Assembly (NCBI GenBank): GCA_902599555.1 | Contig: CACKFQ010000002.1 | Coordinates: 15,235 to 79,234 of the forward strand | DNA: 64,000 nucleotides | DNA from: an uncultured Candidatus Actinomarina sp. | Lineage (GTDB): Bacteria; Actinomycetota; Acidimicrobiia; Actinomarinales; Actinomarinaceae | Direction: 5' to 3' | In this document: positions 1-64,000 of the stretch, piece after piece | How the letters are laid out: the number at the start of each line of letters is the position of its first letter | Position numbering within the stretch: the stretch's first letter is position 1 | The notes under the pieces: generated by a model | Database searches by the model: none | The model's input: the letters and a program-made list of their open reading frames with translations, nothing else | Told to the model about the DNA's origin: nothing | Made by a program: the position numbers and the translations under genes

Positions 1-2
1 TT

Positions 3-725
3 GATGGAAGTGGTTCCATGATTGAGAAAAATAAAGATGAGCTTCATCCCTGGTCATTAGCCTCAGCATTAATTGGTGCTAATTATCTGTCCCAAATATG
101 TTTTGAACTTGATATCGATTTTGAAGTTTCTATATTTAACAGAGCCTTTGCGTCAGAGCATACTGAAAATGAAGAAAATTATAATAAGAGAAAATTTGCA
201 GTTTCATCGATGTTAAATAGAACTTACGGGTCTTCAGCACAAGAGCTTTATAATACGGCAAATCATTATTTTATTAAAGAATTTAAAGACTCGTGGAGAG
301 AGAACTATCAGCAATTTATAGGACTAATAGAATTTTCAAGAAACTTAAGAGACTCGATTGATATAGGAATAAGTGAAGATTCAATTCCACCAGTAAGTAT
401 GTTTGAAAAAGGAACTAACATCGATGAAATAAATATCATGCATGCTACTAAAAGATTACTAAATCACCCTTCGAATACAAAGATGTTGGTTGTACTGTCT
501 GATGGTATGACTAGAGGATCGTTGAGTGAACTTCAAAAGAGTATAAACTTTGCAACCAAAAATGGTGTTGATGTAATAGGCATAGGAATTGGTAATAGAG
601 GTTCTTGGAGAGAATATATTAATAATGTACAAATTGAAAAACCTGAACAACTAATTCATTCCATAGTAAACATCACAAAGGATATACTTATTAAAAACAT
701 TAAATTAACATCTGGAGTTGCCTAA
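3..725 (+). CDS. von Willebrand factor A (VWA) domain protein, CobT/NorD-like; 5'-truncated by the window edge
   Basis: Frame is open upstream of the ORF-track ATG at 18: nt 3-20 read D-G-S-G-S-M, the MIDAS DxSxS motif. Later 'GTNID' and 'LVVLSDG...VIGIGIG' are typical VWA elements. Stop overlaps the start of the AAA gene. Confidence 0.85.
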   Translation, partial: DGSGSMIEKNKDELHPWSLASALIGANYLSQICFELDIDFEVSIFNRAFASEHTENEENYNKRKFAVSSMLNRTYGSSAQELYNTANHYFIKEFKDSWRENYQQFIGLIEFSRNLRDSIDIGISEDSIPPVSMFEKGTNIDEINIMHATKRLLNHPSNTKMLVVLSDGMTRGSLSELQKSINFATKNGVDVIGIGIGNRGSWREYINNVQIEKPEQLIHSIVNITKDILIKNIKLTSGVA

Positions 726-1714
726 TGGGTTCACAAAAATTTATAAATCCTGATAATGAAAAACAATCTGTTGAAATAGAAGAATGTAAATTAGATAAAA
801 AATTAGAAGATTTTGACTCACGTAATAATCGAATTCCTGAAGTTGATGAATTTTATGTAGACCTAGGTATGCAGTACAGACTTGCACGGGTTATGAATTC
901 AAAAAGTAAATCTTTTAAAAATGAGATTCCTATACACATAGCATTGATGGGCCATATGGGAACAGGAAAAGATCATGACATAGAACAATTTGCAGCAAAA
1001 CTACGATTTCCATATTACAGAATTCCTTTATCAGGAGAAGTTAGAGACGTAACGCTTTTAGGTTCTGTTCAGTTGTATGGAGATGGTAAGGGTGGAACTG
1101 AAAGCAGATGGCAAGATGGTGAGCTAACAAGAGCATTAAGAGGGCCAGCAATTGTTAACTTGTCGGAGCTTAATGCAGCAGGTCCTGAAGTTTTATTTGC
1201 CCTTCATTCGTTACTTGATAGACATAGGAAACTAGAACTACCAAACGGAGAAGTTCTTTCTTTAAGAGAAGATACATATATTTTTGGAACCATGAACCCA
1301 ACAAGTTTGAGAGATTATGCGGGTACCCAGTCATTAAATAAGGCATTTGCTGATAGGTGGGTCATATGGGACAAGCCCTTTCCGAATAAAGAACAATTAG
1401 ATGCTATTTTTGAAAAAAGATATCCCAAACTTCAAAAAGAATATAGAGAACTAATCATTAAATTAGCAACAGAAATTAACAACTCATTTATGTCAGATGA
1501 TATAAGTATCAATATAGAAACCCCTATGAGTTTGCGAACAATAGTAGAGAGAATACCTATTGGCTTAGATGTTTATGCAGACTCAGCAGACCCATTAAAA
1601 GATACTTGGGAAAATTTTGTATTACCTCATGTTAATAAAGAAGACTTAGATCATTACAAAACTTTGTGGAACACAATAGTTAGAAAAGGGCCTTCTATAA
1701 AACCTAAGCTTTAG
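725..1714 (+). CDS. MoxR/CbbQ/CobS-type AAA+ ATPase with atypical Walker motifs
   Basis: P-loop GHMGTGKD, 'WQDGELTRALR', Walker B-like IVNLSELN, sensor-1 TMNP, Arg-finger AFADRW; coupled to the VWA gene. Confidence 0.85.
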   Translation: MGSQKFINPDNEKQSVEIEECKLDKKLEDFDSRNNRIPEVDEFYVDLGMQYRLARVMNSKSKSFKNEIPIHIALMGHMGTGKDHDIEQFAAKLRFPYYRIPLSGEVRDVTLLGSVQLYGDGKGGTESRWQDGELTRALRGPAIVNLSELNAAGPEVLFALHSLLDRHRKLELPNGEVLSLREDTYIFGTMNPTSLRDYAGTQSLNKAFADRWVIWDKPFPNKEQLDAIFEKRYPKLQKEYRELIIKLATEINNSFMSDDISINIETPMSLRTIVERIPIGLDVYADSADPLKDTWENFVLPHVNKEDLDHYKTLWNTIVRKGPSIKPKL

Positions 1715-2153
1715 AAAATTTTATTAAAGGAATATCTCTGTTTGTTCTTTTTCTGTACATTTGAAACGTTGGATACACTTCGTCTAATAAACACCAGTAA
1801 TATTCTTTTTCGGAAGACTCGATTAATTCGTAGGTAGCTTCAAAGCGTTCATTGTTTATTGTGATAAATGGATTATCAGTTGAAAGGTTATAAAACCAAT
1901 CTGGTGTTTTATCATTTCCACTGTATGAAGCTGCAACAATATAATCATTTTCAAAATTTGCATAAGTCAAAGGTGTTTTTCTAACTTGATTAGTTTTACT
2001 CCCAATAGTTTCAAGTAAGAGAATGTGATCCCCTATAATTTTTTCACCAAGGAAAGAGTGATTGAATCTTATAATTTTGGAGTGAATTTTTGAGATTAAC
2101 TTATAAAACCATTCCGGCCAGAGATGCGCTGACTTACCTAGTAATCTCCACAT
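1704..2153 (-). CDS. Deazaflavin (F420)-dependent nitroreductase family protein (Ddn-like)
   Basis: 'LLLETIGSKTNQVRKTPL', 'AASYSG...PDWFYNL', 'YRKRTNRDIPL' match the F420H2-dependent quinone reductase pattern. Confidence 0.85.
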   Translation of the reverse strand: MWRLLGKSAHLWPEWFYKLISKIHSKIIRFNHSFLGEKIIGDHILLLETIGSKTNQVRKTPLTYANFENDYIVAASYSGNDKTPDWFYNLSTDNPFITINNERFEATYELIESSEKEYYWCLLDEVYPTFQMYRKRTNRDIPLIKFSKA

Positions 2154-2165
2154 TGATTACTTAAT

Positions 2166-2381
2166 TTAAAAATCTTCCTGATTTTCTTCTTGATCTTTAA
2201 ATTTCGGATCGTACTTTTTGAAAAAATCTTTTAATTTATTTTCTAAATCATCAGTTTCTAAATTAGCTAATTCATTTCTAAGCTTTTTAATTTGGATTTT
2301 AATATCGACGTTTTCATCCATAAGCCTTAAAACATACCTCAATCCAAGTGCTAAAAGAACAAATTTAAAGATTTTCTTCAT
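2166..2381 (-). CDS. Small hypothetical protein (hydrophobic N-terminus, charged coiled-coil-like tail)
   Basis: 71-aa ORF filling the gap, co-oriented with the downstream gene; no recognisable motif. Confidence 0.55.
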   Translation of the reverse strand: MKKIFKFVLLALGLRYVLRLMDENVDIKIQIKKLRNELANLETDDLENKLKDFFKKYDPKFKDQEENQEDF

Positions 2382-2448
2382 AAATGCATCATAAATAGAA
2401 TCTTATTTTAAAAAAAGTTTTTTTTGATGAAATTGCCACTGGAGTTAA

Positions 2449-3213
2449 TTGTTGACCTCAAGTAAACTTAATAAAGTGCAAGAAATACTAAGTAATCTCG
2501 TAGCAGAACAGCAGTTATTAGATCAATACCTTCAAAGTATTCCTGTTAGAAATTGGAATACTAAAACTACTTACAAAAATTGGGATATCACAGCTCATGT
2601 TAGCTACCTTGCAGCTCTTGAAGATCTTGCTCACAATGCATTAAAGAAAAAAGGTACTGACTTTAATAAATATAAAGGGCCTAAGGGTTTAGAAAAATTT
2701 GAAAAAGAAGCAATTAAAAAAGGAAATGACATGAGACCGCAAGATGTTATTGAATGGTGGAGAATGTCTAGAGCATCTGTCATTGAAACTTTAGCTAAAT
2801 CATCTCCAGGAAAAAAATTAACTTGGTGGAAAAATGAAATTGATTGTAGAACATTCGCAGTTACAAAATTGGCAGAGACATGGGCACACAGTTTAGATGT
2901 TTATGATGCAATGAAAAAAGATTACGAAGACACTGTACGCGTTGAGCACGTTGCTCTTTTTGGATGGCTCAATGCAGAACAAGCAAGTAAGGTCAATAAA
3001 ACTAAATATCAAGATTTAAGAATAGAGCTAATCGGACCAGAATATAAGGCATGGCAGTTTGGTGATGAGGAAAGTGAAAATAGTATAAAAGGAAATGCTA
3101 GTGACTGGTGTAGAGTGGTTACTGGTAGAGTACCCAAAGGTCATAAACTTACACTTTCTACTGAAGGTGATTTTGCCAAAAAATTCGTTAAATTTAATCA
3201 CGTAAAAATATAA
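2449..3213 (+). CDS. Mycothiol-dependent maleylpyruvate isomerase (MDMPI)-like / DinB-fold metal-dependent protein
   Basis: 'W..KT..NWDITAHVSYLA', 'LAETWAHSLDV' and C-terminal 'IKGNASDWCRVVTGR' are typical of the actinobacterial MDMPI family. Confidence 0.75.
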   Translation: MLTSSKLNKVQEILSNLVAEQQLLDQYLQSIPVRNWNTKTTYKNWDITAHVSYLAALEDLAHNALKKKGTDFNKYKGPKGLEKFEKEAIKKGNDMRPQDVIEWWRMSRASVIETLAKSSPGKKLTWWKNEIDCRTFAVTKLAETWAHSLDVYDAMKKDYEDTVRVEHVALFGWLNAEQASKVNKTKYQDLRIELIGPEYKAWQFGDEESENSIKGNASDWCRVVTGRVPKGHKLTLSTEGDFAKKFVKFNHVKI

Positions 3214-3974
3214 TGCAAGTTTATGGCGTAGTTCACTTAAAAAGCCTCCCTGGCTCCCCTTCTAATAGGTTATCTATTGATGAAATTATTGATTCCGCAC
3301 AAGAAGATGTTAATAGCTTAGTTTATGGTGGTGTTGATGGAATCATAATTGAAAATTTTGGAGACACTCCTTTTGTGAAAGATGATATTTCTAAACGCAC
3401 TCTTGCTAGCTTTACAACAGTTGTAGAAAATTTATCAATAGAAAGAGATATTAAAGTTGGAATAAATGTTTTAAGAAATGACGGTATTGCAGCTCTTGCA
3501 ATTGCCGAAGCTACTAAATCACAGTTTGTAAGAATCAATGTTTTAAATAACACTATGTTTACCGACCAGGGTGTTATAGAAGGTGATGCTCATGGAGTTA
3601 ATCAGTTTAAATCAAGCCTAAATAGTTATGTAGAAATCTATGCTGATGTATTTGTTAAACATGCTGTACCACCTCCCGGTTCAAAAATTGAAAACCATGC
3701 AGAGGAATTGATTCATAGAGCTGGCGCAGATGTGGTGATTGTTACAGGAGATGGTACTGGACATGAAATAAATATTGAAGATTTACAAAAAGTAAGAAAC
3801 ATTGTTCCAATTGGTAAACTCGCTATTGGATCTGGTGTAACTTCTACAAATGTCGATGCCTATCAAGATTTGGCAGACATACTAATTGTAGGAACTAGTT
3901 TTAAATTTGATAATGATGTTGCTAAAAGGGTTGACATCAATAGAGTTGAAGAGTTAGTAAGAAAAATAAAATAA
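3213..3974 (+). CDS. btpA: BtpA/SgcQ family TIM-barrel protein
   Basis: 'GVVHLKSLPGSP', 'DGIIIENFGDTPF', 'GINVLRND', 'ADVFVKHA', 'VTGDGTG', 'GSGV' are family hallmarks. Confidence 0.9.
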   Translation: MQVYGVVHLKSLPGSPSNRLSIDEIIDSAQEDVNSLVYGGVDGIIIENFGDTPFVKDDISKRTLASFTTVVENLSIERDIKVGINVLRNDGIAALAIAEATKSQFVRINVLNNTMFTDQGVIEGDAHGVNQFKSSLNSYVEIYADVFVKHAVPPPGSKIENHAEELIHRAGADVVIVTGDGTGHEINIEDLQKVRNIVPIGKLAIGSGVTSTNVDAYQDLADILIVGTSFKFDNDVAKRVDINRVEELVRKIK

Positions 3975-4024
3975 TTTTTATTACTATAATACAAATCTGT
4001 TACCTAACTATCATTTTTATTTGA

Positions 4025-4963
4025 ATGGAAGCCATACTTAATCCAGCACTACTATTGTTCCTTTCGGGAATTCTGATTGGAACTCTGTTTAAATTAATCC
4101 TTCACAACTCTATTTCTAAATACTTGGGATATTATTTGTTGCTTTCACTAGGGCTTAAAGGTGGTGCAAGCCTTCAAGAAAATGGATTTATAAATGAAGT
4201 TTTAAGTGCATTAACACTTGGAGTTGTGTTTGCTCTTTTAATACCAATTATGGCTTATCTTTATCTTAAAAATTTACTCAATAGCGATGATGCAGCCGCA
4301 CTCGCTGGCACTTACGGATCAGTAAGTGCTGTTACATTTGTTACAGCTATTGCATATCTTACAACTACTAATCAAAACTTTGATAACTATATGTCTGCTG
4401 TTTTAGTTGTAATGGAGTTCCCAGCAATATTTATGGCACTCTATTTAGTTACGCTTAATAAGCAAAATAAAGGCAATAATTTAGAAACAATTAAGACTGC
4501 ATTTTTAGAAGTCCCGAATATTATTTTGATCTCATCGTTGTTTATAGGATATTTTGTCAATCAAACACTTTTATCTAATTTAGATTTCATAATTGTTGAA
4601 ATATTTGATTACGTTTTATATGTGTTTTTATTTGTTATGGGAACTAGGGTCGCAAAGAGAATTGGAGAACTTAAAGGCAAAGGAGCTAGGCTAATTGCTT
4701 TTGCTTTATGTACTCCATTGATTGGTTCTATTATTGCTTTACTGGCATCTCTAAACTTTAATTTTTCTGTCGGCAACGCAACATTGCTTATGGTGTTAAC
4801 AGCAAGTGCAAGCTATATTGCAGTACCAGCAGTTGTAAAAGACGCTATACCAAATGCAAATCCTGCTATATACCTTGGACTTAGTTTGGGTGTCACATTT
4901 CCATTCAATATCATTGTTGGAATACCTTTATATAACGAACTAGCTAAATACTTTATTGGCTAA
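4025..4963 (+). CDS. sbtA: Sodium-dependent bicarbonate transporter family permease (SbtA-like)
   Basis: 'GLKGG', 'AGTYGSVSAVTF', 'MEFPAI', 'ASASYIAVPA', 'SLGVTFPFNI..GIPLY'; about 10 hydrophobic segments. Confidence 0.88.
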   Translation: MEAILNPALLLFLSGILIGTLFKLILHNSISKYLGYYLLLSLGLKGGASLQENGFINEVLSALTLGVVFALLIPIMAYLYLKNLLNSDDAAALAGTYGSVSAVTFVTAIAYLTTTNQNFDNYMSAVLVVMEFPAIFMALYLVTLNKQNKGNNLETIKTAFLEVPNIILISSLFIGYFVNQTLLSNLDFIIVEIFDYVLYVFLFVMGTRVAKRIGELKGKGARLIAFALCTPLIGSIIALLASLNFNFSVGNATLLMVLTASASYIAVPAVVKDAIPNANPAIYLGLSLGVTFPFNIIVGIPLYNELAKYFIG

Positions 4964-5671
4964 TTAGAGAAGGAATCCTCCATCAATGGTTACAACTTCG
5001 CCTGTAATCCATGATGCATCATCACTTGAAAGAAAGTAAATCAAACTAGCTATATCTTCTGGTTCTCCTAGTTTTTTAAGTGCATGAAGGTCCGCACTTC
5101 CCTGCTCATCCCCTGCCCAAAGCATTTCTGAAAGCTTAGTTTTAACCACCGCTGGAGCAATACCATTCACTCTAATATCAGGCGCAAGTTCCATTGCTAA
5201 TTGTTTTGTCATATAAATTAATCCGGCTTTTGAAATATTGTAAGCTCCCATGTAGTACGCAGGCTTAATTCCACCAACAGAACAAACATTCAGAACAGAT
5301 TCTTTTAAACCGGCTTTTACAGCTTCTCTAGTCCACATTAAAGGACCCATTAAATTTACATCCCATGTTTTCTGTACTGCAGATAAATCAACATCCAACA
5401 GGCTTCCACCAGAAGGGTTTGTGCCAGCATTGTTAATTAAAACATCTAAAGACCCTGTTTCATCAACAATTTTTTTACAGGTCTCAGTTGCAGCGGCAAG
5501 ATCATCCGCTCTTGCAACGAAACCCTTTAACTTAGAATTTTCAGAAAGTACCGCTTTTAGATTCTCCTCTTTTCTAGAAGTGATGTACACATTCCAACCT
5601 TGATCAATAAATTTTTGAGCAGTGGAAAGGCCTATACCTCTTGTTCCACCGGTTACAAGTGCAGTTTTCAT
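4964..5671 (-). CDS. SDR family oxidoreductase
   Basis: TGGTRGIG, NNAG and YNISK catalytic motifs; start placed at ATG 5671 (MKTALVTG), preceded by TACTTT. Confidence 0.92.
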   Translation of the reverse strand: MKTALVTGGTRGIGLSTAQKFIDQGWNVYITSRKEENLKAVLSENSKLKGFVARADDLAAATETCKKIVDETGSLDVLINNAGTNPSGGSLLDVDLSAVQKTWDVNLMGPLMWTREAVKAGLKESVLNVCSVGGIKPAYYMGAYNISKAGLIYMTKQLAMELAPDIRVNGIAPAVVKTKLSEMLWAGDEQGSADLHALKKLGEPEDIASLIYFLSSDDASWITGEVVTIDGGFLL

Positions 5672-5717
5672 TATTGTTAAAGTATAGTAGTTATTTCTCA
5701 ATTCAGTTACAGTTGAA

Positions 5718-6956
5718 ATGCAAATGGAAAATTTTCAAAAATATAGAGTATTACTTACACAAAACCAAAACTTTCGAAAACTATTTGCTGCTCGTTTGAT
5801 AACACTAGGTGGAGATTGGTTATTAACTGTGCCTCTCTTAGGTATAATTTACGAGTTAACTGAAAATCCATTTATCACCTCTCTTGTGTTAGTGGTTCAG
5901 AGTGCGCCGTTATTTATGCTTGGAAGCTTTGGTGGTTACTTGGCAGATAGATTCGATAGGAAAAAAATAATCGCAATTTCAGAGTTCTTATCAGGAATGA
6001 CGGTGTTGTTAATTCTTTACGCAGTAACAACTGAAAATGTAGTATTTATTTTGTTTTCATTTGGATTGCTGTCCATTGTAGGTTCTCCATACATGCCTAC
6101 TTCTGATGCAGCTTTGCCAAACGTTGTAAAAAAAGAAAATTTAGCTGAAGCAAATGTTATATTTTTTTCAAGCTGGGGTGTGATGGCCGGTTTAGGAGCT
6201 GGTCTTGGAGGTTACTTAACAACAGTAATCAGTAGAAATTTGTTATTTGCAATCGATAGTTTAACCTTTGTGCTTTCAGCTTTAATAGTCTTCTCGATAA
6301 AGAAAAATTTGAGTGAAAAATCTCAAGATAAAAATGAAGAAGAGGATATAAGTTATAAAGAAGGTCTTAAATATGCTGCATCAAAGAAAGAAATATTTTC
6401 CTTAATTATTACAAAAGCAACCTTTAGTATCTCAGCTAGCGGTTTACTCTCTTTGTTTACTGTTCTCTCTTATGATATATATAAAACTGGAGACTTTGGT
6501 ACAGGGCTTATGTTTGGTGCAAGAGGCGTTGGAGCGCTGATTGGTCCTATTGCGATTAGATATTATTTTGGAAGCACTGATGGAAAATTGCTTAACACAA
6601 TTGGCATAACCATCATGGCCTGGGGTTTATTTTATTTCTTTATACCGTTCTCGGTATCACTGTACCTAACAGTGTTGTTATTAATCCTTGGACATTCTGG
6701 TGGTGGTTCACAGTGGGCGTTTTCTACATATGGATTACAAGTACTGACACCAGATAGGCTCAGGGGAAGAATTGCTGGAATTGATTATTCACTTTATTTT
6801 TTTATGAATACAATTTCAACCCTTATGATTGGATACCTTGCAACCGTATATGGTGTGCTTTTTGTCTTTAAGCTATTTCCCGTATTAGGATTTATATTCG
6901 GATTAGTCTGGTATTTATCTACTAGAAATATCTGGAAGAGTTTAGATAAATCCTAA
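5718..6956 (+). CDS. MFS transporter (H+ antiporter / MFS_3-like)
   Basis: About 12 TM segments, motif A 'GYLADRFDRKK', C-terminal 'PDRLRGR'. Confidence 0.9.
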   Translation: MQMENFQKYRVLLTQNQNFRKLFAARLITLGGDWLLTVPLLGIIYELTENPFITSLVLVVQSAPLFMLGSFGGYLADRFDRKKIIAISEFLSGMTVLLILYAVTTENVVFILFSFGLLSIVGSPYMPTSDAALPNVVKKENLAEANVIFFSSWGVMAGLGAGLGGYLTTVISRNLLFAIDSLTFVLSALIVFSIKKNLSEKSQDKNEEEDISYKEGLKYAASKKEIFSLIITKATFSISASGLLSLFTVLSYDIYKTGDFGTGLMFGARGVGALIGPIAIRYYFGSTDGKLLNTIGITIMAWGLFYFFIPFSVSLYLTVLLLILGHSGGGSQWAFSTYGLQVLTPDRLRGRIAGIDYSLYFFMNTISTLMIGYLATVYGVLFVFKLFPVLGFIFGLVWYLSTRNIWKSLDKS

Positions 6957-6965
6957 ATAGTTTCA

Positions 6966-7829
6966 TCATATGGAAAAAAGATTTTTTCCTTCAAATTTTT
7001 TTGTACCATTAACATAGCTAAAGTACTTTCTACATTCACAAGATTGATACTCTATGTCAATAGGGTAAAACTCTCTTTTAGCTTCAGGCCAATACTCTTT
7101 TTGAAGTTCTATCATTTTAAGGCCTACATCTTGGTGGTTATTTAAATTAAGAAAATTTTGTAGCCTGTCTAAATATGGTTCTGCACCAATACCAGTTGGA
7201 ACATCAGTGGTCATTGGTATAACATCTTCTCTAAACCAGGCAATATCTATCAAAGCCATAAATATTGGGAAGTCATTATTCATTCTAAATTGCTTATTTA
7301 TATTGTTTGTAGCAGTAATAACATCTCTATTAGAATTCAAAACTATTTCAGCTAAATCATCTTTTTTTTCATAAAATTTATATGTTGAAGCATCAATTCG
7401 GCTATATTGCTTTTCACCCCAATAAGAATCTTCTACTGGGTACGCTGTGTAATTCTCCCATTGCTCTAAACCAAGAAGTTTATCTTTTAAAGTTTCTGGA
7501 TTACCTAAATCATCATGTGTTAATTGGTCGATAGTTAAGTCTCTATTGCACCACCTGCTAAAAAATAGAGCTTGGATTAACAAAGGCAAGTCCTCTTTGA
7601 CTGGTTCAGCAAATTTAATAATGGATTTACTTACTTTGTCATCCTCTCTAAAAACATTTAAAAAACGCCCTTTTTGTAAAATCGGGTCATCACTCCAAGG
7701 ATATACTTCTCCCGACTCTCTTTTTACACGTACAGCTTCACGTTTCTTGCAGTAATCAAAAAAGCTTTGTACTGGGTCCTCTATTTCAAGACCATCTAGT
7801 GACTGTACATATGGATTCTCTAAAACCAT
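6966..7829 (-). CDS. 5-hmdU DNA kinase helical domain / aGPT-Pplase1-like protein
   Basis: N-terminal 'REAVRVKRESGEVYPWSDDPILQKGRFLNVFREDD' and C-terminal 'DIEYQSCECRKY' match the conserved blocks I recall for this family (PWxxDPIL..RFxNVxRxxD; E..LCE..KY). Confidence 0.75.
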   Translation of the reverse strand: MVLENPYVQSLDGLEIEDPVQSFFDYCKKREAVRVKRESGEVYPWSDDPILQKGRFLNVFREDDKVSKSIIKFAEPVKEDLPLLIQALFFSRWCNRDLTIDQLTHDDLGNPETLKDKLLGLEQWENYTAYPVEDSYWGEKQYSRIDASTYKFYEKKDDLAEIVLNSNRDVITATNNINKQFRMNNDFPIFMALIDIAWFREDVIPMTTDVPTGIGAEPYLDRLQNFLNLNNHQDVGLKMIELQKEYWPEAKREFYPIDIEYQSCECRKYFSYVNGTKKFEGKNLFSI

Positions 7830-7863
7830 AACTTTAATTTAAACAGATTACTTCACACTTTTC

Positions 7864-9129
7864 TTACTTCACAACTGGTATTTGAAGCATATTTGTTGTG
7901 TAAGCAGCAGACTTTCTTTCCGACTTCATTCTCCAGTCTTTTTTTATACCCTGTGCTCCTAGTGTCAATGTGCTTGATCCATACCTGCTATTAACGCCAT
8001 CCAGTACCTCCATGACACGGTCTGATTGATTGTAGTTCTCATATTCATAAAAACTATACTGTTCGTTCTCTGCGTCAGTAATATCTAACAGCATTACACC
8101 AATTTTCTGGTATTCATATCCGTAGACAAAGAGTTTTCGTGTTAGATGTTTTGCTTCTTTGACTATCTTTGACGTATTGCTTGTTGGTATTGAAAAAAAT
8201 GTACTCATACCGTTGCTATATCTTTTCTCTGGATCGACAAATGGACTGGTTCTTAAAAATACATACAATCCTTGTGCTCTAGAACCCTGTGCTCTCAACT
8301 TCTCACATGCTCTAGCAACATAGTTAGAAACAGCTTCCTCTAACTCACTTACTAGCATTACTTTTCTACCAAATGACTTAGAGGATATGATGTTTTTCTT
8401 ATTCTTCACCTCTTCTATGCCAATACAGGAAATCCCATTTAGCTCATGATGTATCCTCTCCCCTACAATGCTGATTGTTTTTCTGACATGACGAGCATTT
8501 GCCTGTGTTAAATCATAAGCGGTATCTACTCCAATTCTTCGAAGCCTTCTTCCCCATCTTGTTGAGATTCCCCAAATCTCTTCAAGTGGTAGGTCTTTTA
8601 AAATCTCATCTCTTACACTCTGATCTCGTATGTCGAAGACATTAGATGTTGTGTATTTTTTAGCTTGTCTGTTTGCTACTTTTGCCAATGTTTTTGTTGG
8701 GCCTATGCCTATAGAAACTGGAATCCCTGTCCACTGTTTGATTAATCTTCGTATCTCTTGAGCCGTCTCTTCTAAATCACAGTAGTAAAAGCTACTGATA
8801 TCGAGAAATGCTTCATCAATAGAGTAAATCTCTATATCGCTTACAAGAGATTTCAGTGAAGTCATCACTCTGGCCGACATATCGCCATAAAAAGTGTAGT
8901 TTGATGAAAATACATGAACTCTGTTTCTATTGATAAGTTGTTTGTATTTAAAGTACGGGGCTCCCATCGGTATGCCTAAAGCTTTTGCTTCATTTGATCT
9001 AGCAACAACACATCCATCATTGTTAGACAAAACAACAATGGGCTTTCCTTCTAACTTTGGGTTGAATACTCTCTCACAAGACGCATAAAAGTTATTACAG
9101 TCCACTAGGGCAAAAATTTTATTATTCAC
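7864..9129 (-). CDS. umuC: Y-family DNA polymerase V catalytic subunit UmuC
   Basis: '[10 protein letters not shown]', 'VLSNNDGC', 'YSIDEAF', '[10 protein letters not shown]', C-terminal '[12 protein letters not shown]'; GTG start with SD AAAGGAG. Confidence 0.95.
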
Positions 9130-9143
9130 TTACTTACTCCTTT

Positions 9144-9161
9144 GAATACTGTACACTATTC
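9144..9161. promoter_or_regulatory. Imperfect 18-bp palindrome, putative operator between divergent umuC and umuD
   Basis: GAATACTGTACACTATTC matches its reverse complement at 16/18 positions; overlaps candidate -10 hexamers TACACT (+, 9152-9157) and TAGAAT (-, 9163-9158). Confidence 0.55.
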
Positions 9162-9184
9162 TAAGAAAAAAGAAAGACATTTTT

Positions 9185-9700
9185 ATGCCACGAGGTGGAG
9201 CAAGAAAAGGAGCCGGTAGACCAAAAGGTCAAGGCAAGTATGGAGAACAGACAAAAGCTGTCCGTATTCCTGTAAGTAAGGTGAAGTATATCTCTGAGGT
9301 TATCAACAAAGGGCTATACGAAGTACCAATGTATAGTAATAAAGTTGCAGCTGGGTTCCCATCCCCTGCAGACGACTATTTAGAAGACAAAATAGATTTA
9401 AATCAATATTTAGTAAAGCATCCTGCATCAACATTTTTAGTAAGAGCTTCTGGAGAGTCAATGATCAACGCTGGAATATTTCCTGACGATATCTTAGTTG
9501 TAGATAGAAGCTTAAAAGCCGAAGACGGAAAAGTGGTTATTGCTGTTGTAGATAATGAACTGACTGTAAAAAGATATCGTAAAAAAGGCAAGAACATAAT
9601 TTTAGAGCCAGAAAATGAAGCGTTTGATCCAATTGTTATTCCCCGTGAGAGTGAGGCTTTCGTTTGGGGAGTCGTTACAAATGTTATCCATAACTTATAA
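9185..9700 (+). CDS. umuD: UmuD (S24 peptidase) with basic Gly/Arg-rich N-terminal extension
   Basis: Cleavage region 'VAAGFPSPADD', catalytic Ser 'GESM', Lys 'TVKR', 'WGVVT'; N-terminus MPRGGARKGAGRPKG. Confidence 0.92.
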   Translation: MPRGGARKGAGRPKGQGKYGEQTKAVRIPVSKVKYISEVINKGLYEVPMYSNKVAAGFPSPADDYLEDKIDLNQYLVKHPASTFLVRASGESMINAGIFPDDILVVDRSLKAEDGKVVIAVVDNELTVKRYRKKGKNIILEPENEAFDPIVIPRESEAFVWGVVTNVIHNL

Positions 9701-9750
9701 ACTTCAAAATAAGCTGAATGGACAAACGATAAATTGTAAAATAATGGTAG

Positions 9751-10647
9751 ATGGAAATATTAAAAACAAATTTAGAAAATTTTAAAAATATTGAAAACTG
9801 GGAGTATAAAGAGAACTTTCATACTGTTAACTCACGTCACGGTGACATAAATATTCACTATGTAGATGAAAATTCAGATAAGGATGAAACCATACTTTTA
9901 ATGCACGGTAATCCTACCTGGGGTTATTTGTATAGAAATATGATTGACCCACTCAAAGACGAGGGATATAGGGTTGTTGTACCAGACTTACCAGGATTTG
10001 GGAAATCAGATAAATTTACTTCAAGGTATCACTATACGTATGAAGAATTTGTTGATTGGATGTCCCAGTGGATTGAGGGAGTTAATCTAGAAAACATCAC
10101 ATTATTTTGTCAAGACTGGGGTGGTTTGATTGGATTAAGACTGGCTGCAAAATACGATGATAGATTTAATCGTATAGTTGTAGCCAATACAGGTTTACCG
10201 ACTGGTAAAGCACCATTAAATACTGGATTTTTAGTCTTCAAAGAATTTATGAATATTAAAGAAGACCTTCACGTTGCAGGTCAAGTTAGAAATGGCACTA
10301 ATGGACTGGATCAGTCTGCTCTAGATGCATATAACGCACCATTTCCAGATGAAACTTTCAAACAAGGCGTAAGACAATTTCCAAATATTGTTCCCTCATC
10401 CCCCATGTCTCCTAGTAGAAAATTTAATGAGGAAGCATGGGAAAAATTAAAGAAATGGCAAAAACCTTTTTTATGTGCTTTTAGCGATAACGATCCAATA
10501 TTTGCAGGTGTAGAAAATTCATTTCTTAAACATATTCCAGGATGTGAAAATATGCCTCATGTAACAATAGAGAATGCAGGACATTTTTTACAGGAAGATA
10601 ATCCTGATGCATGTGTAAAAGCAATTTTGTCAATAATGGACTATTAG
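9751..10647 (+). CDS. Haloalkane dehalogenase (alpha/beta hydrolase)
   Basis: 'MHGNPTWGYLY', 'PDLPGFGKSDK', nucleophile motif 'QDWGG', 'AGHFLQED'. Confidence 0.9.
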   Translation: MEILKTNLENFKNIENWEYKENFHTVNSRHGDINIHYVDENSDKDETILLMHGNPTWGYLYRNMIDPLKDEGYRVVVPDLPGFGKSDKFTSRYHYTYEEFVDWMSQWIEGVNLENITLFCQDWGGLIGLRLAAKYDDRFNRIVVANTGLPTGKAPLNTGFLVFKEFMNIKEDLHVAGQVRNGTNGLDQSALDAYNAPFPDETFKQGVRQFPNIVPSSPMSPSRKFNEEAWEKLKKWQKPFLCAFSDNDPIFAGVENSFLKHIPGCENMPHVTIENAGHFLQEDNPDACVKAILSIMDY

Positions 10648-11336
10648 ACTGTAGCTTTTCCCCAATAGTTGTAACCTAGAAATTTTTGTGTACCTGGCAA
10701 ATAAATATTGTTCATTTCTAATAAGTTAAATCCATTATTAATCAGTAGTTCACTAATATTTCTATTTGTATGGCATCCACCAGCAATTTTAGGATAGAAG
10801 AAATCAGTAGAATTTTGTATAAATGAAACAGATTTATCCGGTGACAAACCATGTTCACTAAAAATAAAAACACCATTCTTTTTTAAAACTCTTTTTATTT
10901 CCTGTAAAGTTTTATTGGGCTCAGGAATTGAGCATAAAGCATACGTACTAACGACAGTATCAATTGATTCAGAATCTACTGATAAATTACTTGCAGATTC
11001 TATTAAAAATTCAATATCTAAATCTTTTGAATCAGCTCTTTTCTTTGCAATAGTGTTAAGCTCCTTTGAAGGATCAACTCCAATAATTTTTGAAACTTTT
11101 TCATTGTCATAATGTTTTAAATTCGAACCAGGTCCAATACCTATCTCAAGAACTTTACCTGAAGCTTCAGGAATTACTTTTTTTCTTTGGTAATCGATTG
11201 GCCTTGAATTGCATGTAAAGTTTATTAATTTAGGAAGAATATTTTTTTCGTAAAATGATTTATTGAAAAGTCGAACTATTGGAAAAATAAAAAAAAGAAG
11301 TAAATTAGAAACAAATAGGTAAATATATTTCTTCAA
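10644..11336 (-). CDS. Class I SAM-dependent methyltransferase
   Basis: 'VLEIGIGPGSN', 'GVDPS', 'LCSIP', 'RVLK..G..IFSEHG', 'GGCH'. Confidence 0.9.
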   Translation of the reverse strand: MKKYIYLFVSNLLLFFIFPIVRLFNKSFYEKNILPKLINFTCNSRPIDYQRKKVIPEASGKVLEIGIGPGSNLKHYDNEKVSKIIGVDPSKELNTIAKKRADSKDLDIEFLIESASNLSVDSESIDTVVSTYALCSIPEPNKTLQEIKRVLKKNGVFIFSEHGLSPDKSVSFIQNSTDFFYPKIAGGCHTNRNISELLINNGFNLLEMNNIYLPGTQKFLGYNYWGKATV

Positions 11337-11340
11337 TTTA

Positions 11341-11880
11341 CTAATCCTTTGAGAATGAAATTACCTCGGTCATTGAAATATGGTCAATGGTAGTTTTTCC
11401 ATATTTAACATCTTGCACTACCCCATTTTCATCTATTAGTACATCAACTGGTAAACCTGTAAATGCACCACTCATGCTTGTTAACGGGTTGAAACCTTTT
11501 ATGAATATTGCTTTCATGAATCGAAAAAAACCAATTATCGAGCCTAGAAAAACACCGAAAGCACTTTTTTCAACATTATATTTATCAAAATAAAACCTGT
11601 TTTCATCAGCAAGTATGAAAATAGAGGAATCATGTTTACTAGATGCTTTTTGCAAACTTTCTATTGAGCAATTAAATATTGCAATAGTCTCAAAATTATT
11701 ACCAAATTTATCCATATTGTTGATAGTCTCATTTATTCTAAGATGACAAAATGGACAAGACGAATATCTATAAAAAGATATAAGTGCTTTCTTGCCTTTT
11801 ATACTTTCTAAGTCGAATACAGAGCCATCAATAGAAGGTAAGGAAAGTTCATTAATTAGATCACCTTTTTTAATTTTCAT
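11341..11880 (-). CDS. AhpC/TSA-family thioredoxin-fold protein
   Basis: 'FYRYSSCPFC' CxxC motif; 'LPVDVLIDENG'. Confidence 0.8.
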   Translation of the reverse strand: MKIKKGDLINELSLPSIDGSVFDLESIKGKKALISFYRYSSCPFCHLRINETINNMDKFGNNFETIAIFNCSIESLQKASSKHDSSIFILADENRFYFDKYNVEKSAFGVFLGSIIGFFRFMKAIFIKGFNPLTSMSGAFTGLPVDVLIDENGVVQDVKYGKTTIDHISMTEVISFSKD

Positions 11881-11941
11881 ATATTTAATTTTAAAGAGTG
11901 AAGATGAAAAGTACTAACTCTAAGTATTAAATATTTGTAAA

Positions 11942-12448
11942 TTAGTGCCCTCCTCTTGGAACACCACCATATTTCATACGAGTATCACCCATATATGCAA
12001 CTCTATCTTCAGGATTTAATGTTTTGCAATCAATTATTTCTCCCAGAAAAAATGTATGGGTGCCAAAGTCAATTTTTTGTGTTGTTTTTAACTCAAACCA
12101 TACTGTTGCATTTTGAAAGATCGGTACATTATTTTTGGTCAAAAATATAGGTTCTTTATTTAGAAAGCCTTCCGTGTATTCAGCAGGTTTAGAAAATTTT
12201 ACAAATACTTTTGTGTAATCAGGCGAAAACATATTTAAAGTAAAATATTCGCTTTGGTTCATTAACCTAAACGTTACACTCTTATTATCAATACCAACAC
12301 CAATTAGAGCTGGCTCCATACTAACCTGAGTTATCCAACTTGCCGTCATACCATTAAATTCACCATTTGCATGACTTCCAATTATTCCAAGTGGACTTGG
12401 TATTTTCCAAGTGGAAACATTTATCTCTTCAGGGGTTAATTCACTCAT
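11942..12448 (-). CDS. Flavin reductase family protein
   Basis: 'NGMTASWITQVSMEP', 'GTHTFFLGEI'. Confidence 0.88.
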   Translation of the reverse strand: MSELTPEEINVSTWKIPSPLGIIGSHANGEFNGMTASWITQVSMEPALIGVGIDNKSVTFRLMNQSEYFTLNMFSPDYTKVFVKFSKPAEYTEGFLNKEPIFLTKNNVPIFQNATVWFELKTTQKIDFGTHTFFLGEIIDCKTLNPEDRVAYMGDTRMKYGGVPRGGH

Positions 12449-13489
12449 TTACAAACAACTTTTGATAAATTTTATAGTTTCAAAATCCAGTGGTATTGCT
12501 ACAGAAAGTTCAGTAACATTACATTTTTTCCAGTCTTCAAGCTTTTCTTTTATTCGATCTTTAGAACCAACAAGTGTTAAATCATCTATCAATTCATCAG
12601 GAAAGATTGATTCTGCTTCTGCTTTTTCACCTTTTAGATACAATTCCTGAATCTGTGTAGCGATTTCTTCATAGCCGTATTCACACATCAAATTAAAATA
12701 AAAGTTTTTATCTTTAGCACCCATACCACCTACATATAGAGTGTAATTATTTCTAGCAGGAGCTAAATATGCATCTCTTTCAGATTCGTCGCACACCTTT
12801 GCAAATACTGGAGCAGATATTTGAAATTTTTCTTTTTTATTTGGATCACCTGATTTTTCGAAACCTTTTTCTAAAAATTGATTAAAAAATTTATCACCAA
12901 GAGTCGGTGAATACATAAAAGGAAGCCATCCGTCTGCAATCTCTGCTGTCAATTCAATATTTTTTGGACCAATAGCTGCAAGATAAATTGGAATATCACT
13001 TCTTAGGGGTTGTTCAATTAGTTTTAATGGCTTTCCTAGACCAGATGCATCATCACCATTGTATGGTAAGTTGTAATACTCCCCTTCAAAAGAAGTTTTT
13101 CCATCTCTTCGTAATATATCTTTAACTATCTGAACATACTCTCTCGTCTTTTTTAATGGCTTTCCATAAGCAACCCCATGCCAACCCTCAACAACTTGAG
13201 GTCCAGAAACTCCAATCCCCAATCTAAACCTACCACCTGAAAGTTTATCAATAGTAACTGCTGTCATTGCAGTCATAGCAGGTGATCTCCCAGGAATTTG
13301 CATAATGCCAGAGCCTAAATTTATATTATCTGTCAATGCAGCGAAATATGAAAGTGGAGTAACCGCATCGTATCCATATGCTTCCGCTGTCCAAATACAA
13401 GATATCCCTATTTCGTCTAATTCTTTAATTAATTTTTTTTCACTTGAAATATGTGGACCAAAATAACCGACATTTACACTTACATCCAT
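12449..13489 (-). CDS. LLM-class F420-dependent oxidoreductase
   Basis: 'WTAEAYGYDA', 'LSGGRFRLGIGVSGPQVVEGWHG', 'AAIGPKN', 'ADGW'. Confidence 0.92.
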   Translation of the reverse strand: MDVSVNVGYFGPHISSEKKLIKELDEIGISCIWTAEAYGYDAVTPLSYFAALTDNINLGSGIMQIPGRSPAMTAMTAVTIDKLSGGRFRLGIGVSGPQVVEGWHGVAYGKPLKKTREYVQIVKDILRRDGKTSFEGEYYNLPYNGDDASGLGKPLKLIEQPLRSDIPIYLAAIGPKNIELTAEIADGWLPFMYSPTLGDKFFNQFLEKGFEKSGDPNKKEKFQISAPVFAKVCDESERDAYLAPARNNYTLYVGGMGAKDKNFYFNLMCEYGYEEIATQIQELYLKGEKAEAESIFPDELIDDLTLVGSKDRIKEKLEDWKKCNVTELSVAIPLDFETIKFIKSCL

Positions 13490-13501
13490 ATGTAAAGGAT
13501 A

Positions 13502-14014
13502 CTATAAATTTATATCAATAAAATCATCATGCATTAACAAACCATGCATTTGAATATCATGATTTTCAAAAGGAATATGATCTACTATATGATTTTTATC
13601 TGTTACACCGATAAATGTTGAGTTTAAATGGTTGGAAAGTAGCTTATCGTAAATACCACTACCCTTGCCAAGCCTAGTACCTTTTTTATCAAATCCAACA
13701 CCAGGTATTAAAAATATATCAACATGATCAATAATTTTTAAATTAACTGGTTGAAAAACATTAAAACTATTTTTTTCAAATGGTTCTTCATAAATGCAAA
13801 TTTTTATTTCTTCATCTTGAAGACAAGTAGTAGTCAATAATGCATGTCCCTTTAAATACATATTGATGTTTATTTCACTTTCTAGTGGTACATATGTGCA
13901 AACAATCTTACCTCTGATAATATTTTGTAATTTTTTAATAACAGTCTGAGTGTGTTCAACATCGACCAATGAAATATTTTTTAGTTTCTTCCTTAATTCT
14001 ATTTTTTCTAACAT
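13502..14014 (-). CDS. 5-formyltetrahydrofolate cyclo-ligase
   Basis: 'IPGVGFDKKGTRLGKGSGIYD', 'HDIQM'. Confidence 0.88.
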   Translation of the reverse strand: MLEKIELRKKLKNISLVDVEHTQTVIKKLQNIIRGKIVCTYVPLESEININMYLKGHALLTTTCLQDEEIKICIYEEPFEKNSFNVFQPVNLKIIDHVDIFLIPGVGFDKKGTRLGKGSGIYDKLLSNHLNSTFIGVTDKNHIVDHIPFENHDIQMHGLLMHDDFIDINL

Positions 14015-14052
14015 AATTTATTATCTAGATAGTTCTACATTACACTGACAAC

Positions 14053-14784
14053 ATGCTGAAGAACAAATTACTTACATGGTTCAACCTATTGATCATGGGT
14101 ATATACACAATCCCAGTTACATACTCTATTTGGTTTGTTGGTTTGTTTAATAGATTCACGAAATTAAAGTACTACATTGCTCAAAGCTGGACAATTCCCT
14201 GGATGTGGGCTGCTAGATCAAAAGTAACTTTGATTAAAAACTTTGATTATAAAAAAAATCAGCCTTATGTTGTTATTTCAAATCACTTATCAAATTTAGA
14301 TCCCATGATGCAATTTAGATATCTTAAAATTAAATGGGTATTTATGGCTAAAAAAGAAGTGTATAAACTTCCTGTCTTTAGAACAGCAGCAAGGTCATTT
14401 AATTTTATAAAAGTTGATAGATCAGATAAAAACGATCGAAAAAGTATTAATGAACAGGCAAAAACCCTTTTTAGAAACGGATGGTCACTTATGGTTTACC
14501 CTCAGGGAACAAGAGCAAAAAAAGATAATTTTCTACCATTTAAAAGCGGAGCATTTCATATTGCATTAGAAAATAATATTCCAATTCTTCCGGTTGTGAT
14601 AGCAGGCACTGGAGACATATGGCCTAGAGGTAAAAAATTTATGACCAGTGGAAAGGCAATCATTAATACATTAGAACCAATTGACATGTCAAAATATACA
14701 AAAGAAACAATTGATCAACTTGTTGATGAAACATATGAGAAAATGTCAAAAGTGTATAAAGAATTAACTGCTTCCATAAAATAA
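14053..14784 (+). CDS. plsC: 1-acyl-sn-glycerol-3-phosphate acyltransferase
   Basis: NHLSNLD (HX4D), 'YPQGTR', 'PFKSGAF'. Confidence 0.9.
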   Translation: MLKNKLLTWFNLLIMGIYTIPVTYSIWFVGLFNRFTKLKYYIAQSWTIPWMWAARSKVTLIKNFDYKKNQPYVVISNHLSNLDPMMQFRYLKIKWVFMAKKEVYKLPVFRTAARSFNFIKVDRSDKNDRKSINEQAKTLFRNGWSLMVYPQGTRAKKDNFLPFKSGAFHIALENNIPILPVVIAGTGDIWPRGKKFMTSGKAIINTLEPIDMSKYTKETIDQLVDETYEKMSKVYKELTASIK

Positions 14785-14805
14785 AATAAATCTTACAATA
14801 CGAAT

Positions 14806-15321
14806 ATGAATATCTTATTGGCAGCGCTTTCTATTTTTGTATTGAGATTACTTGACCAAACACTTGGAACCTTAAGGATACTTTATGTGAACAAAGGAAA
14901 ACCAGTATTTGGTGCTGTTTTAGGATTTATAGAATCAGCAATCTGGGTTGTTGCTATATCTCAAGTTATTCAGGATTTAAATGATCCATTTCTAATATTT
15001 GGATACGCGCTTGGATTTGCTGCAGGAACAATAATGGGATCCTATATTGAAAATACAATCGCTATTGGTGATATTGTTGTGAGAATCTTTGCACCAAAAG
15101 ATAGCGATAGTACGCAAGTGGCTGAAGCATTAAGAAATAATGGATTTGGTGTAACAATCATTAATGGAGAAGGCATGCAGGGAGAAGTTAGCATTGCTTG
15201 GTGCGTAACACCAAGAAAAAGGGTTAAAGAAGTTTTGAATATTGTATCAGAAATTAATCCTGATGCTTACGTTACTACTGAACCTACAAATCCAACAAAG
15301 CTAACTGGAAACCGAAAATAG
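14806..15321 (+). CDS. DUF2179/DUF5698 membrane protein (YebE-like)
   Basis: 'LGTLRI', 'GFIESAIW', 'YALGFAAG', 'GFGVT..GEG'. Confidence 0.85.
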   Translation: MNILLAALSIFVLRLLDQTLGTLRILYVNKGKPVFGAVLGFIESAIWVVAISQVIQDLNDPFLIFGYALGFAAGTIMGSYIENTIAIGDIVVRIFAPKDSDSTQVAEALRNNGFGVTIINGEGMQGEVSIAWCVTPRKRVKEVLNIVSEINPDAYVTTEPTNPTKLTGNRK

Positions 15322-15322
15322 A

Positions 15323-17626
15323 CTAGAGACCTTTTTCAAAATCGTCTTCAAAAGAAACTCTTTTTCTGTTTGAAGATTGTCCACGATTGTCGGACCTTTT
15401 GTCACTTCTATTTCTGTTACCATTTCTAGATCTTGAAGGTTTTCTATCACGAGAATTATTTGATTCCCCACCTTCTGCTTCTTCTGGTATTTCTAAATCT
15501 TCAACTGGAGAAAGACTTACTTTTCCATTTTCGATTGAATCTACATTGACCCTAATTTTATCTCCAACTGATACAACTGCTTCAGTATTGTTTACTCTTT
15601 TAGATGAGTGAAATTTTGATACATGTAATAAACCATCTCTACCTGGAAGAATATTTATGAAAGCTCCATACGTAGCAACACTTACAACTTCTCCATCATA
15701 TTGTGCACCAACTTCCGCTTCAGGTGGATCGATTATTAACATAACCATTTCTTTACCAGCTACTATTGCTTCTTCTTCAGTTGATCCAAGTGTTAAAATA
15801 CCATCATCATCAATTTCGACAGAACATCGAGTTTCTTCCTCGATTTTCTTGATATTTTTACCTTTTGGACCAATGACTTCACCAATTTTGTCTTTAGGTA
15901 ATTCGATAGTTTCAAGTCTAGGTGCATTACCAGAAAGACTTTCCGCTGGTTCAGCAATGGTATCTTCCATAATATCTAATATATGATGTCTCGCATCCAT
16001 AGCTTGATTTAATGCTTTTCTTAATACATCAGCAGGCAGACCTTCTATTTTCATATCTAGTTGTAATGCTGTAATCACATTTCTTGTTCCAGCAACTTTA
16101 AAATCCATATCGCCAAGAGCATCTTCAGCACCCAAGATATCTGTGAGAGTAACATAGGTATCATCTTTAGAAATTAGCCCCATAGCGATACCTGCAACAT
16201 GTTCTCTAATAGGAACACCCGCAGCCATCAATGACAAACTAGATGCACATACTGAAGCCTGAGAAGTAGATCCATTTGAAGAAATTGCTTCACTTACGAC
16301 TCTGATGGTGTATGGAAAGTCAACTTTTGGAGGAATAACAGGTACCAATGCCTTTTCAGCCAAAGCACCGTGACCAATCTCTCTTCTCTTTGGGCCTCTC
16401 ATTGGATAGGCTTCACCTGTTGAGTATGGAGGAAAATTATAATGATGCATATATCTTTTTGATGTGACTGTATCAATAGTATCTAGCATTTGTTCAAGCC
16501 TTGACATACCTAAGGTTGTAACATTCAAAACCTGCGTTTCTCCTCTTAAAAATAATGAAGAACCATGAACAGTTGGAAGTAAGTTTATCTCAGCAGATAT
16601 ATTTCTAATATCAGTTGGTGTTCGTCCATCTAATCTAGCACCACCACTTAAAACTCTATCTCTGACTGTATTTTTAACAATAGATTTAAAAGCTAATTTA
16701 ATTGCTTTAGTATTGTCATCTTCTTCATCTAAGAATTTTTCAACAGCTTGTTCTTCAAGCTCACTTTGCTTTTCACTTCTTTCAGATCTATCTGTTAGAG
16801 CCATTGCTGCTTCAATATCGGAACCAAAAGCTTCACCAATTTGTGACTTTAGCTCTTCTGAGTAGTCTTCAATAATAGGCCAGTCAATCTCAGGAACATC
16901 TCTTTTAGCAACTAATTCTTTTTGAGCTTCTATTAATTTTGAAATAAATTCTTTGGACATATCAATTCCATCAGCAACGATATTTTCAGATGGTGCAGCA
17001 CTACCTTCATCAATTTTATTAAATGCATTGTCTGTTGCTCCAGCCTCAACCATTACAATATCTATTTCACCTTTAGGGTTAAGACTTCCTGCAACAACCA
17101 TATCAAATACTGATTCTTCTAATTCAGTATTCGTAGCTTGAACTACCCAGTTGTCATTAATTAAAGACATTCTCACAGCACCTACAGCTGACTCAAGTGG
17201 TACCCCTGCTAATTGAAGACCTAATGATGCAGCATTAAGAGCTAAAATATCATATTCATTTTCGTTATCAACACTTAAAACAGTTGCAATAATTTGTGTT
17301 TCACATCTAAATCCATCTTTAAAAGAAGGTCTCAGTGGTCTATCTATTAATCGACAAGCTAATATAGCTTTTTCCGTTTGCCTACCCTCTCTTCTAAAAA
17401 ATCCTCCAGGAATTTTTCCAGCGGAATACATTCTTTCCTCTACATCCACTGTTAAAGGGAAAAAATCAATACCATCCCTTACACTTTTGTTAGCAACTGT
17501 TGTCACTAAAACTGTGGTATCACCAGATGTAACAACTACAGAACCAGGTGCTTGCAGAGCTAATTTACCTGTTTCAAATCCAATTTCTGCATTACCAATG
17601 TTTACTTTTACATTATCGATCGACAT
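15323..17626 (-). CDS. pnp: Polyribonucleotide nucleotidyltransferase (PNPase)
   Basis: 'FFPLTVD', 'RREIGHG', 'GDMDFKVAG'; KH and S1 domains. Confidence 0.98.
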   Translation of the reverse strand: MSIDNVKVNIGNAEIGFETGKLALQAPGSVVVTSGDTTVLVTTVANKSVRDGIDFFPLTVDVEERMYSAGKIPGGFFRREGRQTEKAILACRLIDRPLRPSFKDGFRCETQIIATVLSVDNENEYDILALNAASLGLQLAGVPLESAVGAVRMSLINDNWVVQATNTELEESVFDMVVAGSLNPKGEIDIVMVEAGATDNAFNKIDEGSAAPSENIVADGIDMSKEFISKLIEAQKELVAKRDVPEIDWPIIEDYSEELKSQIGEAFGSDIEAAMALTDRSERSEKQSELEEQAVEKFLDEEDDNTKAIKLAFKSIVKNTVRDRVLSGGARLDGRTPTDIRNISAEINLLPTVHGSSLFLRGETQVLNVTTLGMSRLEQMLDTIDTVTSKRYMHHYNFPPYSTGEAYPMRGPKRREIGHGALAEKALVPVIPPKVDFPYTIRVVSEAISSNGSTSQASVCASSLSLMAAGVPIREHVAGIAMGLISKDDTYVTLTDILGAEDALGDMDFKVAGTRNVITALQLDMKIEGLPADVLRKALNQAMDARHHILDIMEDTIAEPAESLSGNAPRLETIELPKDKIGEVIGPKGKNIKKIEEETRCSVEIDDDGILTLGSTEEEAIVAGKEMVMLIIDPPEAEVGAQYDGEVVSVATYGAFINILPGRDGLLHVSKFHSSKRVNNTEAVVSVGDKIRVNVDSIENGKVSLSPVEDLEIPEEAEGGESNNSRDRKPSRSRNGNRNRSDKRSDNRGQSSNRKRVSFEDDFEKGL

Positions 17627-17640
17627 ATAACCTCTTTCGT

Positions 17641-17698
17641 GACCAAGGTTATTAATTGTCAGCTTTCAACAAAAGCTCTCAATTAACAACGCAAGGTC
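17641..17698 (-). ncRNA. pnp 5' leader hairpin (Actino-pnp-like, putative RNase III site)
   Basis: Minus-strand RNA pairs GACC/GGUC, GUUGUUAAUUG/CAAUUAAUAAC and AGCUUU/AAAGCU, forming a long interrupted stem between rpsO and pnp. Confidence 0.7.
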
Positions 17699-17705
17699 AA
17701 ATTTA

Positions 17706-17963
17706 TTATCTTCTTAAGCCAAGTTTATCTATAAGATTACGATATCTTTGTACATCTTGGTTCTGAAGGTACTGAAGTAATCTCTTTCTTTTACCAACAA
17801 GCATTAATAATCCTCTTCTTGTGTGGTGGTCTTTTTTATGTGTTTTCAAATGATCTGTTAAATGATCGATTCTATTACTCAATAAAGCAACCTGAACTTC
17901 AGCAGAACCAGTATCTGTATCGGATTTACCGTATTCTTTTATAATTTCTTGCTTTGTTTTCAT
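17706..17963 (-). CDS. rpsO: 30S ribosomal protein S15
   Basis: '[12 protein letters not shown]', '[12 protein letters not shown]', 'LGLRR'. Confidence 0.98.
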
Positions 17964-18005
17964 TCGAGATAATAATAGTAGCTGCTATATCTAATGTGAG
18001 ATTAT

Positions 18006-18899
18006 TTAATTTTTATTGATATCTTCAATATCTTTAGATATTTGTTGAGTTAATTCATCAATACTTGAGAATTTTATTTCATCTCTTATAAATTTTTTAA
18101 AATGTACTGTTAAATCAGCGTCATAAATATCGTCATTAAAATCAAAAATATGTACTTCTAAACTTTTCTTGGTCCCTTCAGATACCGTAGGTTTATATCC
18201 GATATTCATAATTCCTTCATAAAGATATTTATTTAAGAGCACGTCTACTTTGTATACTCCATTTTTGGGTATTTGAATACTCTTATCAATGTTCAAATTT
18301 GCAGTAGGAAATCCTATCTGAGAACCTCTTTGATCACCTTTGATAACAGTTCCTGTTAAAGAATATTCATAACCCAAAGCTTCATTAGCCTGTTCAACAA
18401 AACCTTCACTCAAAAATGACTTAATTAAGGTTGAAGATATTTTTTCATTTTTGTGCTCATAATCAGGAATAGTATGTACTGAATCTTCACCAAAATATTT
18501 AATTAAGTAATCTACGTCACCCTCACGGTTTGCACCAAATTTAAAATCATTACCTACATAAATATTTTTAGCTTTCATATTGTTTTTTAACATCTCACAA
18601 AAAGTTTTAGGTGAATACTTCATTACATGTTCAAAATTAATAAATACTAAATTACTAGGTTCAAATTTTTTGAATAATTCAATCTTCTCATTGTTAGTTG
18701 TTAGTAACATATGTTCATTATTGAAGTATTTTTTTGGAAGTGTATCAAAAGTAACTATTTGAAATAAATTACTTGATTCTTTTGTATACTTTAATAGTTC
18801 CTGATGGCCTAAATGTACTCCATCAAATCCACCGATACACACAGCTGGAATATCATCATCAATATAATTGTCGGAAGTAAAATTTTCATATATTCTCAT
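18006..18899 (-). CDS. ribF: Bifunctional riboflavin kinase/FAD synthetase
   Basis: 'GGFDGVHLGHQ', 'ISST', 'GFPTAN', 'EVHIFDF'. Confidence 0.96.
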   Translation of the reverse strand: MRIYENFTSDNYIDDDIPAVCIGGFDGVHLGHQELLKYTKESSNLFQIVTFDTLPKKYFNNEHMLLTTNNEKIELFKKFEPSNLVFINFEHVMKYSPKTFCEMLKNNMKAKNIYVGNDFKFGANREGDVDYLIKYFGEDSVHTIPDYEHKNEKISSTLIKSFLSEGFVEQANEALGYEYSLTGTVIKGDQRGSQIGFPTANLNIDKSIQIPKNGVYKVDVLLNKYLYEGIMNIGYKPTVSEGTKKSLEVHIFDFNDDIYDADLTVHFKKFIRDEIKFSSIDELTQQISKDIEDINKN

Positions 18900-19777
18900 A
18901 CGAGTACTTTCTCTGGTTTGTAATATTTCTCATTAAAGGGTTTATAAATTGCCACAATATTGTTCTCGATAGATATTATATAATTTTCTTCATTTGAAAA
19001 CATTTTTCTAGTTAGAAGTTGACCATTCTTAATTGTTTCATGCATTTCTATATCTAGTTCAATTTTTGGCAGATTAATAACTTCTGCCCAATCTAATGAC
19101 ATTATTTTTGAGTTGTGATTTATAGCTTCAACATTTGTATTTAGATTTTTATGATTAATATTTAAATTACCAACGGCTGTCCTTGTAAGAGTATCTACTA
19201 TTGCATAAGTATTCAGATACTCACCTAATTGTTGAACAATGCTTCTTATATAAGTTCCCTTGCTAACAGTTATCTCAAAAGTGGCTTTGTTATCTAATAC
19301 TTCTAACAATTCTGTTCTTTCTACAAATATTTTTCTATCAGGAATTTCTACATCTTGATTTTGACGTGCATATTTATATAATCGTTTTCCTTTTACTTTA
19401 ATTGCTGAATAAATTGGTGGAGTCTGGGTAGACTCACCAACCAAATTAGTAAGAAATTCTTGTATTTGAGGTTTCAACTGTTCTGCACTTATATCATCAT
19501 GTTGTGTAATTTCTGAGTCAACATCAAGAGTTGGAGAAGAGTAACCTAATATTGCAATTACTTTATAAGTTTTGTTTGTGTTATCAATGTAATCAAATAA
19601 TTTTGTATACCCATTAGTAGCAAGAAGCATTAAACCATCTGCGTTTGGATCTAAGGTACCTGAGTGACCTACTTTTTTAAATCTAAAATTTTTTTTTAAT
19701 TTAGTACATAGGTCTTGAGAGGTCCAAGTTTTTGGTTTGTCTAATAGATAAAAGTTAGACTTGTGACTTAATTGCAT
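18896..19777 (-). CDS. truB: tRNA pseudouridine(55) synthase
   Basis: 'KVGHSGTLDP', 'PPIYSAIKVKG', 'SKGTYIRS'. Confidence 0.96.
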   Translation of the reverse strand: MQLSHKSNFYLLDKPKTWTSQDLCTKLKKNFRFKKVGHSGTLDPNADGLMLLATNGYTKLFDYIDNTNKTYKVIAILGYSSPTLDVDSEITQHDDISAEQLKPQIQEFLTNLVGESTQTPPIYSAIKVKGKRLYKYARQNQDVEIPDRKIFVERTELLEVLDNKATFEITVSKGTYIRSIVQQLGEYLNTYAIVDTLTRTAVGNLNINHKNLNTNVEAINHNSKIMSLDWAEVINLPKIELDIEMHETIKNGQLLTRKMFSNEENYIISIENNIVAIYKPFNEKYYKPEKVLV

Positions 19778-20702
19778 TCTTAACTTTATTTTTTATTTCT
19801 TCCATACTTAAATTTGTAGAAAATCCAGACGCTGCTTTATGTCCACCGCCACCAAATATCGAAGCAATCTGTTGAACATCTAATTCATTGCGAGACCTTA
19901 AGCTTCCTTTAAATGATTTATCTTGCTGCTCTTTTAACAATAAAGCCACACTTGATTCTTTCACCAATCTAATAGAATCAATTAAAAAATCTGTCTCAGA
20001 AGATTCAATGTTGTAATTGAGATAATCATCTTGTAAGACATACGAAACAACTAATTCTTCTTCTTCGTGTAATTCAATTCTGTTTAAAACTTCACTTTGT
20101 AGCTTGATTGCATTCATAGGAATAGACCCATAAATGTTATCACTTATGCTTGTAAGCTCAGCACCACTTAACATTAGTTTTGATGCGATTTCAAATACTT
20201 CATTATCTGTATTTGAATATTGAAATCTACCTGTATCAGTGATTAATCCTGTCATGAGACAATTGGCGATATTTTTATCGATGTCAATATTTGCAGAAAG
20301 AATTTCTCTGAATAGAACTTGCGTAGTACTAGCCGCTTTAGAATCAATTACCTGAATATCGCCAAAAGAAGGATTGATATGGTGATCTACAACAATGATT
20401 CTTTTAGCATTTAATGCTAAATCTTCTAAATCACCGAGTCTTTCTGAGTTTCCACAATCAAAAACATATATATTGTCATAATTTTCCTTTGGCTTATCCA
20501 AAATTAATTCAATGGGTAAGTGATTTAAATTAGAGGGAACATTACCTTTCATATCAAAAGAGACGTCGGAATCTATGCCTTTGCTGTCCAGTATTAATTT
20601 AAATGCTAAGGCAGAACCCAAAGCATCGCCGTCAGGGTTTATATGGCCTGTAATGAAATTAGAAGAATCTTTAATATCTTGAAAAAGTTTACTCATTCTC
20701 AA
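19755..20702 (-). CDS. nrnA: DHH/DHHA1 bifunctional oligoribonuclease/PAP phosphatase
   Basis: 'HINPDGDALGS', DHH, 'TDTGRF', 'GGGGHKAASG'; start may be the ATG at 20696. Confidence 0.93.
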   Translation of the reverse strand: MRMSKLFQDIKDSSNFITGHINPDGDALGSALAFKLILDSKGIDSDVSFDMKGNVPSNLNHLPIELILDKPKENYDNIYVFDCGNSERLGDLEDLALNAKRIIVVDHHINPSFGDIQVIDSKAASTTQVLFREILSANIDIDKNIANCLMTGLITDTGRFQYSNTDNEVFEIASKLMLSGAELTSISDNIYGSIPMNAIKLQSEVLNRIELHEEEELVVSYVLQDDYLNYNIESSETDFLIDSIRLVKESSVALLLKEQQDKSFKGSLRSRNELDVQQIASIFGGGGHKAASGFSTNLSMEEIKNKVKNAIKSQV

Positions 20703-21039
20703 TAGTCCTATCTAACAGTTCGTTGATTCTTAGAACATTATTAAATGTACTATCAACTTCAAAAATAATTTTGGGTACATTTTTTGTTGTCATTTCTCTT
20801 GCTAGTACTTTTTGAATTTTTGTTCTATTTTTTTCAAGTGCAGTTTTTAAAGAGCCTTCATTACCATCGAGTGTTGAAACAAATACCATTGATTTCTTTA
20901 GATCTGGTGAAGTAGAAACATGTGTAATAGTTGCTTTGTTTAGGACTGGATCAGAATTTCTTAAAAATGCGCTTGAGACAATTTTTTGAATGAGAGGGTT
21001 TATTCTATTTATTCTTCCACCACGTGTTTGATTACTCAT
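20689..21039 (-). CDS. rbfA: Ribosome-binding factor A
   Basis: 'ITHVSTSPDL', 'VPKIIFEVD'; position after infB. Confidence 0.9.
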   Translation of the reverse strand: MSNQTRGGRINRINPLIQKIVSSAFLRNSDPVLNKATITHVSTSPDLKKSMVFVSTLDGNEGSLKTALEKNRTKIQKVLAREMTTKNVPKIIFEVDSTFNNVLRINELLDRTIENE

Positions 21040-21048
21040 CGTTTTTTT

Positions 21049-23058
21049 CTAAACTTCTACTTCTCCAAGTATCTCTATTGTGTCGCCTTCTTTAATATCT
21101 TTATAATCTGAAAGACCTATACCGCACTCAAGACCTTCGTTAACGACTTCAACATTGTCTTTAAATCTTCTTAATGAAACAATGGTGCCTTCATAAATTA
21201 CTACACCGTCTCTTAGTAGTCGTGCCTTTGCGTCGAGTTCTACTTTACCTTCAGAAACTACAGAACCAGCAACTACACCAACTTTTGGTGCACGGAATGT
21301 AGTTTTAACTTCAACCATTCCAATAATTGCTTCTTCAGTTTTTATAGTCATTTGTCCAAGTACCGCTTCAGAAATATCGTCTAGCAATTCATAAATAATG
21401 TTGTATGTTCTTACGTCAATACCTTTGCTTTGAGCCATGTTTCTTGCCTGGCTATCAGGTCTTACATTAAAACCAATAATAAGTGACTCTGTAGCACTGG
21501 CTAAATCAACATCAGATAATACAATTCCCCCTACTGCTGAGTGAACAACTTGGATATTTACATCATCTGTTGCTAGTTTGTTTATACCATCTTTAATTGC
21601 TTCAACTGAGCCATTGGTGTCAGCTTTTAAAATTACATTTACTGTATTTAACTCACCCTCTTGTAAAAGTTTCATCATGTCACTAACTCGTGACTCAACT
21701 GAAAATGATGAGTTGTCATGCTCTTTTAATTTAGTTTTATTTTCTTCAGCTTTTGCCTTAGCTTCTTTTTGATTTTTAACAGCAACAAATTGATCACCTG
21801 CAGTTGGTGATTCATCCCAGCCTATAATATCTATCGGAGAACCTGGCTCTACAGACTTTACTGTTTTATTATTGTGATCAAACATTGACTTAACTCTACA
21901 AAATGCTTGACCAGCATAAAGAAAATCACCTTGTTTTAGAGTACCTCTTGTAACTATTACCGTAGCAACATTACCTCTACCAACTTCCATGCGTGATTCA
22001 ACAATATACCCAGAAGCATTTGTATTATAATTTGCTTTTAGTTCTTCTATTTCTGCTACAAGTGCAAGTGTTTCAAGCAATTCATCAACTCCATCACCTT
22101 TAAGTGCGGAAACTTCAACTACAGGAGTATCTCCACCTAAGTCTTCAGAAATTACTTCATATTTTGTAAGCTCAGCTTTAATCATAGATGGATTAGCTTC
22201 AGGTAAATCACACTTATTTATGGCGACAACTATAGGTACATCTGCAGCTTTTGAGTGGTTGATTGCTTCAATTGTTTGAGGCATTACTCCGTCATCAGCA
22301 GCTACTACTAAGACAACTATATCAGTGACATTTGCACCTCTAGCTCTCATTTGTGTAAATGCTTCGTGACCAGGGGTATCAATAAAAGTAATTCCTGACT
22401 CTCCAGTATCTACTTTATAAGCTCCAACGTGTTGTGTTATACCACCAGCCTCACCATCAGCAACTTTTTCATTTCTTATATAATCCAACAAGCTAGTTTT
22501 GCCATGGTCCACATGACCCATAACTGTAATTATTGGTGCTCTTAAATTTAATTTATCTGGATCGTCTTCAAAATCTTGAAATTCGATAATATCTTCTCTT
22601 GAAATTGTTACTTCATCAATCAAATCAGGAATTAGATTGTACTTTTCAAAAAGCTTTTCTATATCACTATCATCTAATGGTGTATCTAAAGCTTTCATTA
22701 TTCCTAGACCCATTAAATCACCAACAATTTGTGTGGCTTCAACTTCTATAAGTGAGCTAATTTTTTCTGGAGATGAATTCCTAGAAACTTCAATAATCTG
22801 TACATCATCTTCGACAACTTCTTCAGATTCAGCTTCTGGATCACCCTGAATAGCTTCTTCTTGTTCAGAGACCTCCTCAGATTCAACTTCTGGTTCATCT
22901 TCTGGCATCAAAGCTAATTTAACTAATTCTTCTTCCTCTTCAGTTAAACCAGATGATGCAGTTTTTACTTCTATACCAAGCTCTTTTGCTTGATGCAAAA
23001 TGTCAGCTGATGCTAAATCAAGTTCCTTTGCGATTTGATGAATTCGCTTTTTAGCCAT
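21049..23058 (-). CDS. infB: Translation initiation factor IF-2
   Basis: 'GHVDHGKTS', 'DTPGHEAF', 'NKCD', 'LRRFKD'. Confidence 0.98.
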   Translation of the reverse strand: MAKKRIHQIAKELDLASADILHQAKELGIEVKTASSGLTEEEEELVKLALMPEDEPEVESEEVSEQEEAIQGDPEAESEEVVEDDVQIIEVSRNSSPEKISSLIEVEATQIVGDLMGLGIMKALDTPLDDSDIEKLFEKYNLIPDLIDEVTISREDIIEFQDFEDDPDKLNLRAPIITVMGHVDHGKTSLLDYIRNEKVADGEAGGITQHVGAYKVDTGESGITFIDTPGHEAFTQMRARGANVTDIVVLVVAADDGVMPQTIEAINHSKAADVPIVVAINKCDLPEANPSMIKAELTKYEVISEDLGGDTPVVEVSALKGDGVDELLETLALVAEIEELKANYNTNASGYIVESRMEVGRGNVATVIVTRGTLKQGDFLYAGQAFCRVKSMFDHNNKTVKSVEPGSPIDIIGWDESPTAGDQFVAVKNQKEAKAKAEENKTKLKEHDNSSFSVESRVSDMMKLLQEGELNTVNVILKADTNGSVEAIKDGINKLATDDVNIQVVHSAVGGIVLSDVDLASATESLIIGFNVRPDSQARNMAQSKGIDVRTYNIIYELLDDISEAVLGQMTIKTEEAIIGMVEVKTTFRAPKVGVVAGSVVSEGKVELDAKARLLRDGVVIYEGTIVSLRRFKDNVEVVNEGLECGIGLSDYKDIKEGDTIEILGEVEV

Positions 23059-24093
23059 TTACTCTTCCTCTTTTGACGCACTCTCTTCTTCGTCAGATTC
23101 CTCTATTTGTGGAGAGTCTCCAAGTCCTTCTATATCTATTTTATATCCAGTTAATTTTGCAGCTAATCGAGCATTTTGGCCTTCTTTTCCTATTGCTAAG
23201 GAAAGTTGACTATCTTTTACAACTACTCTTGCTGTTTTTAAATCTTCATCAATTTCAACTTCGTCAATATCAGCAGGCCCAAGAGCTTCTTTGATGAACC
23301 TTACTTTGTCTTCTCTCCATTCAACAACATCAAGTTTTTCTCCTCGTAGTTCATTGACTATCTGCCTTACACGATTTCCTCTAGAACCAACACATGCACC
23401 TTTTGGGTCAACATTAGGATCATTAGAAAAAACTGCAATCTTAGTTCTACTTCCCGCTTCTCTTGCTATTGCTCTAAGTTCAACAGTACCATCAGTTAGT
23501 TCTGGAACCTCTAATTCGAGCATTCTTTGGACAAATTCAGCTTTACTTCTGCTTACGATAATTGGAATACCTTTAGCATCTTCCCTTACTTCAGTAATTA
23601 AAGCTTTGACTCTATTGCCTCTTTCGAGACGCTCGAATGGTACTCTTTCACCAGATGGAATTACAGCTTCTGCATCTTGTAGATCCAAAATTGTTTGATT
23701 AAATCTAGGATCAAATTGAGTTACTATTCCAGTAATAAGTTCGCCCTCTCTGCCTATATATGCATCTAAAACAGTAGCTCTTTTTGCATCACGAATTTTT
23801 GTAGTCATCATTTGCTTGAAAGATTGTGCAGCTATTCTTCCAAATTCATCTTCATCAAGCTCTACTTTCCACTCTTCAATAACGTTTCCTTCATTATCTA
23901 ATTCTTGAGCATAAATTAATACTTCACCACTATCTGGATTTAATGTTACTCTTGCTTCTTCTGCCGCCCCAGGAATCCTCATATATGCAGATCTAAAAGC
24001 AGACACTAAAGCTTCATACATACTTTCTACAGCAACACCCTTATCCAGTGCTAAAGATTCAATTGCTTGTTTGCTATCACTTCCTAATTTCAT
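23059..24093 (-). CDS. nusA: Transcription termination factor NusA
   Basis: 'FGRIAAQ', 'AREAGSRTKIAV', 'SLAIGKEGQNARLAAKLTG'. Confidence 0.97.
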   Translation of the reverse strand: MKLGSDSKQAIESLALDKGVAVESMYEALVSAFRSAYMRIPGAAEEARVTLNPDSGEVLIYAQELDNEGNVIEEWKVELDEDEFGRIAAQSFKQMMTTKIRDAKRATVLDAYIGREGELITGIVTQFDPRFNQTILDLQDAEAVIPSGERVPFERLERGNRVKALITEVREDAKGIPIIVSRSKAEFVQRMLELEVPELTDGTVELRAIAREAGSRTKIAVFSNDPNVDPKGACVGSRGNRVRQIVNELRGEKLDVVEWREDKVRFIKEALGPADIDEVEIDEDLKTARVVVKDSQLSLAIGKEGQNARLAAKLTGYKIDIEGLGDSPQIEESDEEESASKEEE

Positions 24094-24095
24094 AA

Positions 24096-24569
24096 TTATC
24101 CCTTTACTCTTTCTTTAAATTGTTTAAATTCTATTTTTGCGTTCTTAATGTTTGAAAAGCTTATTTCAATTTCAGTTATCTCTGTTTTTAAAACTATATT
24201 TTTTTCTCCAACTGAAACAAGATCCCCTTCAAATGTATATACATCATTTATCGGTTCAAATAATTTAACTTTTATTAACTCTCCTATTGAAAGTTCAAAA
24301 TGCCTAAAGGATTTAAGTTTTCTTTCAATTCCTGGACTTGAAACAATCATATCGAATGAGCCTTTTTCGTACCCCAGATTTTCAACTAATCTATTTAATT
24401 GTCTATTTAATCTTGTAGTGATGTCGATATTTACATCTTCAACGGAATATATAAATACTTCAATTTTTGAAATATTTGGAAAATTGACAATATTAAGATC
24501 ATAAAGCTCTAAATTTTCATCTTTTAGATATGAGTCAATTTGTTGTTGGATTTCGTTTTCAGAAACCAT
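24096..24569 (-). CDS. rimP: Ribosome maturation factor RimP
   Basis: 'VSSPGIERKL'; start moved to ATG 24569, which has SD GAGGAGG. Confidence 0.9.
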   Translation of the reverse strand: MVSENEIQQQIDSYLKDENLELYDLNIVNFPNISKIEVFIYSVEDVNIDITTRLNRQLNRLVENLGYEKGSFDMIVSSPGIERKLKSFRHFELSIGELIKVKLFEPINDVYTFEGDLVSVGEKNIVLKTEITEIEISFSNIKNAKIEFKQFKERVKG

Positions 24570-24583
24570 AAAAACCTCCTCAT

Positions 24584-24610
24584 AAAAAAAAGCGGGTTTG
24601 ACACCCACTT
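24584..24610 (-). terminator. Terminator-like hairpin in the rimP leader (attenuator and/or proS terminator)
   Basis: Minus strand AAGUGGGU-GUCAA-ACCCGCUU followed by a U-run, immediately before the rimP SD. Confidence 0.75.
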
Positions 24611-24670
24611 TACGTAGCTAAATTGTCAATATCAATTATATCAAATTTAGAAAGTTATTAAAAGGGATTT

Positions 24671-26101
24671 TTAATAAGCTTTTGAAAAAATAGCTAATTT
24701 TCCTTGTGTATTTTCATTATTTACAGCTTTATCTGTTTTTTCTTCATCTAAAACGTAACACCTTAGCGTAGCTTTGGTTTCTGCTTTAACTTTATCTTCG
24801 TCATCACTATTTTCATCCCAAAAACATGTAACAAAACCTGGTTCTCCATTAAGTGCACTTATAAGATCTTCATATGAATCAACATGTACTGTATTTTCTT
24901 TACGAAAATTTTTCGACGATTCAAGTAAATTATTATGTATATTATCTAAAGTTTCAGAGACTTTAGTATCAACATCATCGAAATTTATATTAAATTTTCC
25001 ATCAACACCATCTCTTCTTGAGAAAACAACTGTTTTATTTTCAACATCTCTTGGTCCAATTTCAATTCTTAATGGAACGCCCTTTAATTCCCATTCATTA
25101 AATTTAAATCCTGGAGATATATTATCTCTATCATCTACATAGACTCTGAAACTTTTTCCTAATTCTTCGCTGATTTTCGTTGTTGCGTCTAATACTAATG
25201 CTTTGGATTCCTCGTTAGGTGTAATGGGAATAATTACAACCTGGTGTGGTGCTAACTTAGGAGGCAAATTTAAACCTTTATCATCACCATGAGCCATTAT
25301 TATCATGCCAATCAATCTAGTACTCACTCCCCAGCTAGTTTGATAAGGATGTTGTAAATTATTTTCCTCATCTGAAAATTGAATTTCAAAAGCTTTAGAA
25401 AAATTTTGGCCTAATTCGTGTGAAGTTCCCGCTTGTAAAGCTTTCATGTCTTTCATCATTGCTTCAATAGAATATGTTCTGGTAGCACCTGCGAATCTTT
25501 CATTTGCTGACTTTATACCTTTCACAACTGATACTGCAGCTGCATTTTCTGCAAATTCAGAGTAAATTTCTAACATCCTAAGAGCTTCTTCGGTTGCTTC
25601 AGATTCTGTTGCATGAGCTGTATGGCCTTCTTGCCATAAAAATTCTGATGTTCTTAAAAATAATCTAGTCCTCATTTCCCAACGAACAACATTTGCCCAC
25701 TGATTTATCAACATTGGTAAATCTCTATGGCTTTTGATCCATTTTGCAAACATATGATTGATAATTGTTTCTGACGTAGGTCTTACAACTAATGGTTCCT
25801 CGAGCTCTTTTCCACCTGCATGGGTTACCATTGCTAGCTCAGGAGAAAAACCTTCAACATGTTCAGCTTCTTTTTGGATAAATGAATTTGGAATAAATAG
25901 TGGAAAATAAGCATTTTGATGTCCTGTTTCTTTAAACTTTTTATCCAAATATGATTGCACACTCTCCCAAATAGAATATCCGTATGGTCTAATGACCATG
26001 GTTCCTTTTACAGGTGAATAATCTGCCAATTGAGCTTGTTGAATGATGTCGGTATACCATTCATTAAAATCTTCTGACATTGGAGTAAGCTTTTCAACCA
26101 T
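24671..26101 (-). CDS. proS: Proline--tRNA ligase (archaeal/eukaryote-like short type)
   Basis: 'RPTSET', 'QWANVVRWE', 'FLWQEGHT', 'SWGVSTR', C-terminal 'FSKAY'. Confidence 0.97.
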   Translation of the reverse strand: MVEKLTPMSEDFNEWYTDIIQQAQLADYSPVKGTMVIRPYGYSIWESVQSYLDKKFKETGHQNAYFPLFIPNSFIQKEAEHVEGFSPELAMVTHAGGKELEEPLVVRPTSETIINHMFAKWIKSHRDLPMLINQWANVVRWEMRTRLFLRTSEFLWQEGHTAHATESEATEEALRMLEIYSEFAENAAAVSVVKGIKSANERFAGATRTYSIEAMMKDMKALQAGTSHELGQNFSKAFEIQFSDEENNLQHPYQTSWGVSTRLIGMIIMAHGDDKGLNLPPKLAPHQVVIIPITPNEESKALVLDATTKISEELGKSFRVYVDDRDNISPGFKFNEWELKGVPLRIEIGPRDVENKTVVFSRRDGVDGKFNINFDDVDTKVSETLDNIHNNLLESSKNFRKENTVHVDSYEDLISALNGEPGFVTCFWDENSDDEDKVKAETKATLRCYVLDEEKTDKAVNNENTQGKLAIFSKAY

Positions 26102-26119
26102 GTTTATATATTAAAGGTT

Positions 26120-27340
26120 TTAATTTTCAATATCTTTATTTGTTGTAATCTCTATTACCGACTTTGTCTTTTGTTCAAAATTATTAATATCTCCTTGTAT
26201 ATTTAGCAATTCTTTTACATCTTCTTCAGCTATTTGAGCTGCATCTGTATCAGCAGCAGCAAGTCTTGCATCGATGCCTTCCTCAGCAATCAATCTTCCT
26301 TCTTTTAACAAGGCACCAACCATATCTTTCTCATCAACAACTTTTACAACCTGTCCTTTGATGAATAAATGTCCTCTTTTTTTGCCTGCAGCAATACCCA
26401 GATCTGCTGACCTCGCTTCGCCAGGTCCATTTACAACACATCCCATAACAGCTACTTGAATTGGAAGGCCTTCTTTTTCAAGAACTTCCTGTGCTTCTGC
26501 AGCAATTTTTATAACATCAACTTCAGCTCTGCCGCAACTAGGGCAAGCTATCAAGTCAAGTGACTTTCTTTCTCTCAGATTTAGGTACTCTAATAATTGT
26601 CGGCCATATTTGGCTTCTTCTACTGGATCTGTTGTAAGTGACAGTCTTATGGTATCCCCAATACCTTCAGAAAGAAGTGTAGAAATTCCCGCGATAGATT
26701 TAATTAAGCCACCAGGTAAAGGACCCGCTTCGGTAACACCTAAATGTAAAGGGTATTCAACTGTTTCCGCAAGAAGTCTATAAGATTCGATCATTAAAGG
26801 GACATTAGAATGTTTTACAGAAATCTTAATATCATGAAAATCAACATCCTCAAGATATCTTGCTTCTAATAATGCGGATTCAACAAGTGCTTCAGGAACA
26901 GCATCACCATATTTTTCTAGAATATCTTTATCTAAGGAACCTGCATTAACTCCTATACGTATAGGAATATTTGCATTTAAACATTCTCTAGCTACTTCTT
27001 TAATTTGTTTTTCATTTCTAATATTTCCTGGATTTAACCTCAAACCATGTACACCTGCTTCAACAGCTGCAAGAGCTAATTTATATTGAAAATGAATATC
27101 TGCAACAATTGGTACGGGGCTTCTTGCACAAATTTTTACAAGAGATTCTGCAGCTTTTATTTCATTGCATGTAACTCTAACAATATCTGCACCATTATTA
27201 GCTAGTTCATAAACTTGCCCTAAAGTCTCATCAGTATCTCTAGTCTTTGTAGTTGTCATAGACTGTACAGACACTGGATAGTCAGAACCTACTCCAACTT
27301 TTCCGACTTGGATTTGCGATGTTTGTCTTCTTTCACTCAT
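26120..27340 (-). CDS. ispG: (E)-4-hydroxy-3-methylbut-2-enyl-diphosphate synthase
   Basis: 'SVQSMT', 'RLNPGNI', 'CPSCGR', 'GCVVNGPGE'. Confidence 0.97.
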   Translation of the reverse strand: MSERRQTSQIQVGKVGVGSDYPVSVQSMTTTKTRDTDETLGQVYELANNGADIVRVTCNEIKAAESLVKICARSPVPIVADIHFQYKLALAAVEAGVHGLRLNPGNIRNEKQIKEVARECLNANIPIRIGVNAGSLDKDILEKYGDAVPEALVESALLEARYLEDVDFHDIKISVKHSNVPLMIESYRLLAETVEYPLHLGVTEAGPLPGGLIKSIAGISTLLSEGIGDTIRLSLTTDPVEEAKYGRQLLEYLNLRERKSLDLIACPSCGRAEVDVIKIAAEAQEVLEKEGLPIQVAVMGCVVNGPGEARSADLGIAAGKKRGHLFIKGQVVKVVDEKDMVGALLKEGRLIAEEGIDARLAAADTDAAQIAEEDVKELLNIQGDINNFEQKTKSVIEITTNKDIEN

Positions 27341-28440
27341 AATCTAATTGGTTGTGTGATATCTAAGTAAAAAGCTGTAATCCCTAAAAAAACAAAAATA
27401 ACAATTACAACAGCAGCAAGAGGATAGAGTTTCTTATCTGGTATTTTTTTACCAGTAATCCCTTCATAAAGTGCAAGTACGACTCTACCTCCATCTAAGG
27501 GTACAAGTGGAATAGAGTTGAAAACTGCAAGAAAAATATTTACGAATGCTAAGAGGGTAAATAAATTTACATATCCACCTTCCGCAATTTGGTTGCCTGC
27601 TTGAGCTAATCCTATAGGGCTAAGAGGTCTTGCCTCGTCTGGAACAACTTCCCCACTATATGTTCCTAAAAGTGTTTGTAAATTTTGTGGACTAAATAAT
27701 GTAAATATTCCTTCAACTGCTGCTTTAGTCATATCAATCTCAACTAATGTTGTTGCAGAAATTGAATCGATAATACCCATCTTTTGATTTTCAATTTTTG
27801 GAGAGACACCAAGGTAGCCAGATTCATTATTTGCAATTACTCTTGATTCTAAAACTGCTGTTGTAACATAACTCTGACCATTTCTTGTGTACCCAATAGA
27901 TACGTTTGAATTAGGATTTTCCTCTATATAGCCAACTAGTTCTCTCCAGGTTGTAACTTGGTTACCATTAAAACTTGTTATTACATCACCCTCTTTTAGA
28001 CCTGCTTTAGAGGATGGTGCCTCTGAGGATGAATCGATTGAGGACACTCCAATTGTTTCAATTTGGAGTGTTGGTTGCTCAACGCCATAAAAGGTAAAAA
28101 TTGAGAAAAGAATTAACCAAGCTAACACAAAATTTACAATTATTCCTGATGAAGCAATATAAAGTTTTTTTGTCCAAGAAGCAGTATGGAAAAGTTCATC
28201 TGAATCATAACCCTCTACAGACTCATTTTCATCCATACCGGGAATTTTTACATAACCACCAAGTAAAAGGGCTTTAAGTCCGTACTCTGTATTGTTCCTT
28301 TTAAACGAAAATAACCTTGGTCCAAAACCAACAAAAAATTCAGAAACTGCTATCTTTGATCTTTTTGCTGATATATAGTGACCTAATTCATGCAAAACTA
28401 CAAAAAGCGTTAGTAAAGCAATTGTTAAAAATGCGTTCAT
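27337..28440 (-). CDS. rseP: RIP metalloprotease (M50 family, PDZ domain)
   Basis: HELGH, PDZ segment, 'NSIPLVPLDGG'. Confidence 0.93.
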   Translation of the reverse strand: MNAFLTIALLTLFVVLHELGHYISAKRSKIAVSEFFVGFGPRLFSFKRNNTEYGLKALLLGGYVKIPGMDENESVEGYDSDELFHTASWTKKLYIASSGIIVNFVLAWLILFSIFTFYGVEQPTLQIETIGVSSIDSSSEAPSSKAGLKEGDVITSFNGNQVTTWRELVGYIEENPNSNVSIGYTRNGQSYVTTAVLESRVIANNESGYLGVSPKIENQKMGIIDSISATTLVEIDMTKAAVEGIFTLFSPQNLQTLLGTYSGEVVPDEARPLSPIGLAQAGNQIAEGGYVNLFTLLAFVNIFLAVFNSIPLVPLDGGRVVLALYEGITGKKIPDKKLYPLAAVVIVIFVFLGITAFYLDITQPIRL

Positions 28441-28459
28441 ATATTAATTATTACACTTA

Positions 28460-29380
28460 TTAAATTAAATCTAAAAACTGTATAAAAAGAACTAAAACAG
28501 GAAAACTAAGTATTTGAGAATCTACTCTATCTAACACGCCCCCATGACCTGGCAAGAAATCACTCGAATCTTTTACGTCTAATGATCTTTTAATTCTTGA
28601 TTCAAATAAGTCACCCAATACACCAAATAAAATAAAGATTAATGAAATCAGTAAAGTTGGGATGGTTTCTATTTCAAAATTGTTACTTAAAACAATATAC
28701 ATAGCTAATGAACCAGTAATTAAACCTGCAAAGAAACCCTCTACTGTTTTATTTGGTGAAATTTCTTCATACAGTTTTCTTTTACCATATCGTCTACCGA
28801 ATTCATACGCAGCAATATCAGAAACAGATATAGAAATAAGAGCCAAAAAGGTAAATAAAGCTCCAACATTTTGAAGCACATAACCTATGCAAGCTAAACC
28901 AGTACCAAACCAAATCAAAAATAAGAATGAACTTCCAAATTTTTCATATATCCCATAAGTTACAAAAGTTCCTGTGTAGACAATCACACCTATCGGGAAA
29001 ATAAAGAGTGGTACATGAATATTTTCTAGACCGTAAAAGTATGCAATTACAAGTGGTGCAAGAGATGCATACAGCAGTAAAGGATATGGAATTATTACTC
29101 CATAATCAAAAATATCAAACCATTCTTTCGTAGAAATTAAAGCAATAAGAATTAATAAAATAAAAGCTGAAGTTTTATTTAAAAACAGAAGGGAAACAAC
29201 TAATAGTAATCCTAATCCAGTAAACACCCTTGGATTTGATGTAAACCTATTTCCTTTTTCTTCATTGCCTGTATCATATTCGCTTGGCAAGCCTTCCTCG
29301 TCAGGTATTTCAATATAACCAGGCCAAAATGTTCCATCGTTGTCAGACTGTAAATACTTATTAAACTTCAAGAAGTTCAT
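28460..29380 (-). CDS. cdsA: Phosphatidate cytidylyltransferase
   Basis: 'SPNKTVEG', 'GDLFESRIKR..VKDS...PGHGGVLDRVDS'; exact start uncertain. Confidence 0.93.
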   Translation of the reverse strand: MNFLKFNKYLQSDNDGTFWPGYIEIPDEEGLPSEYDTGNEEKGNRFTSNPRVFTGLGLLLVVSLLFLNKTSAFILLILIALISTKEWFDIFDYGVIIPYPLLLYASLAPLVIAYFYGLENIHVPLFIFPIGVIVYTGTFVTYGIYEKFGSSFLFLIWFGTGLACIGYVLQNVGALFTFLALISISVSDIAAYEFGRRYGKRKLYEEISPNKTVEGFFAGLITGSLAMYIVLSNNFEIETIPTLLISLIFILFGVLGDLFESRIKRSLDVKDSSDFLPGHGGVLDRVDSQILSFPVLVLFIQFLDLI

Positions 29381-29912
29381 TTTGCTTTACCGTAAGCAAC
29401 TCATTAATTTTATTTACAAAATTGTCAGTGATGTCTTGTACTTGAGTTTCTAAACGTTTAATTTCATCAGCAGAATTATCATCTTTTAATTTAGATATTT
29501 CATCAATTCCAAATCTTCTATGAGTCCTTATTGATACTTTTGCATCTTCAGATGCTTTTGATGCAACCTTTCCTAATTCTTTTCTTCTTTCTTCTGAAAG
29601 AGCCGGAATAGGTATACGTACTACTTCGCCGTCATTTGTTGGATTAAGGCCTATGTCAGCATTTAATATTGATTTTTCAATTTCATCTAATGAATTTTTG
29701 TCAAAAGGTTGAATTACTAATAGCTTTGGATCCGGAACTGATATAGTTGCGAGTTGTTGAAGAGGTGTTTTTGTTCCATAATATTCAACTGTAAGCTTGT
29801 CTACTAGTGCTGGGTTTGCTCTTCCAGTTCTTATTGTTGCAAACTCGTCCACTAGATGATTTATAGTTGTGAGCATTTTATTCTCAACTTCTTTGATTAA
29901 TGTTTCAGACAT
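29361..29912 (-). CDS. frr: Ribosome recycling factor
   Basis: 'IRTGRANP', 'LNPTNDG', 'LSEERRKEL'. Confidence 0.97.
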   Translation of the reverse strand: MSETLIKEVENKMLTTINHLVDEFATIRTGRANPALVDKLTVEYYGTKTPLQQLATISVPDPKLLVIQPFDKNSLDEIEKSILNADIGLNPTNDGEVVRIPIPALSEERRKELGKVASKASEDAKVSIRTHRRFGIDEISKLKDDNSADEIKRLETQVQDITDNFVNKINELLTVKQNELLEV

Positions 29913-29916
29913 AAAT

Positions 29917-30618
29917 CTATTTTATTAATGTTCCTAAAGATTCACCAGTTAAAGCTTTGTATATATTTCCAGTTGTTGTGCCGTCAAATACTCTTATAGG
30001 CATTTTGTTTTCTTCGCATAATGTAATAGCCGTAAGATCCATCACTTTAAGTTTGCTAGAAACAACTTCTTTATAAGATATCTCATCGAATTTTTTTGCA
30101 TCTTTATCTTTTTCAGGATCTTTATCAAAGACACCATCCACTCTTGTGGACTTAAGCATTAAGGATGCTTCTATCTCAGCAGCTCTTAAAGATGCGGCTG
30201 TATCAGTTGTAAAATAAGGATTACCAGTGCCTGCTGCAAAAATTACTACTCTCCCTTTTTCTAAGTGCCTAATAGCTCTCAGTCTTATATAAGGTTCAGC
30301 AACTGCTGTCATTGTGATTGCAGACTGAACTCTTGTTTGAGTTCCATTTTTGTCTAAAGCATCTTTTAAAGCTACAGCATTGATTACTGTTGCTAACATT
30401 CCCATATAATCAGCATTAGCTTGTGCCATATTTTTTGCTGATTCTTGTACTCCTCTGAAGAAGTTTCCACCACCTACAACAACTCCAATTTCAATACCTT
30501 TGTTGTTAGCTTCTGTTATTTCAGAAGCGATTCTTTCAATAGTTTCTGGTTGTATACCAAAGTTTGATACCGGATCTGCAAAAGATTCTCCGGAAAGTTT
30601 GAGAAGAATCCTGCTCAT
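29917..30618 (-). CDS. pyrH: UMP kinase
   Basis: 'LKLSGE', 'GGGNFFRG', 'GNPYFTTD'. Confidence 0.97.
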
Positions 30619-30621
30619 AAT

Positions 30622-31230
30622 TTAGGCTCCTACTTCTATTCGAGAGAATTTCTTAATATAAATTTTTTCACCTAATCTACCAGAAAGTTCTTCAATCATG
30701 GTACCTACTTGGCCTTCGTAAAAGTCTGGATTACAGAAAGTTTGTTCATTTAAAACATAATCTTTATAAAAAGATGAAATTTTACCTTCAACAATTTTTT
30801 CAATCACTTCTGCAGGTTTACCTTCATTTTCGGATTGTTTTTGAATTATATCTTTTTCTTCATCTATTCTTGACTCAGGTACTTCGTCAATATTTACAAA
30901 TTCTGGTTTTAATGCAGCAATATGCATAGCAATTTGTTTTGCAACATTTTTAAACTCTTCCGATTTGGCAACAAAATCAGTTTCACATGCGAGTTCAACT
31001 AACACTCCTGATACGGCTCTATCTTGTTGGTAATGTATATAATCACCAATTGTTCCTTGATTAGCTTCCTTATCAGCTCTTTTCTTTGAATCTGCTAATC
31101 CTTTTTCTCTTAAAAATTTAACCGCTTTATCAAAATCACCAGAGCTTTCTGAAAGAGCCTTTTTAGCATCCATCATTCCTGCACCTGTCATATCACGTAA
31201 TTTTTTTACGTCTGAAGCTGAGATTGTCAT
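30622..31230 (-). CDS. tsf: Elongation factor Ts (short form)
   Basis: 'LRDMTGAGMMD', 'ETDFVA'. Confidence 0.97.
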   Translation of the reverse strand: MTISASDVKKLRDMTGAGMMDAKKALSESSGDFDKAVKFLREKGLADSKKRADKEANQGTIGDYIHYQQDRAVSGVLVELACETDFVAKSEEFKNVAKQIAMHIAALKPEFVNIDEVPESRIDEEKDIIQKQSENEGKPAEVIEKIVEGKISSFYKDYVLNEQTFCNPDFYEGQVGTMIEELSGRLGEKIYIKKFSRIEVGA

Positions 31231-31940
31231 TACTCACTCTCCTTATTTTCGACTTGGTCTCTTTTACCCGAACCTTTTAAGCAAGCATCTGCTATTGCTG
31301 AAGCTATAAGTTCAATTGACCTAATTGCATCGTCATTTCCTGGAATTAAGAAATCTATCCCTTCTGGGTTTACATTAGAATCGGCTAATCCTATAACAGG
31401 TATGCCTAATTTCTGAGCTTCTGTAATAGCTGTAGTTTCATTTGCAAGATCTACAACAAATAAAGCATCTGGAAGTTTGTTTAGATTGACAATTCCACCA
31501 ATTGATTTATTTAATTTTTCAATTTCTCTTTTTATTTTAAGTCTTTCAGATTTTGTATATGCATTAATCTCACCTGAAGATTCTAAAGATACTAATTCTT
31601 TCAAGTAAACAACTCTTTTAATAATTGTTTTAAAATTTGTAAGCATTCCACCAAGCCATCGAAAATTTACGTATGGCATTCCTGCTCTATTTGCTTGATC
31701 TTCAATAACTTGTTGAGCTTGAGGTTTAGTTCCAACAAAAAGAACTTTTCCACTGTTAGCTACTAATTTTTGAACGTAGTCTTGAGCTTGTTCTATAGCT
31801 TCATGTGTAATTCTTAAGTCAAGAATGTGAATGCCGCTTTTTGCGCCATAAATATATTTGTCCATTTTCGGATTCCATCTTTGAGTTTGATGGCCAAAAT
31901 GCACACCTGCTTCAAGCAGATCTTTCATTGATGCAGACAT
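31230..31940 (-). CDS. rpsB: 30S ribosomal protein S2
   Basis: 'AGVHFGH', 'WNPKM', 'RWLGGMLTN', 'PGNDDA'. Confidence 0.98.
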   Translation of the reverse strand: MSASMKDLLEAGVHFGHQTQRWNPKMDKYIYGAKSGIHILDLRITHEAIEQAQDYVQKLVANSGKVLFVGTKPQAQQVIEDQANRAGMPYVNFRWLGGMLTNFKTIIKRVVYLKELVSLESSGEINAYTKSERLKIKREIEKLNKSIGGIVNLNKLPDALFVVDLANETTAITEAQKLGIPVIGLADSNVNPEGIDFLIPGNDDAIRSIELIASAIADACLKGSGKRDQVENKESE

Positions 31941-31964
31941 CTAATTTCTCCTTTGGTTAATTCA

Positions 31965-32031
31965 TCCCACATTCCTTGCCTAAGCGGTTTCCAAACTTTC
32001 GTTCACCAAGGAAACTTGTAAATGTGGTGTC
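31965..32031 (-). ncRNA. rpsB (S2) 5' leader structure
   Basis: Minus-strand RNA pairs CCACAU/AUGUGG (basal stem) and UCCUUG/CAAGGA (inner stem) ahead of SD AAAGGAG; resembles S2 autoregulatory leaders. Confidence 0.6.
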
Positions 32032-32069
32032 TATTTTCTTTAAAAATTCTAATATTAATGCTGTATTAA

Positions 32070-32939
32070 TCAACCCCTTGGATGAGATTGTTTGTATTTT
32101 TTCTTCAATTGCTTTTTTGATACATGTGTATATATTTGAGTAGTATTTGGATCATTGTGACCAAGAAGCTCCTGTACTATTCGTAAATCTGCTCCCCCGT
32201 CTAAAAGATGTGTTGCAAAAGTATGTCTTAAGCTGTGTGGAAAAGTTCCAACTCTAAGTTTTACAATTCTTCTTATTTCCCTATCACTTAATTTTCCGCC
32301 CCTTATGCCTAAAAATAAAAATTGACCAGATTTTTCATTGGCAAATATTTCCCTAGCAATCTTTAAATAGTTATTAATACTATTAAATGCACGTTCAGTT
32401 ATTGGTAAAACCCTCTCCTTACTACCTTTCCCCAAAACTTTAATAGATTTATTACTTCTAATATCTTTAATCACGAGATTGCTAACTTCACTTACTCGAA
32501 GGCCAGATGAATACATTAGTTCTAATATGGCTTTATCTCTAATCTCTTTATTGTTACTTACAGGTAAAGAATCAAGAAGTTCATTAATGTAGTTTGCGGT
32601 TAATACATTTGGAAGTTTTTTATCTGTTTTTAAGCTTGTAACTCGTTTAATTTGGTCTTTTTCAAAATAATCATTTTCTGCACTCCAAAACAAAAAAGAT
32701 CTAATAGATGTAATTTTTCTGTTGATTGTAGATTTTGAGTAATTTTTTTTAGAACAGATTTTTAAAAAATTTGAAAACTCTCCTACATTGTTCTCTTCAT
32801 TCAAATACTGAGAAATATCATTTTTGTAAGACTTTATAGTATTTGGCGAATAATTATTAATTTTTTCAAGTGTATTTAAATATTGATTTAAAATTTCTTC
32901 TTGATTGCTTTTATTATCTAGCTTCAAGTCTTTTCTCAA
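32070..32939 (-). CDS. xerC: Tyrosine recombinase XerC/XerD
   Basis: 'YSSGLRVSE', 'GKGSKER', 'HSLRHTFATHLL', 'LLGH', 'TQIY'; usual actinobacterial position upstream of rpsB. Confidence 0.88.
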   Translation of the reverse strand: MRKDLKLDNKSNQEEILNQYLNTLEKINNYSPNTIKSYKNDISQYLNEENNVGEFSNFLKICSKKNYSKSTINRKITSIRSFLFWSAENDYFEKDQIKRVTSLKTDKKLPNVLTANYINELLDSLPVSNNKEIRDKAILELMYSSGLRVSEVSNLVIKDIRSNKSIKVLGKGSKERVLPITERAFNSINNYLKIAREIFANEKSGQFLFLGIRGGKLSDREIRRIVKLRVGTFPHSLRHTFATHLLDGGADLRIVQELLGHNDPNTTQIYTHVSKKQLKKKYKQSHPRG

Positions 32940-33669
32940 GTCTTCTTTGTAATCCAGAAAGGATGAGTGTAATAATTAAATACATCACAGTAAGAACGAG
33001 ATAAGTTTCTGCAAATCTAAATGTACTTCCAGAATATAACCTTCCTCTATACGTTAGATCTTCTACTGCTAATACTGATAACAATGAGGAGTCTTTCATC
33101 ATAGAAATAAAATCATTTCCTAGTGCAGGAAGCATATTTCGAAAAGCTTGAGGCAAAACTATATGTCTCATTACTTGTCTTTCAGATAGACCTAGCGATG
33201 CTCCACCCTCTCTTTGACCTACAGGTACAGATTCAATTCCAGCTCGAAATACTTCAGCAATATATGCTCCATAGAATACTGAAAGTGCAATTATTGCTCT
33301 AACCAACATTGGGACGTTACCATTATTAATGTTGAAAAATTCTGCAGCTCTAACGACTACTACGAAAGCAATTGTAAAAATAAGTATAAGCACGGGAACC
33401 CCACGAATAAATTCGATATATGTTCTTGAGATTGTTCGTGCAAATTTATTCTTGGAAATCCTTCCTATTCCAGAAATCAATCCAAGAAATAATGCAATTA
33501 TGAATGATATAAAAGTTGAAAGGAAAGTAATTGTAAGTCCGGGAAGTATAAAATTAAAAGCTTTGTTGTATTCAGGCTCTGAATAGATCATAAATAGCAT
33601 ATAAGCTATAACTCCACTTAAAATAAGAATCCACCAATTGTCTGGTTTAAGAAGATTTTTTATTTTCAT
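32914..33669 (-). CDS. Polar amino acid ABC transporter permease
   Basis: 'YIEFIRGVP', 'AYIAEVFRAGI', 'LPQAFR..LP..N...KDSSL'; start set to ATG 33669. Confidence 0.93.
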   Translation of the reverse strand: MKIKNLLKPDNWWILILSGVIAYMLFMIYSEPEYNKAFNFILPGLTITFLSTFISFIIALFLGLISGIGRISKNKFARTISRTYIEFIRGVPVLILIFTIAFVVVVRAAEFFNINNGNVPMLVRAIIALSVFYGAYIAEVFRAGIESVPVGQREGGASLGLSERQVMRHIVLPQAFRNMLPALGNDFISMMKDSSLLSVLAVEDLTYRGRLYSGSTFRFAETYLVLTVMYLIITLILSGLQRRLEKRLEAR

Positions 33670-33687
33670 TTGTATCCATAATAAAGC

Positions 33688-33713
33688 AATAGGCACGGAT
33701 ATCCGTGCCTATT
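33688..33713. terminator. Perfect 26-bp inverted repeat between binding-protein and permease genes
   Basis: AATAGGCACGGATATCCGTGCCTATT is its own reverse complement. Confidence 0.75.
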
Positions 33714-33741
33714 ACAAATTTAAATATAAGTAAACTTTTAC

Positions 33742-34629
33742 TTATACTTCGCAGTCCTCTGGAAGATATTCTTCTGGAATGTTTTCATCACATTCTGCGA
33801 TATCATCATAAGTTACTGAGAAGTCAGGTGAGAAGAACTTAGCATTTATTTCAGCAAGTTTTCCACTATCCTTCATTGCTGCCAACCCTTGATTAACTAC
33901 ATCTACTAATGGACTTCCATTAGGAAATGCAAAACCGAGTTGTTCAGAAGTTAAGTCACCACCTACCAATTTAACTTGGTCTTTGTTGGCTCCCATGTAA
34001 CCTAAACCAGCTGTTTCATCAATGATTGATGCATCTGCATCACCAGAAATAACAGCTTGGATTGCAAAGTTAAAATCATCAAAAGCTTGAACTTTATCTT
34101 CTCCAAGTTCTGAAACTGCAAACTCATAGTTTGTAGTACCTTTTTGAGTAGCTACTGTGTAATCTCCATTTTTGAGATCATCGATACTTGTAATTTCTGT
34201 GTTTCCAACTGCTACAAGTACTCTTTGGGCTAAATTAATATATCCATCTGAAAAGTCGATAATTTCATCTCTTTCAGCTGTAATAGTAATTCCATCACCT
34301 GCGACCATGAATTGGCCATCAGCTACTGCTTGTATCATTCCATCCCATGCTGCTGGTATGTAAACTGGTGTAAAGTTCATTAACTCACCCATGTGGTTAA
34401 AGACATCATAGTCCCAACCTTTTGCTTCACCATCAGCGGCATCAATATAGTTAAATGGAAGATAAGCATTTTCTACAGCAAATGTAAATTCACATCCACC
34501 TAGATCAGGTAATCCATTTTCTCCTGTTGTAATTTCTACCTCATCACAAGGTGTAGCTTCAGCGCCTCCACACGCAGCTGCAACCAATGCGAGAACAAAA
34601 ATTAAAAGGAGTGATTTCTTAGTTTTCAC
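33742..34629 (-). CDS. Amino acid ABC transporter substrate-binding lipoprotein (family 3)
   Basis: Lipobox 'VAAAC', 'AYLPFNY', 'ITITAER...DFSDGY', 'QKGTT'; GTG start with SD GGAGG. Confidence 0.93.
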   Translation of the reverse strand: MKTKKSLLLIFVLALVAAACGGAEATPCDEVEITTGENGLPDLGGCEFTFAVENAYLPFNYIDAADGEAKGWDYDVFNHMGELMNFTPVYIPAAWDGMIQAVADGQFMVAGDGITITAERDEIIDFSDGYINLAQRVLVAVGNTEITSIDDLKNGDYTVATQKGTTNYEFAVSELGEDKVQAFDDFNFAIQAVISGDADASIIDETAGLGYMGANKDQVKLVGGDLTSEQLGFAFPNGSPLVDVVNQGLAAMKDSGKLAEINAKFFSPDFSVTYDDIAECDENIPEEYLPEDCEV

Positions 34630-34661
34630 TTAGTAAACCTCCGTTTTCTTAAGTAATGATT

Positions 34662-34699
34662 ATTGCATAAAAATGCATATAAATGAATAATTATACATA
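34662..34699. promoter_or_regulatory. Tandem ARG boxes (putative ArgR operator)
   Basis: ATTGCATAAAAATGCATA (34662-34679) and AATGAATAATTATACATA (34682-34699): two 18-bp boxes 2 bp apart, matching TG(A/C)AT-N4-AT(G/T/A)CA. Confidence 0.7.
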
Positions 34700-34703
34700 T
34701 TTT

Positions 34704-35459
34704 TTATTCATCTAATGTATTTTTATAAGCTGGTGGTCTTTTATCTAAAAATGCTGACATTCCTTCAGCTGCATCTGAATGAAGAAATCTTTTATTTTGG
34801 TTTTCTGTCTCTAAATCTAAAGATTCACTGAATGTTTTGTCCAAACCTTCTCTTATTTGTTGTTTAATCATACATATAGATATAAAACTTTGTTTGTTTA
34901 AACTTTCAATTAATGATTCGAATTCTTTATCCATATCTTCTAAAGAACATAACTTGTGTAAAACACCAAGATTATTTAGTTCAGTACCATTGATTTCATT
35001 TGATGTCATCATTAAAGATTTTGCTTTTTGAATTCCAATAATTCGTGGTAGAACCCACGAACCACCAAAATCAACAACTAACCCTCTCCTAACAAAAACT
35101 TCAATAAATCTTGTCTCTGGTGTAGCAATTATAAAATCACTTAAAAGCATCATATTTGAACCAGCACCGGCAGCAATACCATTAACAAGCGAGATTACTG
35201 GTTTTTTACAATTCCACAAAGTTTCTGCAGCATTTGATACATCTTCCATTAAGGAGTTAATATTTTCACCCAGTTGTGCTCCAGCAGAATAATTACCATT
35301 AATATGTTTAATTACTAAATACTTCTGATCACTTTTTTCAAAAGATTCAATTTCAGATTTTAATGACTTCCAGTCTCCTGAACTTATAGCATTAAGAGAT
35401 GCTTCATCATTAAAATACAGATACTTAATATCGTTTTCAATTTTTGTTTCAAGAACCAT
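34704..35459 (-). CDS. Enoyl-CoA hydratase/isomerase family protein
   Basis: 'NAIS', 'YSAGAQL', 'KPVISLVNGIAAGAG', 'EGMSAFLDKRPP'. Confidence 0.9.
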   Translation of the reverse strand: MVLETKIENDIKYLYFNDEASLNAISSGDWKSLKSEIESFEKSDQKYLVIKHINGNYSAGAQLGENINSLMEDVSNAAETLWNCKKPVISLVNGIAAGAGSNMMLLSDFIIATPETRFIEVFVRRGLVVDFGGSWVLPRIIGIQKAKSLMMTSNEINGTELNNLGVLHKLCSLEDMDKEFESLIESLNKQSFISICMIKQQIREGLDKTFSESLDLETENQNKRFLHSDAAEGMSAFLDKRPPAYKNTLDE

Positions 35460-35496
35460 ATTTCAAGTTTAATATATTTTAATTTAGAATGTAGTT

Positions 35497-35604
35497 ATGG
35501 GATTTGATCCAAATAGACCTTACAAGGCAAATAAAACTGACTATATCAATATTATTTTTGCTTTCATACTTACGGCAATTGTTGTTATATGGGCTTTAAA
35601 CTAA
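35497..35604 (+). CDS. Small membrane protein, 35 aa (not in ORF track)
   Basis: MGFDPNRPYKANKTDYINIIFAFILTAIVVIWALN*; one TM segment; TAGAAT 6 nt before the ATG. Confidence 0.65.
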   Translation: MGFDPNRPYKANKTDYINIIFAFILTAIVVIWALN

Positions 35605-36172
35605 AAGATTTTCTATGAATATCAGATAAACCATATTTTGAAATAGCCTCTCTATGATCTTTTGTTCCATAACCTTTATTCTTTTCGAATGAAAATTCAG
35701 GATATTTTTCTGAAAATTTGATCATTAAATTATCTCTGAGAACTTTTGCGATAACACTTGCTAAAGCTATTGCTCTGCAATTATCTTCTCCTCTAACTAC
35801 AGAGATAGATTTAAAGTCGTTAATTTTAAAATGATCAACATATACTATTTCATTGCCAGTGTAGATATCTGAGATTGAGTCAGTTAAAACTTTTTCATTA
35901 GCGTTCTTGATTCCAAATTGATCAATAAAAGTATTCGATGATTCATTAAATGAATACTCAATGTTATTTTCTTTGACCATTAAAAATATTTCTTCTCTTT
36001 TTTTTGCACTAAGTTTTTTTGAATCTTTTACGTTAGTTAGTAGTGCTAAATGTGAATAATTAATCTTTACAGCTGCAGCACATATTGGACCAGCAAAAGA
36101 ACCTCTGCCTACTTCATCTGCTCCTATTATGTATTTGGCTGGATCTTCTGACCAAACTTTATCTTCAATCAT
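35585..36172 (-). CDS. rnhB: Ribonuclease HII
   Basis: 'GADEVGRG..AGP', 'DSKKL', 'ASVIAKV', 'KGYGT', 'HRKSF'. Confidence 0.96.
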   Translation of the reverse strand: MIEDKVWSEDPAKYIIGADEVGRGSFAGPICAAAVKINYSHLALLTNVKDSKKLSAKKREEIFLMVKENNIEYSFNESSNTFIDQFGIKNANEKVLTDSISDIYTGNEIVYVDHFKINDFKSISVVRGEDNCRAIALASVIAKVLRDNLMIKFSEKYPEFSFEKNKGYGTKDHREAISKYGLSDIHRKSFSLKPI

Positions 36173-36749
36173 TTAAATTTGTAAAATTTTCAAATGGGAA
36201 AATCACATAATAAGCTTTCCCAACAATATTATTATAAGGTATTGTTCCGATATATCTAGAATCTTGGCTGTTTATTCTGTTATCCCCTAAAACAAATATC
36301 TCACCATCAGGGACAATATATGTTTGGTCTTTGAAGTATCTACCTTCTTCAATATTAAGCACTACAAATCTGTTGTTATTTACAAATACTTCTCCTGATT
36401 GATTAATAACTACTTCATCACCACCAGTACCAACAACCCGTTTTATTAATGCGGTATTTAAATAAGTCTGATCATTGGTTAATTTCCAAATCTGTAAAGA
36501 CTCTATAAATTGGTCATAATAATTTTCATCAAACTGTGTTTGCGGACCATAAAAGACAACAATATCACCGGTAGTTATATCTGTATCTATGAAGGTATTC
36601 TTTACTACTAAAACTCTGTCATTAACTTCTAAGGTTGGTTCCATAGAAGATGATGGAATGAAATAAATTTGTATAAGAAAAGTTCTAACTAATGTAGCTG
36701 CAACAATAGCTAAAAGAATTATTAGTGATGAATTAAGTAACTTCTTTAT
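36165..36749 (-). CDS. lepB: Signal peptidase I (start probably non-canonical)
   Basis: Box B 'IPSSSMEPTL', 'IKRVVG', 'GDNRINSQDSR'. The TM anchor and catalytic Ser lie upstream of ATG 36644; the frame is open to 36761 with only ATT/ATA candidate starts. Confidence 0.9.
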   Translation of the reverse strand: MKKLLNSSLIILLAIVAATLVRTFLIQIYFIPSSSMEPTLEVNDRVLVVKNTFIDTDITTGDIVVFYGPQTQFDENYYDQFIESLQIWKLTNDQTYLNTALIKRVVGTGGDEVVINQSGEVFVNNNRFVVLNIEEGRYFKDQTYIVPDGEIFVLGDNRINSQDSRYIGTIPYNNIVGKAYYVIFPFENFTNLND

Positions 36750-36761
36750 AATAATAAAAGT

Positions 36762-37106
36762 TTAATTACGATCTTCTTTTATTTTGGCTGATTTACCAAC
36801 ACGATCTCTTAGATAATAAAGTTTGGATCTTCTTACTTTACCTTTTCTAATAACTTCAATTGAATCAACAATTGGTGCATGAACTGGAAAAATTCTTTCG
36901 ACACCAACACCAAAAGAAAGTTTTCTAACTGTAATAGTTTTATTTACTCCTACACCATTTATAGCAATAATTACACCTTCGAATGTCTGAATTCTTTCTC
37001 TGTTTCCTTCAGATACTTTTACGTTAACTTTTACAGTATCTCCAGCACCAAAGGAAGGTAAGTCTTCCTTTAAGAATTCGTTTTCAATGCTTTTTATTAA
37101 GTCCAT
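36762..37106 (-). CDS. rplS: 50S ribosomal protein L19
   Basis: 'GDTVKV', 'RIQTFEG', 'GVGVERIFP', 'KLYYLR'. Confidence 0.98.
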
Positions 37107-37143
37107 AGTTGCTCCAGATGAGAATTATATAATTAAATTAAGT

Positions 37144-37779
37144 TTATATGTCTTTTAAATTATTCTTTTTCCATTCATCTATTTTTTGATGATTTCCTGA
37201 CAAAAGTACCTCTGGTACTTTCTTATTTTTAAAGATTTCAGGTCTTGTATAGACAGGATAATCAATTTTATTATCTGTAAAAGTTTCACTTTCTAATGAC
37301 TCAGGGTTTCCTAACACATCTGGGATTTTCCTAATCAATGCTTCTAGTAAATACAAAGCTGGGATTTCTCCCCCGGAAACAACAGATTGGCCAATTGATA
37401 TTTCATAATCAGAATGAATTTCTAAAATTCTTTGATCATAACCCTCGTATCTACCACATACCAAATTAATTGACCTGTATTCAAGTAATTCACTTATGAG
37501 GTTTTCATTTAATTGTTGTCCTGATGGGGTTAGGAAAACATTAATATCTGCTTTGGTGTAAGTTATAGCTTTGTCTAATGGTTCTGGCATCAAAACCATT
37601 CCTGGCCCACCGCCATATGGAGCATCATCAACTTGTTTATATGTTCCTATGCCAAAATCTCTTAGGTTTGTTGAATTTATAGCTACTAAATTATTTTTTA
37701 ATGCTTGATTAATTATCCCGGTATTTTTCCATTCTTCAATTAGATTTGGAAATAATGTTATTACATTGTAAGAATTCAT
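37144..37779 (-). CDS. trmD: tRNA (guanine-N1)-methyltransferase
   Basis: 'VDDAPYGGGPGM', 'CGRYEG', 'YTRP', 'LLSGNH'. Confidence 0.96.
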   Translation of the reverse strand: MNSYNVITLFPNLIEEWKNTGIINQALKNNLVAINSTNLRDFGIGTYKQVDDAPYGGGPGMVLMPEPLDKAITYTKADINVFLTPSGQQLNENLISELLEYRSINLVCGRYEGYDQRILEIHSDYEISIGQSVVSGGEIPALYLLEALIRKIPDVLGNPESLESETFTDNKIDYPVYTRPEIFKNKKVPEVLLSGNHQKIDEWKKNNLKDI

Positions 37780-39611
37780 CTTTTTTCTAAAGTATTTTTT
37801 GTTTCAGTGAATTTTGTATATAGAGTATTTCTCAAAATTGGATTTTTATTTTCAGATTCAATTATTTGAATAAATTGATCTTCAGTTGTTTCTTGCCCAT
37901 GATCTGCTCCTGAAGCTCTGCTAATGTTTTCATTGATCAAAGTACCACCTAAATCATTAACACCAGCACGAAGGAGTTTGCCTGCTCCATCATGACCCAA
38001 TTTCACCCAGCTTGCTTGAATGTTGTCTATTGAATTTACAAAGTAAATTCGCGCTAATGAGTGAATAAGAACTACCTCATCCCAAGTAGGTCCTGGCATA
38101 CTTTTACCTTGTAAGTAAATAGGAGAACCCATATGCACAAAAGGAAGAGGTACAACTTCAGTAAATCCATTTGTTTTGCTTTGAACATTTTTAATTAATG
38201 AAAAATGATTAACCCATGAATCTATATCATCAATATGCCCAAACATAATTGTTGCTGTAGATTTTATCCCTAAGCTATGAGCAACTTCCATTACATATGC
38301 CCATTGTGAAGAAGTTATTTTATCAGGGCAAAGATATTTTCTAACTCTATCGTCTAATATCTCAGCCGCAGTACCGGGGAGTGTGTTTAGTCCAGCTTTT
38401 TTTAACTGACTTAAGTACTCTTCAACACTCAAACCAATAGTCTCTGCACCTTGCCAAATTTCTAAAGGAGTGAAACCGTGAATATGCATTTCCGGAACAG
38501 AAGCTTTTATATCTTCTACCATTTTTAAATAAAACTTTCCCGTATAGTCAGGATGAATGCCACCTTGTAAACACACTTCTGATGCACCCATTTCATACGC
38601 TTCGATACTTCTTTCAACTACTTCTTGTATATCAATGGTGTATGGTTTTTCTTTTAAATTTAAACTATTAGGACCTTTAGAAAATCCACAGAAACCACAT
38701 TTGTAATAGCATTGATTCGTATAATTAATATTTCTATTCTTTACATAAGAAACATTATTTCCGTTTTTTAAAAAATTTAGCTCGTTAGCAACATTTGCAA
38801 TATCATTTATTTTTTCTCCTGCGGTATTAAACAATAATCTTAAATCATCATTATTAATTTGATATCCATCTAATACCCTTTTCAATATTGAGTCAATTTC
38901 AGAATGGTTGATTTGACTTTTATTGTTAAAGACAAAATTATTTAAATTTGGGATATTTTTCCCACTACCAGGAGACCAACTTGTCTCCTCTCTTCTAAAG
39001 CCTCTGACATTTCTAGTTTTTAAGAATCTAAAAAATCTTTCTTTATCAAATTCTTCTCTTGCCTCATCAATAGAAAATACAGGAGAAAGCAAAGTTCGCT
39101 CATAGAAATTTAGACCTTCTAGATTTTGAAGTTCTAATATCTGTTCGGAACTCCAGTCCCTGAGTAGTAAATCTGAAACTCCTGCATTAGCAAATTCAAT
39201 TGCTTCCTCAATTGTTTCAACGTATGTCGATGTTATAAAACTTGTTTTTGAGTTAATAGATTTAAGGAATTGTAGTTCTGAATTAGTAGAAATTAAAATA
39301 GTGTGTGGCTTTAGTCTATCGATAACTTCTAATGCGATTTCGATGTTATTTTTAAAATTGTAAATCAATCTTTTTGGATGAACAGATTTAAACTCCTTCC
39401 AGTTTCCATCAGTAACCATCCATACGTCTGAATTTATGGCGATATCCTTTGATACTGTTTGAAATTCCTTATTATGTAAATTATCTGTATTTACTAATAC
39501 ATCACTTTTTATTAAGAATGTAGAAGTTCCCTCTTTTTTTCTTGAATTTAAATATATTTCATTGTCGTTATCACATGGTCTGATTCGTAGAAAAGAAATG
39601 TTATTGTTCAT
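37776..39611 (-). CDS. cofH: FO synthase subunit CofH with long N-terminal extension
   Basis: 'RNINYTN.CYYKCGFC', 'EVCLQGG', 'PGTAAEIL', 'NIQASWVK', 'ND.GGTL..E.I.RASGA'; likely start is ATG 39611 overlapping the cofG stop. Confidence 0.9.
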   Translation of the reverse strand: MNNNISFLRIRPCDNDNEIYLNSRKKEGTSTFLIKSDVLVNTDNLHNKEFQTVSKDIAINSDVWMVTDGNWKEFKSVHPKRLIYNFKNNIEIALEVIDRLKPHTILISTNSELQFLKSINSKTSFITSTYVETIEEAIEFANAGVSDLLLRDWSSEQILELQNLEGLNFYERTLLSPVFSIDEAREEFDKERFFRFLKTRNVRGFRREETSWSPGSGKNIPNLNNFVFNNKSQINHSEIDSILKRVLDGYQINNDDLRLLFNTAGEKINDIANVANELNFLKNGNNVSYVKNRNINYTNQCYYKCGFCGFSKGPNSLNLKEKPYTIDIQEVVERSIEAYEMGASEVCLQGGIHPDYTGKFYLKMVEDIKASVPEMHIHGFTPLEIWQGAETIGLSVEEYLSQLKKAGLNTLPGTAAEILDDRVRKYLCPDKITSSQWAYVMEVAHSLGIKSTATIMFGHIDDIDSWVNHFSLIKNVQSKTNGFTEVVPLPFVHMGSPIYLQGKSMPGPTWDEVVLIHSLARIYFVNSIDNIQASWVKLGHDGAGKLLRAGVNDLGGTLINENISRASGADHGQETTEDQFIQIIESENKNPILRNTLYTKFTETKNTLEKR

Positions 39612-40722
39612 TGTGTTCTTTTGGATATCCATCTGTATCAATAATATTATTAACTTTTTCAAAAATTTTACTATTTAACCATTCTTTTTTTATAAATTCG
39701 GGATAAACAGGCAACCTCTTTTTTAGGACTTGACCAGTACTTGAAATATCTAATTTTAATTTATTTATGTTTGGCCATAAATGATCTGGATTTACCCAAT
39801 CAATAGTTAATGGAGATATTCCACCTAAATCATTAATGCCGCTTTTTAAAAATATTGTTATATCTGGTGAAAGATTTGGTGGAACTTGCAGAGATATATG
39901 AGAAGGGGCATAAATTCTTGTTGTGGCAATGATTCTTAAAAATAAATCATTTGTTATCTCAGAACTATTCTTCATTAATGTATTTTTCTTTGCTCTGAAA
40001 TTTTGTAATATTACTTCCTGAATTGCAGGATTCTTTTTTACATAATCAATTAAATTTGATATATCATTTACAATTTCTTCTTTTGTTGAGGTTAAACCAA
40101 GAAGTAATCCAGTTGTGACTGGATATTTTTCTTCTAATGCATTTTTAAGGGTATCCAACCTTAAATCAATATATTTAGTATCTGTTTTGTAATGAGCTTT
40201 TCCCTTATCGTATATATTTTTTGAAAATGACTCAATCATAACCCCACCAGATGGTGAGTGTTTTTTTAACTCCTTTATCTCTTGTTTGCTCATTAAACCA
40301 GGGTTGGCGTGAGGAAAAAGATTAAATTTCTCATTTACAGCCTTCATAGAACTAATTAAATAATCATGAGTTGAAGAATGGCCTAATTCTTTAAGTTGGG
40401 TTAAAGCAAAATCCCATTTTAGCTCTGGCTTATCTCCTAAAGTAAACAAAGCTTCATAGCAACCAGCTTCATCACCAGCTTCTGCTATTGAGAGAACTTC
40501 TTCTTGATTTAAATAAGTTCCACCCTCTTTTGGAGATTTTACAAATGTACAATATCCACAATTATCTCTACACATTGTTGTTAGTGGAATAAATACTTTA
40601 GGACTATATGTAATATTGTCGCCAAAGTAATTTGTTTTCTTCTCAAAGGCATTAGCCAACAGTTCTTCAGTTGAAACTGCTCCAAAGATGGAATCATTAA
40701 TTTTTCTTGTTAAATCTGTCAT
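39601..40722 (-). CDS. cofG: FO synthase subunit CofG
   Basis: 'ITYSPKVFIPLT..CRDNCGYC', 'EALFTLGDKPE', 'QEVILQNF', 'QVPPNL', 'GINDLGG.SP...D.VNP'. Confidence 0.93.
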   Translation of the reverse strand: MTDLTRKINDSIFGAVSTEELLANAFEKKTNYFGDNITYSPKVFIPLTTMCRDNCGYCTFVKSPKEGGTYLNQEEVLSIAEAGDEAGCYEALFTLGDKPELKWDFALTQLKELGHSSTHDYLISSMKAVNEKFNLFPHANPGLMSKQEIKELKKHSPSGGVMIESFSKNIYDKGKAHYKTDTKYIDLRLDTLKNALEEKYPVTTGLLLGLTSTKEEIVNDISNLIDYVKKNPAIQEVILQNFRAKKNTLMKNSSEITNDLFLRIIATTRIYAPSHISLQVPPNLSPDITIFLKSGINDLGGISPLTIDWVNPDHLWPNINKLKLDISSTGQVLKKRLPVYPEFIKKEWLNSKIFEKVNNIIDTDGYPKEHNEQ

Positions 40723-40791
40723 AAATAATGGTTTTAAGGTATATTATTAGTTGATTGTAACAACAATTAATCAATAATCTTGTGAGGGTTA

Positions 40792-41796
40792 GTGGCAAAT
40801 GTATCTTTAGTTGGCTTTGGAAGAATAGGTAGAGATCTATTTAGGCAAACATTGGGCGATAATGATATAAACATTGTGTCTATTTCTGACACAGCTGATA
40901 AAGCTAACTTGATATATTTATTAAAGTACGACTCAATTTACGGAAAGCTAGATGCAGAAATTGAGGAAACTGAAACTGGTATTATTGTTAATGGTAAAGA
41001 AATCATATTTAATTCTTGGAAAAATGGTGACGAAGCAAATTGGGATGAACTAAACACTGACATCGTAGTTCTTGCAACTGGCAGACCAAAGACTAAAGAA
41101 GAAGTTGATAAACATTTATCAAAAGGTTGTAAAAAAGTTATCGTTGCATCAACTCCCGAAAATTTTGAAGATATACAAATATATGTGCCTGGTGCAAACG
41201 ATGAAGATATAGATTTAAACTCAAGTGTATTTTCCTTAGGTTCCAATACAGCAAATGCAGTTGCACCTATTCTTAAAGCTTTAGATATTAAAGTTGGGGT
41301 TGAAAGAGCATTTCTCACGACTGTTCATGGATATTCAAATTCAAACCGTTTAGCAGATGTAGCAGGTGAAGGTTTTAGACTTAACAGAGCAGCTGGTGAA
41401 AATATTATCCCAAGTATTACTAAGTCTTCTGAGGTAATATCAAATGTTCTTCCATTTATAGAAGGAAAGGTAGCTTCATCTTCTATGACAGTACCAATTC
41501 CTGACGGAAGTACAGTTGATTTGACAATTGATATCAAAAACGAAACAAGTATTAAAGATATCAATAAAATAATTGAGGATGCTTCCAATTCTGATTTAAA
41601 AAACATTATCGGATTAACATATGATCCAATTGTTTCTTCTGATGTTGTAAGAAGTACACTCTCTGGTTTAGTGGACGGATTAGCAACAATGGGTATTAAT
41701 AATAAAAAAATTAAACTCATAATTTGGTTTGATAATGGTTGGGGTTATGCAGCTAGAATTGTCGATACAGTGAAAAAGCTCGGTAAGGTGTTATAA
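40792..41796 (+). CDS. GAPDH-like paralogue lacking the catalytic cysteine
   Basis: 'GFGRIGR', 'LLKYDS', 'WFDNGWGY' are retained, but 'SLGSNTANAVAP' replaces 'SNASCTTNCLAP'. Confidence 0.9.
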   Translation: MANVSLVGFGRIGRDLFRQTLGDNDINIVSISDTADKANLIYLLKYDSIYGKLDAEIEETETGIIVNGKEIIFNSWKNGDEANWDELNTDIVVLATGRPKTKEEVDKHLSKGCKKVIVASTPENFEDIQIYVPGANDEDIDLNSSVFSLGSNTANAVAPILKALDIKVGVERAFLTTVHGYSNSNRLADVAGEGFRLNRAAGENIIPSITKSSEVISNVLPFIEGKVASSSMTVPIPDGSTVDLTIDIKNETSIKDINKIIEDASNSDLKNIIGLTYDPIVSSDVVRSTLSGLVDGLATMGINNKKIKLIIWFDNGWGYAARIVDTVKKLGKVL

Positions 41797-42801
41797 ATGG
41801 GTAATGTAGCAATAAATGGTTTTGGAAGAATTGGACGTTCTATATTAAGAATAATTGTTGAAAATAATTCTGATATAAATGTTGTTGCAATTAATGACCT
41901 TGGTAATTATGAAAATCTTGCATATCTTTTGAAACATGATTCTGTAATGGGCATTTTAGATAGTGACGTACAAGTTGATGGAGACAATCTTTTTGTTGGA
42001 GATAGAGTTATTAAACTTACCTCAATAAAAGATCCTGCAGAGCTTCCATGGGGCGAATTAGATGTGGATGTTGTAATTGAATCAACTGGAATTTTTAGAG
42101 ATAATGAATCCCTTAATAAACACATATCTGCTGGTGCTAAAAAAGTATTACTTACTGTACCACCCAAAGATGAAATTGACGCAACAATAGTTTTAGGTGT
42201 AAATGACAATGACTTGAAGCCAGATGATAAAATTGTCTCTAATGCATCATGTACTACAAACTGTTTAGCGCCTATAGCTAAAGTACTGGATGATAATTTT
42301 GGAATCAAATCTGGTCTTATGACGACTGTACATGCATACACTAATGATCAAGCACTAGCTGAAACAACACATAGTGACTTTAGAAGAGGAAGAAGTGCTA
42401 CCCAAAATATAATTCCTACTTCAACAGGTGCAGCTAAAGCAGTTGGTATGGTTTTACCTGAATTAAACGGTAAATTAGATGGCATGGCAATGAGAGTTCC
42501 TGTGCCAGATGGAAGTGTAATTGATTTAGTAGTGGAATTAGAAAAATCTGTTTCTATAGATGATGTAAATAAAGCTGTTAAAGAAGCTGCAGATAACGAA
42601 CTGAAAGGTATTTTAGAGTACTCTGAAGTTCCTCTTGTATCTACCGATATATTAAATAATCCACACTCAAGTATTTATGATGCATCTTCTACACAATTAA
42701 TAGACGAAAATCATGTCAAAGTTGTATGTTGGTACGACAATGAATGGGGTTACTCAAATAGAGTTGTAGATCTTATTGGAAATCTATTAAATAATGGATA
42801 A
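41797..42801 (+). CDS. gap: Type I glyceraldehyde-3-phosphate dehydrogenase
   Basis: 'INGFGRIGR', 'SNASCTTNCLAP', 'STGAAKAV', 'RVP', 'WYDNEWGY'. Confidence 0.97.
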   Translation: MGNVAINGFGRIGRSILRIIVENNSDINVVAINDLGNYENLAYLLKHDSVMGILDSDVQVDGDNLFVGDRVIKLTSIKDPAELPWGELDVDVVIESTGIFRDNESLNKHISAGAKKVLLTVPPKDEIDATIVLGVNDNDLKPDDKIVSNASCTTNCLAPIAKVLDDNFGIKSGLMTTVHAYTNDQALAETTHSDFRRGRSATQNIIPTSTGAAKAVGMVLPELNGKLDGMAMRVPVPDGSVIDLVVELEKSVSIDDVNKAVKEAADNELKGILEYSEVPLVSTDILNNPHSSIYDASSTQLIDENHVKVVCWYDNEWGYSNRVVDLIGNLLNNG

Positions 42802-43210
42802 CAATTTTCCAATCGCCCCGGAAGCAATTGGAAATTATGTAACATATAAAAAAATTGGAAACTATGTGTACACATCTGGACATGTACCTATTACAGAACA
42901 AAAAAAATATATAGGAAAGGTACCAACAGAAATTTCAGTAGATGAAGCCTATAAAGCCGCAGAGTTATGTGCTGAACTTACTATTGCAACAATTAAAAAA
43001 CATGGATCTATTGAAAATTTACAACCTGTAAATGTTATTGGTTTTGTAAATGCTAATGAAGGTTTTGGGGATCACGCAAAAGTCCTCAATGGGTTTACAG
43101 ATAAACTTTCAGAATACTTTAGTGAAAAGTCGACACGATCAGCTGTAGGTGTTGCTAGCTTACCGTTAAATGTATGTGTAGAAGTACAGTGTGTTTTTAT
43201 AAATGGGTAA
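42794..43210 (+). CDS. RidA/YjgF family protein
   Basis: 'VYTSGHVP', 'RSAVGVASLP...VEV'. Confidence 0.88.
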   Translation: MDNNFPIAPEAIGNYVTYKKIGNYVYTSGHVPITEQKKYIGKVPTEISVDEAYKAAELCAELTIATIKKHGSIENLQPVNVIGFVNANEGFGDHAKVLNGFTDKLSEYFSEKSTRSAVGVASLPLNVCVEVQCVFING

Positions 43211-43907
43211 ATTAATAGGAATATCCACTGGTCTTAAAAATGTAGACATGGCGCCTGGTAATATTCCATGCGTTGTTATTAATAGTGATTTTGTTAAAGC
43301 ATGTAACAACTATGGAAATACTGCTGTTATCTTTGGGCCACAAGAAAATTTAGAAATGATAGACGTATCAAAATTTGATGCAATAGTAATTTCTGGTGGT
43401 GGTGATATTAACCCAAATATCTATGGAGAAGAAAAACTCGAAAAAACAATAAGAATTTCGGATAATAGGGATAGCACTGAATTGGCAATGTTTAAATCTG
43501 CAGAAGAACATAATATAAAAACTCTTGCTATATGTAGAGGACATCAATTATTAAATGTTTATAAAGGTGGGACACTTTATCAAGATCTCAAAGATAATGG
43601 ATTTAGTCAAATCGACCACGATAAACCATTTGATGACGCACGTTCGCATGTTCATGATGTAAATATAGAAAGTAACTCAAAATTATATAAAATAATTCAA
43701 GAAAATGAGATACAAGTAAATTCAATTCATCATCAGGCAATAAACAAAATTGGTAATGACTTACAAATAACTGCTAAATCACCTGATGGTGTTATTGAGG
43801 GTATAGAGGTCACAAATGGTTGGAATGCTATAGGAGTGCAATGGCATCCTGAAAACATGCTTGAAGACAATGTAAGCATTAAATTGTTTGAATGGTTAAA
43901 TAGTTAA
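43203..43907 (+). CDS. Gamma-glutamyl-gamma-aminobutyrate hydrolase family (peptidase C26, PuuD-like)
   Basis: 'SGGGDINP..YG', 'AICRGHQLLNV..GGTLYQD', 'VNSIHHQ', 'VQWHPE'. Confidence 0.9.
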   Translation: MGKLIGISTGLKNVDMAPGNIPCVVINSDFVKACNNYGNTAVIFGPQENLEMIDVSKFDAIVISGGGDINPNIYGEEKLEKTIRISDNRDSTELAMFKSAEEHNIKTLAICRGHQLLNVYKGGTLYQDLKDNGFSQIDHDKPFDDARSHVHDVNIESNSKLYKIIQENEIQVNSIHHQAINKIGNDLQITAKSPDGVIEGIEVTNGWNAIGVQWHPENMLEDNVSIKLFEWLNS

Positions 43908-44375
43908 GCTACTGTCCAATAAAGTTAAGTTATTGTTTTCATAAATAAAGAAATTACTGTTGTAAGGGACACTCATTTCTACACCACTAATTTTGAGAAA
44001 ATATATATTATTTAACACCTCATAATTTAACAACTTGTAATCATTACCTTTTAATTCTTGCCCTATAAAAAAACCAGGCCAAGGTAATTTATTTTTATTA
44101 AGAAATGTATCAAGTAAGTCTCTATTAATTTTTACATCCATATTTCTTAAATTACTAATTGATTCAATCGAGTCATAAGATTTGAATTTTATTAAATTTC
44201 GATTTTTTAAATGTTTTTTAAATTCCTCTACAACAAAATTTACACCTTCAATTTGTAATGTAATTTCTTTTAAATCGAAATTGCGAAAAAAATATTCAAT
44301 ATTTATATATTGAAAACCTTTTAAGGAATGTGGTTTACCTAACTTACCTACAATAAAATAGTTTTGATTAGTCAA
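43896..44375 (-). CDS. rimM: 16S rRNA processing protein RimM (divergent)
   Basis: 'VGKLGKPHSLKG'; position after rpsP-khpA. Confidence 0.75.
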   Translation of the reverse strand: MTNQNYFIVGKLGKPHSLKGFQYINIEYFFRNFDLKEITLQIEGVNFVVEEFKKHLKNRNLIKFKSYDSIESISNLRNMDVKINRDLLDTFLNKNKLPWPGFFIGQELKGNDYKLLNYEVLNNIYFLKISGVEMSVPYNSNFFIYENNNLTLLDSSLTI

Positions 44376-44619
44376 TAAATTCTACAGAAGATTGTAAGCC
44401 TTCTTCATCCGCTGCAGCTTGTGCAACAGTTCTGATTGCTCTTGCGACTCTTCCTCTTTTACCAATGACTCTTCCCATATCATCAGGTGAAGTTCTAACC
44501 TCTATCGTTACATTTTCATCATCAGAGTCTGCAACATCAACTTTTACAGATTTAGTATCTTCTACAATCTGATTAACGATGTACTCAACAACATTTTTAA
44601 CAATTGTACCTGAAGCCAT
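44368..44619 (-). CDS. khpA: KH domain RNA-binding protein
   Basis: 'DMGRVIGKRGRVARAIRT'. Confidence 0.92.
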   Translation of the reverse strand: MASGTIVKNVVEYIVNQIVEDTKSVKVDVADSDDENVTIEVRTSPDDMGRVIGKRGRVARAIRTVAQAAADEEGLQSSVEFID

Positions 44620-45023
44620 TATTCTTCTTCCTTATCAGAGGATTCATCAGAAGATTCATTATTATTTTCTTCATCTAAATTTTCTTCTTGTTGTTTTTTA
44701 TTAGCTTTTGAACTGCTTTTAATTTTTTCTTCAGGAGCTTGTGGTATAGAAACAACCTCTCCTTTAGTCGAACGCCATTGTGCCCATGCACCTGAAATTT
44801 CTAATATTTTTTGTGCCCTTTCAGAAGGTTTTGCTCCTTTATCTAACCAAGCAACAGCTTTGTCTACATCAATTTCGACCATAGAAGGGTTGTGATGTGG
44901 ATCGTAATAACCTAAATCTTCTATAAATTTGCCATCTCTTGGTGAACGAGAGTCAGCAACAATCACACGGAAAGTTCTATTTTTTTTCTTACCTCTTTGA
45001 GCAAGTCTTATTCTTACAGGCAT
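44619..45023 (-). CDS. rpsP: 30S ribosomal protein S16
   Basis: 'VRIRL', 'DSRSPRDGKFIE.LG.YDP'. Confidence 0.97.
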   Translation of the reverse strand: MPVRIRLAQRGKKKNRTFRVIVADSRSPRDGKFIEDLGYYDPHHNPSMVEIDVDKAVAWLDKGAKPSERAQKILEISGAWAQWRSTKGEVVSIPQAPEEKIKSSSKANKKQQEENLDEENNNESSDESSDKEEE

Positions 45024-45147
45024 TAATTTCCTTTATTTAAATTGCAATACATTATCTTACATGAAGTGAGACATAAAATGTACATTAAATAGATTAACTT
45101 CTTAATAAAAATAACTAGAAAAGATTTAATGTTTTGCTAACCTAATT

Positions 45148-45771
45148 TTGATGCAAGTAATTGAAATTTCACATCCTTTAAAAGATCACTATCTAACAAT
45201 AATTCGAGACAAGGAAACAGATTTCGAAAATTTTAGAGAATACTCCTCTAAATTGTCATATCTGCTTTTTATTGAAGGTACAAAAAATATATCAACAAAA
45301 GTAAAACCTATAGAGACTCCTTTAACCAATATTGATGGTTTAGAAATTGAAAATGAGAATGTTGCCATAGCAGTTTTAAGAGCAGGTTTAGGTCTTGTTG
45401 ATGGTGTTAAGAACCTACTACCTAGTACATCATTTGGATACATCGGAGTTCAAAGAAATGAAGAGACCGCTACGCCTGAGTATTATTACGAGAATTTACC
45501 AAACTTAGAAAACAAAAATGTTTTTATTCTAGAACCTATGCTTGCTACTGGCGGTTCTCTTTCATTTGCAATAGACAAGGTCAAAGAACACAATCCTAAA
45601 AGCATAATTGCTTTAACAGTTATCTCTGCACCAGAAGGTATTGAAAGATTGAAAAAGGAGCACAGTGACATTACCTTAGTAACTGCAAAAATAGATGAAA
45701 AACTTAATGAGAATTGGTACATAGTTCCTGGACTAGGTGATATGGGAGACAGGCTTTTCGGAACAACCTAA
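45148..45771 (+). CDS. upp: Uracil phosphoribosyltransferase
   Basis: 'VLRAGLG', 'PMLATGGS', 'YIVPGLGDMGDRLFGT'; start may be ATG 45151. Confidence 0.96.
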   Translation: MMQVIEISHPLKDHYLTIIRDKETDFENFREYSSKLSYLLFIEGTKNISTKVKPIETPLTNIDGLEIENENVAIAVLRAGLGLVDGVKNLLPSTSFGYIGVQRNEETATPEYYYENLPNLENKNVFILEPMLATGGSLSFAIDKVKEHNPKSIIALTVISAPEGIERLKKEHSDITLVTAKIDEKLNENWYIVPGLGDMGDRLFGTT

Positions 45772-46922
45772 TGAAAAGGTGTTTTCTTGTTGTTATAGAT
45801 TCTTTAGGTGTTGGTGAAGCACCAGATGCAAAACAATATGGAGACGAAGGTGTAAATACACTTGGTAATGTCGCAAAGCATGTTCAAGGTGTAGATTTAC
45901 CCACTTTTGATAAATTAGGATTTGGGAAGATTACTAATGTTTTAGGACTAGGTACTGAGCACAATGCAACTGTTGGTAGGCTTTCTGAAGTATCTATAGG
46001 AAACGACTCAACCACGGGGCATTGGGAAATTGCAGGTTTAATTACAACACAGGAGTTTGAAACATTTCCAGATGGATTTCCTCATGAACTTATCAGCAAG
46101 ATAGAAGATGAAATTGGTTATAAATTTATTGGGAATATTCATGCTTCAGGTACTGAAATTATTAAAGACCTTGGTGAACAACACATTCAAACCAAAGAAC
46201 TTATTTTATACACATCTGGTGACTCAGTTTTTCAAATAGCTGCCCATGAAGAAATATGCAGTCTTGAAGAGCTTTATAGAATTTGTGAGATCTCTAGAAA
46301 GCACTGTAATCAATACAATATAGGAAGAGTCATCGCTAGACCATTTAGAGGTCCTATTAACGCTTTTGAACGAACTTATGATAGGAAAGATTTTGGAATG
46401 AATCCACCTGGAGAAACACTTCTAAGTTATGTATCAAAAAATAATTTAAAAACTTACGGAATAGGAAAGATTACTGATTTGTTTGGTACTGAATTTCTTA
46501 GTAGTTATGTCCACACTGAAGGAGATCAAAATGGTATTGACTTTTTGTTAAAAGAAGTTGAATCCGGAGATAATGATTTTACTTTTGTTAATTTAGTTGA
46601 CCTAGATATGTTGTATGGTCACAGAGAAGATCCTGATGGTTATTACAAAGGTTTACAAATAATCGATAAAGGTATAGAAAAAGTTATTGAATTATTAAAA
46701 GAAAATGACTTGCTTATTCTAACTGGAGATCACGGTACAGATCCAACAGATGGAAAAACTGACCATTCAAGGGAATATGTTCCATTTGTTGCGTATAAAA
46801 ATAACGGTAAAGCAAATTATATTGGGGATGTTGAAAGCTTTGCAAATATAGCCTCTACTGTTTCAGAATTTTTTAATTTAGAAAATATATTCCCTGGTAA
46901 AAGCTTTTTAAATCAAATATAG
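45771..46922 (+). CDS. deoB: Phosphopentomutase
   Basis: 'DSLGVG..PDA..YGD', 'GHWEIAG', 'YTSGDSVFQIAAHE', 'GRVIARPF', 'DHSRE'. Confidence 0.96.
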   Translation: MKRCFLVVIDSLGVGEAPDAKQYGDEGVNTLGNVAKHVQGVDLPTFDKLGFGKITNVLGLGTEHNATVGRLSEVSIGNDSTTGHWEIAGLITTQEFETFPDGFPHELISKIEDEIGYKFIGNIHASGTEIIKDLGEQHIQTKELILYTSGDSVFQIAAHEEICSLEELYRICEISRKHCNQYNIGRVIARPFRGPINAFERTYDRKDFGMNPPGETLLSYVSKNNLKTYGIGKITDLFGTEFLSSYVHTEGDQNGIDFLLKEVESGDNDFTFVNLVDLDMLYGHREDPDGYYKGLQIIDKGIEKVIELLKENDLLILTGDHGTDPTDGKTDHSREYVPFVAYKNNGKANYIGDVESFANIASTVSEFFNLENIFPGKSFLNQI

Positions 46923-46941
46923 ATTATTAATCTGTAAACAT

Positions 46942-47766
46942 ATGATTGAAAAAATAAACGAATCTAAAGACTTTATAAGTACATTTACCAATAATAAAAA
47001 CGTAGATACGATGATTGTTTTAGGTTCAGGGATGGGGGGCTTTGAGGATAACTATGAACCATTAAGCCAAGTAGATTACTCAGATATTCCTAATTTTTTA
47101 ACTCCATCAATTGAAGGACATGCCGGTAAGTTATCTTTAGTGTCTATTAATAATAAATTAACTGCAATTTTGTCAGGAAGAGCACATTATTATGAAGGAT
47201 ACCCTATCCAAGAACTCGTAATTCCTATTAGAACTTTTTCATTGCTTGGTGTAAAAAACCTTGTACTAACAAATGCAGCTGGTGGTATATCAGATAATTA
47301 TGTTCCTGGAGATATAATTTCAATCACGGACCATATAAATTTAACCGGAGACAATCCATTAATTGGCAAGAACCTTGATACATTTGGTCCAAGATTTCCA
47401 GATATGTCTGAAGTTTATAGTAGAAATTTCTTAAAACTTGCCGAGAACGTATCAGAAAATCATTTTCAATTTAAGACAGGAATTTATGCATGGTTCACGG
47501 GACCATCGTACGAAACGCCAGCAGAAGTTCAATATGCAAAAAATATTGGAGCTGACTTAGTTGGAATGTCAACTGTTCCTGAAGCAATAGTTGCCAAACA
47601 TGCTGGTATGGAAATCAGTGCTTTCTCTCTTGTTACAAATCTTGCAGCAGGAATAAGTAAAGATCCACTAAACCATGAAGAAGTTGTTGAAATTGCTGAT
47701 AAGTCAAAACAAAAACTACAAGGGTTTATGAAGGAATTTTTATCTGAATTAAATTCAGATAATTAA
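46942..47766 (+). CDS. punA: Purine-nucleoside phosphorylase (trimeric type)
   Basis: 'LGSG', 'GRAHYYEG', 'TNAAGG', 'GPSYETPAE', 'GMSTVPE'. Confidence 0.95.
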   Translation: MIEKINESKDFISTFTNNKNVDTMIVLGSGMGGFEDNYEPLSQVDYSDIPNFLTPSIEGHAGKLSLVSINNKLTAILSGRAHYYEGYPIQELVIPIRTFSLLGVKNLVLTNAAGGISDNYVPGDIISITDHINLTGDNPLIGKNLDTFGPRFPDMSEVYSRNFLKLAENVSENHFQFKTGIYAWFTGPSYETPAEVQYAKNIGADLVGMSTVPEAIVAKHAGMEISAFSLVTNLAAGISKDPLNHEEVVEIADKSKQKLQGFMKEFLSELNSDN

Positions 47767-47788
47767 AAACATAAATTAAAATATAGAT

Positions 47789-48538
47789 ATGAAAATTGCA
47801 GTTTGTGCCAAACAAATCCCTGATCCAGCAAATGAAGTTACCTACAGTAATGGAACAATTGAAAGACCTGAAGAACAAGTCTTAGATGATACCGACAGAT
47901 ATGGAATTGAAGTTGCTCTTCAGTTAAAAGAAAAATTTGATGCAGAAGTCACAATAATCTCAATGGGACCATCTGGAACACAAAAGGGTCTTCAACAAGC
48001 ACTTCAAATGGGCGCAGACAAGGCTGTATTTGTTGATGACGAATCCTTAGAAGGTGCGAACTCATTAATGACTGCAAATGTTCTTAGTGAATTAGCTAAA
48101 TCATTGTCAGCAGATATTGTAATATTTGGCACTGAGTCTACAGATGGTTATTCTGGCACCGTTCCACAGCAAGTTTCAAGATATCTTGACTTAGAATGTA
48201 TTTCATATGTAAAAGCAGTTGAAATTAATGATAACGTTACATTAACTAGACAAACTGTAGAAGGCTCTGAAAAATTAAATATGCCAGAAAAATGCGTTAT
48301 ATCTGTAACTGCAGGTGGCGTTGAACCAAGATACCCAAACTTTAAAGATATTATGGCAGCTAAGTCCAAACCAATAGAACAGGTTTCAATCAGTGACTTA
48401 ACCATTAACACAACTCAGAATCTTGAATTCATAGATATTGAAACAGTCGAAAATTCTAAATCCGGTGAGAAAATTACTGATGAAGGTGAAGCCTATCAAG
48501 AAATTGTAAATAAATTGAAAGAGTTAAAAGTAATATGA
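47789..48538 (+). CDS. etfB: Electron transfer flavoprotein beta subunit
   Basis: 'KQIPD', 'ALQMGAD', 'STDG..G.VP', 'EPRYP..KDIMAAK'. Confidence 0.93.
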   Translation: MKIAVCAKQIPDPANEVTYSNGTIERPEEQVLDDTDRYGIEVALQLKEKFDAEVTIISMGPSGTQKGLQQALQMGADKAVFVDDESLEGANSLMTANVLSELAKSLSADIVIFGTESTDGYSGTVPQQVSRYLDLECISYVKAVEINDNVTLTRQTVEGSEKLNMPEKCVISVTAGGVEPRYPNFKDIMAAKSKPIEQVSISDLTINTTQNLEFIDIETVENSKSGEKITDEGEAYQEIVNKLKELKVI

Positions 48539-49452
48539 AAACTTTAATAATTGGTGAAATTATAAATAACAACCTAAGTTCTGGAACTTTGGAAATATTA
48601 GGTAAAGCAAAGTCCTTAGATTTAGATGTTCAAGTTGTAACTGTCGGCAGTGATGAAAATCCATCAATCGGTGTTGATCTTTGTAAACAAACCTATCTAA
48701 AAAGGCAAAACAATTCATTAAATTTATCAAAAGCTGCAACAAAAATTTCTGAAATAATTAAAAATGAGGAAATTAATTTAATTCTAGGATCTTCAACATA
48801 CATGTGCAGGGATTTAATTTCATTTTTATCTGTAGATTTAAACAGTAGTCCAGTATCAAATGTTATTGATTTTGATGTTTCATCAGGAAATGTATCTACA
48901 GTGAATTCTATAAATGGTGGGGAAAGTTTATACAAAACAAAAATTAATTCAGATCAAGCATTATTACTAATAAGACCAAAAGCATTTGACCCTGTTGAGG
49001 TAAATTTCAATGACGATTTTGAAACTATTGATTTAGACGGCAGTGATTTAGAAGTTTTTGATATATTTATTGAAGAAAAATCTGGTCCACAGCTTGAAGA
49101 TTCTAAAGTTGTTATTTCAGCTGGTAGAGGCATGGTTGACAAAGAGAATTTGGAATTAATTGAAACACTAGCTTCAAAATTGAATGCAGCTATTGGTGGT
49201 ACTAGAGCAATAGTTGATGCTGGTTGGATGCCTTATTCACAACAAGTAGGACAAACAGGAAAAACTGTAAAGCCAGATGTATATATTGCATGTGGAATTT
49301 CTGGAGCAACTCAGCATCAAGTTGGTATGAAAGATTCAAAATTTGTGATAGCTATTAATAAGGATGAGGAAGCCCCTATTTTTCAATTAGCAGATTTAGG
49401 CATTGTCGGTGACACGCTAAGTGTTATACCTAAATTGAACGACAATATTTAA
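48535..49452 (+). CDS. etfA: Electron transfer flavoprotein alpha subunit
   Basis: 'QVGQTGKTV.P..YIACGISGATQH..GM', 'AINKD..APIF'. Confidence 0.95.
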   Translation: MKTLIIGEIINNNLSSGTLEILGKAKSLDLDVQVVTVGSDENPSIGVDLCKQTYLKRQNNSLNLSKAATKISEIIKNEEINLILGSSTYMCRDLISFLSVDLNSSPVSNVIDFDVSSGNVSTVNSINGGESLYKTKINSDQALLLIRPKAFDPVEVNFNDDFETIDLDGSDLEVFDIFIEEKSGPQLEDSKVVISAGRGMVDKENLELIETLASKLNAAIGGTRAIVDAGWMPYSQQVGQTGKTVKPDVYIACGISGATQHQVGMKDSKFVIAINKDEEAPIFQLADLGIVGDTLSVIPKLNDNI

Positions 49453-49841
49453 TCTTTAAACTGAATTTTATTATTGTACGGAAGCACATCGTCGAATTTA
49501 TATTTTTCAAAACTGTCCTTGTGAACAACAATTACATCCTCAACACCAAACTCTGACATTCGCTGCCTAGAAACACCACAAGGAAATATTGCTTCTTCAT
49601 CTGCATCAATACATGCCACAGCTAATATATCAATTTTTGTTTCACCTTCTGAAATGGCTTTGAGTACAGCTACATCCTCTCCACAAACAGTTGCCGGATA
49701 AGATACATTTTCTATATTGCAACCTGTATATACATTTCCTGAACCTGCAATAAGTGCTGCTCCAACTCTAAAATTTGAATATGGTGCATAAGCTTTTTTT
49801 GCGGTATCTCTTGCTAATTGTGCTAATTCTTGATCATTCAT
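49449..49841 (-). CDS. cdd: Cytidine deaminase with altered Zn-ligand motif
   Basis: 'AYAPYSNFRVGAAL', 'GCNIEN', 'CGE', 'PCGVSRQ' (canonical CAE / PCGxCRQ). Confidence 0.88.
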   Translation of the reverse strand: MNDQELAQLARDTAKKAYAPYSNFRVGAALIAGSGNVYTGCNIENVSYPATVCGEDVAVLKAISEGETKIDILAVACIDADEEAIFPCGVSRQRMSEFGVEDVIVVHKDSFEKYKFDDVLPYNNKIQFKD

Positions 49842-52483
49842 GATTTGTTTATCAACTCTTCAAAATCTGCTTTAGTTTTTGTAAACACTCTTGATCCAGA
49901 ACCTGGCTCCATAGTAACCCCATATAAAACATCACCAGCATGCATAGTCTGCTGTTGGTGTGTAACAATAATATATTGAGCATCTCCCTTTACATGCTTT
50001 AATAAGTTAATCATTCTATGTAAATTAGCATCATCAAGTGCAGCTTCAACTTCATCAAGTATATAAAAAGGGCTTGGGAATGACTTAAATATAGAGAACA
50101 AGAATGCGATTGCAGCTAAAGATCTTTCCCCACCAGATAATAAACTTAATTTCTTAACCTTTTTACCTTTAGGTTGTACCGAAATATCAATTCCAGTTTC
50201 TAAAATATTTTCTTTATCTGTGAATGACAAAGATCCTTTTCCTCCTGGGAACAAAGTTTCAAATATTTCAGAAAAATGTACTGAAATTGAATTAAATGAA
50301 GACTCAATTCTAAATGATATTTCATTTTCAATTTCTTTAATGTGTGAATTCAATTCTTTTTTGGCTAAGTTTAAGTCTTCTATATTTGCTGTTATTTCTT
50401 CATATCTTGAATTTAAAGTCTCAAAATCTTCTTTAGCTAAATAATTTACTGTACCTATGTTTTCTAATTGAGTCTCATAATTTTTTATTTCATTTTCTAA
50501 AGTATGTTGAATCAATCCATCAGTTTGTACATGAACTAGACTTTCGTCATTCAAACCATGAATATTTTTTAATGTAGAAAAATGAGATGAAGTAGAAACT
50601 TGATTTTCAGATACTTTAATTACTACTGCGGTTTTTTCCTCTTTTATATCAAAATAATTTTTATTTAACTGTTCAATTTCTGAATCAATTTTCTGAATTT
50701 TTTTATTAGTATTTCCATACTTATCATCAAATTCTTCAGATTTCTGAGCTAATAAATTACTAGTTTTATTTGTAAATGAAATAAAATCTTTTATTTCAGA
50801 AACAAGCTTTTCTAAATCTGATTTTGAAGTGGCATTTTTAGTAGATGAAATTTTATCTTTTTCATTAAGAAATTCATTATTTTGTTCCGTAAGATTTTTG
50901 ATTCTTTCTTGAGAAGTAACTAATTGGTTAGAAATTGAAGTTATTTGATTTTCCAAATTTTCAATCTGTTTTTCTAAATCAATCTTCTGATTATTTATAT
51001 CAATTTTGAACTCTTCATTTTGATTAATTCCAGAAAGCAATACTTCTTTTTGACTTAATTCTCTTTCCATAGATTCATTCTTGGAAGTTATTTGATCTAT
51101 TTTTTCTTTTGATGAGTTAAATTCCCTATTCAAGATATTTTGATGAAAAGTAACATATTCATCTTTTGAAGAAATATTAAATTCAGTGCTTTTCATATCA
51201 TTATTAAATTTCTGTAAAAGGTCTTCTGAATTTTTAACATCGCTCACCCACTTACTAAGTTCAAGATTTAGTACTCCTAAATCTTGTGATGTTTCAGATA
51301 TGTTCTTTTGTAATGACTTAATTTCATTTTCTAGCAAAGCTTCATTTACTTCTTTTGATGCAGAAGACTTCTTAATAACAGACTCAAGTTGAGTTTTTAA
51401 ATCATCATAAGTTGATTGAAGATTCTTTAAAGAATATTGTTTAGACACCAACTGATTAGAAAGCATATTTATCTGATCTGAATTTTGATCTATTTTTTTT
51501 GAAATTTTATTAATTTGCTCTACATTCCTAAAATCTTCACGTTCTAAATTATCTTTTCTTTCATTTGCCACTTGAGCAATTGATCTTAATTGTTCAGTAA
51601 CATTGTTAATTTTTGAGGAATATTCTTTGAATGTAGAGCCAATGGAAACTCCATCGCCAAGTTCATTATTTATTCTTAGTTTTTCTTTTTTCAAATTTTC
51701 AACTTTTAACTCAATAGAATCAATTGAATTTGAAAGTTCATTTTCTTTGATTTTTAAATCCTCATATTCATTTTGAAATTTTCTATAAAGCAAAGTATGT
51801 AGTTTTATATTTCTATCTTTTAGTTGATTTGTTACATCTTCATGAAGACTTGCCTGCTCAGCTTGTTTCTGTAGAGGCTTCAGTTGTTTTCTAATCTCAC
51901 GTAAAACATCTTTAGCTCTTTTGATTTCTTTATCACCAGTTTCAATTCTCTTTAGCGCTTTTTCTTTTTTCGATCTTAAAGGTAAAATTCCTGAAGCTTC
52001 TTCAATTGTTAATCTGTGATCCTCAGGCTTTGAATTCAATATTTCAGCGATTTGACCTTGTGAAATTATGATATGTTGCTGTTTACCTATTCCTACGTCA
52101 CTTAAAAACTCTTGAATATCTAACAATCTGCAATTTAAGCCATTCATAAAATATTCAGAAGTACCATCTCTAAACAGTTTTCTTCCTATGGAAATTTCAC
52201 TATTTCCGTTAAATTTTTGTTCATCAACTTCGAAATTTAAATAGACTTCAGCAAATCCTTTTTCTGATAATTTTTCAGTACCAGCAAATATCACATCTTC
52301 CATCTTGTTAGTTCTAAGAGTGGCGGGGCTTTGGGTTCCCAATACCCAAGATATTGCATCTACTACATTTGACTTGCCTGAACCATTAGGTCCAACAATA
52401 ACATTTACTTCGTCTGATAATTGAATAGTTGTCTTTTCTGCAAAAGACTTGAACCCATTAATATCTAATGATTTTAAATACAT
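49838..52483 (-). CDS. smc: SMC-family chromosome segregation ATPase, short form
   Basis: 'GFKSFA', Walker A 'GPNGSGKSN', Q-loop 'ISQGQI', 'LSGGE', 'LDEVEAALD', 'THQ'; 881 aa. Confidence 0.9.
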   Translation of the reverse strand: MYLKSLDINGFKSFAEKTTIQLSDEVNVIVGPNGSGKSNVVDAISWVLGTQSPATLRTNKMEDVIFAGTEKLSEKGFAEVYLNFEVDEQKFNGNSEISIGRKLFRDGTSEYFMNGLNCRLLDIQEFLSDVGIGKQQHIIISQGQIAEILNSKPEDHRLTIEEASGILPLRSKKEKALKRIETGDKEIKRAKDVLREIRKQLKPLQKQAEQASLHEDVTNQLKDRNIKLHTLLYRKFQNEYEDLKIKENELSNSIDSIELKVENLKKEKLRINNELGDGVSIGSTFKEYSSKINNVTEQLRSIAQVANERKDNLEREDFRNVEQINKISKKIDQNSDQINMLSNQLVSKQYSLKNLQSTYDDLKTQLESVIKKSSASKEVNEALLENEIKSLQKNISETSQDLGVLNLELSKWVSDVKNSEDLLQKFNNDMKSTEFNISSKDEYVTFHQNILNREFNSSKEKIDQITSKNESMERELSQKEVLLSGINQNEEFKIDINNQKIDLEKQIENLENQITSISNQLVTSQERIKNLTEQNNEFLNEKDKISSTKNATSKSDLEKLVSEIKDFISFTNKTSNLLAQKSEEFDDKYGNTNKKIQKIDSEIEQLNKNYFDIKEEKTAVVIKVSENQVSTSSHFSTLKNIHGLNDESLVHVQTDGLIQHTLENEIKNYETQLENIGTVNYLAKEDFETLNSRYEEITANIEDLNLAKKELNSHIKEIENEISFRIESSFNSISVHFSEIFETLFPGGKGSLSFTDKENILETGIDISVQPKGKKVKKLSLLSGGERSLAAIAFLFSIFKSFPSPFYILDEVEAALDDANLHRMINLLKHVKGDAQYIIVTHQQQTMHAGDVLYGVTMEPGSGSRVFTKTKADFEELINKS

Positions 52484-52549
52484 TTATTACCCTGTTGTTA
52501 CTTATATATTAGTAATAATTGGATTAAATTTCTTATTTTTGAATTTTTT

Positions 52550-53485
52550 TTAAACTACTTCTATTTCTACAGCACGCGTATTTTGCCTGTTAGATGTGTA
52601 TATATTATCAAGATATTCAAAAGGCTTTTTATTTATCCAGCCATTTGAATATAAAAAGTAAGACGCAGCCAAATCTACTCCTCTTTTGCTACCGTCTGTA
52701 CAGTTAAATATATAGGATTCGCTATTATCAGTAACAAACAATACTCCTTCTGCACCTGATTTTGCTAAAAGTTTTCGTTCTGAATTTATTATTATATTTG
52801 TATCCGTTCTATTTTCGCCACCTATTATTTCTGGATGAGCTAAATAAGCTTGAAATACTTTATTCCAAGATTCAGAACTTCGAGTTTTTTGCATAAATTT
52901 TATAGAGTTTAAAAAATTTGTTACATTTAAATTAATTGCTGGCAGACCACACCCATCAATACCAAATCCAATATCTTCATTTTCAAATATTTCGATAAAG
53001 TACTGCTTTGTGATTTCTTGGGTTTTATGAATTAAATCATAGTAATTACTGCTATCAACAGATAATAATTTAGAAAATATCAACATTGATAAATGCTTGC
53101 CAGAACAATTGTTGTGCAATTTAGTATATTTCTCACCTAAAATTAGCAAATTATCTGCAGTTTCATCATGAAAAGGTCGCTGTGGCCCACAAATTATGTT
53201 ATCTAAATCAACTTTAAATTTTTTTGCTGTTTCTCTTAATAGTTCTATATGCTCAACTTGACCAGAATGTGATGCTGCAAACAATGCTATCTCTTCAGAA
53301 GTAAATTCAATATTTTGATTTGATGCCTCCAGCAATAAAGGAATCACTTGCATTGGTTTGACTGAAGACCTTGGAAAAAAATAATCGTCATATTGTTTTT
53401 TGTTTGAGTAAAGATTTACTTCATGAGAAGATTCTAAAGAACCATCCCTATATAAATTAACTGTTAGTTTATTATCTTCTGACAT
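52550..53485 (-). CDS. L-asparaginase II (Rhizobium-type, class 3) family protein
   Basis: 'RSSVKPMQ', 'SHSG', 'NNCSGKH', 'DGCG', 'AKSGAEG'. Confidence 0.88.
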   Translation of the reverse strand: MSEDNKLTVNLYRDGSLESSHEVNLYSNKKQYDDYFFPRSSVKPMQVIPLLLEASNQNIEFTSEEIALFAASHSGQVEHIELLRETAKKFKVDLDNIICGPQRPFHDETADNLLILGEKYTKLHNNCSGKHLSMLIFSKLLSVDSSNYYDLIHKTQEITKQYFIEIFENEDIGFGIDGCGLPAINLNVTNFLNSIKFMQKTRSSESWNKVFQAYLAHPEIIGGENRTDTNIIINSERKLLAKSGAEGVLFVTDNSESYIFNCTDGSKRGVDLAASYFLYSNGWINKKPFEYLDNIYTSNRQNTRAVEIEVV

Positions 53486-54267
53486 TTTTTACACACATAA
53501 GTAGCTCTAGAATCTATAAATATCTTATCAATTTTATTTGAACATGAAAAACACTTATCTTTTGAATAAATAGACAAATTATTTTGGTTGTTACCATATA
53601 CACCTTGTGGTAGAACATAAGTCATATCACTTAAGGTTGTTCCATTATTTTTAATAGCCTTTTTTAAAACTTTCTTTGTATATAAAAATATATCATTCCA
53701 ATTTGTGTCTTTTAATTTAAAAGATACTGAGTGTGGATGAATGCCAGCAAGAAATAAAATTTCATTAACATAAATATTTCCTAGTCCGCTTATATTTTTT
53801 TGATTTAGTAAGAATTTTTTAATACTCGTCGAACTTTTTTTTGCTTTATTAATTACAAAGAATTTATCTATTTTTGACAATGAGAGTGCGTCTGGACCTA
53901 GTGTGGAAAATTGTTTATTCGCTAGATCATTTTTAAGAATCTTTATATATCCAAACTTTCGAATATCATCATAAAGTAAAATGTCTTTATCAAAAAAAAA
54001 TATACCGTGTGTATGTTTATTTTTTATACCATTTAGATCTAATCTTCCACTCATTCCTAAATGAAAAAATATTGAATTGTTTTTAAAGTTAAATTGTAAA
54101 ATCTTTCCTTTTCTATTTATCTCATTTAAAACTCCTAAGCTTCTGGGATTAACAATATTAAATCTATTTATTCGTTGATCAAATATTTTATATTTTTGTA
54201 ATTTCTGATTTATTAAAGAATTTTTTAAAACCCTTCGTATAGATTCAACTTCGGGTAATTCAGGCAT
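53464..54267 (-). CDS. mutM: Formamidopyrimidine-DNA glycosylase
   Basis: N-terminal MPELPEVE, 'HLGMSG', 'GLGNIY', C-terminal C4 zinc finger. Confidence 0.95.
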   Translation of the reverse strand: MPELPEVESIRRVLKNSLINQKLQKYKIFDQRINRFNIVNPRSLGVLNEINRKGKILQFNFKNNSIFFHLGMSGRLDLNGIKNKHTHGIFFFDKDILLYDDIRKFGYIKILKNDLANKQFSTLGPDALSLSKIDKFFVINKAKKSSTSIKKFLLNQKNISGLGNIYVNEILFLAGIHPHSVSFKLKDTNWNDIFLYTKKVLKKAIKNNGTTLSDMTYVLPQGVYGNNQNNLSIYSKDKCFSCSNKIDKIFIDSRATYVCKKCQKIIN

Positions 54268-54937
54268 CTAATTTAGCTAAAGCATCTTTTGCAGCAGATT
54301 GTTGAGCAATTTTTTTAGATTTTCCATCTCCAGCACCAATTATCTCATCATTCAATAAAACTTCAGATGAAAAATTTTTATTATGGTCAGGACCATGTGA
54401 ACTATCTTGATAAATTACTTTTAACCCCTTTTTAGCAAAGTATTCTTGTAATCTTGTTTTGTAATCTTTTTGCCCAGGATTTAGAGATAGGTCCTTTATG
54501 CTTGGATAAATAAATTTTGAAACAAAATCATTTACAGCTTTTAGACCACCATCAAAATATAAAGCAGCAATTAAAGCTTCCAGAGCATCTTCAATAATTG
54601 AATCTTTATGTCTTCCTCCGGTTGAATCTTCTGCTGAGCCTAAATAAAGATACTTGCCAATGTTTATTTTTTTTCCAAGTTCAACAAGATAAAACTGATT
54701 AACAGCGCTCGATCTAATTTTTGTAAGACTTCCTTCGTCCAATTCTGGATAATTTTCAAATAAATATTCAGTTAGATCAAAATCTAGTATTGCATCACCA
54801 AAAAACTCATACCTTTGATTTGATTGTAAGTCCGGGTACTCATCTAAATATGATTTATGGGTTAAAGCAATTTTTAAAAAAGTTATATTTTTAAATTTGT
54901 ATCCAATATTCTTTTCTAAATCTTTTAAATTACTCAT
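54260..54937 (-). CDS. rnc: Ribonuclease III
   Basis: 'ALTHKSY', 'NQRYEFFGDAIL', dsRBD 'DYKTRLQE', 'GPDH'. Confidence 0.96.
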   Translation of the reverse strand: MSNLKDLEKNIGYKFKNITFLKIALTHKSYLDEYPDLQSNQRYEFFGDAILDFDLTEYLFENYPELDEGSLTKIRSSAVNQFYLVELGKKINIGKYLYLGSAEDSTGGRHKDSIIEDALEALIAALYFDGGLKAVNDFVSKFIYPSIKDLSLNPGQKDYKTRLQEYFAKKGLKVIYQDSSHGPDHNKNFSSEVLLNDEIIGAGDGKSKKIAQQSAAKDALAKLDA

Positions 54938-55905
54938 AACTCTTTAATGGCGTCAGAAAACTTACCAATAAAATCTTTCTTAATGGATTCATTTGTATAT
55001 TGAATACCATTCATAATTGCTTCCTGCTTAGATGAACCATGGCCAATTGTTACTAAACCATCGACGCCTAATAAGTAAGAAGCATTTGTTTTATCAGGGT
55101 TTAATTGATCCTTCACAGGTTTTAAAGCTTTCTTGACAGATGGTAAAAAAGGTTTGAATAGATTTTGTTTTAGAGAGGAAGATATTAGGTTTTGCTGAAG
55201 TTTTGCAGTTCCTTCTAAAGTTTTTAACACTACATTACCTGTAAATCCATCAGTAACAAATACATCAACTTTATTAGTTGCAAAATCTCTACCTTCTACA
55301 TTTCCAACAAAATTTAAAGAACTTGAATCTAAAAGTTTAAAGGCAGATTTTTCAAGTTCTCTACCCTTAGACTCTTCTTCGCCGTTATTTAAAAGTCCTA
55401 TTTTCGGAGATTCAATGTCAAAAAGAGCTTCAGCAAGTTTTGATCCCATGACTGCAAATTGATAAAGGACTTTAGGTTTAACATCTAAACTTGCACCTGA
55501 GTCAAGTAATATCACACTTCTTTCAATAGTTGGCAAGACTGAAGCAATTGCAGGTCTAATTACACCTCTTTGCTTTCCCAAAATTGTAATTGCACTTATT
55601 AGGGTTGCTCCGGTAGATCCAGCAGAAAATACTGCCTCAACCTTTTTTTCTTTTAATAATTGCATACATCCATTTATAGATGCTTCTTTTTTAGACCGTA
55701 CAGCTCTAAGTGGATCCTCGTCCATTGAAATTACCTGAGGAAAATGGTATACAGGAATTTCTTTTGATCCGAGATAAGGTTTGATTAAATTTTCGTCACC
55801 ACACAATACGACATTGACGCCATTTTCTTTTGCTTTAATCGCACCTTTAACAATTTCTACAGGTGCTGAATCACCACCCATTGCATCTACGGCAATAGTA
55901 TTCAT
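54934..55905 (-). CDS. plsX: Phosphate acyltransferase PlsX
   Basis: 'IAVDAMGGD.AP', 'GEEESKG', 'GNVEG', 'DGFTGNV.LK..EG'. Confidence 0.96.
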   Translation of the reverse strand: MNTIAVDAMGGDSAPVEIVKGAIKAKENGVNVVLCGDENLIKPYLGSKEIPVYHFPQVISMDEDPLRAVRSKKEASINGCMQLLKEKKVEAVFSAGSTGATLISAITILGKQRGVIRPAIASVLPTIERSVILLDSGASLDVKPKVLYQFAVMGSKLAEALFDIESPKIGLLNNGEEESKGRELEKSAFKLLDSSSLNFVGNVEGRDFATNKVDVFVTDGFTGNVVLKTLEGTAKLQQNLISSSLKQNLFKPFLPSVKKALKPVKDQLNPDKTNASYLLGVDGLVTIGHGSSKQEAIMNGIQYTNESIKKDFIGKFSDAIKEL

Positions 55906-55912
55906 AATTTTT

Positions 55913-56095
55913 TTAGCTTACTTCAGGTTCTTTGACTTGTCGACCGTTATAAGTTCCATCTGTAGGATTAACCCTATGTGACTGTTTTGCAACACCAGTC
56001 TCTGGGTCAACTACAAAATGCGGTTTTGAAACTTTATGAGTAGCTTTTCTACGTCTAGTTCTAGATTTAGACATTTTTTTCTTTGGCACTGCCAT
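55913..56095 (-). CDS. rpmF: 50S ribosomal protein L32 (Cys-free form)
   Basis: 'MAVPKKKMSKSR', 'HRV...G.YNGRQV'. Confidence 0.95.
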   Translation of the reverse strand: MAVPKKKMSKSRTRRRKATHKVSKPHFVVDPETGVAKQSHRVNPTDGTYNGRQVKEPEVS

Positions 56096-56113
56096 GGTTA
56101 TATTCCTTTCAAA

Positions 56114-56611
56114 CTACAAATCTAGCTGACTTAGAGAAGAAAATGGACTTTCTTTTGAATTTTTTTCATTGTGATTACAGCTTAAATTATTTTTATTTAT
56201 ACCACAAAATGAGCAAAGTCCCTTACATTTCTGTGAACATACAAAATTTATGTCCATTTTTTCGATAATTATTTCAGAAATAAAAGGTGATAAGTCAAAA
56301 TATTCGTCATCATAATTTACTTCATAGTCGTTATCATCTTTTACATTCAAAGTTGTTGAAAAAGAACTTCTATCTTCATTATATGAAGCCGTTAAACATC
56401 TCCCGCAATTGCTTTGATATCTGAAATTAACTTCAATTGAAAAATAAAGCCTATCTTCAATTAGTTCAATTTCTGATTGAAATTTAATTTGTTCATTATC
56501 ATCAATAAAGTTATTACCGAAATTTATTGGAAATGTACCTTCATTGTCGAACTGTATTTTATCTTTTGAAGAAATTACGTCAATTGACTTAATCTTGGTA
56601 TTTAATTTCAT
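56114..56611 (-). CDS. YceD/DUF177 family protein
   Basis: 'CGRCL', 'CSQKCKGLCSFCG.N', 'SPFSSL'; upstream of rpmF. Confidence 0.88.
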   Translation of the reverse strand: MKLNTKIKSIDVISSKDKIQFDNEGTFPINFGNNFIDDNEQIKFQSEIELIEDRLYFSIEVNFRYQSNCGRCLTASYNEDRSSFSTTLNVKDDNDYEVNYDDEYFDLSPFISEIIIEKMDINFVCSQKCKGLCSFCGINKNNLSCNHNEKNSKESPFSSLSQLDL

Positions 56612-56612
56612 T

Positions 56613-57110
56613 TTATGGTTTTTCTATATCGCGTGGTTGCCTAAGTTTCGTTCTCTCTTGATCTAAAAAATCTTTCAACTGATTAATTTTGCTTTGAATT
56701 TCTTCCATTTTTCGGTCTACTGAATCTTCAATATTTGCTCTATAAGATTGAGCTTCAAGTTCAGTTTGTTTAATTATTGCATTGGCTTCAATAACTGCTT
56801 CTTGTAAAACATATGATTCTTGAATAAGTTTTTCAGATTCACGCCTAGCCTCTTCAACAATCTCTTTTGATTCATCTTTAGCCTTGGTAATAAACGATTC
56901 TTGTTCTCTTACGATCCATCTTGCAGTTCGAAGTTCTACAGGAATTGTATCAATTATTTCATCTATGTTGTTTATAATTTCTTTTTTATTGACTCTTCCG
57001 GTAAGTGAATTCGATTCGAGACTTGCCCTTAAGTTTTCTAGTTTATCAACTATGTCAATTCTGATATTTCCTTTTGCAATATCTTCAAAATTAATTTCTG
57101 CTTCAGGCAT
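56613..57110 (-). CDS. Conserved coiled-coil protein between coaD and yceD (YlbN-adjacent/SepIVA-like)
   Basis: 'IP.ELR.ARWIVRE', 'A..E...I...A..E...L' pattern; conserved gene position. Confidence 0.7.
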   Translation of the reverse strand: MPEAEINFEDIAKGNIRIDIVDKLENLRASLESNSLTGRVNKKEIINNIDEIIDTIPVELRTARWIVREQESFITKAKDESKEIVEEARRESEKLIQESYVLQEAVIEANAIIKQTELEAQSYRANIEDSVDRKMEEIQSKINQLKDFLDQERTKLRQPRDIEKP

Positions 57111-57567
57111 TGTTCATTCTCTCTAAAACATAATCAGGAACCAAAGACTTAATGTCTCCACCGTATGAATGAATTTCTTTCACCATGGAGCTTGATAGGT
57201 ATCCGTATTCAGGAGAAGAGGGTATGAATATTGTTTCAAATCCTTTTAAAGTCGAGTTAGCTTGTGCCATTTGAAATTCATAGTCAAAATCTGTCATAGC
57301 TCTTAATCCTTTGACAATAGCATCAACTGACTCTGATGAGGCAAAATCAACTAATAAACCTTCAAAACTTTTTACTTTTACATTTGCTTTTTCATTACAA
57401 ACTTTTTCAAGCATTTCTGATCTTTCCTCTGGTGTAAATAAAGATTCCTTTGAGGGGTTAACAACGACTCCAACAATAATCTCACTAAATATTTCAGAAC
57501 ATCTATTTATAACATCAATATGTCCATTAGTAGGTGGGTCAAATGAACCAGGAATTAAAATTTTCAT
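57103..57567 (-). CDS. coaD: Pantetheine-phosphate adenylyltransferase
   Basis: 'PGSFDPPTNGH', 'KGLR...DF.YE', 'SSSMVKE'. Confidence 0.97.
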   Translation of the reverse strand: MKILIPGSFDPPTNGHIDVINRCSEIFSEIIVGVVVNPSKESLFTPEERSEMLEKVCNEKANVKVKSFEGLLVDFASSESVDAIVKGLRAMTDFDYEFQMAQANSTLKGFETIFIPSSPEYGYLSSSMVKEIHSYGGDIKSLVPDYVLERMNNA

Positions 57568-58100
57568 ATTCTCCTCAATATAAGAATTTTACTTTGCCCA
57601 TAGTTTTTTTCCCTGTGTAATTCATAATTTTTTGAAAACTTTACATCCTCAGAAGCTTTGTGTCTATGAATAATTAAAAGCCCATTATCAATTAAGATAT
57701 TCTCTATGATTAAAACTTCTTCATCTACTTGATTTGCATCAAGTTCAAAAGGAGGATCATAAAAAATTAGATCATATTTATTAATAGAATTTTGAATAAA
57801 AGAATTAACTGGCGAATTTACGATACTTAGGTTACTTGACATTTTTTCTACGTTTTTCTTAAGTATTAAAATGCATTCTTTAGAGAGCTCAACAAATGTA
57901 ACATAATTTGCTCCCCTACTTAATGCTTCAATGCCTAAACTTCCAGAACCAGAATATAAATCAAGAACATCTTTGTCTTCAACCATGAACTGAATTGAGT
58001 TAAAAATTGATTCCCTCACTTTACTCATCATTGGTCTTGTATCAGCGTTATTAATTGTTTCAATCTTTTTAGACTTGTAAATACCTGCCAAAACTCTCAT
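57564..58100 (-). CDS. rsmD: 16S rRNA (guanine966-N2)-methyltransferase
   Basis: 'LDLYSGSGSLGIEALSRGA', 'DPPF', 'YG'. Confidence 0.94.
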   Translation of the reverse strand: MRVLAGIYKSKKIETINNADTRPMMSKVRESIFNSIQFMVEDKDVLDLYSGSGSLGIEALSRGANYVTFVELSKECILILKKNVEKMSSNLSIVNSPVNSFIQNSINKYDLIFYDPPFELDANQVDEEVLIIENILIDNGLLIIHRHKASEDVKFSKNYELHREKNYGQSKILILRRI

Positions 58101-60223
58101 GTAGTACCATCTGCTTGAAAATAATTTGGAAATAATAATTTTGCTTCTTCAAATACTTTATTCGAAGAATTTAAACTATTGATATCATCATAAATTTCTT
58201 TGGATTGAATAAGTAAACCATAATCAAAACGTAAATCAGCAATTTTTAAATCAGACCTACCTGATTGGTTTTTACCAGTTACCTTTCCTTCACCGCGAAT
58301 TTCTAAATCTATCTCTGATAATTTAAATCCATCACTCATTGTTGATATAGCCTCTAATCTTTTCACACCCTCTTCACTGATAGTGCTGAGAGATTTTTTA
58401 TTCGTAATGTGAAAAATACACTCTGATTGTTTTTCTCCTCTACCTACTCTTCCTCTGAGCTGGTGCAGTTGATTAAGACCAAATCTTTCTGCGCTTTCAA
58501 TAATCATTAGTGAGGCATTTGGAATGTCTATACCAACCTCTATAACTACAGTAGAGACAAGTATGTCTATAGAGCCGTCCTGCATTGATCGCATTATATT
58601 TTCTTTTTCCTCATAAGACATCTTTCCATGTAGAAGAACAACCTTGTAATCCGAAAATTTTTTAGAATATTCCAAAAAAACTTTTTCTGCTGCCTGTATA
58701 TCAGAAGACTCACTCTCTTCTATATAGGGACAAACTACAAATATTTGCGAATCATCATCTAAATGTTTGTAACACTTTTCAAAAACTTTCTCATTGTCTT
58801 TTTTTAAACCACTATATAAATGTGAAACAATTGGCTTTCTGCCCGGAGGTAATTCATTTATTGAAGATATCTCTAAGTCACCATATATAGATAGAGCAGT
58901 AGTTCTTGGTATTGGAGTTGCAGTCATAACAAGTTGGTCGGGAGTTATATCTGAATCTGATATTAATTTTTTTCTTTGATCAACACCAAATCTCTGTTGC
59001 TCGTCAATAATTACGAGACCTAAATTACTAAAGAATACTTTGTCTTGAATTAAGGCATGAGTACCTATATATAATCCAGGCTTACCATCAGATATATTAT
59101 TCATTACTTTGCTTCTATCTTTGACAGAGGAAGTAAGAAAATTAACCTCTACATCTGAATTTTTTAAAAATGCATTTAATGAATTTAAATGTTGTTCAGC
59201 CAATACTTCCGTTGGGGCCATTAGTGCCACTTGGTAACCGGAATTTATTACAGCATATATAGAAATTGCAGCCACAACTGTCTTTCCTGAGCCAACATCT
59301 CCTTGAAGAAGCCTTTTCATGGGATAATCATTTTTTAAATCTTCTAGAATCTCTTTATAGGCTTTTGTTTGAGATTCTGTGAGTTGAAATGGTAAGTCTG
59401 CAACAAAAGTGTCTATTAATGAATTTTCAAAAATATATTTTGGCCCTTTGTTTTCATTTTTAAATTCAGATTTTAAATTTTCAAATATAGAACGTAAATA
59501 TATAAATTCATCAAGAGCAAGCCTTTCTCTTGCTTTTTGGAATTCTTCAATGGTTTTAGGGAAATGAATTGATTTAAAACTTTCAGTTCTAGAAAAAATT
59601 GAATTTTTATCTACAACCTCACTAGTAAGCATGTCTTCAATTCCAGGTTCAAACTCTTCTTTAGGTGTATCAATGATTGACAATGCGTCTTTTATTGCTT
59701 TTCTTATTACACCACTAGATACACCATCAACTTTTGGATATATAGGAATTAAAGATCCCGTCTCGCTCAGTTCATCTATATCAGCAAATTTTTCAATTGT
59801 GGGATTTTTAAATTCTATTGATCCAGTTTTTTTAATTTCAGGCTTTCCAGAAAGAGCAACATCTTCACCCTCTTTAAATCTTGATTCTATATATTGAGGT
59901 CCAAACCACTTTGCTTTTACCAAGCCTGTACTGTCTTTTATTGAAAGAGTCGTTATCCTTAATCTTGATTTAGTTGTAAATACTGAAACATTACTGATCG
60001 TACCAATCATTGTTACTTCTTTTTCAATATCTGATTGATCAATTTGATTTATTGTTTTTATTTTTGATCTATCAATGTGTTTTCTTGGATAAAATCTAAT
60101 TAAATCGGTAATGGATGATAAATCACTCTTTTTAAGATTTGAATATCTTTTCTCACCAAATCCTTTTAAAGAATCTAACTTTATATTATCTAAGTAACTT
60201 AAACTTCTTTCAACCACTATCAA
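58097..60223 (-). CDS. recG: ATP-dependent DNA helicase RecG
   Basis: 'LLQGDVGSGKT', 'DEQQRFGV', 'MTATPIPRT', 'QLHQLRGRVGRG'. Confidence 0.97.
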   Translation of the reverse strand: MIVVERSLSYLDNIKLDSLKGFGEKRYSNLKKSDLSSITDLIRFYPRKHIDRSKIKTINQIDQSDIEKEVTMIGTISNVSVFTTKSRLRITTLSIKDSTGLVKAKWFGPQYIESRFKEGEDVALSGKPEIKKTGSIEFKNPTIEKFADIDELSETGSLIPIYPKVDGVSSGVIRKAIKDALSIIDTPKEEFEPGIEDMLTSEVVDKNSIFSRTESFKSIHFPKTIEEFQKARERLALDEFIYLRSIFENLKSEFKNENKGPKYIFENSLIDTFVADLPFQLTESQTKAYKEILEDLKNDYPMKRLLQGDVGSGKTVVAAISIYAVINSGYQVALMAPTEVLAEQHLNSLNAFLKNSDVEVNFLTSSVKDRSKVMNNISDGKPGLYIGTHALIQDKVFFSNLGLVIIDEQQRFGVDQRKKLISDSDITPDQLVMTATPIPRTTALSIYGDLEISSINELPPGRKPIVSHLYSGLKKDNEKVFEKCYKHLDDDSQIFVVCPYIEESESSDIQAAEKVFLEYSKKFSDYKVVLLHGKMSYEEKENIMRSMQDGSIDILVSTVVIEVGIDIPNASLMIIESAERFGLNQLHQLRGRVGRGEKQSECIFHITNKKSLSTISEEGVKRLEAISTMSDGFKLSEIDLEIRGEGKVTGKNQSGRSDLKIADLRFDYGLLIQSKEIYDDINSLNSSNKVFEEAKLLFPNYFQADGTT

Positions 60224-60308
60224 ACATTACCTAAAAAGTTTTAAAATGAAAGTACCTACAAATTAATAAATTAGTTATAGTTATAAATGTAATTTAGAGG
60301 AAAATATT

Positions 60309-60545
60309 ATGTCAAATAGATGTCAAGTTACTGGAAGAGAGCCAAGATCAGGTAAACATGTATCTTTTTCTCATAAAAGAAACAATCGATGGTTCAAACC
60401 AAATATTCAAACTAAAAAATACTGGCTTGAAAGTGAAAACCGGTGGGTAAAGCTTAAAGTTAGTACAAAAGGCAATAAAGTAATAGACAAGCGCGGAATT
60501 GAATCTGTTGTTAAAGAAATAAGAAGTAGAGGCGAAAAAGTCTAA
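60309..60545 (+). CDS. rpmB: 50S ribosomal protein L28
   Basis: 'CQVTG', 'VSFSH', 'FKPNIQ'; SD GAGG. Confidence 0.96.
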   Translation: MSNRCQVTGREPRSGKHVSFSHKRNNRWFKPNIQTKKYWLESENRWVKLKVSTKGNKVIDKRGIESVVKEIRSRGEKV

Positions 60546-60760
60546 TGGCTCAGGGTGTTGTAAAATCCTATGACCCAAATACAGGTAATGGAATTATCTT
60601 ACTAGACACAGACAAATCAGAAGTCTTTCTTGCACCCGGATCCTTAAAGGGATCTATTTTTAGAACTCTAAGGCAGGGGCAAAGAGTAAATTTCGATATA
60701 GAAAATAGAGAAGAAGTTTTAACTGTTGTGAATATACGAATCGGACAAGATAAATACTAA
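60545..60760 (+). CDS. Cold-shock/OB-fold domain small protein
   Basis: 'GVVKSYD...G.G.I', 'FRTLRQGQRV.F'; RNP aromatic residues are reduced. Confidence 0.75.
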   Translation: MAQGVVKSYDPNTGNGIILLDTDKSEVFLAPGSLKGSIFRTLRQGQRVNFDIENREEVLTVVNIRIGQDKY

Positions 60761-61969
60761 TTGCATTTAATGTCTATAATAGATTTACAACTTGATAATA
60801 AAGAAATAATACAAAAACATTTTAGTGACCTTTGTTGTGATGATTTCACTTATCCATTTTTGTCTGGTGGACAGTCAAATGCAGATAATGCATTAAATCA
60901 ATTAAACATTGATAAATATGCTACAAAAAGAAACAATGTTTACCCAAAAGATTCAAGAGGTTCATCTTATTTATCCCCCTATATACGACATGGTTTACTT
61001 AGTCTTTCTGATGTATGGAAAGCAGTTGAAAAATTTGAATACAAAGATAGAACTAAATTCCAAGATGAGTTGCTCTGGCAAGAGTTTTCAAGACATTTAT
61101 ATGCAATAGTTGGTAAAAAATCAAGAAAATATCTAAATTACAAAATAGAAAAACCTCAATCGAATGCAAATATTTATAAAAATATGAATTGTGTATCTAC
61201 TATCGAAGAAGAACTGGAAAAAACAGGTTATATGGTTAACCAAACAAGAATGTGGTATGCATCTCATAATTCTTTAAGGGTGGGTAACGACTGGAATCAA
61301 TATGAAGACTATATGTTTCAACATTTATTAGATGGGTCTCGTTTTGCAAACAGGTTAGGATGGCATTGGGTCATGGGATCACAAACAGGAAAGCCTTATG
61401 GGTTTTCCAAATTCCAAGTTGAAAAAAGGGCACCACAATTATGTAATAATTGTGAATTAAAATATGACTGTCCTATTCAAGAATGGCCACAAACAAATAT
61501 TTCTAAAAAATTAAGTAATGATTTTAAAGTAGATGAAGAAAAAGTTTTCGGTCCAAAAAACATAAGAGAAAATAACAGTACTAAACCATCCTTTATATGG
61601 ATTACAGGTGAATCTATCGGAGACAATGATCCAGCAATGAGTCATTATCACGAACTACCAGTAATTTTTATATTTGATATAGAGCTGTTAAGTAAATTGC
61701 AATTATCGACAAAGAGAATTAATTTTTTACTTGATTGCCTTAAAGAAATTAATAACAAAAGGGAGCTCCAAGTACATATAACCAATCCAAATGATTATTT
61801 ACGAAATAAAAATTTTGCATCTACATTTGCACCAGTACCAAAATACAAAAAAATTACAGAAAGAAATATTCCATCTGTAGAATTCCCGGCATTACGACTT
61901 GCAGATCCCATTAATTTTTACCCTACAAGTTTCAGTTCATGGAGAAAAAAGATAAAGTTAAACATATGA
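60761..61969 (+). CDS. Photolyase-family protein with inverted domain order (NewPHL/SPL-like) and a putative Fe-S motif
   Basis: FAD-domain motifs come first ('SYLSPYIRHG', 'ELLWQEF', 'GYMVNQTRMW.AS', 'LLDG...NRLGW.W'), then 'CNNCELKYDCP', then the antenna-like block ('W...ES..D.DPA', 'FIFD', 'KRINFL') at the C-terminus. Confidence 0.85.
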   Translation: MHLMSIIDLQLDNKEIIQKHFSDLCCDDFTYPFLSGGQSNADNALNQLNIDKYATKRNNVYPKDSRGSSYLSPYIRHGLLSLSDVWKAVEKFEYKDRTKFQDELLWQEFSRHLYAIVGKKSRKYLNYKIEKPQSNANIYKNMNCVSTIEEELEKTGYMVNQTRMWYASHNSLRVGNDWNQYEDYMFQHLLDGSRFANRLGWHWVMGSQTGKPYGFSKFQVEKRAPQLCNNCELKYDCPIQEWPQTNISKKLSNDFKVDEEKVFGPKNIRENNSTKPSFIWITGESIGDNDPAMSHYHELPVIFIFDIELLSKLQLSTKRINFLLDCLKEINNKRELQVHITNPNDYLRNKNFASTFAPVPKYKKITERNIPSVEFPALRLADPINFYPTSFSSWRKKIKLNI

Positions 61970-62388
61970 GAAGATATTTAATTTTTACATTCTTGTTTTT
62001 TCACAATTATATTTATATTTATTCAAATGGCAGAATAGGAAAATTTCTACAGGGAAGGCCGTGTTTAATTCTTTTCTCAACTGGAGCCAAGACAAATTTG
62101 TTAAGAAAAAATGTACTTGTGTTCATGAAAGAAGGTAATGAAATTTGTTTAGTAGCATCTAAGGGTGGAAGCCCTACTAATCCAGGCTGGTATCATAATT
62201 TAAAAGCTAACCCTAAATGTGAAATTCAAATTGGAAGAAAGAAATACACTGCAGTCGCAAAAGAAGTATTTGATGAAGAGCGTGAAGACTGGTGGTCAAA
62301 AATGGATTACATGAATAAAGGTGGATATTCCAATTACCAACAGAGAACAAAACGTAAAATACCTGTATTAATTTTAAATTTGTCTTAG
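61966..62388 (+). CDS. Deazaflavin (F420)-dependent nitroreductase family protein (Ddn-like)
   Basis: 'TGAKT', 'VASKGG....P.WYHNLKANP', 'YQQRTKRKIPV'; ATG overlaps the photolyase TGA. Confidence 0.9.
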   Translation: MRRYLIFTFLFFHNYIYIYSNGRIGKFLQGRPCLILFSTGAKTNLLRKNVLVFMKEGNEICLVASKGGSPTNPGWYHNLKANPKCEIQIGRKKYTAVAKEVFDEEREDWWSKMDYMNKGGYSNYQQRTKRKIPVLILNLS

Positions 62389-62441
62389 TCTATTTTTGCG
62401 CCTAAGTCAGTTTTGTAATTTATTTTGAATTTCATCAATGT

Positions 62442-63077
62442 TTAAAGGCTATTAAAAACTGTTTCTATGATATCTATAGATAAATTATCAACGATTAAGT
62501 CAGCTTTATTTAATTCGTCTTCTGAAAATATACCTCTATCAATTGCAACTACATAAGAACCCGATGCCTTTCCAGATGAAATGCCAGGAGGACTGTCTTC
62601 AATAACTATATTCTTAGTAGTTTGAAGTTCACTGATCGCTTTATTATATATATCCGGATATGGTTTATTTCTTTCAACTTGATCACCACCAATAACATAT
62701 GAGAAATAATCAAAAATATTTGCTTTTATTAATTTATTTTTTAATAACTCATAAGGGCTTGCTGAGACACATGCTGACGTCCATCCCCTGTTGTTTGTCT
62801 CCTCGAGTAATATTTTTGCATCTTGAAATAGTAGTTTTTCGTTCAACGTCCCTTCTATAATTTTTCCAAGAGATGCCATGGTTTTCTCAAAGTTTTCTAA
62901 ATCCACATTTTTTGCATAAAAGCTGTGAACCAATCTATCGTCAATACCCACCCATTGTCTAGTTTCCTCTTCAGATATCTCGAGTCCAAAATCACTTAGA
63001 TGTTCTTTCCATGCTAAACCATATGATGTTTCGGTATCCATTAAAGTCCCATCGCAGTCCCAATAAATACCGTTCAT
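62442..63077 (-). CDS. HAD family phosphatase (beta-PGM/CbbY-like)
   Basis: 'WDCDGTLMDTE', 'KPYPD.Y', 'IEDS..G'. Confidence 0.9.
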   Translation of the reverse strand: MNGIYWDCDGTLMDTETSYGLAWKEHLSDFGLEISEEETRQWVGIDDRLVHSFYAKNVDLENFEKTMASLGKIIEGTLNEKLLFQDAKILLEETNNRGWTSACVSASPYELLKNKLIKANIFDYFSYVIGGDQVERNKPYPDIYNKAISELQTTKNIVIEDSPPGISSGKASGSYVVAIDRGIFSEDELNKADLIVDNLSIDIIETVFNSL

Positions 63078-63082
63078 AATTT

Positions 63083-64000
63083 TTAACCTAATTTGCTTTG
63101 TATGTCTTTAGCGCTTTTTAAAGCTATTCCATCTGATCCCTCTGTGCTCCAATGGGTAACACTATTTTTAGCCTCTTCTATCATGTCATTTAAAAGTTCG
63201 AACTTACTTTTACCAATATTTTGCCAAAGATATAATGCATGACTTCCAGGAATTGTATTAACTTCATTTAAATATAAATTTTCATTGTGAAGTAAAAAAT
63301 CAACTCTTGATATTCCTCTTATTTCAATTTGTTCAACGAATAATGTAAGTATTTTTTTAATTTGAGATTCAATTTCTGAACTAATAGTTGCAGGTAATTC
63401 TCTTTTTGATCCTTCTAATCCTCCATTATCAAGATATTTATCATTGTATGAAAACAATTCAAAACTACTTGTCCTAATTGGTTTTTCAATTTCTGAGAAA
63501 TCTAAGTTTGGGTATGTCCTGATTCCAATAAGAAGATCGTTAGAGTTTTCAAGGAATTTTTCTATTGTTGCTCCTTGACTGTAAATTTTTGAATTTCTAG
63601 AGAGTTTTAAAGCTGTTTCGTAGTCTTCAACAACCTCTACCCCGATAGAGGATCCTCCAAATCTAGGTTTTACAATATAAGGTCCAGAAAAATTAGGTTT
63701 GGTATTTTTGCTAACTAAGTGTTTATCTAATACAGGTATTCCAATTTCTTTCATTAATGTAAAGAAAACGTACTTATCCATACCTATCTGGGAAGTAGTC
63801 AATGAGGGACCTGTATAGTTAATATTTAGTAAACTTAATAAACTTTGAAGTGTCCCATCTTCCCCTGGCCCTCCATGACAAGCATTAACTGCTACTTCAA
63901 ATAAAATTTTTTTCTTTTTTAAATAAATTCCTGGCTCAGAATCATATTTTATCGTTAATTCTTTCTTGAAAATATCGTCATTATCAACAAAATCTATTGA
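63083..64000 (-). CDS. ddl: D-alanine--D-alanine ligase family (ATP-grasp); 5' part beyond the window
   Basis: Frame is open to the window end and reads 'CHGGPGEDGTLQ', 'MDK', 'VKPRFGGSSIG', 'RVDF', 'NEVNTIPG'. Confidence 0.9.
   Translation of the reverse strand, partial: SIDFVDNDDIFKKELTIKYDSEPGIYLKKKKILFEVAVNACHGGPGEDGTLQSLLSLLNINYTGPSLTTSQIGMDKYVFFTLMKEIGIPVLDKHLVSKNTKPNFSGPYIVKPRFGGSSIGVEVVEDYETALKLSRNSKIYSQGATIEKFLENSNDLLIGIRTYPNLDFSEIEKPIRTSSFELFSYNDKYLDNGGLEGSKRELPATISSEIESQIKKILTLFVEQIEIRGISRVDFLLHNENLYLNEVNTIPGSHALYLWQNIGKSKFELLNDMIEEAKNSVTHWSTEGSDGIALKSAKDIQSKLG

Follow-up and report, generated by a model that had tools for sequence, protein, structure and literature searches.

Our results point to a conserved two-gene module in which a catalytically dead glyceraldehyde 3-phosphate dehydrogenase (GAPDH) paralogue, gene A, is followed by a specialised Gap, gene B. 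The pair was found in the window, a stretch of 64,000 nucleotides from an uncultured Candidatus Actinomarina sp. On the best reading of the evidence, A is a dead member of an old and widespread GAPDH paralogue family, whose members always lie immediately upstream of the specialised Gap and are translationally coupled to it. We lean towards the further view that A is a selected non-catalytic paralogue that is co-translated and assembles with this Gap. Few enzymes have been studied as much as GAPDH, which in bacteria is regarded as a homotetramer. If A and B do assemble, a central enzyme of glycolysis would have a new architecture, and the half-of-sites behaviour of GAPDH tetramers, a matter of long debate, would have a natural model. 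Metabolic reconstructions, moreover, now count two GAPDHs where one alone can be active.

Organization of the gene pair

Gene A (positions 40792 to 41796, + strand, GTG start) and gene B (41797 to 42801, + strand, ATG start), both identified as open reading frames with family matches, encode 334 amino acids each. The stop codon of A and the start codon of B form a TAA/ATG junction with zero spacing (41794 to 41799, + strand), and the coordinates agree with the earlier note on this DNA, which had described two 334-residue GAPDH-fold genes abutting at 41796/41797. Reading the sequence, we located a Shine-Dalgarno-like GAGGG (40784 to 40788, + strand) 3 nt 5' of the GTG start of A, in the 69-nt spacer between A and the divergent cofG gene, and a Shine-Dalgarno-like AAGGTG (41785 to 41790, + strand) 6 nt 5' of the ATG of B. 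The latter lies within the 3' end of gene A, a position that fits the stop/start coupling of 104 of 110 pairs described below.

Downstream, a RidA/YjgF-like gene (42794 to 43210, + strand; Pfam Ribonuc_L-PSP, 46 bits) overlaps B by 8 nt, and a Peptidase C26/class-I glutamine amidotransferase-like gene (43203 to 43907, + strand; Pfam Peptidase_C26, 186.3 bits) overlaps ridA by a further 8 nt. The C26 gene is the final gene of the transcription unit, with a converging neighbour beyond it in the map of open reading frames, and ridA is here part of the same transcription unit as the A-B pair. The downstream genes are thus those that had been named before, and neither pgk nor tpi is among them, as had also been pointed out. 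Both genes were likewise not found in the source genome (G000, 80.8% complete). Given this completeness, and since pgk was found in five of five relatives, about 180 kb away from the pair in one of them (G019), the miss reflects an assembly gap and not absence.

A scan of positions 40500 to 44500 gave no usable signal, either for promoter-like sites (16 against 22.0 +/- 5.1 in shuffles) or for terminator-like sites (3 against 1.6 +/- 1.3 in shuffles, and no + strand site within the unit). Promoter-like matches in the spacer between A and cofG were not commoner than in shuffles. RNA libraries of four studies contain contigs that cover A at 90-99% likeness, and one contig of 689 nt bridges the junction of A and B (41680 to 42368), although RNA-library contigs may contain DNA and are no proof of a single transcript. 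Some stretches had no RNA-contig cover in single runs.

Gene A lacks the catalytic residues of GAPDH

A and B share 38% identity (127/331, E 3e-84). At the site where B carries SNASCTTNCLAP, A carries SLGSNTANAVAP, in which Asn152 replaces the catalytic Cys. The phosphate loop reads ITKSSE in A and STGAAK in B, and MTVP in A stands against MRVP in B, with Thr233 in the place of an anion-site Arg. This comparison of A with B bears out the three substitutions that the earlier note had listed, and GFGRIGR, His179, R..RAA.ENIIP and WFDNGWGY, which it had listed as kept, are indeed present in A. One loss had been overlooked, in that the otherwise kept S-loop reads FRLNR in A and FRRGR in B, so that Leu197 stands for Arg197. 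We take Arg197 and Arg233 of B to be the anion-site residues Arg195 and Arg231 in B. stearothermophilus numbering, and the numbering of Cys149, Asp32 and Asn313 in that enzyme agrees with PDB titles.

Both proteins score above the cut-offs of the Pfam domains Gp_dh_N and Gp_dh_C (88.3 and 131.3 bits for A). With the NCBIfam model TIGR01534, however, B reaches 446.2 bits and A only 273.1 bits, below the cut-off of 367.2. The Epd models gave A 203.1 bits against a cut-off of 530.55 (TIGR01532) and 211 bits against 539 (NF010058). No family other than GAPDH or Epd matched A in NCBIfam and Pfam, and all equivalog scores were under their cut-offs. The AF2 model of A has a pLDDT of 90.5 and a Foldseek TM of 0.91 to 1gd1, and A is 39% identical to B. 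stearothermophilus GAPDH. A therefore has the fold and domains of type I GAPDH, and its sequence contains the NAD-binding features of that class (the GxGxxG loop and the equivalents of Asp32 and Asn313), but its equivalog score and the lack of the Cys, the anion-site Arg and the Thr208-Gly209 loop set it apart. Likewise, the score below the equivalog cut-off and the missing Cys place it outside Epd. Judged from its residues, A is unable to run the GAPDH reaction as known, having no nucleophile, no anion-site arginines and no TGAAK loop.

Only A and B exceed the Gp_dh_C cut-off in the source genome, and B is the sole canonical type I GAPDH of this 80.8% complete assembly. A passage in the Actinomarinales genome paper (PMC7771536) states no more than that EMP glycolysis is encoded. 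The source annotation of the copies is generic (glyceraldehyde 3-phosphate dehydrogenase, type I GAPDH or hypothetical protein), and a look-up in the ESM Atlas returned just generically named GAPDH clusters.

Distribution and selection

Of the 60 Actinomarinales genomes having any GAPDH, 59 carry the A-then-B pair. It also occurs in 48 of 236 other Acidimicrobiia genomes, and in 46 of the best 80 genome_contigs loci, which belong to Acidobacteriota, Planctomycetota, Bacteroidota, Marinimicrobia, Desulfobacterales and others. Bdellovibrionales, Eisenbacteria, Lentisphaeria and some Gammaproteobacteria also carry the module. The survey of tandem gap pairs with A first, which had been proposed in the earlier note, thus revealed the pair across the order, the class and several phyla.

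A is directly upstream of B in 110 pairs, and in 104 of these the spacing is -8, -4, -1, 0 or +1 to +3 nt. The proposal that the two genes are co-translated is well matched by this arrangement, since a stop/start overlap or a gap of at most 3 nt is suited to coupled translation. Four A copies had no scored B, being located at contig ends or followed by B in a broken frame, and no A copy apart from B was seen in the 114 A-bearing loci. The neighbours of the pair vary between phyla, indicating that the A-B pair itself is the conserved unit. The linkage of ridA and the C26 gene to the pair is found in Actinomarinales only; ridA lies beside the pair in a second genus (L034) and is missing beside it in other phyla. 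These two genes are thus not part of the conserved unit, and the earlier statement that the unit runs into ridA and C26 holds at this locus, with its 8-nt overlaps, but not as a conserved arrangement. The pair sometimes lies beside genes for PFK, aldolase, pyruvate kinase, KDPG aldolase or glycerate kinase.

A search for longer proteins returned a single match, an apparent A-B fusion of 677 aa (P0271), which we rejected as a frameshift or gene-call artefact, since on reading it proved to be a gene of the A type that leaves its frame towards the C-terminus and continues into B. The absence of fusions in this search is weak evidence.

We then calculated dN/dS over 97 genome pairs with dS of 0.05-1, and obtained about 0.09 for A and 0.05-0.06 for B. 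A evolves 1.7 times faster than B. This faster evolution and the loss of the catalytic residues would be expected of a decaying duplicate, a functionless pseudogene in the making, as would a 1-nt insertion found in one genome. However, this explanation is contradicted by the dN/dS of A, by full-length A frames that are intact in 110 pairs from several phyla, by 28 positions that are invariant over 50 diverse copies, and by the retention of the gene in genomes of about 1 Mb, and it has practically no probability in our judgement. The insertion is a +1 nt change in an A5 run of gene A in genome G048, and reflects a true frameshift or else a mistake of the assembly. As the earlier note had expected of a maintained non-catalytic paralogue, A is neither restricted to this genome nor neutral, its frame is intact, and it is kept ahead of gap throughout the range of lineages above. 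The retention of the pair in the streamlined genomes of about 1 Mb of the abundant marine Actinomarinales argues that the dead copy is worth its cost.

Gene B and tree relations

Gene B belongs to a "partnered" subgroup of Gap with the signature M51, L119-T120-V121 and A188. A188 occurs in 50 of 50 partnered B copies and in 0 of 143 other Gaps, and also in 95 of 109 A copies; the signature is partly common to A (A188, M232, D238). In the tree, a single branch with an SH-aLRT of 99 divides A from B. The patristic distances of A and B correlate (r 0.84, slope 1.5), as is to be expected of any two linked genes with a common phylogeny. The partnered B copies group in the maximum-likelihood tree, but with an SH-aLRT of just 60, a weak support, and we do not rely on their monophyly. 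In a tree of 206 rows, A attaches near a few representatives, within an 80-row part that holds all partnered B copies (SH-aLRT 94), and is not the sister of the latter. A may or may not have come from duplication of a B-type gap.

Residues conserved in the gene A family

Position 152 is Asn in 69 of 69 Acidimicrobiia copies of A. In an alignment of 109 A copies from several phyla, it is N in 72, S in 15, C in 9, A in 8, I in 2 and P in 2, with V also occurring, and its state has changed at least nine times in the tree of A. None of the 109 copies has Arg233, and just 30 have Arg at position 197. Gly211 of TGAAK is not among the six commonest listed residues at its position (N 40, K 31, R 9, W 9, S 5 and P 5 of 109), and Glu316 is replaced by Gly in 99 of 109. 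Since nine of the 109 copies retain the Cys, all together with the His, Cys loss does not define the family; its hallmark is the loss of Arg233, the TGAAK loop and Glu316. Cys and His are also both retained in 10 of the 46 A-bearing genome_contigs loci.

The NAD glycine loop is kept almost throughout (G8 and G10 in 109/109, G13 in 107/109), as are Asp33 (107/109) and Asn315 (96/109). From the old pocket, Ser151 (108/109), Thr153 (102/109), His179 (100/109) and Thr210 (95/109) are retained, and His179 is replaced by Lys in eight copies and by Asp in one. The secondary NAD-contact positions N7, N33, G98, F100 and T120 are invariant in B and variable in A, and since several such contacts vary, we only infer NAD binding by A. 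The sole positions both conserved in A (at least 0.85) and unlike B are I280 and S283, so that no new active site is evident. What selection keeps in A is thus the NAD loop of the Rossmann fold, a handful of hydroxyl and His residues from the former pocket and, most of all, the canonical subunit interface.

The retained pocket residues, the class-invariant Asn152 and the copies with Cys and His make chemistry or specific ligand binding at the pocket of A possible. A could be an active enzyme with changed chemistry, namely an NAD-dependent oxidoreductase or hydrolase working without a thiol, whose substrate would be a different one, linked to triose metabolism and either non-phosphorylated or singly bound. 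The Rossmann fold, Asp33, His179 and Asn315, which are mostly retained, would suit such an enzyme, as would Asn152 throughout the Acidimicrobiia, the loci with Cys and His, and the metabolic genes that sometimes adjoin the pair. However, the residues N, S, C, A, I, P and V at position 152 could not all be used by a single chemistry, His179 gives way to Lys or Asp in nine copies, A has no conserved residues of its own able to make a new catalytic centre, and only the GAPDH and Epd families match, below every equivalog cut-off. We consider an active A very improbable.

Predicted complex of A and B

The predicted A:B dimer gave an ipSAE of 0.73 (0.73, 0.74 and 0.71 in individual runs), compared with 0.00 for the best of three controls, and the runs had at least 99% of contacts in common, with a partner pLDDT of 92. 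Of 157 solved complexes, 116 attained this ipSAE mark, as did 2 of 215 mismatched pairs. This model is to be read as likeness rather than as proof of binding, since it may pass only through the solved GAPDH homotetramers. When we mapped conservation onto the model, 12 of the 28 invariant positions of A fell in the predicted interface of 44 residues (Fisher p 4e-5). Across 109 genomes, A and B are 55% identical at the interface and 37% elsewhere, and where conservation in B is 95% or higher, A retains 13 of 19 positions at the interface and 35 of 101 elsewhere (p 0.0065). The heterotetramer of A and B suggested in the earlier note is a predicted one, for which there are a model that passes its controls and the selectively kept interface residues. 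Both results would also suit a homotetramer of A, the retention of the interface and of the NAD loop would suit A4 equally well, and the model may echo solved tetramers.

A could also be a stand-alone protein, such as an A4 homotetramer, devoid of GAPDH activity and with another non-catalytic role, for instance the sensing or buffering of NAD(H) or phosphometabolites, regulation or RNA binding, and it would lie beside gap for co-regulation only. The NAD glycine loop and Asp33 in nearly all copies, together with the kept Ser151, Thr153 and His179, agree with such a role, interface conservation suits homo-oligomers too, and the A monomer folds confidently alone (pLDDT 90.5). We nevertheless regard it as improbable. 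Co-regulation leaves the tight spacing in 104 of 110 pairs unexplained, no A was seen apart from B in 114 A-bearing loci, and the adjoining B copies have their own signature, which A partly shares. Furthermore, paralogues that need separation usually diverge at the interface, which is where A and B are most alike.

In the reading that we prefer, a non-catalytic A that assembles with B, A would be synthesised alongside B from a shared mRNA and would join it via the canonical GAPDH dimer interface to form a mixed tetramer, probably (AB)2, in which only the B sites would turn over. A would act as a structural or regulatory subunit whose disabled pocket may still bind NAD(H) or a phosphorylated ligand, and its candidate effects on activity are stabilisation and the tuning of cooperativity or cofactor response. 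It is possible, but doubtful, that the glycolytic GAPDH of a dozen bacterial lineages is an obligate (AB)2 with two active subunits and two ancient dead ones that serve as allosteric sensors through an NAD(H)/phosphate pocket, and that the partnered Gap (M51, LTV119-121, A188) is co-adapted and poor alone.

Comparison with known systems

Compared with type I GAPDH (GapA, EC 1.2.1.12; PF00044 and PF02800, TIGR01534), A has the same two-domain fold, length, NAD glycine loop, equivalent of His176, S-loop end and dimer-interface residues. It differs by the absence of the Cys and of both anion-site Arg, by the altered TGAAK and Glu316, by its TIGR01534 score below the cut-off, and in that it never occurs as the only GAPDH but always together with a canonical copy. 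Like A, Epd/GapB of gammaproteobacteria (TIGR01532, NF010058) is a GAPDH paralogue that has diverged and deals with phosphate in an altered way. Epd is, however, an active enzyme with the catalytic Cys, whereas A has no such residue and reaches only 203-211 bits against cut-offs of 530-539. In a full-text search of non-subscription papers, a GAPDH paralogue without the Cys and adjoining gap was nowhere described.

Dead paralogues acting as partner subunits are known from other enzymes. In Pseudomonas, the inactive dihydroorotase PyrC' partners aspartate transcarbamoylase. The trypanosomatid AdoMetDC prozyme (PMC6221367) and plant PDX1.2 (PMC6829848) are further cases. Like the prozymes, A is kept by selection, is paralogous to an active enzyme, no longer has the catalytic residues and is proposed to act via a complex with its active paralogue. 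The lost residues and purifying selection were both found for A, while the complex is a predicted one, with an ipSAE of 0.73 against 0.00 for the best control, which comes from a model only and possibly from likeness to solved tetramers; the kept interface and the stop/start coupling bear on it indirectly. Unlike the prozymes, A belongs to another enzyme family and occurs over many bacterial phyla instead of one lineage, and its complex with B and any effect on the activity of B are putative.

The chloroplast GapA/GapB A2B2 enzyme likewise has two GAPDH paralogues in one tetramer, as proposed here for A and B, with one of them for regulation. Both of its subunits are catalytic, and regulation takes place via the C-terminal extension of GapB. 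The A/B pair falls outside this type, since one partner is dead, neither 334-residue protein has an extension, and the two are encoded by translationally coupled bacterial genes. The GapA and GapB structures 7q53 and 2pkq were among the structure matches.

A catalytically disabled GAPDH paralogue precedes the canonical Gap

Gene A (40792..41796, + strand; 334 codons, GTG start and TAA stop in the ORF map) encodes a catalytically disabled paralogue of the GAPDH fold, and gene B (41797..42801, + strand; 334 codons, ATG start) encodes the canonical Gap, with zero nucleotides between the TAA of A and the ATG of B in the window sequence. Both products carry the Pfam domains Gp_dh_N and Gp_dh_C (88.3 and 131.3 bits in A, 122.6 and 230.8 bits in B, all above cut-off), which bears out the claim of the earlier note that two 334-aa GAPDH-fold genes abut here. 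The two proteins are 38% identical over 331 residues. When we scored them with TIGR01534, B reached 446.2 bits, above the cut-off of 367.2, and A reached 273.1 bits, below it; A was also under the cut-off of every curated equivalog model. The sequence of B is that of an ordinary type I GAPDH. Near-identical copies of A are annotated at source as glyceraldehyde 3-phosphate dehydrogenase, type I GAPDH or hypothetical protein, and the names on such proteins indicate Candidatus Actinomarina / Acidimicrobiia.

The motif at the Cys site is SLGSNTANAVAP in A and SNASCTTNCLAP in B. The STGAAK of B is replaced by ITKSSE in A and MRVP by MTVP, and A retains GFGRIGR, His179, R..RAA.ENIIP and WFDNGWGY. 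Every loss and retention listed by the earlier note was present; a further loss that it had missed lies inside the retained S-loop, where Arg197 of B, which we take to match Arg195 of the B. stearothermophilus enzyme, the other arginine of the anion site, is Leu in A. The numbering of Cys149, Asp32 and Asn313 is consistent with PDB titles. The AF2 model of A (pLDDT 90.5) was confident apart from the S-loop, residues 182-200, and superposed on GAPDH 1gd1 with a TM of 0.91.

The most likely reading, which we hold at somewhat better than even confidence from sequences and models, is that selection maintains A as a non-catalytic GAPDH paralogue, which would be translated in step with B and would join B in an assembly. 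We found no description of a GAPDH paralogue of the A type in the full-text literature searched, which leaves out most subscription journals.

Residues lost and kept in A

Across 109 aligned A copies, the former Cys position is occupied by Asn (72), Ser (15), Cys (9), Ala (8), Ile (2) or Pro (2), and on the A tree it underwent at least nine state changes, at least three of them between Cys and non-Cys. Arg233 is lost in all 109 copies (Asn in 60, Thr in 47), Arg197 is still Arg in only 30, the TGAAK loop is variable, and Glu316 has become Gly in 99. From this alignment, what defines the A family is that its phosphate and anion sites are gone; Cys was lost later, and repeatedly. The NAD loop is retained (Gly8 and Gly10 in 109/109, Gly13 and Asp33 in 107/109 each), as are Asn315 (96/109), the S-loop arginines Arg196 and Arg199, NIIP, and the pocket residues Ser151 (108/109), Thr153 (102/109) and Thr210 (95/109). 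His179 is kept in 100 copies, with Lys in eight and Asp in one. Asn152 is found in all 69 copies from Acidimicrobiia, and this invariance, together with the retained Ser, Thr and His, suggests that the pocket still binds something.

Such a pocket might belong to an enzyme of changed chemistry. I280 and S283 are the only positions at which A is conserved (0.85 or more) yet departs from B, so nothing points to a new catalytic centre, and the later, repeated loss of Cys is hard to square with catalysis at that position throughout the family. We regard changed chemistry as quite improbable.

Some A copies depart further. Among the 20 copies from other families of Acidimicrobiia (loci L054-L073), eight, L063, L066, L067 and L070 among them, have Lys at the His176-equivalent position (His179 in the window) and FNNGWG in place of FDNGWG, a pattern suggestive of a sub-type within the dead paralogue. 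The DNGW motif, with Asn313, is also gone in the A-type copies of loci L096 and L097 (Bacteroidota) and L104, L106 and L113 (Candidatus Azophilus, Pseudomonadales, Halioglobus), where it is replaced by HTAL, HAAM, ES-L or ENQ-. NAD binding may be gone in these five copies, each of which still lies directly 5' of a canonical gap.

Distribution and origin of the pair

A GAPDH match was found in 60 of 65 Actinomarinales genomes, including 12/12 high-quality ones; the other five, of 74-83% completeness, have neither gene. A and B are adjacent in 59 of the 60, A being 55-97% identical to the window copy. The exception is G030, in which a contig end cuts gene A; in genome G063 a contig end cuts B, of which the first 71 residues are visible. 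When we surveyed 301 Acidimicrobiia genomes, 48 of the 236 outside Actinomarinales carried an A-type gene (40-47% identical) directly 5' of a B-type gene, namely all 35 genomes of family f2 (34/34 without the unpublished G257), 8/9 of f10, 2/7 of f15, 2/2 of f34 and the single genome of f40. Other families of the class have one single Gap.

In the best 150 cluster representatives (50% identity), Cys was missing from 22 of 152 aligned stretches. Three cluster representatives, P0124 (2089 aa), P0140 (1455 aa) and P0222 (1862 aa), contain up to four GAPDH-like stretches, with Cys present in all aligned ones. Named genomes were then scanned with an alignment of Cys-less representatives not carrying Asn, and 46 of the best 80 loci held an A-type gene. 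Their record titles name Thermoanaerobaculia, Holophagales, other Acidobacteriota, Desulfobacterales, 'delta proteobacterium', Bdellovibrionales, Eisenbacteria, Planctomycetota, Bacteroidota, Lentisphaeria, Marinimicrobia/Neomarinimicrobiota, Pseudomonadales/Halioglobus, Candidatus Azophilus and Acidimicrobiia. A canonical gap directly follows in 44 of the 46, and the other two (L103 and L109) run out at a contig edge. The remaining 34 loci (haloarchaea, Patescibacteria and others) have a canonical gap only, with less than 1 kb of upstream DNA visible in seven.

When 50 A and 50 B sequences were placed in one tree, a single branch separated A from B (SH-aLRT 99), so the A genes of all sampled phyla are of one origin and not the outcome of repeated local duplications. 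Patristic distances of A and B are correlated (r 0.84), A evolving about 1.5 times faster.

The partnered B, encoded right after an A gene (111 aligned pairs; in the window, 41797-42801), forms a distinct subgroup too, as it has its own signature against 143 other Gaps: M51, L119-T120-V121 in place of the usual I/V-S-A, A188 (50/50 versus 0/143), M232, D238 and V323. Three signature residues are common in A (A188 95/109, M232 62/109, D238 77/109). Partnered B of other phyla are 57-65% identical to window B, and ten solo Gaps from other families of Acidimicrobiia are 51-57% identical. The 50 partnered B all fall within a single group in a tree of 206 rows. That group has 54 members, the remaining four being L129, for which no upstream DNA can be seen, and three representatives whose context is unknown; it leaves out 43 solo Gaps and 100 representatives, and its node is weak (SH-aLRT 60).

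Selection on A

Nei-Gojobori dN/dS in 48 Actinomarinales genomes was 0.094 for A and 0.064 for B at dS 0.05-0.5 (64 genome pairs), and 0.086 and 0.048 at dS 0.5-1.0 (33 genome pairs). Non-synonymous sites thus change about 1.7-1.9 times faster in A than in B, and purifying selection on A is strong. The earlier note had proposed a survey for tandem pairs with dN/dS as its check, and both results favour its claim of a maintained paralogue: the pair occurs across the order, the class and several phyla, and dN/dS of A is not neutral. The sole disrupted copy seen, in G048 (L030, contig G048:C1), has one additional A in an A5 run that splits an otherwise 97%-identical gene into frames of 256 and 90 residues; the extra base may stem from the assembly or from a frameshift of recent date. 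That A is a decaying duplicate, as such a copy might hint, is a reading to which we give practically no weight.

Translation, expression and proposed assembly with B

Over 110 A-B pairs, the distance from A stop to B start was -8 nt in 19, -4 nt in 37, -1 nt in 16, 0 nt in 18, +1 to +3 nt in 14 and larger in six. A metagenome protein of 677 aa (P0271) was considered as an A-B fusion and rejected: its A-type gene loses the frame at about residue 245, and the reading continues into B, probably because the high-GC contig has a frameshift or a sequencing error. RNA-library contigs from four studies cover gene A at 90-99% likeness, and one of 689 nt (run X2, 41680-42368) bridges the A/B junction; RNA libraries can carry DNA, and such contigs are no proof of a single transcript.

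When we modelled B with A, using a 50-row alignment each, the predicted complex gave an ipSAE of 0.73 (runs 0.73, 0.74 and 0.71), and the best of three controls gave 0.00; at least 99% of contacts were common to the runs, and the partner pLDDT was 92. The ipSAE mark is reached by 116 of 157 solved complexes and two of 215 mismatched pairs, counts that apply here roughly, since the alignments for A and B were our own. The predicted contacts fall on the sheet and S-loop surface of canonical GAPDH interfaces (172-178, 194-207, 225-247, 279-283 and 295-310), and because GAPDH homotetramers are already solved, the pass may reflect likeness only. Neither the model nor the sequence data tell with certainty whether A and B share a mixed tetramer or each form their own.

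With its retained pocket, A might also act as a stand-alone non-catalytic binder or regulator, which we consider unlikely. Sequence evidence independent of the model points the same way as assembly of A with B: 12 of the 28 invariant A positions lie within the 44-residue interface (p 4e-5), identity between A and B of one genome is 55% at the interface against 37% over the rest, and of the B positions conserved at 95% or more, A retains 13/19 at the interface versus 35/101 elsewhere (p 0.0065).

Genomic neighbourhood

The assembly of the window (1.02 Mb, 80.8% complete) has A and B as its only GAPDH-family genes, and neither pgk nor tpi was found in it. The genome paper on Actinomarinales (PMC7771536) states that EMP glycolysis is encoded. 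We found pgk in 5/5 relatives, and in the single-contig genome G019 it lies about 180 kb from the pair, which places the pair outside any gap-pgk-tpi operon in this group. Between phyla the flanking genes are not conserved; occasional glycolytic neighbours are PFK, class-I aldolase, pyruvate kinase, KDPG aldolase and a glycerate-kinase-like gene.

Within 42794-43907 (+ strand), a RidA-like gene starts at 42794, overlapping gene B by 8 nt, and is itself overlapped by 8 nt by a peptidase C26 gene that ends at 43907; through these overlaps the pair, RidA-like and C26 genes form a four-gene translationally coupled unit, and no + strand terminator-like site was found inside it. The arrangement also occurs in a second genus of the order (locus L034) and is absent beside the pair in other phyla, ridA and C26 adjoining the pair in Actinomarinales only. 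Divergent from gene A lies a cofG-like FO-synthase gene (39601..40722, - strand, 373 aa), which a cofH-like FO-synthase gene (37776..39662, - strand, 628 aa) overlaps by 62 nt. The cofH-like ORF has about 300 residues before its radical-SAM domain (312-488); its real start may lie further into the ORF, or these N-terminal residues may form an additional domain.
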